64,000 bases of DNA, taken from positions 35,712,001 to 35,776,000 of the forward strand of contig NC_043010.1 of assembly GCF_006345805.1 (NCBI RefSeq), given 5' to 3'. Of the stretch, positions 1 through 64,000 are shown piece after piece. How positions within the stretch are numbered: position 1 is the stretch's first letter; each line of letters opens with the position of its first letter. Both the position numbers and the translations under genes were made by a program. Below the pieces are notes generated by a model. The model searched no databases and had not been told where the DNA came from. It saw only the letters and a program-made list of their open reading frames with translations. The stretch is from Octopus sinensis. Its lineage: Eukaryota.

Positions 1-492
1 AATATTTAAATTAAAAGAATTAAATATAGTTTATTTTCATTTGAACTTTCCCTCTGTGTCAGATAATATCATACACTTTGCTAGTTAAATCTGAACTTTG
101 GTTCAATTATCTAATAAACTTGAAGGGTGTGTTATAAAGAAACACTCCTGATGAGGTTGACTTCACCTTTCATCCTTTAGAGGGTTGATAAATTAAGTAC
201 CAATTGAACACTGGGGGTCGATAGAATCGCCTACCCCCTCCTCCGAAATTGCTGGCCTTGTGCCAAAATTTGAACTCAGTATTATGCTAAACAGTTTAGT
301 TATTATCGCATCTAAAGAGAGCATGTGGTTATGACAACTGTAGCATTACAGTTTAGACTCAGTCGGGTTTCAGTTTTTATGCATTTAGGATCTCTGTCTC
401 TCTGTTTATAGCCACCTCTTCTCCCCCGTCTCTCCTCCCACTCTTCCCCAATCCTCCTTCTTTCTCCCCTTCTCTCTTTCTCTTTTTTCCCA

Positions 493-1010
493 GATGTGTA
501 GCAGCATGACATACCCTCATTGACACATCCAAAAACCATCACAGTTTTGGGGAACTTGGTTTTCATGACATGTGGGATATCACATGGATTGTAGGCAAGC
601 CACCTGTTGTTCTGGGTATTGTGCAATTGGTCCTTACAGACGTTCTTTTCATGTGAGAAGAACCATATCACTCCCGGCTCAACAGGACACATCAGCTTGA
701 TCAAAAGCTTCTTTGCCTTTGTCAAGTGGTTCTCCTTGGCTTTGGCTGTCAGAATTTGTCCCTTGCATCTCTTGTATGAGTGGTTGTAAAAGTCCTCCAT
801 TCAGGGCCAGTTTCATGGTGGTAACACCAATTCCCATCTCTCTTACCAAAGCCTGGATTCCCTTGCTCAGATTTTGCATCTCCTTGTCTTGCAATTATTG
901 GATGAGTTGTGGCATGCAAATGCAGTCAGAATGCCTACTGTGTTCCTTCCTGTTGGTCACAGCTTCATTGTCTCTGTTGCAGCTCTCCATATCATGCCTT
1001 ACCACCTTTA
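493..1010 (-). mobile_element. Decayed IS630-Tc1-mariner transposase fragment (maT/DD37D-like)
   Basis: Minus-strand frames give IQALVREMGIGVTTMKLAL, SYKRCKGQILT and WFFSHEKN...NTQNNRWLA...VMKTKFPKTVMVFGCV; frameshifted and truncated. Confidence 0.75.
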
Positions 1011-1276
1011 CAAAATTCACAGAGCATTGAGCAGCAGTTATGATGTTGAAAATTTGATATTTTGATACCTGGTGTAAATCATCATGATACATGTAACCCT
1101 TTCCCCCCAATATTCAGATGGCTTCCAGTCTTCTATGTGAACTAACTTTTTCTCAACTATAGCTTTAATCATTATGCTCTCCAATGCTGTTGACGGCTCC
1201 CCAATATGTTAAGCTGTTCCTGAAAAAAACAGAAGACATAAAATATCGTCACACTTAGCCCAAACATGCTGTAAAC

Positions 1277-1498
1277 CTCCTCGAGGAATGTAAAGATGCA
1301 GGCTGGGAAGCAGAGCATTTTCCAATCGAAGTTGGATGTAGAGGGTTTGTTGGATGCAGTGTGAGACGACTGTTGTTGTCGTTAGGCCTAACTCATCGTA
1401 AATTCAGTACCACCATGGCTGATATCCAAACTACAGTGGAGAAGGCTAGCCACTGGATTTGGTTAAAAAGAGACGATGAGCGATGGCTAAAGAAATAG
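1277..1498 (+). mobile_element. 3' end of a restriction-like-endonuclease non-LTR retrotransposon (Hero/NeSL-like), 5'-truncated
   Basis: Frame absent from the ORF track: LLEECKDAGWEAEHFPIEVGCRGFVGCSVRRLLLSLG...VEKASHWIWLKRDDERWLKK*. PxEVGCRGF and A-S-x-W-x-W-L-K-R are typical RLE C-terminal motifs. Confidence 0.8.
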
Positions 1499-2759
1499 TG
1501 AGCTTTATTTAATAACCACATGACACACATTCTCTCCTGATGACCCTGTACACTTGCTGGCTTCTGGTATGCAGAGTTCTTGACTGGTAGCACTTGCATG
1601 TATAAACATATATGCAAGACCTGCATATATGTGTACATATATATATATATGTGGGTATATAGATGTGCATATATATGTGTATGTATACACACACACACAT
1701 ATATATTTCCTTTCATTCTTTGTTATCGTTGTCTCACTTTACTTTGGCCTACTTTAGTACTCGGAAGAGCCATCAAGTGTCACAGTTACAAATCCTTCCC
1801 TCCTCTACAGTAAATGAGGCTGACTGTTTAATTATTCAATTATTCATTGTCTTCAATTGTTGTGAAAGGTCAGGTCACAAACGGTTTTTATTGTTGGATT
1901 ATAATAATAATAATAATAATAATAGTAATAATAAAAAAAATCATTATTGTTGTTGTGTCCATGAGAGACCTGGTTTTTGTATTCATTTATGTAACATTTC
2001 TGACTGTAATACCTCAAAATGGTGTCTTCTTTGTTTGTTGTATTTTGCCTTTTTTGGAATATAGTTTGCAAGTGTGAGCTGTCACCTGTCCAACCTGACA
2101 TAATTACTCCTTTGTTGTTCAACTATGTGTATGTATGCATATATATGTGTGTATGTGTGTGTGCCTGTCTGTCTATATGTTTGTGTGCTGGATCACCATC
2201 ATCATATATCGGCCAGTTTTCCATGCTTTCATGTGTCAAACAGAATTTACTAAGGCATTTTGCTTAAGGCTTGGATGCTCTTTCTGTCACTAACCCTCAC
2301 CTGTTTCCAAGCTAGAAGATAATATTTTTTCATAGTTAGACATGGTTTACATGAAAGACTGGAAACAAGTAACTTCACTTGTCCAATGATAATGCTCATT
2401 TACAACCATCACATGATGTCTAGATAAGGGTACACACACACACACGACAGGCTTCTTTCAGTTTCTCTCTACCAAATCCACCTACAAACCTTTAGTTGGC
2501 CTGAGGCTACAGTAGAAGGCACTTGCCCAAGATACTGTGCTGTCAGATTGAACCCGTTACCACATGGTTGGGAAGAAAGCTTCTTAACCACATACCCATA
2601 CCTGTACCTATATATTTATGTGTATGTGTGTGTGAATAAAAATTCATTTGTTTGTTTTACATCAGTGTTTCCCAAGCTTTCATGTGTTGGATGAATATGC
2701 TAGTTATACAAGACCCTGTTTTACAGCTGGATGCTGAACCTGACACTAACCTTGCAATA

Positions 2760-3300
2760 AAATAGGAGTGGATCTGTTGACTAATCTAGGCTGTTTTTTT
2801 TTTGTAAGTTTCTGCATCATTTGGTCCAGTTGGCTGCTGTATACTTTGGCTGTAATTGATGAGCCAGGTTTCATCAATTTCATAATGGATCACACCTGTG
2901 CCAGACCACCAAACACACACCATCAGCTTCTTTTGATGAATTTTGCTTTTTGGACTGTGTTTTAGTGGCTCGTCTTTGTACAACCATTGTGCTGAACGTT
3001 TATGGTTGTTGTATTGGATCCATTTCTCATCACATGTTACAATTCAATTAAAAAATGATTCAATTTTGTGACGAGAAAGTAGCACAATGCAGGCTTCCAA
3101 ACGTTGCTGTTTCTGATTTTTATTGAGTTCATGTGGAAACCACTTATCCAACTTTTTTACTTTACCGATTTGAACTAGGTGAGTCAGTATTGTTTGCTTG
3201 CTAACACCAAATAACAACAATAATGAGAAGGATCTGACTCGACGGTGGCTTTCTGTTCATCATTATCCACCTTTGTTTCTGGTCGACCGTGTTGCTCATT
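2760..3300 (-). mobile_element. Decayed mariner transposase fragment
   Basis: Minus strand encodes IVTCDEKWIQYNNHKRSAQWLYKDEPLKHSPKSKIHQKKLMVCVWWSGTGVIHYE. Confidence 0.85.
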
Positions 3301-3739
3301 TGTTAACAGAAGAGACTGACAACACTAACCAGACTACCACTGTCATACAAACAATTGCCAATGTAAATAAATATACAGACACACATGCATGCTAACATAC
3401 ATACATGTATGTATTAACACACCTGTTCATATATACCTCAACACACATATACACAATATTCTTCTTTCTTTTAGTTTCCATCTACCAAATCCACATATAA
3501 GGCTTTGGTCATTGCACCTCCACACACACACATGCACACACACATGATGAGCTTCTTTCAGTTTCCATCTACCAAATCCGCTCACAAGGCTTTGGTTGGC
3601 CCAAAGCTATAGTAGAAGTCACCTGCCCAAGGTGCCACGGAGTGGAACTGACTGAACTCAGAACCATGTGGTTGGGAAGAAAGCTTCTTAGCATACAGCC
3701 ACATCTATGCCTATGATAGTGATTTTGAAACTAGTGTTA

Positions 3740-3872
3740 AAATACATGCTAGAATGTCTTTATTAGTTTTTGAAGACAGTTTTAAAGTCAAACACAATAG
3801 TGATAAGATGTTTGATGTAGTTATGGGCTCATATGATGCATCTGAAGTTTGTGAGCTTGTTGGCTTATATAA
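3740..3872 (+). mobile_element. Penelope-like element RT fragment
   Basis: FDVVMGSYDASEVCELVGLY matches the PLE RT motif FDVTMGSxDGAEVCELVGLY. Confidence 0.75.
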
Positions 3873-4879
3873 GGTGGTCATAGATTGTCTTTACAACTTC
3901 CACAAATTTATTGTATCTCTATTAAAGTTACAATATCCATAGATGTGTTGTGTGCAACCAATGAAGCCCTCATGAAAATCTTCTGATGTTTCTAATGAAA
4001 CTTTATCTGTTTGTCTATGTTTTCCATTAAACTCTTCTGTGTTATTTTTATTTCTAATTTTTGTTTTGTAAATTTTTTTCAAATTGTAATGGTAATTTAT
4101 GAACACACTGTATATTTTAGACTCACTTCAGAGGAAGTTCAATTTCATAGATATTGACTTTTAGAGTGATGCTGGTGGCGACAACCACAATGACAACGAT
4201 AACCGCGATGATGGTCCATTAATTTCCCACCATATAACTAGCCATTAGCTTTGATAGATTTAGGAACAATCTAATTAATGTCAGTCAAAGTTTTAACCAT
4301 AAAATTACAAATAGTGCCAATATTAGTGTTGTTAATTCTTTTAGATACACTACAAATTTTTTTTTAGTTAATACATTCCCTATAGAAAGTCAAATAAAAT
4401 AATAAAATATATAAATAAAAAAAAAAAAACAAGAAACTACTGACATCCATCTACCTTATGCCAATCACTCTCTTTTACATTCTCCCATAGAATGTGCCAT
4501 CTGCTATTATATTGTGTGATTTCTTAAATTTTTGTAATTTGTTCCCAATTTGTTTCATTGTTTTGTTTTCTTGCAATCAATGCCTCTCATCATTATTAGG
4601 TCAAATGAAGTTTATCCAGTGTGATGTATTGATTAACTTGCTTAATACTTATCTATCACCTTTTGTTTTTGTTATTTTCTTTTTTTTTCTCACAATATGA
4701 CGTGCAAATATGGATCAGTGTAAAGCAAACATCAATATTATAGCGATCTAGGGTTTCTTTTTGGTGTTTTAGTTGCTGTTTAATGTTAAATCATCTCTAA
4801 CAAAGAAAACTTGTGATGAAGTGTGTTCCAGCTGTGACCATCCTATTCCATTGCTTTTTGTAAATCTATACAATGTGTT

Positions 4880-5135
4880 GGTTCCATGTAAAAAGCACCT
4901 GTGCTGGTGCCACGTAGAAGGTACCCATTTTGGTGTCATGTAAAAAGCACCGGTGCCACGTAAAAGCGCCTATGCTAGTGTCACATATAAAGCACCTGTG
5001 CCTCATAAAAGCACCCATGTTGGTGCCAGTGCTACATATAAAGCACCTTTGCCAGTGCTGTCTATAAAGCATCTGTGCCAGTGTGACATAAAACACCTGT
5101 GCCGGTGTCACATATAAAGCACCTGTGTGATGTCG
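4880..5135 (+). repeat. Minisatellite of about 22-nt units (taaaagcacctgtgccggtgccac-like), about 10 copies, joined to a dispersed repeat tail
   Basis: aaagcacc recurs at about 22-nt period. The same unit occurs at 9360-9450, 31685-31760 and 46440-46530. Confidence 0.85.
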
Positions 5136-6902
5136 TGTAAAGTGGCTGGCATTAGGAAGTTTATCTAGCTGTAGAAACCATGCCAAAACAGGCACTTTGA
5201 GCCTGGGCAGCACTCCGGTTGGCCATCTCCTGTCAAACCGCTCGACCCATGCCAACATGGAGAACAGACATTAGATGATGGTGATGATGGGATGAGGATG
5301 GTCTAACCTTCCCTTTTTAATTTTATCATTTACATTTTAGTCAAAAGGAGTTGTGATCGGATGCTTAGGACACAGTCTTTTCAAACCCTTCCTTTTATGC
5401 TAGTAACATTGATGCAGTTGATGTTGGGCTTGAATTTCTGTTGGTTGATGTGGGTCATATGAGACATTGTGGGAGCCTCTACACAGTCACTGTGATCAGC
5501 TAGAGATAGCAGCTAAATCTTGAAATTATTGGGTTGGTGCATAGTTATTGTGGTTTTTTTCAACAAATTTTATTTAACAAAAACAATAACATGTAGCAAA
5601 AGCATCTTTAAATGATTATTCCAGACCATATTCACCATCTACTTCAATTTCTGCTTCCTGTTTGCTTGGCAGATGGTCAAACTGTCATTTAAAGATGTTT
5701 TTGCTAAAATGAGTAGTAACTATATGTCAAAAGGCCAGCTTTGTCACATTCTGTGTCATGCTGAAACTCCCTGAGAACTATGTTAAGGGTACATGTGTCT
5801 GTGGAGTACTCAACCACTTGCATTTCAATTGCATGAGCAGGATGTTTTGTTGATTGGATCAATTGGAACCTCATCATCATAATTGACAGAGTGCTAGTTA
5901 TAGCTCTGGGCCCACCAAAACCTTGTGAGTGGATTTGGTAGATGAAAACTGAAAGAAGCCCATTGTATTTATGTATATGTTTGTGTGTGTATGTATTACT
6001 GTTTGTCGCCTTGCCTTGACATCATATGATAGTTGTAAGCAAGTGTCGCCATCATGCAAGTGGTATTGTCCTTTTCCAATCTTCCATGAAAACATGTCTG
6101 GTCATGAGGAAATATTATCTTACTTGGAATCATTCAAAGGATGGTGAAAGGAATGCTATTTGGCCTTAGGAAAAAAAAATCATTTCAACAAATTCCATCC
6201 CACCCATGCAAGCATGGAAAAGTGGACATTAAAAACAATGAAATGATGATTTCTTTCAATGCAATTTTAAGAGAATGCTACATTTGCTTAAATTTTATAT
6301 TCAATGTTCTAATCTCTTAAAGGAAGGATTATGTACCTGATTGAGGTAATTTCTTTAAAAATGGTTATTTGCAAAGTTGTTTCAGATGTTTGATCTTTTA
6401 CTTTGCAGCTTTGGTATACTGTAGACTTCTGAACTGGTGAACAAAGATGTTCTGTATTTTGTTTTATTATATTTCTATAACTTATATTTTTTTATCTTTT
6501 ACTTGTTTCAGTCATTGGAGTGTGGTCATGCTGGGGCACTGCCTCAAAGGGTTTTAGTTGAAACAAATTGACTTTAGTACTTACATTTAAAAAAAAATCT
6601 GGTACTTATTCTATCGGTTTCTTTTGCCTAAATGCTAAGTTATGAGGATGTAAGCAAACTAACACCACTTTTCAAGCAGTGGAGGGAGTAACAAGCACAC
6701 ACACACATACACACACACACACAGTTGGCGTCCACACAACTTCTGTCTACATATAAACAACAGCAGCAATATCAGCAGAGGTTGGGAAGTATTGAAGTAT
6801 TTTGTGAAGGATTGTGAGAGATAAGGCACAATAGGGATGACGGATGTTTGTGACATAGGTGAATTGGATAAGTGTAGTTCTGGAAGGTACACAGCTTGTT
6901 AG

Positions 6903-6965
<63 letters not shown>

Positions 6966-8794
6966 ATATTGAATCTGTTGAAAATAATGTCACAGTTATA
7001 GGTTTACCAAGAGACAAATCACTGGATCAATGTATTTCTTATGGTGAGATTGATAAGGGAGGGCTCTGTAACTTCAGTGGAACAAATTACTTTCTCATGA
7101 ATGCTTACATACTTTGCTAATATATGCAAGGAAAACTCTCTCTTATATCACACACACACACGCATGCGTATGTGTGCGCACACATAGGGAGTCTTGTTCA
7201 GTTATAATTTTGTGAGTGTGTGTGTGTGTGTATCTTGGACTTGCTCACAAGGTATTGGTCAGTTCAAAGCTATGTCAGAAGTAAAATGTGCAAGGTGCTG
7301 CGCAGTTGGATGGAACCCAGAACCAGGCAATTGTGAAACAAACTCCTTAACCTCACAGCCATGCCTATTCAGTGGAGCAAGAATTATTGTAGCAAGAATA
7401 CAAGGGACTGATTGAGGATACAGCATGTTGATGTGCTAATTGTTAATGTTGTAGTCCATTGTTGAGTGAAGGTGTGGATGGCATTTAATTTGTTTTGATT
7501 TGGAAATGTCATGCCAAATCAGATTGGAGTCTGGTGCAGTCATCTGGTTCACCAGACCTCAGTCAAATTGTCCAACCCATGCTAGCATGGAAAGCAGACG
7601 TTAAACGATGATGATGATGATTCAGTTCCAGTTCTTTGCTAACTTAACAGATCTATGATCAATGGCATTCCAGTCTTGATCATCCTATCCTTCTCTTAGA
7701 CACTTCACATGTAGGACTATATTATCCAATGCAATTTTCTCTCAAGACAGTAGCGTGTCATTTGGAGGATTTGCTTGCTATTTCTAGCTTGTCAGGCAAC
7801 CACAAAGAGGTTGCTATGTTGGCTTAACAGTATAGATAATTGAGCAATAGGTTAGATTTGTAACAGCTGTTCAGAAGTCTGGTAAAATTTTTATGAGGCA
7901 AGGTTTCCATGTTTGTGGCTTAAGTTTCAATTGGGTGTCGAAGCCAGTTCAACTCAGAGAAAAGCTTTAACATTATCTCATCTAATTCCACCTTTTGAAC
8001 ATGAAATGATATTACCATATACCATAAGTCCTTTAGCCTACTAATGGCATCTCTTTTCTGCTGCTCCACCACTTATATCACATAGTATATTCTTATCAAT
8101 ATTAGAGACAATAGTCAGCTGTGTAACTAGCCTGGAACTACACCAATCTATAGTTGTGTGAATCGATAACAGTTGTGAATTGGCAGAATCAATAGAGCAT
8201 TGCATAATATTCTTTGCAGTCTTTAGTTATGTTGTTTTTACATTCTTTGTTAAAATCCTGCCAATTCAACTTTGCTTTTTAATTGAATACGCCCGAACTT
8301 GGTATACAAAAAGCTCGTTGTTATAACATGTCACATGATATAATCCCATTAATGTTAGAGACAGCTGTGTAATCAGCTTTGAGGAAGAAATGTTTTTTTC
8401 TCTATTTGTTATTTAGTCTGAGCAATCCAGATGGTGCCGTAAACCCTTTTCTGAGGTTTCACAGACTCATGAAGCCAATGTTGTTGATGTTCAAGTTGAT
8501 GTTTGAATGGAATAACTTCCAGAGGATTGGAGTAACGTTTGGTGAAAATAAAAAAAGTATTTGGTGTGGAGTGTGTCTGGTTGATGTGAAACATGTAGGA
8601 CATAGGCTTGGAATCAGAGGGTACAAGCACCCCCCCTAAATTTTTGTGGGGGCAGTGTTAACACTTTGAATGCCCTAGTCTGAATCTGGGTATGCAGCTC
8701 CTAAAAAAATTTCATTCCTGCACTTATGTGTAGGGATGATGATGATGATGAGAAGGAGGAGGAGGGAGAAGAGGATAGTTAAGTGTATGTGTGA

Positions 8795-9035
8795 AGACAC
8801 ATGGCTTAGTGGTTAGAGTGTTGGACTCATAATCATTAGATAGTGGTTTTGATTTCTGGACTGGGTGGCGTGTCTTGAGCAAGACACTTTATTTCACGTT
8901 GCTCCAGTTCACTCAGCTGGCAACAGTGAGTAATCCTGCGATGGACTGGTGTCCCATCCAGGTGGGAAATTTATATGCCATGGAAAGCAGCCCTTATGAG
9001 TTGGTACGACTTGAGAAGGTAGCTTTACCTTTACC
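8795..9035 (+). mobile_element. tRNA-derived SINE (second family)
   Basis: A-box-like tggcttagtggttag, B-box-like ggttttgatttc, body gtcttgagcaagacactttatttcacgttgctccagttcactcagctg. Relatives lie at about 13740-14075(-), 25140-25370, 39580-39775(-), 47300-47535(-) and 60440-60570(-). Confidence 0.75.
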
Positions 9036-9574
9036 TTTTTAGTTAAGTGTCTTGAGTCGAGTCAGTAGGGTGTTGTACACAGCTTACCAGTTCAAAAGAG
9101 CAGTATCTGTTGTAGTTGCAGTTGAAGAGAAAAGAGTGTGGGTGAAAACCTTTGGAGGGTTTTGTGGTTGTCCTTTGTGGCTGTTCTGTTTTTAGCAAGA
9201 ATACATTCTTTCGCATTGTAAAGTTATATGTTGTAGAGTTGTGGAGTCCTCTGTTTTTTTTTTTTATTTGCATGTTTCTGAGATGCCTGGTGCCTTGCTA
9301 TGTTCAAGAAGACTCATACTCCACAGCAGAAGTGTTAAGACTGGTCCTTCTAGTGGTGTAAAGCACTCATGGCAGTGTCATGTAAAAGTGCCCTGTGTGA
9401 TGACATGAAAAAGCGCCTATATGGTGCCACATAAAAGCATCTGTGTGGCACCAGGTAAATGTTTTGTGAGTGAATTTGGTAAACGGAAACTGTATGGAAG
9501 CTCATCATATTTGTGTGTTTTGTGTCTGTGTTTATCCCTACTCCCACTACATGACTTACTGTTGGTTTATTCTC

Positions 9575-9945
9575 TCTTTACTCTGTTACTTGTTTCAGTC
9601 ATTTGACTGTGGCCATGCTGGAGCACTGCCTTTAGTCAAGCAACTTTGACCCAAGGACTTATTCTTTGTAAGCCTAGTACTTATTCTATCGGTCTCTTTT
9701 GCTGAACCACTAAGTTCCGGGTACGTAAACACACCAGCATCGGTTGTCAAGCAATGTTGGGGGGACAAACACAGACATACATATACATATATATGACGAG
9801 CTTCTTTCAGTTTCCGTCTACCAGGCTTTGGTCAACCTGAGGCTATAGTAGAAGACACTTGCCCAAAATGCCACGCAGTGGGACTGAACATGGAACCATG
9901 TGGTTGGTAAGCAAGCCACTTACCACATAGCCACTCCTGTGCCTA
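9575..9945 (-). mobile_element. tRNA-derived SINE (major family)
   Basis: Reverse complement of the family at 11955-12385. Confidence 0.85.
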
Positions 9946-11024
9946 TGGAGTTTACATCATACCTTAGCAGATAGGCAAAAGATTCTCTTAGAATAAGTAC
10001 AGATTTAAAAATAAATACTGGGGTTGATTTGATCAACCGGTGGTGCCCCAGCATGGCTGCAGTCCAATGGCTGAAACAAAAGATAAAATATTATTTAGAC
10101 ATGATTACTGTGAGGTTTAGGTGTTGGGCTACTGATCAAATGGTTGTAAGTTCAATTCTTTCTTCTATCATTATATTTAATTCCTGAGCAAGTAACCTAA
10201 TTCTATTTACTCCAGATTGCCTTGTCAACGTTATTGAATAGTTTTCATTCCTACTTCACAATTATATATTTAGTGGTAGGAAGCTTGTCCAACTGTAAAA
10301 CTGTTCTTGTAACAAATAACCAATCCCACTCATTTGATCATATAAACAAATTTAAAACACACACACACACACAAAAACAACATATTACTGAACTTTTCTT
10401 AGCTTCAGTTAGCTCTCACTCTCATATACATTATAAACCATATTATACGGTTTCAAATTTTGGCACAAGATTAGCAAATTTGATGTGAGTGAATAAGTCA
10501 ATTACATTGACACCAATGCCCAATTGGTACTTATTTCATCAACCCTGAAAGGATGAAAAGCAAAATTGACTGTAGCAGAACTTGAACTCAGAACATAAAG
10601 ATGGACAAAATGTTGCTAAGCATTTTGTACAGCATACCAACAATTCTTCTTGCTCACCATCTTAAATTCTCATATTATATTCCAGCCAATGAAGCACCCC
10701 TTTGTGATCACTAAATTTAATAGAAATAGTAATTGTTAATTAAGGAAGGACATGTTCAGTAATGTAGTCATATATACACTGCCTGAGGGAAAATAAAGAC
10801 AGGAATGTCATGGTTGGAATGCAACAGATCAGAAATGTACTTGATCAAGATTGATCTGGGATTGAATAATAACCGATACTAGATGAAACAATGGGAATAA
10901 CAATAATGATAACAGTATCATTCCAAAGAAAAGGTTACAACAACAGGATTCTCCCAAGATCAATAATAATTTGTTTTTGGATTTGGTTTGCAAGATTCTT
11001 TATATGAGTTTGTGTGTTGAAGCA

Positions 11025-11302
11025 TATTCTGTTGTGTCTGGGGAGAGTCATTTTCTTTTGGTGCCTTATAATGTAACACACACACCGGTAAAATTTCCAC
11101 TTTTTTCTTATTTTTATTCTCCTAAACTTTTCGTTGCGTCTTGAAACCTTTTCAATAGTTTTGACTCAAAACTATTGAAAAGGTTGCAAGACAAATCGGA
11201 AATTTTAGGAGAATAAAAATAAGAAAAAAGTGGAAATTTTACTGGTGTGTGTATATTATAAGGCACAAAAAGAAAATGACTCTCCCCAGGCACAACAGAA
11301 TA
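11025..11302. repeat. Imperfect palindrome of about 278 bp centred on 11165
   Basis: Centre aatagttttga-c-tcaaaactatt; outer arms tattctgttgtgtctggggagagtcattttctttt and aaaagaaaatgactctccccaggcacaacagaata. Confidence 0.92.
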
Positions 11303-11449
11303 ATAATTTGTTTGCAGATCAAATATGTTAAGCAATCTAGTTCTTTTAATACTGATGTGTTTAGGGTGAGTCATTACTGAATTTTTCTTAGCTTTAGTAA
11401 GCTTTCACTTTCATACACATTACAGCGCATATTGTATGGTTTCTTTTAT

Positions 11450-11935
11450 ATTGTATATTTCAATGAAATATATATTTCTATGAAATATATATTTCTTTTA
11501 CCTTAATCTCAATGTACTGTTTCCACTAAAAGGTCTATATTTTTAGTTTCATCTTACTAGGTCCCTCTAGTGTTTTTAAGTAAAACATCTAAAGCTTACT
11601 TTTAAATCACACTGGTATTGTTAGTGTTTTCCATGAAATGTCTACATTTTACATCAGTCTAACAGATTCCTATAGTATTTTTAATTGAATGTCCCTCCTT
11701 TATTGAATGTCTTTACTTCAACTAGTTATTTAATAAAATGTTGATATTTTACCTCAATCTCACCCATCCCTCTAGATTTTTTTAGTAAAATGTCTAAATT
11801 TTGACTTTTATCTCACAGGAATGTTTTGTGTTTTGAATGAAATGTGTCTGTATTTCACACCAATCCATTTGGAAAGTTCAGTAAAATGTCTATATATTTT
11901 ACTTTAATGTCACAAATCTTTTACGGTTTTCAAAA
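11450..11935. repeat. Degenerate AT-rich minisatellite, period about 50-60 bp
   Basis: Recurrent aaatgtcta...ttttac...aatctcac units. Confidence 0.6.
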
Positions 11936-11954
11936 AAAAATATCTTCATCATAC

Positions 11955-12385
11955 GGCGTCGTAGTGGCTGTGTGGTAAGTAGTTTGCTTACCAACTACAT
12001 GGTTCTGGGTTCAGTATCACTGCGTTGCAACTTGGGCAAGTGTCTTCTACTATAGTCTCGGGCTGACCAAAGCCTTGTGAGTGGATTTGGTAGACGGAAA
12101 CTGAAAGAAGGCCGTCGTATATGTATATGTGTATATATATATATATATGTACTTGTGTGTATGTGTTTGTGTGTATGTGTTTGTTTCCCTCAAATCGCTT
12201 GACAACCGATGCTGATGTGTTTGTTGCATACCCCGTAACTTAATGGTTCGGCAAAAGAGACCGATAGAATAAGTATTAGGCTTACAAAGAATAAGTGCTG
12301 GGGTCGATTTGCTCGACTAAAGGCGGTGCTCCAGCATGGCCACAGTCAAATGACTGAAACAAGTAAAAGAGAGTAACGAGTAAGA
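11955..12385 (+). mobile_element. Full-length tRNA-derived SINE (major family) with an internal TA/TG microsatellite
   Basis: A box gtggctgtgtggtaag, B box gggttcagt, body ccttgtgagtggatttggtagacggaaactgaaagaag, 3' part gatagaataagta...gctccagcatggccacagtcaaatgactgaaacaagtaaaagag. Confidence 0.88.
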
Positions 12386-12391
12386 GTATAC

Positions 12392-12611
12392 TTTAACCAT
12401 TTTGATATTTACCCACATGAAATTGCACCTGGTTCTATGAAACAAACAAACTATTTAAAATGATCCAAATCAAAACTTTCCTTTGAAAGTTCATGTTATT
12501 TTCCATTAGTTTAATAATGAGAAAGTTATTTTATTATTAAGTCGTTATTTTCAAAATTAATTAAAACAAAGGCAGTGTACTTGAACAGAAATACGGTAGC
12601 AAAAGGGTTAA
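12392..12611. mobile_element. TTAA-flanked piggyBac-like MITE (decayed)
   Basis: Ends ttaaccattttgata and tagcaaaagggttaa; the interior resembles 15193-15421. Confidence 0.55.
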
Positions 12612-12659
12612 TCTTAAAGTGTTTTTTTTTTGTTATAGTATTTTAAAATTAAATATTCC

Positions 12660-13075
12660 GATAGGTAGAGGCATTGCTCTGTGGTAAGAAATTTGTTTCC
12701 CAACCGCATGGTTCTGGGTTCAGTCTCACCATGTAGCACCTTGGGCATTTGTCTTCTAGAGCCTCAGGCTGACCAAACCTTTGTGAGTGGATTTTGTAGA
12801 TGGAAACTGAAAGAAGCCCATCGTGTGTGTGTGTGTGCAGGTGTGTCTTTGTATCTGTGTTTGTCCCAAACCCACCCACCCACCCACCACCACTGCTTGT
12901 TTCTGTTTACATACCTGTAATGTAGTGGTTTGGCAAAAGACACTGACAGACTAAGTACCTAGCTTAAAAAGGTAAGTACTGGGTGGAGGGCTATTTTTTC
13001 AACAAAAATTCTTCAAGGAAGTGCTCCAGCATGGCCTCAGTCAAATGACTAAAACAAGTAAAAAATAAAAGGTAA
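12660..13075 (+). mobile_element. tRNA-derived SINE (major family, diverged)
   Basis: Same head, body and tail as 11955-12385. Confidence 0.8.
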
Positions 13076-15192
13076 AAAATCTATTCTATGCAAACATATT
13101 CCTCTTGGCGTTACTCTCAAACCAACAATGCTGTTTGATTGTTTAGGTTATTTTTCTCTCCAAATATGTCTCTGCTCGTTTCTGGCCTATCCTAGTTCAC
13201 CCAATAATACAGCAGTGACCTAAATTTTAGTACCTCAACACTAGACTTTCCTCTTATCTGACTCTGAATGTAATCCTTTTCTTAAAAATTACCTTTGGCT
13301 TTTGTATAGATAACAAGTGAACGCCTCGTGTCTTTTCATATTGTGTTCTCATTTCAAGTTTTAATGTTAGTTTAACTATATAATAAAATATATTACGCAT
13401 AGTCTGTGTATGTAGGGAGGGGGGCAGTGACTTTAACATGTTGGTCTGTAAAATGTGTCTTGTAACTTTTACACCGTGTACACACGCACATACACACACA
13501 CACACATATGTATATGTATATACATATATGTGTGTGTGTGTGCATATCATCATCATCATTATCATTGTCGTCGTTTAATGTCCGCTTTCCATGCTAGCAT
13601 GGGTTGGACGGTTTGACTGTGAGCTGGTAAACCAGATGGCTGCACCAAGCTCCAGTCTTGATCTGGCAGAGTTCCTACAGCTGGATGCCCTCCCTAATGC
13701 CAACCACTCTGATGTATATATATATATATATATATATGCTGAGAGACCCCCACCTCCGGTCATGACTGACCATGAGATTGCACCTAGAAAGTTACCCTCC
13801 CAGGCACAAGTCCAGGCAAGGTTGTTTGTGGAAGACCAACAGTCGCCCATGCATACCAGCCTCCCCTCTCCACGCTACCAGTGTTATCGAAGGGAAAGGC
13901 AAAGGCCAATATAGCTTGGCACCTGTGACGTCGCAACTCATTTCTACAGCTGAGTGAACTGGAGCAACATGAAATAAAGTGTCTTGCTCAAGAACACAAC
14001 ACACAGCTCAGTCCGGGATTTGAACTCACAACCTCACAATTCTAAGCTTGATGCCACTGAGCCATGTGCCTTCATATATATATACATATATCTATACATC
14101 CACAGCATAAGTGTTAAGGCCGCTGCCCCTGGTGAAGAGAATTAGCCTACAAGAGTCCTGTGCTGGTACCATGTCAAAAGTACCCAGTGGTTGTCATTAG
14201 GAAGGGCATCCAGACATAGAATTCAAGTCATATCTGACTAGAAACCTGCTGCAGCTCTCCAGCTTGCCAGCTCTGGTCAAGCTGTCCAACCCATGCCATC
14301 ATGGCAAACAGATATTAAAAGATGATGATGATGAGATATATATATATATAGGTTTATTGGCATGTTTGCGTTCTGTTTATTGTATGTGTGTGTGTGTATG
14401 TTGGCCATTGTTGTTAGTAATAATATTGCTGTTCTTTACAGGTATCGGGTTTATATACTCTTTGTACTTAATAGTTTACAGGTAGATAGGAACACATAAC
14501 AGTTGTCTTGACCAATTAATCCATTGATCAACCAACTAGTACACCCTTACCATAGCTAGTGGTAAGACCTATTTTAGTACCTATTTTCAGCTTGGTGGAG
14601 TGAACTAGTTATATGTTAAGTTTTGGGTAATGATGGAACACAGTGCTAGTTAAGTGATACAAGCCCCTGATCCCTTTACTAGCTAGTTATGTGATATGAG
14701 CTCTTAACCCCTTTTATGAGCTAGTTATGTGATAGAAACTCTTGACCCCCTTTACTGTACTATCAGATGTATGCTAAAATGGAGGTCTTAGCCATTCTAT
14801 GATCAGAGATCATATATCTATAAGACTGGTACATATTTTACTGGGTTTGATGTAAATGATGAAAACTTTAAAAGTAGTGTACCAGTATGGTTGTTGCCTG
14901 AAGACAGAGGCCATTGAAAAAAACATATAATGGTCATTATCATTCATATCATCATTGTTTAATGTCTGCTTTTGATACAGGTATGGATTGGATGAGTCAG
15001 TGTTGCTCTCCTAAAGGAGTTGAAGGGCCACATCTTATTTTTAGGTTTCATTTTCAGCTTGACTTCTGTGGTTGCATGTCCTTCCTAACACCAACCACTT
15101 TATAGAGTCTTCTGGGCATAGCTTTTGTGGCAGCTGCATTAGATAAGTTAACATATCTTCAGTAAGATTGAAGGGTCCTCTTAACTCCTCAT

Positions 15193-15421
15193 TTAACCCT
15201 TTTGTTACCAACCCAGCTGAAACCAGCTCTGGCTCTGTAATAGAAGTGTCTTGTTTTCATAAGTTTTGAATTAAAATCTTCCACCAAATCTTAGTCATAA
15301 TTTATGTTCCTATCACTAGCTTAATGATAACTAAGTTATTTTACTAAATTCTTTGTTATATTTAAAATAATTGAAAGAAACACAGAGCATCTCAAAATAA
15401 ATATGGTAACGAAAAGGCTAA
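15193..15421. mobile_element. TTAA-flanked piggyBac-like MITE
   Basis: Inverted ends ttaacccttttgttacca and tggtaacgaaaaggctaa. Confidence 0.65.
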
Positions 15422-15903
15422 CAGAATGTACTGGGAGCAATTTATCATGGTGTCCGCCCCAGAAAGGATGAGGATGAAAGAGTGGTGGGTAGCAAGTGAT
15501 GGACAGATGGTGAGAGAGAGTGATGGACTTAGATACCAAATAGCCAGGGAATATATAGACCCCTGGCATATGGGGGTTGTTGTATTGGGTGTGCTGCCAC
15601 ACCCAATGTCACCAAATTTCAAGCAGGGGTATTACAAAAGTTTTCTATTAAAATTTGTGATTAAATTAATGAGTAAGGTTAATACTTATAACGAATTTGC
15701 CATTTTCAATGATATAGATAGTTTTTTAGGGTACATCCAGATCTTATGCATATACCTTGGGAAAGGTGGAAGTCCTAGGATAATAAAGAGAGGTTAAGTG
15801 TTGAAAAGAGGGTCAGATAGGTCCAATGACATCCTTAGTTACACTGGAAGCAGTGTTCAGTCAACAGAAGAGATCCTGTTCCACACTGCAGCTTAGTACC
15901 TTT

Positions 15904-16160
15904 AAAACCCTTTAGCATTCAGATTACTCTGTCAAATGTAATGCTTATTATTTACATTTTAAAACATTAATCATGTATTATTAAATCTTGTAACTTTGTG
16001 ATTTTGAAGATGTGTTTGTTTATTTTTAGAATGGCACTTTTAAAATGTCACAAAATAATATTGCATAGTGGGTGTGAGAGACTGGATCTGGCCAGTTTGT
16101 ACATAATATGAGTAGAATATTTGGACTCAGATATGGCCAGTTTAAAGGCTAAAGGGTTAA
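15904..16160. mobile_element. piggyBac-like MITE (second family)
   Basis: Ends aaccctttagc and gctaaagggttaa; similar ends at 29014 (ttaaccctttagcatt) and about 29644 (aatgttaaagggttaa). Confidence 0.6.
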
Positions 16161-16464
16161 TGTTGGGTAGAATCAATACAACTCTGTGTGTGTGGTGGGG
16201 GGTGTATTAATGCCAAACTTTAGAATATAATTCATCAGGTGAACTTCCACACAGATTTTGCCTTGCTCATTTTCACTCACAAGGGTTGGGTTAGTCTGAG
16301 GTTATAATAATAATAACCACTTACCCAAGATGTAACAAAAAGAGAGAGAGAGAGAGTGAGAGCGAGAGAGCAATAAATAAGAGTGGAGAATGTGACTTGT
16401 GCATATATACCAAAGCTGCTCAGTTTATAGGTTTTTTACTTCTTATATATATATATGTATGTAT

Positions 16465-16628
16465 GTATAAGGGGATGGTATCAATGGAAAATATGTGAAG
16501 TGACAAATGCTGTGAATAAAAGAAATGACCCTGTTGTATCAACACTGAAATGTATGTATAGGATCATTTCTTTTATTCACAGCATTTGTAACCTCAGACA
16601 TTTTCTATTGATTACTATCCCCTTATAC
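16465..16628. mobile_element. 164-bp fold-back MITE or hairpin
   Basis: Arms gtataaggggatggtatcaatggaaaat...acaaatgctgtgaataaaagaaatga and tcatttcttttattcacagcatttgt...attttctattgattactatccccttatac; loop about 27 nt. Confidence 0.85.
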
Positions 16629-16927
16629 TTTGTCCAAAGTATTAATAACTAATGATTCATTGCATCCTGAATTTCATTGCCTATTCTTAGTCATCTTGGT
16701 CAGCCTGTCTAAAATCAGGTGACAAATAAGAACAGCTCTTGTCTGTAGTTAAACTATCTTCATTAACCTACATAACATAACATAACAGTAAATTTGTCAG
16801 AGGGAGCCTTGTTGCAACAAAACATATTCCAACTATGTACTTTATATAAATTTATATTTTAAGGCAGTGCTCCAGCATGGCTGCAGACAAATGACTGAAA
16901 CACATATAAGATAGAAGATATATATAT

Positions 16928-16971
<44 letters not shown>

Positions 16972-17173
16972 AAATAGAAAGATGAATAATCTTGTTGCAG
17001 ATTAATCAAAAGTTTAACCGATACCTTGGTAGCAAAAATCACAGCAGAAGACAGCACGGTTGGAGGTACAACCATATGGTGTTGCAACCGTGCGTTGGTG
17101 CGGATAATTGAATTTTAATATTATTAGTGAATTGAAGAAATGGAGTTGAACGAAGATTGAACAGAAATCGTTT

Positions 17174-17266
17174 TATTTCATTCTACACGTGTTTCGAAAG
17201 GCACAATTTACCAAATTCCGATTGAATAATGAGACCATATTGTGTCTTTCTCTTCAGGAAGAAATA
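17174..17266 (-). ncRNA. Type I hammerhead ribozyme motif (left palindrome arm)
   Basis: Reverse complement of the motif at 17434-17525. Confidence 0.78.
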
Positions 17267-17433
17267 GGAAATCCGTTGGAAAAAACAAAAACAGAACAGA
17301 GGCGGAGCAAAACAAATCGAACTAGGCTCCTAAGAGCCCATGGCCAAACTGTTTGGCCATGGGCTCTTAGGAGCCTAGTTCGATTTGTTTTGCTCCGCCT
17401 CTGTTCTGTTTTTGTTTTTTCCAACGGATTTCC

Positions 17434-17525
17434 TATTTCTTCCTGAAGAGAAAGACACAATATGGTCTCATTATTCAATCGGAATTGGTAAATTGTGCCT
17501 TTCGAAACACGTGTAGAATGAAATA
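17434..17525 (+). ncRNA. Type I hammerhead ribozyme motif (right palindrome arm)
   Basis: Stem I tatttcttc/gaatgaaata, core CTGAAGA at 17443-17449, stem II gaaagacacaa/ttgtgcctttc, then GAAAC-ACGT-GTA. Predicted cleavage after 17515. Confidence 0.8.
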
Positions 17526-17815
17526 AAACGATTTCTGTTCAATCTTCGTTCAACTCCATTTCTTCAATTCACTAATAATATATATATATATATTTACTTC
17601 TAATATAGGATAACATTTTTATCCCCAAAAATTTTATCAAAGTGGCAGCATATTAAAATACCTTTAAAGCCGAAATTATAAACAAATTATATATAATAAT
17701 AAACAATTTATATATATATATATATATAATAAACAATTTATATATATATATACATACATACATACATATACACACACATGAGCATACCTGTACACTCACA
17801 CACACACAATATATA

Positions 17816-19165
17816 TATTGGGTCATTCCATAAATAATGTGGTTTTTTCAATTGCATGAACTAAAAGTTGGAAGGGAACGGGATAAACTACCTACATCAA
17901 CTTGCTATAAAAGCAGGTAGTAATTTTACCTTGTACTTATTCTTAGTGCAAGTTTTGAAGAGTGCAGTTTGATTTTAACAGTTATTTTTTCAAAGCTATA
18001 ATGGAAGTAGCAAAGGAGCATATTCAGCATATTTTGCTTTATGAGTTCAATAAAGGCAACAACACAACGGAAAGTGCGAGGAATATTAATGAAATATATG
18101 GGGATCAGACAATCAGCATAAGCCAGTCTCAACAGTGGTTCCAGAAATTCTGAGCCAGAAACTACAGCCTAGAAGATGAGCCTCATCCTAGAAGATCTGT
18201 AGAGCTTGATGAGGATGTACTGTAAACCCTGGTGGAACAAAATCCCATGGTAACTGTAGAGAAGCTTGGATTTGGTCATTCAACCATTCATTGACACATG
18301 TGTGCCATTGGAAAAGTCAGCAAATTGGGTCAGTGGGCTCCTCACAAACTTTTTGAGTCTGATCAAAGCTATAATGGAAGTGACAAAGGAGCATATTCAG
18401 CATATTTTTCTTTATGAGTTCAATAAAGGCAACAACGCAATGGAAAATGCAAGGAATATTAATGCAGTATTTGGGAATCAGACATTAAGCACAAGCCAGT
18501 GTCAAAGGTGGTTCCAGAAATTCCGAGCCAGAAATATTTTAATTTATTCTTAGTGCAAGTTTTGAAGAGTGCAGTTTGATTTTAACAGTTATTTTTTCAA
18601 AGCTATAATGGAAGTAGCAAAGGAGCATATTCAGCATATTTTGCTTTATGAGTTCAATAAAGGCAACAACACAACTCATCCTGGAAGATCTGTAGAGCTT
18701 GACAAGGTCATCCTGCAAACCCTGGTGGAATAAAATCCCATCGTAACTGTTGAGAAGCTTGGATTTGGTCAGTCAAACATTCATTGACACCTGCGCGCCA
18801 TCAGAAAGGTCAACAAATTTCCTAGTATAATTTCCTAGTATAATTACATGCAGAGAGTGAATGTGTGCTCTTCTTTGCTGTCATGTCTCATGAATGAATC
18901 TTTTTTGGACTGAATAGTGACTGGGGATGAGAAGTGGGTTCTCTATAAAAATGTCAAGTGCCGAAGACAGTGGGTAGGGAAAAGAGAAACACTGGTACCC
19001 CAGTCTTCACCCATGTCAGGTGTTGTCTGTTTGGTGGGATATAAAAGGTTTAGTCCACTTTGAACTTTTAAACCCAAACCAGATGATAACAAAGGAGATC
19101 TTCTGTGCGCAGCTTGAGCGGCTTAAGTCAGCTCTAGAAGAAAAACGACCATCTTTGGCCTCAGA
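17816..19165 (+). mobile_element. Rearranged, decayed mariner element
   Basis: Left TIR tattgggtcattccataaataat. Transposase pieces MEVAKEHIQHILLYEF (three times), QWAPH, IVTGDEKWVLYKN and LSVWWDIKGLVHFELL. No right TIR seen. Confidence 0.88.
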
Positions 19166-19994
19166 TGGCACGCACCTGAGCTACGGCACTGATGTGCCTA
19201 GTTGAACATATTGAATGTGTGTAACATTTTCATTGGGAGTATGTTGTTGTTTTGTTTATTTATTGTTTTATGTTTTTTGCTTTGTTTGTTCTCAATTGCC
19301 TTACACACTATTTATAAACACTGATGTGAAAGGTGTAGATTTTTTTTGTATGAATAAATTGAGGGGGGTAAATATATATAACTTATTGTGTAAGTTGGTG
19401 TTGGTATATATCTATTTATAGTTTTAGAAGTTTCTATATACCTAATATATTTCACTCCCTTAAACCCCTACTCCTGATATCTGCTATTTACCTATCTCTA
19501 GTACTTCAGTACTGCTTCATTCAATGTGCCCAAAAGTTCAAAATTTAAGCCTCAGTAATTGATATTCCTTAATTACATTTACATACATTTAATGACTTCA
19601 TTCATACAACCTATAATTTATATGAACACATTAATTTTCTTTTGTTTTAAACTCATCAACTATTTCTCACAGAATCATTCATTCAATTATATTCATTAGC
19701 CAATTCATTTTTCCTTGATTACTACAAGTTCAGCAATTTGTTTACCAGAAAGCAAAAACTCATCAAAAACTTATATAGGTGTGTATGTGTCTGGGTGTGC
19801 ACGCATATGTATGTCTATGTATATATATTTTTTTTTCCTGACTAACTCACACACACACACATATATATATTCATTATAAGGGCACACAAGGCACCTACCT
19901 GCTAGAAAGAAAAGTTAAAACCCTCATTTAAACTACCGATAACAGAAGTGTTAGCATGTCAGGCGAAATGCTTAGCGGTATTTCATCTGCCTTC

Positions 19995-20385
19995 CATAGG
20001 CACAGGAGTGGCTGTGTGGCAAGTAGCTTGCTTACCAACATTACTGTGTGGCACCTTGGGCAAAATGTCTTCTACTATAGCCTCAGGCTGACCAAAGCCT
20101 TGTGAGTGGATTTGGTAGATGGAAACTGAAAGAAGCCCATCGTATATATGTATATATGTGTGTGTGTGTGTTTGTGTGTCTATGTTAGTCCCCCCAACAT
20201 TGCTTAACAACCAATGCTGGTGTGTTTACATCCCCATAACTTAGTGGTTTCGCAAAAGAGAGTGATAGAATAAGTACTAGGCTTACAAAGAATAAGTCCT
20301 GGGGTCAATTTGCTCGATTAAAAGGTGGTGCTCCAGCATGGCCACAGTCAAATGACTGAAACAAGTAAAAGAGTAAAAAAGAGTT
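19995..20385 (+). mobile_element. tRNA-derived SINE (major family)
   Basis: Matches 11955-12385 apart from a deletion in the head. Confidence 0.85.
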
Positions 20386-20427
<42 letters not shown>

Positions 20428-21084
20428 TTATACAGGCACGCAAGGTGCCTACCTGCTAGAAAGAAAAGTTAAAGTCCTCACTTAAACCAGCGTTAACACT
20501 GAAAAATTCAACAGAAAATCAACAGTAAGTAGGTGAACAGGTTAAATAATTTTGACAACCAAATACAGCTCAATGTTAAATATTTTGGTAATTAGATACA
20601 CTTGGATCATAATTTCTAGTTCTTGTGAACAGCCTCAGCTTGCATCAGCAAGTTTTACCGATTGAAAAAAATTCTTCAACTTGTCATATTGAATTTTGCT
20701 GGTGTTCTGAATTGTTTTGCACCAAAATCAGAACAGCTTCAGTGTAAATATACTAATACAGAGTAAAAGATATGAATATAAAGTTGTAATTTTCATAACT
20801 ATACGTGATTTATAAGAGATAAACAAGTAATTCATTCTCGCAGCAACACAATCGCAGTCTTTATTGCGAGGCATGGCTGAGCACACATTTGTTCTGGGGT
20901 ATGTGACCCATTGCCCCTCTTTCTCCACCTTCTGGTTTACCCTACCTTTTTCTTTTCTTTATTTTTTCTTTATTTCTGTTTTTTCATGTTTTCTTTGTAT
21001 TTAAATCTTATAAATAAACATTTGTCTAATTTTGCAAGATAACATGTTTGGCAACAAATTAATTATTCTTTATTTCCATTTTAG

Positions 21085-22263
21085 GACGATCCCAAAGATG
21101 TCATCGATGGATTTCAGTTTACATACAGGATCCGAGATTTAGAAAGGCCAAGGTTTTGGTACCTGAGCTTGGCAGCGTGTCATCGAAATAGTGGTCAGAA
21201 CAGCCAGAACAAGAGTATGCAGTGCAAATGGTGGCAGTCACCAAAAGACATTGAAATAGCTTATGACATCTGGCTGGTGAATGGACACCCGTCAATGAAA
21301 CATATTAACCCTTTTGAGCACCAGTTTTCATTTGAGCTTCATGATGTTGCTGAGATATACCTGATCGCACTGCTGTTATACTGTATCCTCCTTGGCACCT
21401 GGTTACGGGCCTACAACAAATTAATCAAACACCCAGTTACGAAGCTGCTGACATTGACAATTGTTCTTGAGATGGTGGGGATTCTACTCAATTGCATTCA
21501 TGTCATCAAGTTTGCCTTTGATGGGGTTGGTGTGAATTGGTTGTCGGTGGTAGGAAATGGCACTGATGTGCTCGCCGAGTGTCTCTTCATGCTGCTTGTA
21601 CTTGTAATCGCAAAAGGATGGGCCATCACAAATATGTATCTTGAAGGTAAATGGGTGATATTCTCTATTTGGGGTCTCTACACAGTCCTCAATGCTGTCT
21701 TGTTTGTGTGGAACCTGACTGAAATCGACATTATTTCAAACACTGGTGAGTGGCATACCGGCCCTGGCTATCTGACCCTTGTCTTTCGTCTCACTATTAT
21801 GCTCTGGTTCCTCTATGAGCTACGTTGGACATTCCTAAATGACCCACAGTCAAAGCGTCTGCTGTTCTTCCAACACTTTGGCGCTGGTATTCTTGTCTGG
21901 TTCGTCTACTTACCTGTACTTGTCATGGTCAGCTTACAAATATCAGCACTGTGGCGCTACAAGACTATTCTCAGCATCTCATTTGCTGCTAATTTCCTCT
22001 CTGCTGTCTGCATTGTCCATCTTCTCTGGCCATCACATTCTGTTCTCTATCTGATCAAACAGGATGAATTAATTGGAGCCTATGAAATGGAAGTGACTGG
22101 CTTCCTGGAAGATCCAGAGAATTCTTTAGCATCAGAGGAAATCCTTGAAGAGGAACGATTTGAGAAACATTCTAAAAAACAAGATAGTTCTTCATTATTG
22201 AAAAGTCTGTCAAAAAACAATGGACAAGCACCATCAGAGGATAAGGAACTTCTACTTGATTGA
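21085..22263 (+). CDS. GPR180: Terminal coding exon of a GPR180/TMEM145-family (intimal-thickness-related receptor-like) multi-pass membrane protein; upstream exons not identified
   Basis: Acceptor tttccattttag ends at 21084. The open frame reads DDPKDVIDGFQFTYRIRDLERPRFWYLSLAAC...WLVNGHP...NPFEHQFSFE, then several hydrophobic helices including LLVLVIAKGWAIT and WFVYLP, an acidic tail and TGA at 22261-22263. The symbol is family-level; GPR180 versus TMEM145 is not resolved. Confidence 0.88.
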   Translation, partial: DDPKDVIDGFQFTYRIRDLERPRFWYLSLAACHRNSGQNSQNKSMQCKWWQSPKDIEIAYDIWLVNGHPSMKHINPFEHQFSFELHDVAEIYLIALLLYCILLGTWLRAYNKLIKHPVTKLLTLTIVLEMVGILLNCIHVIKFAFDGVGVNWLSVVGNGTDVLAECLFMLLVLVIAKGWAITNMYLEGKWVIFSIWGLYTVLNAVLFVWNLTEIDIISNTGEWHTGPGYLTLVFRLTIMLWFLYELRWTFLNDPQSKRLLFFQHFGAGILVWFVYLPVLVMVSLQISALWRYKTILSISFAANFLSAVCIVHLLWPSHSVLYLIKQDELIGAYEMEVTGFLEDPENSLASEEILEEERFEKHSKKQDSSSLLKSLSKNNGQAPSEDKELLLD

Positions 22264-22599
22264 CATTGTTCTCTTTGTTTTTTTCCTTATTTTTCTTTCT
22301 CCAACCCAACATAATTTATTTATGATCAAAATTCTTGTGTTTGTTTACCTCATTAACAAGTGGTAATTATGTATTATTATTAAATTTCCAAACTTTTGTT
22401 TCCATCAAATACTGCTGACAAATTTTAAAAATGTATTTTTTTTTTGTTTAATTCAGACGACATTCCAAAAGATGGTAGAAGCCAGTAAATTGTGTGTGTG
22501 TGGTGTGTGTGTGTGTGTGTGTGTGTGTGTACAGACAAACATAAATATATATCCATGTACACATGCAGAAAGGAGTGAATGATTGAAAGTGGCACTCAA

Positions 22600-23190
22600 C
22601 ATAGTTGGTTAGAGTTACATGTATTTAATAGCATTAACTCAGCTCCACATAACTTAAAGTTTTGTAGGTATGTAGAACATACGTCTTATCAGATGTTTAG
22701 AGCTAGAGTTTACTTCCGACTGCTTCCAAACATCTGGTGAGAGGGATGTATAGATGTGCCCACAAAACATGTAGAGCTGAGCCAAATTCCACTCCACCTC
22801 TTGTATCTCCATTGCTTGCAGTGGGCACACTGTATGGAATACCTGCCTACACCTCTCCCATTTATTAAACAGGGCTATTTACCTGAAGGGAGCAGAGTCC
22901 TGTCTGTTTTCTTGCTTACTAGCACTTTGGTCTTGGCTAAGTTAACTCTAAGACCTTTTGATTCCAGGTTTTGGTTCCACATCTGGAATTTCTTTTCTAA
23001 TTCTATTACATATTCTGCTATGAGTAAAAGGTCGTCAGCATATAGCAGTTCTCAAGAGCAGCCAGCCTTAAATTTCTGTTATGGCCAAGAGGACAATGAT
23101 GGATAGAAGAGTACTGGGAACTGAGTCCTAGCAAACTTCTACCTGTACTCTAAATTCATTGCTGTATTCATGGCTAACTCTCACCTCACT
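22600..23190 (-). mobile_element. Decayed RTE-clade LINE RT fragment with a Cys-rich insert
   Basis: Minus strand gives VSEVRVSHEYSNEFRVQV...LLYADDLLLIAE...LESKGLRVNLAKTKVLVS...PC...GVGRYSIQCAHCKQW. Confidence 0.8.
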
Positions 23191-25399
23191 GACAACTGGT
23201 GTGTCTAAGTGGCTAAGAAGCTTGCTTCCTAACCATGTCACCTTGGGTTCAGTTCCACTGTATGGCACCTTGGGCAAGAGTCTTCTACAAAAGCCTTGGG
23301 CTTGGCTGTGTGGCAAGAAGTTTGTTTCCATCCCAATCACATGGTTCCAAGGTCCGTCACACTGTGTGATACCTCGGGCAAGTGTTTTTATTATAGCATT
23401 GGATCAACAAAAGGGTTGTGAGTGGATTTGGTAGATGGAAACTGAAAGAAGCCTGTGGCATGTATACGTATGCATGTATATATATATATGTATGTGTGTG
23501 TGTGTGTGTATTATGTGTGTGCGTGTTTGGATGTGCCCTTGTCCTGACAGTATGTCTGTAAATGAGCATCACAGCCATGCAAGTGATGTTGGTAATTTCC
23601 AGTCTTTTGTTAGAAACATGTCTAGCCATGGGGAAATATTACCTTACTTGCAAACAGACTGGCAGTAGGAAGGGCATCTGTCTGTAGAAAATCTGCCTCA
23701 TCGTATTCCATCTGACCCATGCAAGCATGGAAAATTGGACGATTAATGACGATGGTGATTAGGTTTGCAAATATGTATAAAAAATTTATACTTGTGTGTG
23801 TGTGAGTACATGTCCTTACTTGCTTAAAGCCACAGCAATTGTGTACTCAGTGTGTGTGTGTCTTTCTGTGTGTTTTATTGCATTTGTGTAATGTTACATA
23901 ACTACTTTGTTTTTATTTTCAACCTCCCTTCCTATTGTTTTGAAATTCACAAGGGAAAATATAATTAAATGAGAACAACAATTAAAATTTTTATAACTAA
24001 CAGTAATTAAAAGGTCAAAATGTTGCCGACAGTTTTATACATACATACACACACATACATACCATGCATACATACATACATACATACATACATAGACACA
24101 TACATACATACGACATAATTATGCAATCAGCCTTCATAACATGCTACTAATGCTCCAGCATGGTTAGATACTAGTAAAGATAAGTTCAAGGAGTGAATGT
24201 GACTATATATAACAATGTAAGTCCATGTAACATGTGTCCACATGTTACATGTAACCACATATAATAATGTTACTACAGGTAACAGTACATTATGACAACA
24301 TGTATATGTAACAATATTGCACATCGCTTCGTGGTTAAGAAACTTGCTTTGCAGCCATGTGGTTTTGGGTTCAGTCCCACTGCCTGGCACCTTGGCCAAA
24401 CGTCTTCTTCTATGGCCCCAGACTAACCCAATGCCTTCTGAGTGAATTTGGTAGACGGCAACTATAGGGAAGCCTCTGTGTGTGTGTGTGCGCGTGTGCG
24501 CTTGTATGTGTGTGTGTGTGAATGTGCTTGTATATATATATGTGTGTGTGTATGCTTGTATATATATGTATATGTGCTTCTATATATATTATATATATAT
24601 GTGCTTATATATATGTATTTGTTTGTTTCCTCCCCTACTGCTTCACAAACAATGTTGATTTACTAGCCTCCCTGCAACTTAGCAGTTCATCCAAAGCAAC
24701 TGATAGAATAAGTACTAGGCTTAAAAAAAAAAAGATACACACTGTGCTTGATTTATTTAGCTAAACTCTTCAAGGTGGTATCTCAGCATGGCCATAGTCC
24801 AATGACTGAAACAAGCCTAAGTTTAAAAAATAAAAAAAGATGTAAAATGACTTAGTGGTTTGGTTTTTGTCGGTGTTGCTCTCTTGGCTTCTAGAACTTG
24901 AGTACAAATTTGTTGCAGCTGTTTTGTTGAGTACTTTTTGAAGTACACTTCTTTCTCTATTACCCTATTACACCCAGCTGTAACATCTAGGAATGCTACT
25001 TAGAGTAAGCTGGCATCCAATTCACTGAGAGGTGTTAGTTATTTATCAGTTACTCTGTACCATGAAATGGAGCTAAAAGCCTTGACCCTTCAAAGCAATT
25101 CTGGGATTTGGCTATATTTACATTATTATCCTTCAGGCTGTGGAGGTGAATGGCTAAGCTGTTTAGGGTGTTGAACTCATAATCGTAAGATTGTGGTTTC
25201 AATTCCTGGTCCAGGTGATGCAATGTGTTGTTGAGCAAATCATCTCATTTTATGTTACTCCAGTCCACTCAGCTGTTAAAAATGAGTGAACATATACTCC
25301 ACCCCCATCCAGGTGGGGGGGGAGTATATGCATCACAGAAACCGGACCTCCAAGTCTATTTGACTCGAGAACATTCTTGATCCTTTTTATCCTATATCC

Positions 25400-25620
25400 T
25401 TCAGAAACGTTAGCACGCCGGGCGAAATGCATAGCCGTATTTCGTCTGTATTTACGTTGTGAGTTCAAATTCCGCCGAGGTCAACTTTGCCTTTCATCCT
25501 TTCGGGGTCGATAAATAAAGTACCAGTTACGCACTGGGGTCAATGTAATCGACTTAATCCATTTGTCTGTCCTTGTTTGTCTCCTCTATGTTTAACCCCT
25601 TGTGGGCAATAAAGAAATAT
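25400..25620 (+). mobile_element. tRNA-derived SINE (third family)
   Basis: cagaaacgttagcacgccgggcgaaatgc...gagttcaaattccgccgaggtc...ctttcatcctttcggggtcgataaa. Relatives lie at about 150-275, 10455-10660(-), 27240-27450, 42225-42372 and 51283-51515. Confidence 0.82.
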
Positions 25621-26164
25621 ATATCCTTCAGGTAGGATGTGATATTGGTTAGAGCATTGATAAAAAGATACATACAGTAAAGGAACCTGTATGAAGTCAC
25701 TCGACCTTTTGAAATAGCATCAAAATATCTCTCTTACTTATACACTCTGTTGCCTTCAAAAAAAAAACCAAAATCAAGTAAACAAAGAAAATGCAAAGGG
25801 TACTTCAAATAATGTAGTCCTAGATATACTTTGTCCTGAAAAATAATTGGTCATAGCTGCAATGCATTTTTAAAACTAATTTTCCCTGCAACAAACAGAA
25901 CTCACACACACATGAACAAACAAAAACAAAATTTTTTTATATTGTGAAGCAGTTCTATTTCTTTATAACACACCTAGTTTAACAGAACAATTTAGTTAGT
26001 CTTTGAGTGCCTTTAACCAAGTTTATCCTGTTAAAAGCATTCAAGCTATACCCCTGGGGGCATCTTCCCTTTGCCTAACCAAGTTTTTCGGCAGACATTG
26101 ACTTGCAGTTGTTCAAAATCAGATCTATCACTCTCAGTTTGAGAACCATTCCACTCTCTTCTTT

Positions 26165-26562
26165 CTTCTTTTATTCTTTCAGTCATTTGACTGTGGCCAT
26201 GCTGGGGCACCGCCTTAACATTTTTAGTCGAATGAATCGACCCCAATACTTACATTTTTTAAGCCTGGTACTTATTCTATCAGTCTCTTTTGTTGAACTA
26301 CTGCAGGGACACAAACACACCAACACCGGTTGTCAAGCGATGGTTGGGGAACAAACACATGCACAAAGACACACACACACACACATACATACGTACATAT
26401 ATATGATGGGCTTCTTTCAGTTTCCGTCTGCCAATTACACTCACAAGGCTTTGGTCAGCCTGAAGCTATAGTGGAAGACACTTGCCCAAGGTGCCATGCA
26501 GTGGGACTGAACCCAGAATCATGTGGTTGGGAAGCAAGCTTCTTACCACACAGCTATGCCTA
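26165..26562 (-). mobile_element. tRNA-derived SINE (major family)
   Basis: Reverse complement of the family consensus. Confidence 0.82.
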
Positions 26563-27014
26563 ATGATTTTAACTCCCTTTTGGTATTATCTAATGGTATT
26601 AACTCCTTTTTTGGTATTATCTCCTTTATTTTTTGAATTGTTGCTTTATTGAATATTTCAACTCCACATCCACTGCACTCTCACTATTTGCTGCGGAGTT
26701 TACTTTTTCTTCTTTTTATTTATTTATCTACTTATTTTTTTATTACGACAGTTGACACCACTCACTTGTAATAGCTTCTTCCTATTCTGTAATGAAGTTT
26801 CAATCTCTATTTGAAACCACTGCAATTCACACCATACAAACAATGCATAGAGTGTAAAACAGTATTAAATTTTCAAGTTTATCAGTCTAAAATTACAGTA
26901 AAAAATTTCTAAAATACCAATCCTTTTTTACCTAACCTCAAATTCCTGGCCTTATGCCTATATTAAAAAAAATATCATTATTATTATTATTATTATTATT
27001 ACTATTATTATTTT

Positions 27015-27178
27015 ATTGTCTTTGCACAGCTTCTAATGCTAAGATATGCTACAGTGTCAGCTGTTCACTACCAGTGAACTAAGGAAACACCCCTTATATT
27101 TTGAGCACCATCCGGAGTATTTGAGCAGTTCCAAGCAGTGCTGTTTTCTGCAAGTGCTCCACCCTTATTGCAGCTCCT
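27015..27178 (-). mobile_element. 5'-truncated R4/Dong-like non-LTR retrotransposon 3' end inside an (ATT)n tract
   Basis: Minus strand reads GAAIRVEHLQKTALLGTAQILRMVLKI*, followed by a short 3' UTR. (att)n lies on both sides. Confidence 0.78.
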
Positions 27179-27193
27179 ATTTATTATTATTAC

Positions 27194-27227
<34 letters not shown>

Positions 27228-30200
27228 AAAAATAGTAATACGGTGAGCTGGCAGAATCGTTAGTATGCTGGGCAAATTGCTTAGCGGCATTTCATCCATC
27301 CTTACATTCTGTGATCAAATTCTGCTGAGGTTGACTTTACCTTTCATCCTTTGAGGTCAATGAAATAAGTACCGGTTGAGCACTGGCGGGGTCAATGTAA
27401 TCGACTAGCCCCCTTTCCCAAATTCCAGGCCTTGTGCTTATAATAGAAAGGATTATTATTATTATTATTATTATTGTGTATGCTTTTATGCACCAAGCGC
27501 CTATATGAGAAGATCTCTCAAGGCTAATAATGCAGTATTCAGTATTGTCACGTGACAACCAAGTTTAGTTCGATATAAAGATTACCATTCAGTATTAAAA
27601 CTGCTTCCATCACTAACAATTAATTCTTCTTCTTATTATTAATGAAGTAATTATACCTCTTACCCCTCTATACAATATTGGTCTTGCACCCCGGAAATCC
27701 ATCATTTGACATCTGCAATTTTATATATATATATATGTATGAATTTTATATTCTTGATACCACACTCTTTCTCCCTACCTCCTATTTTTTTTTTTAAACC
27801 TTCAGCATACTACAAGCAATGTTTCACACTATGAATCCTATTATCCTACTTTTAAAAATGTCATTGTGTTATGCTATACAATTTGCTATCTGAAATTGTC
27901 AACAAAATTTAATTTCAGTGTTTTTCACTCTGGTTTCAGTGTCACTTGTATTTTTTAAGCAAACAATCAGATTTATATATTCACTGCTGCTTGTCCCTGT
28001 TGTTTCATTGTCGCATTGATAAACTGATAAATCTTCAAAACTCAAAGCCTTTGTAAACATGGCACAGTTACTTTCGGTACCAACCCTTTCCTTAATTACT
28101 GTGTGGGATTTTGCCTGACAACAGGAGAGCTTCAGTTTAATACTGCACAACAACAAAACACTCTACACTCATATATACATGTGTGTATGGATGTGTATAT
28201 ATATATATATTATTTATATTTAGTATCTTTGCTTGTACCACTTCTTTACACTTTTTTTCAGTGAAGTAAAGATTGATGCAATTGTGTGCACCTTTTTTTG
28301 CTAGAAACATCATCAGAAGAAAGGGACAAATTGTCATGTCACCAGTGCTGCAGAACAAATTGCTATGTCTTGTCAATGCTCAGAGGAAATACAGAGACTT
28401 CTGTGTTTATGTAGTGTGTCTTAAGAGAAATCAGTTTGGAGGAGACCATTTCTCTCCCAAAACCAAATATAGCTATAGGCAGATATGAACTTAGTATTGC
28501 AAACGTACAAAGACCTCAGCAGTTTTATATTTTCCTGCTATTGTTGCTCATAGCAAGTACTTCCTATCAAGTGGAACCTATACAGCTAGGAGAACTGGGC
28601 TCTTGACAATGATGTGGTTTGTGATCATGGCCACAGCACTGTACTGGTGTCAGGATGTAAAACCTTGGTTGGCCGAATGCTTGAATATCCACTTAATTGA
28701 TTTAGATAGCTATACTCTTTGGATTGCAAAATTATGCTTCTATTGCATTAACTAGCACACTATGTGTTGATAAACCCTTAATATAACAAGTGACTATAAA
28801 CCAGTCTTTAGCCCATATCTCTTGGCAGCAATGTTTTGTTAAATTTATGATATCTCCATTTTCTGTTATATTCTGCTAACACACCTTTACAGTTGCTTGT
28901 TAACACTTTTCAGGTCCATACTTGTTGTCTTATATATTGTTGAATGTTGATAAATTCTTCAGGCCTTTTACTGATAATGTACCCTTTTTTATGCCCTGTA
29001 TCTTTTATACCTGTTTAACCCTTTAGCATTTAATACAACTTATGGTGTTAGATATATTCATGACGTATTAATGTTTTAAACAATGAGAACTAACCAGGTA
29101 AGGCCAGTTTGATTAGGTCACCTGATTTGGTTGGTTTTAGGCATGCTTAAAAAAGATTAAAATTGGGTTTGCCAAAGCAGTTAGAGTGGTGTATCTTGTC
29201 TCAGGTTTAACTTTTTAGCATTCCTAATAGTTTTACACTACTTTGCTAAAGCAGGCACAGTGTTAATCACTTTTGCATTCCTAAAAAAGTTATCAGTTTG
29301 TTGGCATCAGATGTGTACCTAAAAATGATGAAATGATAAGAAAAAGAAGACACTCTGTGAGACTTAGTCAACTATTTTCTCCTCTAGCACTAAAAGTTAT
29401 ATTTCCATTTCATCTAACCATTATTAATTTATTGCTAGATGAAAGCCACATCATGCTGTTGCCAGCTCATCTATGTTGGTTATAAGCCTACCTATCCTAA
29501 CTGTAACAAATACTCCCATAGCTATGCTCTGTCCATTAGTACAAGAAAGTTACATATGTACAGTGCTAGCTTTAGCACTATTTTAATCAACTATGCTGTC
29601 ACTATGATGGTCATAATTGGCCAGTTTGAATGTTAAAGGGTTAAAAAACAAAATGTGATTTTTTTTTTTCATCTGTTGTTTGCACACTGCTGCAGGTGAA
29701 GGCTGTATTGCATTTATATATTAAGAAACAAAGAAATGCTTGCCTTCTGTGAGATGAAAAAGGGAGGGGAGGGGTTAACATTTTTCTTTTTTCAATTTAA
29801 AAAAAAAATTCTTTTTTACTGCCATTTTGGAACTGCTTTAGCTTTTTAGACTTTATACTAAATGCTATTTGAATTGTTGTGAGCTTCTTTCTATGTGCCA
29901 GATGAGACGAGCTCTTCCAATACGTCTATGTCAAAGACAAGCACTTTTGATACCAAGTGTAGTGTAAAGGATTCTCCTACAAAAAATTCTTTCTGCAACT
30001 TCCCCTAATCATAACCTGAAGCTTATGATTAGAAGTTGCACAAAGACCTGGTCCTACGATGAAGGCTCTCCCAAACAAGCTTTCAGGATTGAGTTCTCCC
30101 ACTCACAAACTACATATGAATACTGTGTATTCCTTTAATTTGAGGAATTTTGTCTTTCCTTCTTTCTCATCTTGATTTCTTGAACAAAACAATGAGTTTT

Positions 30201-30474
30201 TTTATTTTATTTAAATGTGATTTGTGATATTGTCCTTTCTGTTACAATATAATTATTCTTTCTTGTTCTTTCTGTTTTTCTCTCTTATCTTCTTTCTTTG
30301 TCTTCTTCAGACTTGGTGACAGTGTCTCTAATAAAGACCTTTGCAAACACATGCATGTTCATGCATGCATATACACTCACATGCGCACATTCTTGCATGC
30401 ATGCACATTCGCATATGAACATCCACACACAATTGCCAGAGTAAAAATTTTGCAATACAAATGTATAATGCGCA

Positions 30475-30505
<31 letters not shown>

Positions 30506-31519
30506 AAATGTGTATATAAAAAAAATATATTATAAACTCTATATGCATGTCTTGTGAATTATGAGAATATTAAGAAATTTGAGATTGAAAAACAACAAAT
30601 GTGAATCAATATTTGCATGAGAGAAAAGATGTATGTCTACTCTGGTATGAATGATGACATGTTTGGTTAGTAAGAGGGCAGTGACTTGATTTGCATCCGT
30701 GTGTACATTGGTGTTACTTTACAATGGTTTCATACTCAGAATACTGTTAATAAATATATAACATTATATATAATTACAAACAAGAAGAATGAAGTAGGCA
30801 AGTCTTTTTATTGCATCAATTTACAATTGTTTCATCTGCATGTACTCTCATCAATCTTGCTATATTATGTTATAGTATACGCAACAATTGATTCTTGAGG
30901 TCTCATTGAAATAACACACACTGGAACCGAATCAGAATTATGTATAAAAGTCATTTGCTATGGGAACTTAACAAGAATTTATATACATATTTTAAGTCCT
31001 GTTTACATGATTATATTTACATATTACCAACAAAATAAAAAAAACAATGGTTTAACTGGTCAAGGAAGAACAATGAATAGAAAAAAGAAATACAGAAAAG
31101 AAAGAAGTAGAAAAAAAGAGCTTTTGTTTTCAGGCGCTATAAAAAAATTATTGGCTTGTTAAGTTTCTATATTAGCAAAAGGATTTTAAAACTGTATTCT
31201 TCAATAACATTTTATTGTTTTTAAAGTATACTTATTCCATCAGCTAATTAGAAAGATATAGAAAACACATACACACAGATGTTTTCAATTCTTTATATGC
31301 CATGTCTTACTAAGTAGAAAAAGAATGGAGCAAATTAGTTAATATATACACAGGCTCGAAGGTTTAATTTCTGTGTATTTATACGCACAAATCAAAAATT
31401 TAAAAAATTCTCCATTTTAACATTCATTCTAATGGACTCAGTTATATTTTCAAATTCGTAGGCTATTCTGTTATAAAAAATAAATGTAAGTATAATGATA
31501 TTCCAACAGATATATTTAT

Positions 31520-31672
31520 TAATGGTATGTACTCCTACATCCACACCATGCAGGTCTCTCAGGCATTTTAGAAGGATATTGAAAAGCTGTGGGCCCTTGA
31601 AACCCAAGTTGTTGCATATCCATTCTGTACTTTAATGACAATGCTGGGATATTTGGCACTATGCACTGCCTT
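31520..31672 (-). mobile_element. LINE ORF2 C-terminal fragment (CR1/L2 group)
   Basis: RQCIVPNIPAL...LGFKGPQLFNILLKCLRDLHGVDVGV, with a frameshift. Confidence 0.65.
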
Positions 31673-32149
31673 GACTGGCTTTCATGCCGGTGGCATGTAA
31701 AAAGCACCAATCCGATCGTGGCTGTTGCCAGCCTCGCCTGGCACGTAAAAAGCACCCACTACACTCACGGAGTGGTTGGCATTAGGAAGGGCATCCAGCT
31801 GTAGAAGCACTGCCAGATCAGACTGGAGCCTGGTGCAGCCTTCTGATGGACTCTGATGGAACTGTCCAACCCATACTAGCATGGAAAACGGACGTTAAAC
31901 GATGATGATGATATATGTATATATGTATAGAAAAAAATATTGGGATAAGCAAGTTAGACATATCTAATATATTAAATATATTAAGTACATAAAATGCAAA
32001 ATATGTATATAAGTATACATGCAAAATGAGAGAAAGCAAAAGGCGAAAACTTTCAAATGATGAATGATGAATTTATATGTATAAACATATAGATATTTAT
32101 ATTAATAGGTCCAACTTACACAGTACAATTAACAGAGCAATTCAAAGGG

Positions 32150-34615
32150 TGTGGAATAAAAGTATTATGAGTCCAACAGCTGTTTCTGGGGGGGGGGGCT
32201 TGGTGATCCATAATAATGTTGGTAGATTTAGTTCATCACAAATACAGCCATATGGCTACATATGGATTTAACATATGATGGGAAGAGCCTCCTTCATCAA
32301 GGTAGAGAGGATCTTACATTCCAGGTCTTAATGCAGAGAAGTTCAAAGATGGAATAATTAAATGTGGAGATCTAAGTGTATTAGTGGGGAGACTGGGGAG
32401 TATTGAGAGAAGGAATGTGAGAGGAGAAAAGATAGTTCAAGAAGAGTGAGGGGTTAGTAATGAGGCTAGCAAGGGAGTAGTAGTGGAGGTGGGGAGTAGG
32501 AAGGTGAATAGGAGGGTGAGGTAGATAGTATATGACTGGTAGTCTATTGAGATGAGCTTGTTAAAGTTTAGGGATGTACGCTATAAAACTATTGGTCGGG
32601 ATAGTGAGAAAAGGAACAGCAAATATTTGAGGGAAGTAAGGTATCTAGTTCAGTGGCAGAGGGAGATCACTAAGGTATTTAGAAATGTAAGAGAAGATAG
32701 AGGTGGGTGAGTTGGTGGTTTAGAGAGCAGTGGTTAGTGGGATAATGAATGAGGGGAAATATAATGGTATGCAGAGGTGTATAAAATTGAAAAGAGGGAA
32801 GTGAATAGGGAGAGGGGTTGACAGTATCCAAATGTATGGGGTAATATTAAGTGCTTTTGGTTGAGGATGAGGAGAAATGGGAGGAGACCACTTGTGAGGG
32901 TGGGGAGGCTAGGTAGGGGATAAAATGTAGTAGTTAGAGGAATTTACAAAGGTAACAATGAGAAAGAATAGTTTAATAACTAGTATTAGTTGAGATAATA
33001 AGTTGCTAAGCTGACCTTGTTAATTTTGAGTATTAGATTACATAGACTTGATAAAATGGGCAAATGATGAGTAGAATATGTGTTTACAAGACACTATTAC
33101 ATCTGAGAATCTATTAAGTAATGAGGGGGTTATGGTAGCTAAGGATAGTTAGCAATTCTCTTGAATATAATTTACACTTACTAATGTTTGCATTGTATGG
33201 GGCAGCTTCAGTGATGATGGACCAGGATAGGGTATAGGGAATATTTTGAGATTTAAGCTTGCATATATAAGTTGCTTAGGAGTTAGATGATTTAGAATTT
33301 GGATTGGAGAAAGAGTTCATGTGTGTGCAGTAGCAACGCTTGAAATCAACAGTGCGTTGATGTAGACCATTACTTGATGGGGGTGTGGTGTTATAACACG
33401 ATACTTGTAGACTACATTTTTACACAGACAGAAATCTCCAAGAGGGCATAGTTGAGAAACCTGATAATTGCAAATTTTCTTACCTACTCTGCAGTTGGAG
33501 TTTACTGCAGGGAGGGTTAAACTCCAGTGGTCCGTTATTAGTGAAGGAGAACCTGAGGTAAATCTATATCAGTATTGGATTGGGTAGGAGTATTACTGCT
33601 AGTATATGTGGTTGCATGGGTAGAATTGTGGGAAGATGCCTTAAGTGGGCTGTTATTTAGTCAATATAGGGTTACTGCGAGTTGTGTTATTGCCACTAGG
33701 TGGGTTAATTTGATGTGCAGTGTAAAAAATTGCAGGTTCCAAGGACTGGCGTTGTAGTTTTTGTCTGTTAGAAGATGCAATTATGGATCCCAAATTAGGT
33801 GTGGTAGAGTAGGAGATTTTAACTGATGATTTATTAAAGATAAGATAGTATTTATGCTGTGGTGGGAAGTTAAAGTTTAAGATTTTAAAGAAAAGTTCAG
33901 GTAGAGATTTAACTTGGAGGGAGAAAGGTGGTGCAAACCATAAGGTATCCCACTTCTTGGCCTTAGAATGTTTAGAGTTTGTGATTATAGCCGGTGGATC
34001 TGGAACAGTAGGCTTATAGTTATTATTGGTTCAAGGTGGCCAGTGGGGCTGTTGAGTGCAATGTGTAGCAGTTTTTTTTGAGAGTCAGTGGATTGATGTT
34101 GAGTGGAAGAAAGGTCTGTGGAATTGGAGTTAGTATTAGGAAAGAGATATGCAATTTTAGTTTTAAGCCTGGCATTTGGGATATAGGAGATCTTTTCATG
34201 GAAGCCACTTTGGAGCGTCTAAAAAATTCTTCATTTGCAGCTAAGCTGGAAATTCTGATAGAAAGGTCTGTGACTATACTATTAAGGGTAATCCACTTGC
34301 TGTAAGGAGTGCATCATCCCTGTAGAGTCCTCCAGAGAGGTTAGGGAAGCATTGTTTAATTTGGGAAAGAAAGAATAGACCAACTAGGTCAGTAACCTGG
34401 GCTGAGTCAGATGAACCCATAGTTGTATTGAAGAAATCGGTAGATGTGTTGCAGGTGCAGTTATTATCCTTAAAGTGAATTAGGGTTTTACTAACAGCCA
34501 GGATATCAATGTCAGATCGAGAAATGGGTGTATACTTTTGAGCAAAGATTAAGGCTTTATTCAATACAATTGGTGATATTCAAGAATAATAATATGAGAT
34601 GTCAAACTGAAGGAA
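32150..34615 (-). mobile_element. Decayed 5'-truncated Penelope-like element (RT, GIY-YIG endonuclease, long 3' region with a hammerhead remnant)
   Basis: Minus strand motifs [65 protein letters not shown] and CNYQ...CPLGDFCLCKNVVYK; several stops and frameshifts. Confidence 0.88.
32173..32302 (-). ncRNA. Degenerate hammerhead motif at the Penelope 3' end
   Basis: Minus strand cc-TTGATGA-aggaggct...agccccccccca-GAAAC-AGCT-GTT-gg; stem I is weak. Confidence 0.55.
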
Positions 34616-34769
34616 ATGGGTGAGCAGTTTATCAAGAAGAAAGCAGAACCAGATGATGACATCACCAGTACAATTCCAGAGCAGAATATACATGTATGTA
34701 TGTATGTATGTATATATATCTATGTATATATATCTATATATATGTATATATATATATATATATATATAA

Positions 34770-34805
<36 letters not shown>

Positions 34806-34908
34806 TATGTATGTATATATATATATATATGTATGTATGTACATATGTTTATATATCTATGTATATATAAATATATATATGTATGTATATATATATGTAT
34901 ACATATAT

Positions 34909-36756
34909 ATGTTGGGACCAGACACGAGACTGAAGAGACCAGAAGGAATTAGTTGCTCTCTGCAACCTGAAAGATATTTCCTCATCCAGGGAGCAAGAAC
35001 GGCTGAGTGTGCTGCCCAGGTAGACAAGCTTGTCTACTACCTTCAGAATCGTTCCTTCAACCAAGATAGCTGGTTCTATATATGGATTTCCTGGTGCTGG
35101 CTGGAACATTATAAGTCTTGTCCAGGCTAATGCTGAGTCCAAATGCCCTGCAAGAAGCAGAAATGCAATTCATGAGTATTTGCATGTCATCCACTGTATG
35201 AGTGACTAAGTCACAGTCATCTGCATAAAGGAGGTCACGAATAATAGACTGGGAAACCTTTGAATTGGCAGCAAATCGGCGAAGATTACAGAGGCGGCCA
35301 GAAGATTGATATCTGACATATATTCCCAGAGAGCTAACCTTAGCAAAAGCATGAGTAAAAGTAGCAGCAAAGTACAAAGAAAAGAGAGTTGGGGCAAGGA
35401 TGTCACCCTGCTTAACACCATTCTCTACAGGAATGGGTCCTGCCATGGCACCACCAACATTGACCCAAGCCTCCATCCCATCATGAAATGATTTAATTAT
35501 TGATACAAAGTGATCCGGACATCCAAGTTTGCCAAGTATTTTCCATAGAAAGGCCCTATTTACAGTATCAAAGGCCTTAGTTTAAATCAATGAATACCTG
35601 GACAAGATCCATATTCTGCTCATAGCACTTCTCCTGCATCTGTCTTGCTGTGAAAATCATATCCATTGTCCCTCTACCAGATCGGAAGCCACATTGAGAT
35701 TCAGATAGGACATCATTTACGAGACACCCATTCAGACGGGTAAGAAGAATATTTGCCAGAACCTTGCCAGCAGCTGATAGTAGAGCAATACCTCTGTAGT
35801 TACCACACATTGTTCTGGCTCCTTTTCCTTTATACAGAGGAAGAATAATTGCATCCTTCCAGTCCTGAGGGATTGTACCATCCCTCCAGACTGCACTAAT
35901 AAGTTCATGAAGGGACTGTGTGATGCAATTACCACCAAATCGCAAGACCTCAGCACAAATTCCATCCTTTCCAGGTGCCCTACCAAGATTCAATCTTTCA
36001 GGTTGCAGAGAGCAACTAATTCCTTCCGGTCTCTTCAGTCTCGTGTCTGGTCCCAACATGGCATCGCAAGGAGAACAAAAGTTGCTGTGTACTGTGCTTG
36101 TGTACTGACATCGCTTCTCTACTCATGTGAGACATGGACTCTGTACAAACGTCAGGTCAGGGTCTTTGAACGTTTTCATCAGAGATGTCTCAGACACATT
36201 CTCAATGTTGGCTGGACCTCAAAAATTCCAGACACACAGATCCTGAGAACAGCTGATATCTTGAGTATTGAGGCGATGGTTCACAAGCACCAGTTGCGTT
36301 GGACTGGACACCTTATTAGAATGGAGGATAGAAGGATTCCTAAGCAGATGCTCTATGGAGAACTTGTGAATGGAAGGAGACTCCGGCAGAAACCAAGGCT
36401 GCGATTTAAGGACTGTGTCAAGTCCTCATTAAAGGCCTTTGATATGCAGGACACTGACTGGGAGAACAATGCCTGTCATCGCCACAGATGGAGGAAGCAG
36501 GTTAAGGAGGGGATCGACACTTTTGAGAGAGCACGTATCCAGCACGAAGAACTTAAGCGAGCTGCACGAAAGCGCACGGCTTGTATAGTGAATGGGGAAA
36601 GCTTGGTCTGCAATGTTTGCAGTCGTGTATGCTTGTCAAGAGCAGGAATCATTAGCCACCAACGGAGCTGCAAATGCAAAATATAAGTTAGTCCTAGAGC
36701 GCACAATGTTCCTGAAGGTCGGCAATGGTCTTCCTCAGTCACGAGTGGACGGCCAT
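34909..36756 (+). mobile_element. RTE-clade LINE, 5'-truncated, with its 5' part (34909-35992) inverted
   Basis: Minus part: RAPGKDGI, NYRGIALLS, QCGFRSGRGTMDMIF, FIDL, GVKQGDILAP, LLYADD. Plus part: LLYSCETW, QLRWTGHLIRM, RIPKQMLYGEL and a C-terminal CxxCx..H finger, stop at 36686. TA-rich tracts flank both sides. Confidence 0.93.
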
Positions 36757-36792
36757 TTAAAAAACAAAATATATATATATATATATGTATTG

Positions 36793-36824
<32 letters not shown>

Positions 36825-36829
36825 TGATG

Positions 36830-37782
36830 TATTGGTCATCGCATAAATAATATGGATTTTTCAATTGCATGAACTAAAAGTCGGAGGGGGACGGGATAAA
36901 CTACCTGCATCAACTTGCTATAAAAGGAGGTAGTTATTTTATCTTGTGCTTATTCTTAGTTCAAGTTTTGAAGTCTGCGGTTCGATTTTAACAGTTATTT
37001 TTTTCAAAGCTATAATGGAAGTGACAATGGAACATATTCAGCATATTTTTCTTTATGAGTTCAATAAAGGCAACAACGCAATGGAAAATGCAAGGAATAT
37101 TAATGCAGTATATGGGGATCAGACATTAAGCACAAGCCAGTGTCAAAGGTGGTTCCAGAAATTCCAAGCCAGAAACTACAGCCTAGACAACCAGCCCCAT
37201 CCTGGAAGATCTGTAGAGCTTGACAAGGACATCCTGCAAACCCTGGTGGAATAAAATCCCATCGTAACTGTTGAGAAACTTAGATTTGGTCATTCAAGCA
37301 TTCATTGACACATGTGTGCCATCAGAAAGGTCAGCAAATTGGATCAATGGGTTCCTCATGAACTTTCCTAGTATAATTACATGCAGAGAGTGAATGTGTG
37401 CTCTTCTTTGCTGTCATGTCTCATGAATGAAGCTTTTTGGCCCGAATAGTGACCAGTGGTGAGAAATGGGTTCTCTATAAAAATGTCAAGTACTGAAGAC
37501 TAGGTAAGGATAGGAAATATAGTGGCACTCCAGGCTAAAGAAGGTCTTCACCCATGTAAGGTGTTGTTATCTGTTTGGTGGGATATGAAAGGTTTAATCC
37601 AATTTGAACCCGATGGAAAAAATATGATTTCTGTAGATGAGGTCAGAACAGTACTAGATAGATGGAAGAGCATTGTAGAAAATGGAGAGTATATTTTGGA
37701 TTAAAAAAAGAACTTTGTTTATCTTAATTTTGAAAACTAAATGGAGTATAAAAAACCCCATTATTTATTGGTTGACCCAATA
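36830..37782 (+). mobile_element. Internally deleted mariner element with both TIRs
   Basis: Ends tattggtcatcgcataaataat and attatttattggttgacccaata. Transposase pieces MEVTMEHIQHIFLYEF, WVPHEL, VLLSVWWDMKG and RWKSIVENGEYILD*. Confidence 0.9.
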
Positions 37783-37934
37783 TATATGTGTGTGTGTATG
37801 TATACATCCAAAACGATGAAAGAGATAAAAAAGGGCTAAAAATAAAGATAAAGGAAAAATGGATGATAATAGAAGTAAAAATGAAAAAAAAAATAAGAGA
37901 GCCCCCAAGTAAAATGAAAAAGTCACTCAACAAT

Positions 37935-38075
37935 CAAAGACACAAATAGGAAGTGCACACAAGTGTGTGAATTCTTCCTGCACAGTGACTGCTGGCATAG
38001 AAATGATGGTGCCAACTGCCACATTTTGCACCCAAAGCAATGCCACATACAGAACAAAAGCAAAAACCTCCCTCC
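37935..38075 (+). mobile_element. Possible LINE ORF1 fragment with a CCCH-type zinc finger
   Basis: VCEFFLHSDCWHRNDGANCHILHPKQC; no splice context or partner ORF seen. Confidence 0.4.
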
Positions 38076-38551
38076 AAAAGTATTAAAAGACAATGGAAGG
38101 CTCCAAAGTCATGCATCACCTACATCAAAACTAAAATATGCTGATATAGTGCATAATTTTGGTAATTTTAGTAACAATTCAAACAGATAAGATGCATTAA
38201 GAATTTCAATTTTAGTGTTTTTAACCATAATATTTTATTGCTTTTACATCTATTAATTAAATTTTACCTGCCCATAAAAGTCAAATTTATTTGGCAAGAT
38301 CACCAAAAGTTACATAACTATAAACCAGTGGTATATAAAGCATCCTCTGACAAAATTTCAAATCTGTATGTAAAAAATTTACAAAGTTACAAGAAAATAT
38401 AGTGGACACCTCTTGAAACTGAATCATTCAAAATAACGTAAACATTTGACAGATGAATATGGACACTAAAGATGTCTTTAGGTGTTTTTTTTTACGCACA
38501 CACATAACATGGCCTCACTCTGTTGGGACTACACATGTGTTACTTTGGCAT

Positions 38552-38925
38552 CATCACATGGTTCTGGGTTCAGTCCCACTGCATGGCACATTGGGTGAGT
38601 GTCTTCTACTATAGCCTCGGGCCAACCAAAGCCTTGTGAGTGGATTTGGTAGACGGAAACTGAAAGAAGCCTGTCGTATACATGTATATGTAAATATATA
38701 TATATATATATGTGTGTGTGTTTGTGTGTTTGTCCTCCCCCCCCCCAACATCGCTTGACAACAGATGCTGGTGTATTTACGTGTCCGTAACTTAGCGGTT
38801 CTGCAAAAGAGACTGATAGAATAAGTACTAGGCTTACAAAGAATAAGTCCTGGGGTCGATTTGCTCGACTAAAGGCGGTGCTTCAGCATGGCCACAGTCA
38901 AATGACTGAAAAAAGTAAAAGAGTA
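38552..38925 (+). mobile_element. tRNA-derived SINE (major family, 5'-clipped)
   Basis: Matches 11955-12385. Confidence 0.85.
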
Positions 38926-41114
38926 AGCATAGAAACTGTAAGTTTATAATAGTTTATTTCTCAAAACTAAAAACGAAGAAACAAATGCAAAAAATAACAA
39001 AATCACTAATCAAATTTGAACTTATACATTGTGATCTAAATTGAGGATAAAATTAGAAAAAACAAGTTTAATTATTAATGTTTATTTTAAGTGTTATTAT
39101 AAATTATGAAACAGGTTTAATTAATTAACTTTAATCACAATAACTCAGGCCTGCTTCTCACTGTTACAATTGAAAGTAACAGTGAGAAATAGAACAGAAG
39201 TGGCTATATCCAGGACAAAAGCCAAGGCTGTTGTTATCTATTGCACATCTGTTGCTTTTTAAAGAATGCTTCTGACATCACACCCAGAACATCTGATACC
39301 CTGAGCTATGTACTGGTGCAATGGAAGGGTGTTTTGTTGTTGTTAAGTAAGCTACTTCAAAAGGAATATTTGTTTGAAAGGTGTTGAGATATGAAGGGTA
39401 ACCTTGAACATTATCAGTTACCAATTATGATTTTAAGGTTGAGTTCTTGGCAATTTATTTTCTCTGTTGGGTAATAGTTTGAAACACACTACTCCATGAT
39501 GAAAATTTCCATTATTATGCTGGTTTGTTTTTGTTTGATTTCCATATTGTAGGCTGATGCCTCATTGATCCTCATAAGATCAGTTTCCTGGTTTCCATGG
39601 AACATATATTTCCCCATGAACAGGATTACTCACTTTTATCAGCTGAATGAATTGAAGAAATGAGAAATGAAGTGTTTTGCTCAAGAACACAATGCACACC
39701 CCAGTCCAGGAATTGAAACCACAATCTTATGACCATAACTACTATGTCCTAACTACTAAGCTATGCACCTCCACCTGATGCCTCAATGGTGGTAGTTTTT
39801 CCTCTTCTCACATGACCGCTGGCCAACTACAGCTTTTTCGCTTCGGGCCAGCGCCACGATAACATCGGTTCCTTCGTCTGCCGTAAGGCATTATTTTTCG
39901 AATACGCCAGCTGAGTTCAATTCGTCTAAGTCGAAAGATGCCTGTTGTTATGTCCTGTTATTATTATTATTATTGTTTTTTGTATTTATATTCGTATTAT
40001 TTTTTGTTTTTTGTATTTATATTCACGTAACATCGTCCGTTTTTCTGTCCTTGTTTCATATACATTCGATCCTTTTTCCAAGAAATCTAATGCTCGTAGC
40101 TTAGTTTTTCCTTGGGGCTGGCCAGATCAGAGCAATCTCAAGATTAATCAGCCGAAATTGCGAGGATGATCCGGTTCTTTACTGAAGATTAGAGGCTTTG
40201 AATGACCCGTCCATGTTTTTTATATTGTCTATTTGAATGTTTTGCATTCTTGTCCTATTTTGTATTTTTATATAAACACCATCTGGCAGTTGGATTAAAT
40301 GGTTTTATTTAACCTTGGGCCTCAAAGCATTTTCTTTCTTACTGCCCTAGATGAAAATCTGGGATAACATTCTTTTCCACAGCACTGCAAGGAATGTTTA
40401 ATCTACAATGGCTGTAAGTTGGCGAGAGTAGTTGCCATATTAATGATACACTTAACCCTCTCAAACCTGTGCGCCTATGTCTAACTTTATCCACTGCCTG
40501 GGTTCCTGAGCAAAAACAATAAATAGTTACATATACAGCTCAAGAGTAATGGCTGCAAATTAAAGGACAAAATTACAAAAAAATTCAGGTCAATAACAAT
40601 AATAAGGTCTTTCTCTCAACTTAGTGTATTTATTCATTGTAGGCAAAGTAATGGAAAGAATCACAAAAGAAAAATTCAGGAGAATATAAATAATAGGCCT
40701 ATCTCTCAATTACTGTATTTGTTCATCCAAATCACTATTTTCCTCATCGTTTTCACCTTTTTAATTGTCCAAATCATTCTCATTGCTCAAGTAAGGGTAA
40801 AGTCTTCATCCAAAGAATAAATATTATTAATTATTTCCCCAGCTGCAAAGAGTCTAGGCCTTGCTCATTTACAAGACAAAGTGCTGGGTACATCATACAC
40901 TCGTTTCATTGCAAGATCATTTTTAAAAATTAGAAACAAAAGTAAACAACAGCCAAGGAAGACACCATTAAAAATAAGTCATAAACACACTTGACTACAA
41001 AACTGCAACATGATCAGTTGTCTATTCTTTATATCTTATCTTCTTTTTCTATGTGTTGTTGAATACTGCTTTACTAGGAATCTGGTAGAGATTACATTTA
41101 TGCTATTCCCGGAA

Positions 41115-41432
41115 TGTGGAGGCGCAATGGCCCAGTGATTAGGGCAGCGGACTTGCGGTCGGAGGATCGCGGTTTTGATTCCCAGACCGGGTGTTGTGTG
41201 TGTTTATTGAGCAAAACACCTAAAAGCTCCATGAGGCTCCGGCAGGGCGGTGGGGTGGTGACCCCTGTTGTACTCTTTCGCCACAACTTTCTCTCACTCT
41301 GTCTTCCTGTTTCTTGAGTAACGCTGTGATGGACTGGTGTTCCGTCCAGCTGGGGGGAACACATACACCACAGAAACCGGGAAACCGGGCCCATGAGCCT
41401 GGTTAGGCTTGAAAAGGGCGACGTTTATCATT
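41115..41432 (+). mobile_element. CpG-rich tRNA-derived SINE (distinct family)
   Basis: tRNA-like head ggaggcgcaatggcccagtgattagggcagcggacttgcggtcggaggatcgcggttttgattccc followed by a non-tRNA body. Confidence 0.78.
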
Positions 41433-41899
41433 TTATTCCTGGTATACTAGGAACATGGTGTGATAGGGTTAAGAACCAGGAGACTTAGTAGTCTGTGTTT
41501 CTAGTTTAATTAGACATACTGAAGCTGTGCAGATTATGCTGTTGTTTGATTCTATGCAGCCAACCTCTACTAGCTGTATACAATAGAAGAGGTTGGTTTT
41601 ATAGATCCAAATGATTGCAAATGTAAATTTTTCTTCTAAGTGTCTGAAAGAACTCATTACATTTTCAATTATGATTGTAACTGAATAAGTAATGAGCACT
41701 TAATCCTTTTGCATTTAAACTCACCTCTCAGACTCATATATTCTACCTGTTTTATGTTCAAACTGGCTGGGGTCAGCATCCCACACCTACCATATGATGT
41801 CATTCCAAAAATATACAATCAACATAATTGAAGTTATGTACATATATCATCATCATCATCGTTTAGCGTCCGTTTTCCATGCTAGCATGGGTTGGACGG

Positions 41900-42013
<114 letters not shown>

Positions 42014-42828
42014 TTCAGCAAAATTTAGATTCAAATGAATATGGTACTTAAGTTGGATGCACCAGAATTCTGTATGGTGTTATCCATATAAATCCATGGG
42101 ATGATTATAATCAAAATAAGCAACAAGAATAACTTGATATGAAAATTATGTATTAATGGAAAACCTCTATTAATGGCTGATGAGTGCTCAGCATTTTAAA
42201 ACCGTTGTAATACTTACAACATTTTCCGCCAAGGTCGACTTTACCTTTCATCCTTTCGGGGTCGATAAATAAAGTACCAGCTTCCAACTGGGGTCGATGT
42301 AATCGACTTAATCCCTTTGTCTGTCCTTGTTTGTCCCGTCTATGTTTAGCCCCTTGTGGGCAGTAAAGAAATACATTTAATAAAAGGATATATATATATA
42401 TATATATACAACAGGCTTCTTTCAGTTTCTATCTACTAAATCCACTCATAAGGCTTTGGCCGGCCTGAGGCTATAGTAGAAGAGACTTGCCCAAGGTGCC
42501 ACGCATGGGACTCTACCCGGAACCGTGTGGTTGGGAAGCATGCTTTTTACCACACAGCCATGCTGTGCCTATGTCAAGCTTTAATTAGCATATTTGAAAA
42601 TATTCAGGTTCATTTGGAGTTGCAGGTTGTTTTGCATGCGTGACAGGTGGAAAAATTGTGAGAACAATGTGAGTGAATGTGAGAATATTCATAAGTAAGA
42701 ATCCATAGTTTTTTGTAGTAATTGTTAAATTAATAAGGTTATTCTACTGAAATGGGATGGGGGAGAATACTATAGCAAATTAGACCTAAATGGATTTGCA
42801 ATATACAAGGAACAATGTGTCTGTGCAT

Positions 42829-42874
<46 letters not shown>

Positions 42875-42949
42875 CGAGAAGCTTTATGAAAATAAACAAA
42901 AGACGAAGGCAGGTGGAGTACAAACAAACAATTGTATTGTATGAGTGTA

Positions 42950-43221
42950 TGTGTAGGAGTGGGTGTGTGGTAAGTAGCTTGCTTACCAACCACATGGTTC
43001 CGGGTTCAGTCCCACTGCGTGGTACCTTGGGCAAGTGTCTTCTACTGTAGCCTCGGGCTGACTAAAGCTTTGTGAGTGGATTTGGTAGGCGGAAACTGAA
43101 AGAAGCTTGTCGCATATATGTATATATATGCCTGTGTGTGTATATGTGTGTGTGTCTGTTTTTGTTTCCCCAACATCGCTTGACAACCGATGCTAGTGTG
43201 TATGTGTCCCCATAACTTAGC

Positions 43222-43225
<4 letters not shown>
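42950..43225 (+). mobile_element. tRNA-derived SINE (major family, 3'-truncated)
   Basis: Matches the family head and body. Confidence 0.85.
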
Positions 43226-43268
<43 letters not shown>

Positions 43269-43877
43269 ATGTATGTGTGTGTGTGTGTGCGTGTGTGTGT
43301 GTGTGTGTGTAGCATACCTGCACACGTATACTCATACACACATGTATGCACACATACACTGCATGCGTGTGAGTATGTATGTATCTATGTATATATACAT
43401 ACATGCATACTCACACACACGCATATATATATATATATATATGGACTTGTGGAGTGAACGATGGGCAGAGACATAAGCAAATGAGAAGGAGAGATACAGC
43501 ACCAGAGCGGATGAGAGACGAAATATAAGAAAGAAAGAGAAAAAGAAAAGGAAAGTGGGAAAGAGAGCGAGAGAGAGTAGAATTCTGGGAATTGGTAAAC
43601 GAATCGAAAAAAGATGTATTCCTCGAAATGGAAAGCACTTTGTGCACTGAACAGGATATGGTGATGATTGATTGTGAAACGTTTCTAGGGAAAAGATAGA
43701 AATACTCTGCTATATTTAATTATTTCCATTTACTTTCTGAGTTCTTGTTCTCCTGAAGTTGACTTTTGCCATTCATCCAAACGCAAACAAGATTGCTGAA
43801 ATCAAGTACTTGTTACGTAATGGCAGGAAAACAATCAGCTGTATATCCTATATCCGTGTTTGTATATATGTTCTGCG

Positions 43878-45870
43878 TAGTTAGTTAGTTAGTTAATTTT
43901 TTGGCTCAAAAAGCAAAAAGCAAGGCCATGTAGGGGGACATGGAGTTATGTACAGGGTGGTGTTCATGTAAAGAGTTCAGGCCACTTGAGGTCAAGGGAG
44001 ACTTTGAACAAAGCGGTCGTTGGCATCTTCACCATCTCGTCTGGCAGCTTGTTCCACGGATCCGCAACCCGGACGGAGAAAGCCCCTCTCCGATTGAGAT
44101 GAAATCGTCGCAGATAGAGCTTTTCGGAATGACCCCGCAGCCGACGCTCTGGAGCAGGAGTGAAGAACAACTCTTTCGAGAGGTTACACTTTCCACTTAT
44201 GATGTTGTGAGCGAGAATGAGATCACCACTGCGGCGGCGTTTTTCTAGAGAATAAAGGTCGAGCGTTTTCAGCCTTTCTTCATAAGACAAATTCTTGAGA
44301 CCATGAACCATGCGCGTAGCCAGCTTCTGGACTCTTTCGAGATGCTGTATGTCTTTGAGGAAATAAGGAGAAGAGGCTTGAATCCCATACTCCAATATGG
44401 GTCTCACCAGCGTGACATAGAGCGGTAGGAATATGGCTGCTGTGAGCATTCCGAATGACTGTCGAATCAAGAACAGAATTCCGCGTGCTTTGTTGGCAGC
44501 ATCGACGCACTGGGCCAAAGGCGAAAAGGAGGAATCCACCAAGATACCCAGGTCCTTTACCTGATCGGTCCTCTCCAGCAGCAGATGACCCGGCTCGAAA
44601 TCAATTTGAGTTGCAGGAGGAGAGCCAACAGGCAGATGACAGCACTTTGACACGTTCAGACACAGGTCCCATTCGTTAGACCAACTCCAAATTTGGTGGA
44701 GGCATCAACGAAGATCCTCTATATCATCGCGAGGAGCGACCAGTTTGACATCGTCGGCAAGTAGAAAGGTGTGTTACGTGAGGTCGTCGGGCAAGTCATT
44801 TATGAAGACTAAGAACAATAAGGGCCCAAGCACTGAACCTTGAGCACGCCACTGCTCGCACTGGAGACGTCGGACCACGAACCATTAACTTGGACTTGGA
44901 AGGAGCGATCTGAGAGGAAGGCACCAACCCATCGTACAATATCCGGATGGAAACTATATGCTTGAAGCTTGACAAGTAATAGGCGGTGGTTTACCGAGTG
45001 AAAAGCTTTGGCAAAGGCCAATAAAACGATGTCAACAGCATCACTATCATCAAGGATGCGCGTCACCAATTCTTCCATTACCAGTAAGTTGGTCAAGCAT
45101 GATCTCTTCGGCACAAAGCCGTGTTGGGAATCAGAGATAGAGGCTGTGTTTTGGAGGTGGAGCATCATACTTTTCTTAAGGATGGTTTCGAACATCTTGC
45201 TGATTATTGATGTAAGGGAAACAGGTCGGTAGTTAAGCGGGTCTTCGTGGCTCCCTTTCTTGAAAATTGGGCAGATTATCGCTGTTCTCCAGTCCGCAGG
45301 TATAATACCTGTTGCCAATGACATATTGAATAGACGTGTTAAGGGCTCGCAGATGACCGGAGCCAACGCTTTGATAACCCGTGGGTGTATGCCATCAGGG
45401 CTGTGACCCTTGTTGACATCGAGGCCTTGAATAACGCATTTGACTTCGTCCTGCGTGATGACCAATCGAAGCATTGGAGGTACCGATCTATCAAATGGAG
45501 GGGGTTCACGACCATCATCTTGTTTGAAAATAGTTGAAAAAGCCTCGGCAAATAATTGACTCTGTTGATAAGGGTCCTCAATCGATACACCTGTTGAGTC
45601 TACCAACGTTGCAATTTGGTTGTTCAAGCAGGAATTCCGTTGGACATGGGCAAAGAAGGTTTTTGGATTGCTACTGGCGTTTGCCGCGATTTTGTATTCA
45701 TATCTGAAGCGTTCTTCCTTTTCAATTTTCACAGCTCGGTCTCGTTGAGTTTTGTACACCTCAAAAGCTACAGTCGAATCCAGATTTTTGAATTCAGCCC
45801 AAGCAATATCTCTGAGTCGAAGTTCTCGTTTAACCTTCTTTGTCACCGAGGGCTTGTGTTTCTTCTTCAT
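43878..45870 (-). mobile_element. 5'-truncated CR1-clade LINE ORF2 (RT) with a (TAAC)n tail
   Basis: GHSPDGIHPRVIK, NYRPVSLTS, QHGFVPKRSCLTNLL, FAKAFHSVNH, LADDVKL, YVTLVRPILEY, LERVQKLATRMV, FSVRVADPWNKLP; few frameshifts; tagttagttagttagtta at 43878. Confidence 0.95.
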
Positions 45871-46694
45871 TCTTATGTATGTATTTATGTATGTATCTAT
45901 GTATGTATGCATGTATGTATGTGTGTATGTATGTATGTATGTATGTATGTAAGTATATATTCTTTTATTTGTTTCAGTCATTTGACTGCGGTCATGCTGG
46001 AGCACTGCCTTGAATATATATATATATATAGAGAGAGAGGGAAAGTGAAATAGATAGATAACTAGATAGATATAGGTAGCTAGTTGGACATAGATGGATA
46101 TAGATGGATATATATATATATAAAAACACATATATATATATATATATACATACATACATATATAGACATTACATATATAAGTATATATAAGTATGCATAT
46201 ATACATATGTGAAAGCGTGAGGCTTAGTGGTTAAGTGTTGAACTGAAGATTCTGGTTTCCATTCCTGGATTAGCTGATGCGTTGTGTTCTTGAGTAAAAC
46301 ACTTCGTTTCATGTTGTTCCTGTCCAGTCAAGTGAGTTCATAGCTTGCAGGAGGGCCTGCTGTGCTTGAGGAGACCTATTGAGTCAAGTACATCAACATC
46401 AAAATAAAAATTCAGATGGAAATTGTAGTTGTGATACTTGTGCCGGTGGCACGTAAAACGCACCAACCATTTATGGCCGTTGCCAGCCTCCTCTGGCCCC
46501 TGTGCCGGTGGCATGTAAAAAGCACCCACTACACTCACAGAGTAGTTGGCGTTAGGAAGGGCATCCAGCTGTAGAAACACTGCCAGATCAGACTGGAGCC
46601 TGGTGCAGCCTCCTGACTTTCCAGACCCCGGTCGAACTGTCCAACCCATGCTAGCATAGAAAGCGAACGTTAAACGATGATGATGATGATGATA

Positions 46695-47248
46695 TATCAG
46701 CAAGACTTTTGTTAGCCGCTCTCCAGCCATCTATTTAAAACTGTATACAGCTATGGTACGACCACACTTGGAATTCGCATCATCAGTTTGGAATCCCTAT
46801 CTTGCTCAGAACATTGACCTCCTGGAATCTGTCCAGAGACGTGCAACCAAACGCATACCCTCCATCAGACACCTACCATATTCTGAGCGCCTTGTTTCCC
46901 TGGGCATGGATTCACTGAAGTTCCGGCGTCTGGCGACGGACTTGGTAAACACCCACAAGGTTATCAACCACCTCACCAACAACAACACTGAACACCTTTT
47001 TGATCTCCATGTGTCTAACACACGTGGATATGCCTACAAAGTCAGAAAACAACACAGCTCCCATGACTTTCGGAAACATTTTTTCACGCTCAGAGTTACT
47101 GAAGCATGGAATAAACTGCCTGCGTCAGTTGTTGACTGCCATGACACTGCATCCTTTAAGGCCCTCATGCTTTCCGAAATCCGCCGAAACTACACCTGAT
47201 TATATATACACTTTAGATGAGTTGTAGTGCACCTGAGCACTGTACACA

Positions 47249-47277
<29 letters not shown>
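46695..47277 (+). mobile_element. CR1-clade LINE 3' fragment with an (ATT)n tail
   Basis: LYTAMVRPHLEFASSVWNPY...LESVQRRATKRIP...FFTLRVTEAWNKLP, stop at 47199, then (att)n. Confidence 0.92.
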
Positions 47278-47284
<7 letters not shown>

Positions 47285-47707
47285 TATATTAGAGTAGTAA
47301 AGTTCCTTCCTGAGTCCTATACACTCATAGGGTCGATTTCCTGGTTTTCATAGCGTATGTATTCCTCAGCTGAATGGGACGCCCATCTGTAGTAACAGGG
47401 TTACTAATTCTTGCCAGCTGAGTGGAGTGGAGCAACATGAAATGAAGTGTTTTGCTCAAGAATGCAACGTATCACCTGGTCCAGGAATTGAAACCACAAT
47501 CTTACGATTACAAGTCCAACACACTAACCACTAAGTAAACCACCCGAAACTCTCAGACCTTGAGTCACTCTGTTACTTCTGCTGACCACTGAACTTTACA
47601 TGTTTTTTCCATTCTCCCTCTGTTTATTTTCTCTTATTCCTTTCTGTTGAAAACTTTTTCATATCTCCTGAGCGTCAAGCTAATACACTTGCTTGTTGTT
47701 CATACAA

Positions 47708-47709
47708 CT

Positions 47710-47796
<87 letters not shown>

Positions 47797-47918
47797 TGTA
47801 TATATATATATACACATATACATAATATATAACACATATATATATATACATATATATACATATATATATACATATACATACATACATACATACATGCATG
47901 CATGCATACATACATACA

Positions 47919-47954
<36 letters not shown>

Positions 47955-48264
47955 TATGTATATATGTATATATTTATATATTTATATCTATATACACACA
48001 CATGCACACTCATAAATATATAAACACACACTCAATCACACACACTCATGCATTCATACTCATACATGCACACAGACCCTCCCACTCTCTCTCTCTTTCT
48101 CACACACACATTAATGTTTGTTTTTATGTTCAGTTCTAATAAATACCATTTTACATTAATCTGTTGGGTTACTCTATACTTTTGTAGAGTACAAATTTAT
48201 ACTCATTTAAGAATTATACATACATACATACATACATACATACATACATACATACATACATACA

Positions 48265-48298
<34 letters not shown>

Positions 48299-48312
48299 CA
48301 TACATACATACA
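47708..48312. repeat. Compound (TA)/(CA)/(TACA) microsatellites
   Basis: Direct inspection. Confidence 0.93.
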
Positions 48313-48682
48313 GTAAACTATATATACATATGTACATCTTCAAACAGACACATGCCTATGCATACAAACCCACACTCACCACCTACAGACATACATACAT
48401 TAAAAATAGTAAGGCATGTTTACACTGAGTGTTATCACTTTAAGTATTTAATACTTTGTGTATTTTATTCTAAGTGATTTTGCTATGTTTTCTCTTAAAT
48501 AAGCAACTTCAAGATCTCTCTCTTTCACTCATTCTATCTCTTTCAATCTTTCTTTCTGTACACACACAAATGTACATATTTATATGTTGAATCAACCACT
48601 TTTTAATATCCTCATTGTCAAAAATCCCTCCACATTTAGTCGTGGTGTGTGGGCTTTTGCATGTTCATTATGTATGTTATTC

Positions 48683-48760
<78 letters not shown>

Positions 48761-48774
48761 ACACATCTAAGCGT

Positions 48775-49120
48775 ACGAGTGGCTGTGTGGTTCCAGGTTC
48801 AGTCCCACTGCGTGGCACCTTGGGCAAGTGTCTTCTACTATAGCCTTGAGCCGACCAAAGCCTTGTGAGTGGATTTGGTAGACAGAAACTGAAAGAAGCC
48901 TGTCGTCTATATATATATGTATACATATTTGTATGTCTGTGTTTGTCACCCCACACTATCGCTTGACATCCCCATGACCTAGTGGCTTGGCCAAAGAGAC
49001 CGATAGAATAAGTACTAGGTGTGTGTGATTACAAAGAATAAGTCCTGGGGTCGATTTCTTCGACTAAAGGTAGTGCTCCAGCAAGGCTGCAATCAAATGA
49101 CTGAAACAAATAAAAGATTA
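48775..49120 (+). mobile_element. tRNA-derived SINE (major family, internal deletions)
   Basis: Matches the family consensus. Confidence 0.82.
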
Positions 49121-49277
49121 TGCAATGAGAACGGCTGGAGGTGAAACACTTGACAAAAAGCAATTAGGTGGCATGTCCAAGGTATATAAAAATACACAAA
49201 TTCTCAACTAAAGGTGTTGTTTCAGTAAGGCCACAGTCAAATGACTGAAACAAGTTAAAGAGTAAAAGTGTAAAAGA

Positions 49278-49948
49278 GTATGTATATGTGTGTGTGTGTG
49301 TTGTGGTGTGTGTGTTTGTGTGCGTGTGTTTGTTTGTGTGTGTTTGTGTGTATACACACACACACACATATATATATATACACATACATACATACATACA
49401 TACATGCATACATACATACATACATATATATATATTATATATATATATACACACACATATATACACACACAACACACACACACACACATATATATATGTA
49501 ATACGTCAATATATATGTATATATATATATATATTCTATATATATATATATATAATATATATATATAATTCATGCATGTGTGTGCGCGTGCAGGCGAGTG
49601 TGTGTGTAAGTATGTGTGTGTGTTGTATGTGTGAGTGTGTATGTGTGTATGTCTGTGTGTATGTGTGTGCGTATAGGAGTATGTAAGTATGTGTGTGTGT
49701 ATGTGTGTATGTGTATGGGTGTATGTATGTATGTGTGTGTGTGTGTGCATGTGTGTAAGTATATGTGTGTGTGCGTATATGTGTGTATGTGTGTGTGTTT
49801 ATGTATGTGTGTATGTGTGTGTATGTATGTATGTGTGTGTATGTGTGTGTGTGTGTGGGTATGTGTGTGTGTGTATGTGTGTGTGTAAGTATGTGTGCGT
49901 GTCCACCTCTTTGTGTTGTTGTCTTTTCTGTTTTCTCGTTTGGATTAA

Positions 49949-49982
<34 letters not shown>
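49278..49982. repeat. Compound (TG)/(TA)/(CA)/(TATG) microsatellite field
   Basis: Direct inspection. Confidence 0.93.
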
Positions 49983-49985
<3 letters not shown>

Positions 49986-50177
49986 CGTCAAGAATAACTT
50001 GTTTCTTTTAAAAGAGACAAAGAATTAATGAGGCAATAATAATTAAACATTGGTCATAGAACAAACATTAAAATAAGTTAACGACTTTATATATGGTATT
50101 AAACACACATCACATACAAATAAATGTTACCATGGTTTTCGTAATATATAAATCAAAATATAAGATATATAAGACAT

Positions 50178-50560
50178 ATAGGCATAGGAGTGTGGTAAGT
50201 AGCTTGCTTGCGAACCACATGGTTCCGGGTTCAGTCCCACTGTGGGGCACATGGGCAAGTGTCTTCTACTATAACCTCGGGCCGACCAAAGCCTTGCGAG
50301 TGGATTTGGTAGACAGAAACTGAAAGAAGCCTGTCGTATATGTGTGTGTGTGTCTGTGTTTGTCCTCCCAACATCGCTTGACAACCGATGCTGGTGGGTT
50401 TACGTCCCAGTAACTTAGAGGTTCGGCAAAAGAGACCGATAGAATAAGTACTAGGCTTACAAAGAATAAGTTCTGGGGTCGATTTGCTCGACTAAAAGGC
50501 TGTGCTCCAGCATGGCTACAGTCAAATGACTGAAACAAGTAAAAGAGTAAAGAGAGTAAG
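50178..50560 (+). mobile_element. tRNA-derived SINE (major family)
   Basis: Matches 11955-12385. Confidence 0.87.
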
Positions 50561-52082
50561 TCATACAAATACAGAAAACCACTGAAGGTAAAAATATACA
50601 TATATTCGAAAAGAACATGTATAGGAATGTCCTATCAAAAGACGACTAAAAATTTATAAAATACTTTAAAATACCAAAAATATGTCATGCTGAATGTTGG
50701 TACTTGTCTAAATAAAAAGTTTAATTAAGGTAAATTAAGAAAAACAACAACAATAACAAACCAGAAAAAGGTGGGTGGGAGTGGAATTCCAAACTAAGTC
50801 AAATAATCTTTAGTATTGATATGCTTGTAAATATCTTTAAACTTAGATTGCTTAGTCATAGAGTTTGGTAATGGGAAAAATATCTTGCTTTAACAAGTAC
50901 TTCTATCTTCATTTATCACTGATCTGCATAACATAGTACACTCACTAGTGAACCATGTTATGCTTGTTGTGAATTGATCTGTGGTAACATGGGTTCTGTG
51001 ATAAGATGCTCAAATCACAAAAGTGACCATCCACAAAGCTGAGAATAATTTGGGGTTTTGGAACAAAACTTATTTTCCCCACCCTTGTGTTCTATTATGA
51101 TTAATTTAAAATGGTATTTTTTTTAACCAAACATCCATGGCCATGTGATAAGAAGCTTGCTTCCTAACCACATGGGTCTGGGTTCAGTCCTGACTGTGTG
51201 ACATTTTGGCCAAGTGTCTTCTAGTATAGCACGGGACTGACCAAAGTTTTGTGAGTGGATTTGGTAGACAGAAACTGAAAGAAGGTGGTGATCTGGCTGA
51301 AATGTTAGCATGCCGGGCGAAATGTTTAGCAGTATATCATCTGCCGTTACGTTCTGAGTTCGAATTTTGCCGAGATCGACTTTGCCTTTCATCCTTTTGG
51401 GGTCAACAAATTAAGTACCAGTTACGTACTGAGGATGATGTAATCGACTTAATCCTTTTGTCTGTACTTGTTTGTCCCCTCTATGTTTAGCCCCTTGTTA
51501 GCAATAAAGAAATAAGAAACTGGAAGAAGCCCATTGTATATATGTGTGTGTGAGTGTCTGTGTGTGTGTACACGTGTGTGAGTGTATCTTTGTGTTTGTC
51601 TCATCGAAACGTTTAGCAGTCCAAGGAGAATAACTCTTCTAGACTTGATTTAATTTTAAATTTAAATGCAAGGTTAACAATTTCCGTTGAAAAAGGCTTA
51701 ATCGATTACATCGACTCCAGTTCTAATGTATAATTTATAAATTATACATTAGAACTATTGTATAATTTATAAATTATGCAATAGAACTCATGTATAATTT
51801 ATAAATTATACATTATAATATGAATTAGTATATATATTATATAATATATATATATAATATATATATATATCATGTAAAATCAAGTATATGTCAAATACAG
51901 AATGTGAGTATATATATATATATACTAATTCATATTTATAATGTATAATTTATACATTTTTATTCTTAATATTACAAAGTATAATTTTTAATTCGCAATT
52001 TTTAATCTTTAATGCTTAATTGTATTGCTTATTTTAAAATTTTTAAAGGGATGTAAAATTAGTTATATAATATTTTGAAATA

Positions 52083-52216
52083 GAACCTGAAGATGTGTTG
52101 GGATAATTGTAAATCTGTTAATTGCATACATGTATTTATATATGTATATATATGGGTATACAGTCGTGTATATGTATAAATATTGTAATCCTCCAATACT
52201 GAAACATGTGTAGTTC
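52083..52216 (+). ncRNA. Type I hammerhead motif with very long stem II
   Basis: gaac-CTGAAGA-t-gtgttgg...ccaatac-t-GAAAC-ATGT-GTA-gttc. Stem I gaac/gttc is perfect; the base of stem II is U-U. Confidence 0.68.
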
Positions 52217-52513
52217 CTTCATATTTAATAAATATAAGTATTAATTAAAGTATGATATAATTAATGAAGTACATTATATACCCAGCTGAAAATTTTGGTT
52301 ATATCCTTTAAGTATTATTTTGTGATGTGGAAACTGATACCATGAGTTTACTGTAAGATATACTCATTTTGTTATTTTTGTATCATATGAAATAGAATAC
52401 CCGCATATCGATTAATCCTCCCAAATTGAATATATAGTATATATATATATATATATAATACATACATACATATATATATATATCTATATATATGAATATA
52501 TATATACATACAT

Positions 52514-52592
<79 letters not shown>

Positions 52593-53261
52593 ATTAGTAT
52601 TATACACTTCTGTAACCATCGTAAAGATGCTTTAAAAACTTAATTCAAAACTTTTAAACTGTCATATACATTACATATTTATACTGATACATATTTACAT
52701 ATATTTTTTATATATATTTATATTTTTAATACAATAATTATTTTACCACATATATATCTTTCTGAAGAATTCTAATATTGATTTCCTAATATTAATATAT
52801 TATAATATATAATATATATATATATATATATATAATATATAAAGATATTATTGTTTATCAGTTGCTTAGCATGTGGAAGAAAACCCATAAAGGTATAAAT
52901 TACCAAGTAATAATTAAGGGTACTAACAAGCAGTACCGGCATGCTGACATAGCAGTCATAATGACCAAACCACAAGATTTTACTTAAACACAAAGGTGTT
53001 GCTCCAGCACGGGCTCAGTCCAGTGACTGAAACATGTAAATGATAAAAGATGCTTTTCAAAAATTTCTGTTTGTTTCACAATTTCTTCTTTTACCTTTAC
53101 TTTTAACATTATAGTTTTCACATTCTATTTTTAACTTTTCTTTCTATAATTTTAAAATTTCAGCTTCATCTTAATTTTTACTTTCAACTTTTGTTTTATT
53201 ATCTAGTATTTAATTTTTCAATTATATATATATATATCAGTTGCCATGATAGATCGTTAGC

Positions 53262-53675
53262 CACTACACAGATTTTTTCCTCATCTTGTTTTTTCTGTGT
53301 CCCTTTCTGTAGAAGAGCATAGGCTCGAAACGTAAAAGACTTTTTCTATTCCTGAGCGTTATACTAATATATCTGTTTATTTTGTACACCACTTGTCTTC
53401 GTCTTTGTTTTTTTTTGTAAACTCTCCCTATATATATATCATGTTGATTCACTAGCCTCTGCACGCATATTTTTTTTCTCTCCTTCTTTCTGTGTTTTTT
53501 CTCTGTGTATCTTTCTGTTGAAGAGCATAGGCTCGAAACGTTAAAGACTTGTTTTATTTATATTTCCTGAGTGCCATACTAATACAATTGTTTGTTTGTA
53601 TTCCACCTGCCTTCGTCTTTTGTTTATTTCCGTAAACCTGCCTTCATCTTTTGTCTATTTTCATAAAGCTTCCCG

Positions 53676-53677
<2 letters not shown>
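53262..53677 (+). mobile_element. Tandem pair of short non-coding repeat units, each carrying a minimal hammerhead-like motif
   Basis: Two related units share ctttctgtWgaagagcataggctcgaaacgtWaaagact...cctgag...atactaat...ccac...cttcgtcttt...gtaaac and end in (TA)n. Confidence 0.75.
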
Positions 53678-53725
<48 letters not shown>

Positions 53726-53936
53726 CAATAAGAAAATGGAAGGTATCAATAGGTGGTTCAACAACTTTTAGACATTATATTATGTCAACTTATTTATTTA
53801 TTTACTAAAATGACAATTACAAGAATATTCATACATGTATAACATATGCTTTACATATAATATATAAAATATATTAATATATAAAGATACTAGTAATTAT
53901 TAAAATGTAACATACAGGAATATAAATTGGAAAAAT

Positions 53937-54059
53937 ATCTTACAGCTGTTTCAACCAAGAGGCAAAAATACCTCATTCTACCTTTATTTCTCCAGTAGAC
54001 TTAAGTAATAAGTAGATGAAATTGAGGTATTGGGTGTTTCTCTAGGCTTCGTCAGAGAT
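53937..54059 (-). ncRNA. Type I hammerhead motif with long stem II
   Basis: Minus strand atct-CTGACGA-agcctagag...aatacctca...tgaggtatt...ctcttggtt-GAAAC-AGCT-GTA-agat. Confidence 0.78.
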
Positions 54060-54248
54060 TTTAGAAAGTACGAAAGATAAAGTTATAAATAAATATGAAT
54101 ATAAAAATAAATAAATACACACACATTTACAAACTTATACATATACATATACATATACATATGCATACATATATAAATATACATAAATACATATATCTAC
54201 ACTTAAATGTACATACATATTTACATTTATAAGCATGCACAATTATCA

Positions 54249-54308
<60 letters not shown>

Positions 54309-54486
54309 ATTAGATGCATTATATTATTCATATTAGATAAAATATAAACAGAGGTATGAGAAAGTTATAAGAGGAGTAATTTTGTTGTTTATAAGATCAA
54401 TATACCTTAAAGTTATTTCAGTTATGTAAGAACGAACCTGCATACACATGAGAAACACACACACACATATATATATATATTTATAA

Positions 54487-54517
<31 letters not shown>

Positions 54518-55339
54518 TACATACACGCGCACGCATGCACACACACACACACACACAAAAGATTTTAATTTTCACATTTTTCTAAATTTGAAATTTTTAA
54601 CCTTTCAATTATTAAATATTGATGTCTAAAATGTTTTTATATCTAATATCTAAGTTTTGACTCTTAATTCTTACTTTTAAAAAATATTTTAAAATCTTTA
54701 TTGCGCTTTTGCAATTTATGTATTTCTAATTCTTATTTTAAATTATTACTGTTATATTTCATTATTGTATTTTATTTATTTTTCTACAAATCTTTCATTT
54801 TTACCTCACTTTAATCTTTTATATTTTATTTTATTTTATTTTATTTTATTTTATTTTATTTTATTTTATTTTAATTTTAACCATACACAAACTCATGAAA
54901 GTATTTTTGACTAAATCTTACAATGAGGTCAAGAAGAGTTGTTTCCCTTCGTCCGTCATAAAAATTCGATCGGTACATTTCTTCTGTATTAAATATGCAC
55001 TAAAGTTTAGTGACTAGAATATTCCTTAAACTTGTAACCACTGATGAACAACAGCGAGCATTGACGCGCTGTTGAGAAATCGAGAATCCTGAATGTAGGC
55101 GTTTCAAACGTATATAATTTAATATATTCATAAATGCGTATGCGCGAGCGTGTATATGTTAGTGTGTTTGTATGTGTGTGCACTCGTGCATGATCGTGTG
55201 TAGTAATATATTTGATATAGCGAAGGATGGTTGCTCTGAAAGTATTGCAGCCAATGTTAGGACTATTCAGAGAAAGTTCAGGTAGCTATTATCACTACTA
55301 GCAACAAAGGTCTTTTCCGTCAGAGTGAAAGGAAGATTC

Positions 55340-56235
55340 TACGTGGTCTGATCAATAAGTATCCGGACTGTTGCCATAATACCGAAGCTGAAGCACGTAG
55401 AGTCAAGCTGCTTGGCACAGATTGACCTTGAACTCTGTTATGCATGTGCACTAAGTGTTAACGTTCTAGCTCACTTCCGCTGTTTACAGCAGTGCTTGGA
55501 AGGAAGGTGTGTAGCGTGTGATCGTCGCATTGACCATGACAGAGAAAATTAGCAGAGAATCTGCATCAAATTTTGCCAAAAGCTTGGCGATACCTGCTCA
55601 GAGGCTTACGCAAGGTTTTCAAACAGTTTTCATCGTTCTCGCCGCAATCAAGATCTTATGCAACAGAAACCCGAGTGTGTTTTTGGCCAGCTGAAAGTAG
55701 TTTTGGCGCAAACTTGGCAGACGCGCGTCTCATACCCAAATCTTTCAGTGATAATGGACTGAACTGAACCGTAACTAATCTGCACATCCCATGATAGCTC
55801 ACAGATGGGGATTCGACGATTTCGCTTCACAGATGCATGCATATTTGCGATGTTTTACTCAGTTCTGCTGGTCGCGGTTCTTTCAGAACGTTCGTCAATA
55901 TGGACGCTTTTTCGGCCATCTTGGAAACATCTGAAACACTCGTACATTTGTGTGCGGCTCATACACTCCTCTCCACACACTTTCTGCAACTTTGCGTTGG
56001 CCTCTGAGTAGGTATCGCCATGACAACTTTCTCTGTCACTGTCAATGCGACGATAACGCGTTACACACGTTCCTTCCAAGCACTGCTGTAAACTGTGAAA
56101 GTGAACTAAAACGTTAAAACTTAGTGCACATGCACAGCAGAGTTCTAGGTCAATGAGTGCCAAGCGGTTTTACTCTGCGGGCTTTAGCATCGTTGCTATG
56201 GCAACAGTCTGGATACTCATTGATCAGGCCTAGTA
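55340..56235. mobile_element. Mariner-derived fold-back element made of two 5' ends in opposite orientation
   Basis: Ends tacgtggtctgatcaataagtatccggactgttgccata and tatggcaacagtctggatactcattgatcaggcctagta. Arms of about 250 bp both reach the transposase start (QRICIKFCQKLGDTCSEAYAK on +; GDTYSEANAKLQKVCGEECMSRTQMYECF on -). Confidence 0.88.
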
Positions 56236-56249
56236 TGATGCATGAGTTA

Positions 56250-56620
56250 AAATTGCGATGCTGCATTCAGAGAACTTGAGAAGAATTGAAAGAAATGAAG
56301 CGAGCAAAGTTCTGTTGGAAGCACAGTGTAAATCTGCATAAACGACATAATACAAACCCCAAAAAACTGGGTATAAGAGGAGTTTGATATAATGTACAAG
56401 AAAGGAGATTGCGCTGGTATGGACATGCGATGCGTATGGATAAGGAAAGCTGCATAAAAGAAGTTTAGTTCACAATATGGATGGGGCTTGCGGAAAAGTG
56501 AGATCCAAGAAGACATGAGACAATGTGGTGAAGGCTGATCTCAGGATTATGAACCGAGTGGAAGAGATTATAGAGGCTCAGGATGACTGGTAATATGCGG
56601 TTCTCAAGACACCACCGCAG
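56250..56620 (+). mobile_element. Decayed RTE LINE C-terminal fragment
   Basis: RRLRWYGHAMRMDKESCIK...NVVKADLR. Confidence 0.7.
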
Positions 56621-57628
56621 CTTATCCTCTCTCTAACTGCTGCTTTTATTTGATGTCACTAATCTTTCACACTACTCGGAACCATTTCACTTAGCATCCT
56701 TCCCTCATCCTTAATACTGTTCTCTCCACTAACATTTTACATCAAGCTTCCTCTCTGAGCCACCAAATTATCTCTCTTTCTCCCTCACCATATGTCTCTC
56801 ACACCATGCAATACGCTTGACTCTTCGCCTCCGCACTCTTGTAGCCTACTTAGTCGTATGTAATTTCTCTCCTTCTACCCCTTCTCTCTTTTTCTCAGTT
56901 ATTCTTCACCTGTCTACTTACTACTCTGCTGGTTTACACTCCCCTCATGTATCCTTAGTGACACCCGCCACTTATCCATCGTACACTATATCCACCTCTC
57001 AACCCTATCTAATCTCTATTGTTGTAATTTGTTCTTCTTTACTTTCCTTATTTATCATCCCTCAATTCTTCGTTCCTTATATTTACACCCTCTCTCTTTT
57101 CCCACTCTTATTTTCTAATACACTCGTTCAACCACTAACCATTTACATTCCCAATTATCCTGTCTTCAACACGCCTCAGACGGACCCATCGTCATCGCTA
57201 TTTTTATCTACTCCCAGCAACACCCCGATCACCCGACGCTCTCTTCTAAAATGCGAGATGTTATATTGCTCATCTAAAACAAAAAAACTCCGTTCTGTTC
57301 TGATTCCCTGCTCTCATACTTTAACTTCTCATCGCCTAGTATAAAGCAGTCTCGCTCGGGGTTCGTAGACTTGTAAGTTACATGGTGGCCTCGTTAGTGC
57401 TGGTAGTACACAAAAACAAAACAAAACAAAATGCATCAACTTCACGCTGTGAAGTCATTGGTGTTAAGAAGGCCAACCATCCGTAGAAACCACAGTGAAA
57501 TAGATAGTAGAGCACGATGCAGTCCTTGAAGCCGTCGGATCCCGTGAAACTGTCGAGCCCATGCCAGCAAGGAATATGTACGTTAAATGATGATTTATAT
57601 ATATATATGCGTATTATACATTTGTTAT

Positions 57629-57657
<29 letters not shown>

Positions 57658-57659
<2 letters not shown>

Positions 57660-58827
57660 CCGTAAATCCTCGAGTATAATCCGCATCCCCCCACCAATTT
57701 AAAGGTCAAAATCCCTAGTGCGTACTATATACGAGGTTAAAAATGAAAAATAGTTTCTAAGCATTGTCCGAGTCTCTATTTGTTCTCCGGCAATGTTTAT
57801 TCAGACGCATTTTGTGATGTCGGGCGCGAAAATACCTTAAGCTAAGCCTGAAAGCAATGAAGTCATAAAAGAATCATCCATAACTTGCAGTAAGCAACAT
57901 TTATTAAAATAAAAGTATTCAGAACACAGAATAACATGTAACAAAAATTAAACAGATGCCAAAGATAAAGAAGGTAAGAAGAGGGGAAAAAAGCCAGACA
58001 TCCTGAGCTTGAAAAAATTTTGCTTGAATGGGTAGAGGAAAGAAGACTTGGTGGAATAGCCATTAATACAGTACATTTGAGGCTACAGGCAAAACTCATT
58101 GCTAAAAAGATAAAACTTAATGAGTGAGAATTTAAAGCATCACGTGGCTGGGCCAGTAACTTTATGTCAAGGCATAAAGTCTTTCACTAAAGGTGGAAGG
58201 GTTCGCTATCCCGACCTGATTTTGAAATGCAAATGGATCGTGTATGCATGGAATGAACTTGATCCCCAGATTATTGTGAAAAGTTTTATCAAATGTTGTA
58301 TATCGTCTGCACTGGATGGTACTCAGGATGACGTTGTATGGAAAGATGAAATAAATGAAAGTGAATCTTCTGATGCTGACTATGAATCTGACGATAAACG
58401 AAGATTTACACTACAATGATGCTGACATGTTTACGGAGGAACAAATGGAACAGTTATTTGATGCTGAAAGTGACGTTGAATTTGAAGGATTTGAATAAAT
58501 GTCTTTGCTTTTGCTTTTGTAACTGATAGTGATAAATTTACTTAATATTTATTTTTCACTGACGTTAATACTGTTATTTCTTTATTTTCTGCAAACAAAA
58601 TACACAAAAAAGCTACACATTTGCATTATGTTATATATACAATAATAATAAAGGACTTTACCGTATACATTTTTTACAAACCAAGGACGTTGTATAGACC
58701 TTCTTGAATCAAGAGAAGGGGTGCGTATTATACACAAGGTTTAGGTTTTCCAGAGGTACAGCCCCCTAAAAATCCCCTGCATATTATACTTAGGGGGGGG
58801 GGGGGCTATACTCGAGGATTTACGGTA
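57658..58827 (+). mobile_element. Internally deleted pogo/Tigger-type DNA transposon
   Basis: Perfect TIRs with TA: taccgtaaatcctcgagtata and tatactcgaggatttacggta. CENP-B-like HTH (ARHPELEKILLEWVEERR...FKASRGW) and C-terminus (WIVYAWNELDPQIIVKSFIKCCIS) are present; the DDE core is missing. Confidence 0.92.
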
Positions 58828-58930
58828 TATATATACATACATACATACATACACACACACATACATACATACATGCAAACATACATACATACATACATGC
58901 ATACATACACACACAAACACACACACACAC

Positions 58931-58963
<33 letters not shown>

Positions 58964-59164
58964 CATACATACACATATTTGTTTTGGAATATTGCTGCTT
59001 GAGGCACATCGAATAAAGCTATGAATAATAGCATGTAAATATTTACACGCAGTTATTTATAGCTTTACGGGATGTACCTCGAAAAGCAATATTCCAAATG
59101 AGAATTAATTCGCGTTCCGTCGAAAGTTTATAATTTGCTATGACGTCAATTAACACAGACAGAC

Positions 59165-59211
<47 letters not shown>

Positions 59212-59219
59212 CACACACA

Positions 59220-59252
<33 letters not shown>

Positions 59253-59391
59253 ACATACAACACAGGTATAGAGTTACACATACGTTTTCCTGAAAGAAGC
59301 GATAATGGGTATCAACTTATCATTCAATAGATCGACAGATAGATAAACAGATAGCTGTGTGTGTAAGTGAATATGTGTGTGTGTGTGTGTG

Positions 59392-59548
59392 TGTATTTTT
59401 TCTCTCCTTACTTTTTCTGTGTCCCTTTCTGTAAAAGAGCGTAGGCTCGAAACGTAAAAGACTTTTTCTATTCCTGAGCGTTATACTAATACATCTGCTT
59501 GTTTTGTACACCACCTGTCTTCGTCTTTTGTTTTTTTTCGTAAACTCT

Positions 59549-59552
<4 letters not shown>
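59392..59552 (+). mobile_element. Solo copy of the short hammerhead-like repeat unit
   Basis: ccctttctgtaaaagagcgtaggctcgaaacgtaaaagactttttctattcctgagcgttatactaat...; very close to the first unit at about 53270-53430. Confidence 0.8.
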
Positions 59553-59632
<80 letters not shown>

Positions 59633-59688
59633 TATATATATGTGTGTATATATATACATATGTTCAATGTACATATATAACTCTATGT

Positions 59689-59720
<32 letters not shown>

Positions 59721-60014
59721 ATATATATCTATATATATATATATATATTATGTATATATATAATGAAGAAGTAGATGGTATAATTATCCACTTTATACAG
59801 CACATCTAATTATCGCTCTAACAGGGCTTCAGGATAATAGAATTAAAAAAGAGAAAGCAAATTTCAAAGGTCAGTGTTCATATTCACTGAATCCATTTTA
59901 AATTGTCGGAATTCTCCTCAATATACATAGGTGCATTCATATACACAAGATACTGTAAAAATTCACAAGAATTTATAAATATATAAATATATAAAATTTA
60001 TAAATATATAAATA

Positions 60015-60228
60015 TACTCTTTTACTCTTTTAGTTGTTTCAGTCATTTGAATGTGGCCATGCTAGAGCATCGCCTTTAGTCGAGCAAATCGGCCCCAGGA
60101 CTTATTCTTTGAAAGCCCAGTACTTATTCTATCGGTTCTTTTGCCGAACCGCTAGGTTACCGGGTCGTAAACACACCAGCATCGGTTGTCAAGCGACGTT
60201 AGGGGGACAAACACAGACACACAAATAC
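60015..60228 (-). mobile_element. 3' half of a major-family SINE
   Basis: Reverse complement of the SINE tail. Confidence 0.8.
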
Positions 60229-60782
60229 ACACACACACACACACACACACACTGAATTAGCACTCCGTCGGTTAGGACGACGAGGGTTCCAGTTGATCCG
60301 ATCAATGGAACAGCCTGCTCGTGAAATTAACGTACGAGTGGCAGGGAACTCCACAAAAACGTGTAAAATTAACCTTCTAAGGGATATTCAGCATGACAAA
60401 AAGTGTGACATGACTGGCCCTTTGAATTGAAGGTACTACTCATCTTTTTGCAAGCTGAATGGACTGGACCAACGTGAAATAAAGTGTTTTGCTTAAGGAC
60501 ACAACGCTTCGCCGGGAATTGAACTCACGACCTTGCGATCGTGAGCAGAATACTCTAACCACTAAGCCACATAAATACACACATACATACATACATAAGT
60601 AAACTCACCCATACACATACACTCACACATATGCACACACATACACATACACATACACACATACACACACATACGTGCACACACAAATACTCACATGCAT
60701 AATATTTACATTTATATATACATACGTACATATTGTACTCACGCATAAATTATTAAGGATGTATATGCATACACATACATAA

Positions 60783-61080
60783 GTATGTGTGTGTATGGTA
60801 TGTATGTATGTATGTATGTATGTATGTATGTATGTATGTATGTATATGGTATGTATGTATGTATGTATGTATGTTTGTATGTGTGTGTGTATGGTATGTA
60901 TGTATATATGTATGTATGTATGAATGTATGGTATGTATGTACGAATGTATGTATGTATGTATGTATGTATGTATGTATGTTTGTTTGTATGTGTGCGTGT
61001 GTATATATGGTATGTATGTATGTATGTATGTATGTATGTATTTATGTATGTATGTTTGTATGTGTGCGTGTGTATATATG

Positions 61081-61111
<31 letters not shown>

Positions 61112-61415
61112 TGTATGTATGTATGTATGTGTGTATGCATGTATGTATGTATGTATGTATGTATGTATGTATGTATGTATGTGCATGCATGTATGTATGT
61201 ATGTATGTATGTATGCATGTATGTATGTATTTATGTATGTATGTATGTATGAATGTATGTATGTATGAATGTATGTATGCATGTTTGTATGTGTGTGTAT
61301 GTATGTATGTATGTATGCATGTATGTATGTATGTATGTATGTATGTATGTATGTATGTATGTATGTATGAATGTATGTATGTATGAATGTATGTATGCAT
61401 GTTTGTATGTGTATG

Positions 61416-61446
<31 letters not shown>

Positions 61447-61487
61447 TGTATGTATGTATGTATGTATGTATGTATGTATGTATGTAT
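60783..61487. repeat. (TATG)n microsatellite of about 700 bp
   Basis: Direct inspection; source of the many spurious YIHT/MYVC ORFs. Confidence 0.97.
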
Positions 61488-62403
61488 AACAAACAGACGG
61501 AGCGATCGATAGATAAGATACACCGCTGTTTGTGTACCTGGTCAGAAATAATCACGTCACCATGGCAAGCTCTACCGAGTTCTGAAATAAGTACATTGTG
61601 AAGGAGCAACTTAATACAATCAGCTGCGAAGAGCACAGTGTATGAAACAGGAGACGACATATGTTTTCTTATCGTCCAGTTGGACGTTCTAATATTAGAA
61701 TTATAGGATTGCTACAGCATGGGGGTAGGAAAAGTGGCTTTTCAAATTCTTCAGTCGTGCAGTAAACACCACGACGGTGAATGGAATCACGGAGTAGTTG
61801 TTTTAGGTCTTCAACCCTTCTTCTTAATGGGCGGCAGCGCTCGACCCATGGTTGTGGTCTTCTGTCTTTCTTTTTATCTGTTTCTATCCTCGGACTTTGT
61901 ATGGTTTATTAGTCGAACAATCCGAACCCCGTACTTATTTTGAAGTCTGATGTTTACTCTATCGGTTTCTTTTGCCGGGGTTGTAAACAAACCTGCATCG
62001 GTTGTCGAGTGGTAGTTGGGAAGTATATACAAACACAAAGAAACAAACTGTTGTAGGTTGTATAGTGACCCTCATGCATCCAAGGAAAGTTTCGAACCCA
62101 CGCCTTCTATTGTCTCAGCGATTCACTGGTTATCTAAATTGAAACTATATTTGTTTATTTCTCTTTACTCGGGGACCGTCTGACCAAGTCCTTTACCATT
62201 CTTTTTTCTTCTGGAAACGCAACGAGAGTAAGTTGTTCTCTTCTTCAATAATAAGTTACCTCAGAACGGATTTGATCCTTCGACTCGCGCACAGCTAATC
62301 TCAGTACTACAACATCTTAATTCAACAAAACATCAAACTGTCGTATCTTCTTCTATCAGGTCTGTATTGCGATTTCTCTTCTAATGGGGCCATTAAAAAA
62401 TTG

Positions 62404-62768
62404 CCATTAAAAAAATTGGGTTATCTCCCCTCTAAAAAGTTGAGTTTATGTGGTGACAAGAGATTGGATTAAAAGGGTTAAATCCTTTTGCTTCAATACT
62501 TCAACGCATTGTTGACATTTGGCCTCCTCAATAGGAATGGTATGATTTGTTATAAAAATGTTATTAGATTCCATAAGATGTTTAATTTTTTCAGTTTTCA
62601 TGGTTGTTAATTTTTTCAATTTTGTATGATTTGTTATAAAAATATGATCAGATTCAATAAGATGTTTAATCTTTTCACTTTTCATGTTTATTAATTTTTT
62701 CATTTTTTTTGTTTTATTGAGGGTTAAACACTTTTTTTAGTTGGAGGAGATAACCCAATTTTTAATGG
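62404..62768. mobile_element. MITE-like element with about 25-bp TIRs and an internal tandem duplication of about 84 bp
   Basis: Ends ccattaaaaaaattgggttatctcc and ggagataacccaatttttaatgg; gtatgatttgttataaaaat...taagatgtttaat occurs twice. Confidence 0.7.
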
Positions 62769-62904
62769 GGGTGAGACAACCAAAAAGAACCGTATAAACT
62801 TATATTTTATTTAGCCTGTAGAATCAAAGCGTCCATTGAAACTATGCAAATAATAAGAATGAAATATGACTAAGGAATAAAATGGTACAAAATAAAATAA
62901 AACA

Positions 62905-63070
62905 AATAGGCGAAGGAATGGGTGTGTGGTAAGTAGCTTGCTTACCAACCACATGGTTCCGGGTTCAGTCCCACTGCGTGGCACCTTGGGCAAGTGTCTT
63001 CTACTATAGCTTCGGGCCGACCAAAGCCTTGTGAGTGGATTTGGTAGACGGAAACTGAAAGAAGCCCGTC

Positions 63071-63147
<77 letters not shown>

Positions 63148-63385
63148 TTTGTGTGTCTGTGTTTGTCCCCCTCCAACATCGCTTGACAACCGATGGTGGT
63201 GTGTTTACGTCCTCGTTTCTGTCATGTGACTGTGGCCATGCTGGAGCACCACCTTTAGTCGAGCAAATCGACCCCAGGACCTATACTTTGTAAGCCTAGT
63301 ACTTATTCTATCGGTCTCTTTTACCGAACCGCTAGGTTACGGGGACGTAAACATACCAGCATCGGTTGGTGGGACAAACACAGAT
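62905..63385 (+). mobile_element. Major-family SINE with its 3' half in inverted orientation
   Basis: Plus-strand head and body run to 63211, followed by a reverse-complement tail at 63214-63385. Confidence 0.8.
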
Positions 63386-64000
63386 ATGTATATGTATATA
63401 TATGAATGTATAATAAAGCAATAACACCATTGAGCTCGTCCTCTTTTTACAAACTCACTTGCACTAAAACATGTCTTGCAATAATCACTTACTCTCTACA
63501 AACTCATTTTGTACGAAAGTTCACAGATCATACAGATCCACTTGCCTCACGCGCATTTTGTACACATATAATGCAACCATTTTGGATGCGTATATAGTAT
63601 TTTCTGTCTGTCCAGTACCACCGTATGATATCTAATATTCACTCTTTTGAGTATGTTTGCATCACCATTAGCTTTTTGAAACATAGATTACCACTTGTCC
63701 AGAAAGGAGTTAATGTAATGACCTTCATACAACAACGAAAAGTTAGGATCTGTCTATTTTGCGTCACTTTATTGAGCCATCTAATAACAATGCTTCTCAG
63801 TCCTTCATCGCTATATAAACGGATGTCAACATTTTCTCTTTACTCGAAAGCAGTTAGAGAATAAGTTTCGCTTCTGTCTTTTCCTGGGCCAAATGTGCAT
63901 TCTTTAAATAAGTCACCAGAGTTGACACCATCTTTCTAGACTCGACCAACTAGTCTAGAACACGTTGCGCATTTTAGTTGAATGAAACATCAAATTACCG

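What the first reader, a model, noticed from the sequence alone, without database searches (positions are those of the whole stretch)
53262..53677. Retrozyme-like repeat family with a non-canonical minimal hammerhead core, in tandem 208 nt apart
Seen in sequence: cttt-CTGTAGAA-GAGC-atag-GCTC-GAAAC-GTA-aaag (53303-53338) and cttt-CTGTTGAA-GAGC-atag-GCTC-GAAAC-GTT-aaag (53511-53546). Stem I (cttt/aaag), stem II (GAGC/GCTC) and GAAAC-GUH are in type I hammerhead order. Stem III has no loop, only a self-complementary ACGU. The core reads CUGUWGAA, i.e. U at the normally conserved A6 plus one extra A. The two units have diverged elsewhere but keep this motif almost unchanged. A third copy (59425-59460) has a G>A change in the core, one at about 47600-47710 has lost the motif, and a partial copy lies at about 42872-42945(-). 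Established: minimal hammerheads of Penelope-like elements and metazoan retrozymes lack a stable stem III and cleave as dimers. Inference: this is a non-coding, (TA)n-associated mobile RNA family using an atypical catalytic core. The tandem pair could cleave after 53334 and 53542 and release a 208-nt, possibly circularising, monomer.
Basis: partly seen in the sequence, partly recalled or inferred. Interest (0 to 1): 0.85.

Follow-up and report, generated by a model that had tools for sequence, protein, structure and literature searches.

The report
Penelope element with U6-variant hammerhead
The two repeats are cut-short tail ends of a Penelope-like jumping gene, not a small circular RNA, but the whole family of over 16,000 copies carries a self-cutting RNA motif with a U where this motif normally has an A, and it likely still cuts weakly.

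Summary
The motifs are real and at the stated coordinates. They are not a retrozyme. Both units are 5'-truncated 3' ends (pseudo-LTRs) of an autonomous Penelope-like element with a single ORF (RT, CX4CxxC linker, GIY-YIG). They come from two subfamilies, are 79% alike, and most likely inserted separately into one (TA)n tract, so the 208-nt spacing is incidental. The extra A and the loopless ACGU stem III are the published consensus of Penelope minimal hammerheads. The unusual part is A6U. It is the family state (16,283 exact motifs; 75 of 75 ungapped copies sampled without using the motif), sits in both pLTRs of long-ORF elements, and has a canonical-A6 sister family (4,231). Across U6 subfamilies only N7 and N17, the free hammerhead positions, vary. 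Truncated copies start in excess exactly at the predicted cleavage site (11-12 versus 7 over four control sites), an indirect sign of cleavage in vivo. Against: published A6 mutants are weak, U6 favours an inactive hairpin, and the excess is not significant in the older subfamily. Nothing was assayed. Verdict: a new core variant of a known element-ribozyme pair.

The parts
53238..53429 (+). Unit 1: 5'-truncated 3' end (pLTR) of the Penelope-like element, older subfamily A (N7=A, N17=A)
   Evidence: 92-95% to dispersed copies; same 3' end before (TA)n in those copies
53303..53338 (+). Minimal hammerhead motif 1: stem I 53303-06 with 53335-38, C3 53307, U6 53310, G8 53312, stem II 53315-26, G12 53327, ACGU 53330-33, predicted cut after 53334
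   Evidence: consensus in PMC4209133 supplement
53430..53439 (+). (AT)5 spacer: target tract between the two insertions
53440..53676 (+). Unit 2: 5'-truncated 3' end, young subfamily B (N7=U, N17=U), with a 31-nt internal duplication shared with other B copies
   Evidence: 98-100% to dispersed copies
53511..53546 (+). Minimal hammerhead motif 2: C3 53515, U6 53518, predicted cut after 53542
53677..53708 (+). (TA)16 target tract at the fixed 3' end
59396..59552 (+). Third copy, subfamily A, G8>A at 59434 (breaks the C3-G8 pair; presumably dead)
47600..47710 (+). Old copy with stem II to stem I deleted after CTGTTGAA (47644)
42872..42945 (-). Short B-type copy truncated downstream of the motif

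Best explanation
The two units are 5'-truncated 3' ends of an endonuclease-bearing Penelope-like retrotransposon, likely inserted one after the other into the same TA tract, and each carries the family's minimal hammerhead with a lineage-fixed A6U core that likely still self-cleaves weakly. Shown: identity of the element, position of the motif in both pLTRs, fixation of U6, hammerhead-like pattern of conservation, excess of copies starting at the scissile bond. Inferred: the element is transcribed from a partial tandem; its protein nicks (TA)n and starts reverse transcription at a fixed site about 95-135 nt downstream of the motif; most templates are uncut there, so cDNA runs through the motif and stops at scattered AT-rich points. 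U6 would pair with A15.1 (and G5 with C15.2), holding a lone motif in an inactive hairpin. A minority of RNAs would refold, as a dimer through the palindromic ACGU and probably helped by the element's protein, and cut after N17; reverse transcriptase running off such a cut end would give the copies that begin at position 1.1.
For: Element: all 20 long-ORF loci fetched have the U6 motif downstream of the ORF, and 7 of 20 have a second motif 4.27-4.51 kb upstream (one of these with C6); RVT_1 E 1e-7 above cut-off, GIY-YIG E 0.003-0.008 below cut-off; 1,199 homologues. Fixation: 16,283 U6 versus 4,231 A6 motifs with the same stem II; U6 in 75 of 75 ungapped copies among 100 picked by a downstream 23-mer; U6 in copies whose ORF pieces are only 63-88% identical to the young element. 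Selection: N7 = A15, C15, G11, T34; N17 = A47, T26, C2, G0; 2 of 36 motif columns variable versus 35 of 87 flank columns, Fisher p 7e-5; stem I pair 4 is C-G in U6 and G-C in the A6 sister. Cleavage trace, counted by hand: in young N17=A subfamilies 13 of 62 TA-flanked junctions start at 1.1, 11-12 after removing copies of the N17=U type, versus 7 over four single-A control sites (p about 1e-4) and 5-7 at the TpA one base upstream that has better microhomology; in B/B' 13 versus 5 and 4 at upstream and downstream TpA controls in the same interval (p 0.012). The 20 fetched 1.1-junction loci have unrelated flanks. Precedent: the anole Poseidon hammerhead is protein-assisted, dispensable for insertion in vitro, and RT starts downstream of it (PMC11167929).
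Against: A natural A6C hammerhead cleaves at <0.1/min (PMC3088659); in a mutagenesis scan all CUGA-turn mutants but the C3/G8 swap had low activity (PMC9901934). Predicted G5-C15.2 pairing is 0.96 in U6/U7 and 0.77 in U6/A7 copies versus 0.12 or less in natural A6 copies, and the window pair does not fold into the dimer. The older A subfamily shows no significant 1.1 excess (5 versus 18 over six sites, p 0.22), and pooling the whole A-run, which allows for slippage, gives p 0.056 (young) and 0.44 (old) (computed before the clean-up). An RT pause at this spot would leave the same trace. Stem covariation inside the U6 lineage is scant: 30 motifs genome-wide changed at both 10.2 and 11.2, only 8 of the 18 family members among them still pair, and G-C is also the likeliest chance double transition. 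Flank variability is inflated by T-tract alignment noise. The canonical-sister control has only 16 loci (7 at 1.1-1.3, 2 exactly at 1.1).
Confidence: 0.62

Rival explanations
1. Same element, but A6U killed catalysis and the motif is kept as a hairpin (binding or folding site for the element's protein, or a pLTR promoter element); the junction excess is an RT pause or slippage.
For: U6 makes a stable rod fold in the youngest subfamily; published A6 mutants are weak; hammerhead cutting is not needed for insertion in vitro and canonical hammerheads are absent from the successful Naiad clade; run-level tests are not significant.
Against: C3 (0.91) and U16.1 (0.97) stay conserved though unpaired in the rod; N17 takes A, U, C but not G; loop-facing N7 takes all four bases; the junction peak follows position 1.1 whether N17 is A or U.
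Confidence: 0.29
2. Neutral relic: a dead ribozyme hitch-hiking in a successful element.
For: A6U would be expected to cripple the core.
Against: 2 of 36 motif columns vary versus 35 of 87 flank columns, over subfamilies whose ORFs differ by up to about 35%.
Confidence: 0.05
3. One reading: a non-coding retrozyme whose tandem releases a 208-nt circle.
For: The two motifs have compatible stems, so a read-through transcript could in principle form a mixed dimer; one near-identical 228-nt tandem pair was seen in the sample (L248); a 2026 preprint derives retrozymes from pLTRs.
Against: Units belong to different subfamilies of different age; the family is coding and 5'-truncated; 97 of 100 sampled copies have no same-strand neighbour in the fetched span.
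Confidence: 0.04

Closest known systems
Minimal hammerheads in pLTRs of metazoan Penelope-like elements (Cervera and de la Pena 2014, PMC4209133)
   Same: U-rich leader, 4-bp helix I, CUG.NGA plus extra H, G10.1-C11.1, GAAA, palindromic ACGU with no loop III, NUH, location in both pLTRs, mostly solo truncated copies.
   Different: U at position 6. All 44 alignment rows visible in the part of Fig. S3 read have A6; the core variant named in the text read is U3-A8.
Neptune/Nematis-type EN+ Penelope-like elements (Craig et al. 2021, PMC8557442)
   Same: Single RT + C-terminal GIY-YIG ORF, CX2-5CxxC linker (here CX4CxxC), partial tandems, 5' truncation, microsatellite targets.
   Different: Non-canonical core, which a 'cuganga' descriptor would miss; clade not fixed by a tree here.
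Poseidon PAc of Anolis (Frangieh et al. 2024, PMC11167929)
   Same: Hammerhead upstream of an internal RT start site; uncut RNA is the main template.
   Different: PAc is Poseidon-clade and its ORF starts in stem II; no RNA-seq ends at its cut site were found, whereas here the genome holds copies starting at it.
Non-LTR retrozymes of animals (PMC7229834; preprint 10.64898/2026.07.22.740005)
   Same: Type I hammerhead, unit of about 200 nt, kinship with pLTRs.
   Different: Those are non-coding tandem arrays, mostly with canonical hammerheads, expressed as circles; this is a dispersed, truncated, coding element.
Natural A6C hammerhead of phage Bcep176 (Perreault et al. 2011, PMC3088659)
   Same: Natural change at position 6 with the rest of the core intact; low but detectable activity.
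   Different: A single phage instance and C; here U, fixed in a lineage of more than 16,000 copies.

Membership tests
EN+ Penelope-like element | Single ORF with RT and C-terminal GIY-YIG | tested here: met
   Open frames of 714-1009 aa in 18 of 20 chosen loci; RVT_1 above cut-off, GIY-YIG matched below cut-off; not in the window itself
EN+ Penelope-like element | Partial tandem forming pseudo-LTRs | tested here: met
   7 of 20 loci with the repeat on both sides, 4.27-4.51 kb apart
EN+ Penelope-like element | 5' truncation, fixed 3' end, microsatellite target | tested here: met
   5' ends from +40 to beyond -690 of C3 in 100 copies; 3' ends at (TA)n
Neptune/Nematis clades | CX2-5CxxC linker between RT and EN | tested here: met
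   CSRPRCRTC; definition from PMC8557442
Neptune/Nematis clades | RT phylogeny separating Neptune from Nematis | not tested
   No named reference set was held
PLE minimal hammerhead | Helix I, helix II with G10.1-C11.1, extra base after A9, palindromic 15.2-16.2, NUH | tested here: met
PLE minimal hammerhead | Core CUGANGA with A6 | tested here: not met
   U6 in 75 of 75; hence filed as a variant
PLE minimal hammerhead | Stem covariation | tested here: inconclusive
   3 of 9 pairs change on both sides in a hand-picked set of 34, mostly between lineages; weak inside U6
PLE minimal hammerhead | Self-cleavage after N17 (as dimer or protein-assisted) | not testable with these tools
   Only the indirect junction excess
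Non-LTR retrozyme | Tandem arrays of like units of 150-450 bp | tested here: not met
   Units 79% alike; 3 of 100 copies with a neighbour
Non-LTR retrozyme | Non-coding, non-autonomous | tested here: not met
   Family is the 3' end of a coding element
Non-LTR retrozyme | Expressed as small circular RNA | not testable with these tools
   Only contigs, no raw RNA reads offered

The most novel reading that the evidence does not exclude
A Penelope lineage has run for a long time, and is still young and multiplying, on a hammerhead whose U-turn is CUGU instead of CUGA: a tuned-down, switchable ribozyme held off by a U6-A15.1 hairpin and switched on as a dimer or by the element's protein. The copies that begin at the scissile bond are a genomic fossil record of Penelope hammerhead cleavage in the germ line.
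Probability: 0.5. Interest if true: 0.72.

Novelty: new variant of a known kind. Interest (0 to 1): 0.52.

Why it matters
A6 is treated as invariant and is written into the descriptors used to call hammerheads present or absent in retroelements, so lineages like this one are invisible to them: here the U6 motif outnumbers the A6 motif with the same stem II about four to one. The role of Penelope hammerheads in vivo is open (weak in vitro, dispensable for insertion in one system, no RNA-seq ends found). The A6 and U6 sister families give a natural matched pair for assays, and counting 5' junctions at position 1.1 is a cheap genome-only test of cleavage that can be run on any Penelope family.

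Tried and rejected
Rfam: no hammerhead hit in the window or on a canonical sister copy; uninformative. Sequencing runs: no RNA holder on record and contigs only. Laying four runs (coded organisms A-D) listed no A at position 6 at the 5% level and no 53542-to-53335 back-joint among the joints shown (15 not shown), but contigs cannot show ends or circles, and the 85% likeness filter may exclude the A6 sister; not used as evidence. Metagenome scan for U6 motifs: 94 loci, mostly chance hits in GC-rich DNA; one animal-like family of 19 loci beside a Penelope endonuclease. Rejected as a second fixed U6 lineage because its flanking copies carry A6 (10 A6 copies in the flanks), in two loci within the same inverted insertion. 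Tandem duplication of one unit: rejected by subfamily identity. Decayed canonical copies: rejected, A6 with the GUAG loop is 2 of the first 100 A6 matches. TpA nicking or microhomology alone as cause of the 1.1 peak: disfavoured because the peak stays at 1.1 when the TpA shifts by one base. Lunse et al. (RNA Biol 14:1499, small hammerhead variants of Penelope elements) is not held and supplement file 1 of PMC4209133 could not be searched; either could mention A6U. Earlier scan findings: nothing for this sequence or genome; the word look-up gave unrelated cases.

Full report
Observation. The motifs are present as described. The genome is 2.72 Gb in 13,516 contigs; its size and repeat content recall an octopus, which is from memory and untested. 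Unit 1 (53238-53429) and unit 2 (53440-53676) are separated by (AT)5 and followed by (TA)16. They are 78.9% identical over 142 nt. Unit 1's best dispersed matches are 92-95% and unit 2's are 98-100%. The simplest reading is that a young copy inserted into the TA tail of an older one. A similar mixed pair 205 nt apart occurs in L028.

What the repeat is. Copies share a fixed 3' end before (TA)n and have ragged 5' ends. Longer copies run upstream into a reading frame with a cysteine linker and GIY-YIG-type motifs. That frame has at least 150 matches at 92-100% identity in the genome. I fetched 20 loci, 19 chosen for long open frames plus one tandem locus. All 20 have the U6 motif downstream of the ORF, 18 have frames of 714-1009 aa, and 7 have a second motif 4.27-4.51 kb upstream inside a repeated segment, the partial tandem typical of Penelope-like elements. 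Pfam gives RVT_1 (E 1e-7) and GIY-YIG (E 0.003-0.008, below its cut-off); 1,199 homologues were found, the few named ones from marine and freshwater animals. The CX4CxxC linker points to the Neptune or Nematis clades (PMC8557442, passages). In 100 copies picked by a 23-mer downstream of the motif (first 100 of 21,383 matches, all on C1), 5' ends run from +40 to beyond -690 relative to C3, 84 of them within 200 nt, and 3 have a same-strand neighbour in the span fetched. This is not a retrozyme as defined in PMC7229834 (passages) or the 2026 preprint (part 1 of 5).

The core. The published consensus of metazoan Penelope hammerheads is CUGANGAH, helix II, GAAAN, palindrome, NUH (PMC4209133: text parts 1-3 of 4; supplement file 2 part 2). 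The extra A and the loopless ACGU are therefore ordinary. A6U is not: all 44 rows read have A6. Here the U6 pattern has 16,283 exact matches against 4,231 for A6 with the same stem II. The A6 matches are mostly a sister family with a 3-nt loop II, stem I GUUU/AAAC and homologous downstream sequence. Of the 100 sampled copies, 75 have an ungapped motif, 10 a gapped or clipped one and 15 none; position 6 is U in 75 of 75, N7 is A 15, C 15, G 11, U 34, and N17 is A 47, U 26, C 2, G 0. With one vote per cluster (85 copies, 40 clusters), 2 of 36 motif columns fall below 80% majority, namely N7 and N17, against 35 of 87 flank columns. U6 is found in copies whose ORF pieces are 63-88% identical to the young element, part of which is decay after insertion. 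So the motif stayed under selection after A6U, and it varies where hammerheads are free to vary. Caveats: copies are related, flank alignment is noisy, and covariation inside the lineage is weak; the shuffle-beating score comes from a hand-picked set and mostly from one change between lineages.

Does it cut? Published evidence says position 6 changes are costly: natural A6C <0.1/min (PMC3088659, section 8), and CUGA-turn mutants were low in a type III scan (PMC9901934, passages). Folding natural copies shows that U6 opens a competing helix, G5-C15.2 with U6-A15.1 (pair probability 0.96 for 67 U6/U7 copies, 0.77 for 35 U6/A7, 0.33-0.40 for the others, at most 0.12 for 34 A6 copies). The main A6 sister has its own, differently registered rod in the example printed. 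The window pair does not form the dimer in a plain fold.

A genomic test. If some template RNAs are cut after N17, reverse transcription from the fixed downstream start would run off at position 1.1, and copies starting there should be in excess. I listed copies whose 5' end abuts a TA run and counted junctions by hand. For N17=U and related copies (first 100 of 629 rows, 52 loci on C1 to C5:53.8 Mb) 13 start at the cut, which is also a TpA, against 5 at the loop II TpA and 4 at a downstream TpA in the same interval (p 0.012). For young N17=A subfamilies the TpA lies one base upstream of the cut, so microhomology and cleavage predict different peaks. In the complete list (70 rows, 62 loci) 13 start at 1.1, 5 at 1.2, 4 at 1.3, 5-7 at the TpA, 9 at the loop II TpA and 7 over four single-A control sites. 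Fetching 40 junction loci showed unrelated flanks and no upstream element sequence, and that one or two of the 1.1 loci and two of the 1.2 loci are N17=U type copies; 11-12 versus 7 remains (p 1.6e-4 to 5e-5). Against this: in the older A subfamily (first 100 of 143 rows) starts are 5, 10 and 5 at 1.1-1.3, with 1.1 alone not significant (p 0.22); pooled over the whole A-run the excess is p 0.056 and 0.44; the canonical sister gave only 16 loci; control sites were chosen after seeing the lists; an RT pause would look the same. Such copies are a very small share of the family, so most templates are uncut at this site.

Mechanism and comparison. This fits the one Penelope element studied with purified protein: RT starts internally downstream of the hammerhead, the ribozyme cuts only with protein, mutants insert normally, and no RNA-seq ends were found at the cut (PMC11167929, parts 1-2 of 4). 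I put about 0.97 on the Penelope identity, 0.62 on the full model with weak cleavage, 0.29 on a dead but selected hairpin. It works like a Penelope minimal hammerhead; it fails the A6 feature and is filed as a variant.

Novelty. Searches of the held library found no report of an A6U core or of truncation junctions at a Penelope cleavage site. The paper most likely to list variants (Lunse et al.; seen only as a reference) is not held, so the claim is limited to what could be searched. U6 motifs seen in other animals' DNA look like sporadic mutants of A6 families.

Noticed in passing
L061-L090 (G000:C1): Canonical-A6 sister family: 23 of 30 copies begin at a shared motif 60-77 nt upstream of C3 and none showed the element's ORF directly upstream; possibly a short non-autonomous derivative or a transcription start.
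   Followed up: partly
L373, L379, L387, L391, around position 1500: Another repeat family with CTGATGAT about 35 nt upstream of the matched pattern and GAAACGTG after it: a possible canonical hammerhead with a long helix II.
   Followed up: no
L376, L390, L397, L372: Old divergent U6 copies with G-C at 10.2-11.2, other loop II sequences and N17=C or U; L376 also has a compensated stem I pair.
   Followed up: partly
L276 and 18 related metagenome loci: Animal-like Penelope family with stem II GGGC/GCUC, inverted 5' duplications and mixed A6/U6 cores beside a GIY-YIG C-terminus.
   Followed up: partly
L310/L323, L314, L319: Single well-formed minimal hammerheads with U6 and 5-6 bp stem I in other low-GC metagenome contigs.
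   Followed up: no
L400: Three successive starts at position 1.1 separated by TA runs at one 5' junction, suggesting repeated template jumps.
   Followed up: no
window 17266-17434: Near-perfect 169-nt inverted repeat, MITE-like.
   Followed up: no
window 11955-12184, 38514-38743, 42950-43179, 48743-48972, 62909-63138: Dispersed SINE-like family of about 230 nt, with an inverted copy near 26306-26562.
   Followed up: no
window 62540-62707 and 55340-56235: 84-nt tandem duplication; 211-nt inverted arms 474 nt apart.
   Followed up: no
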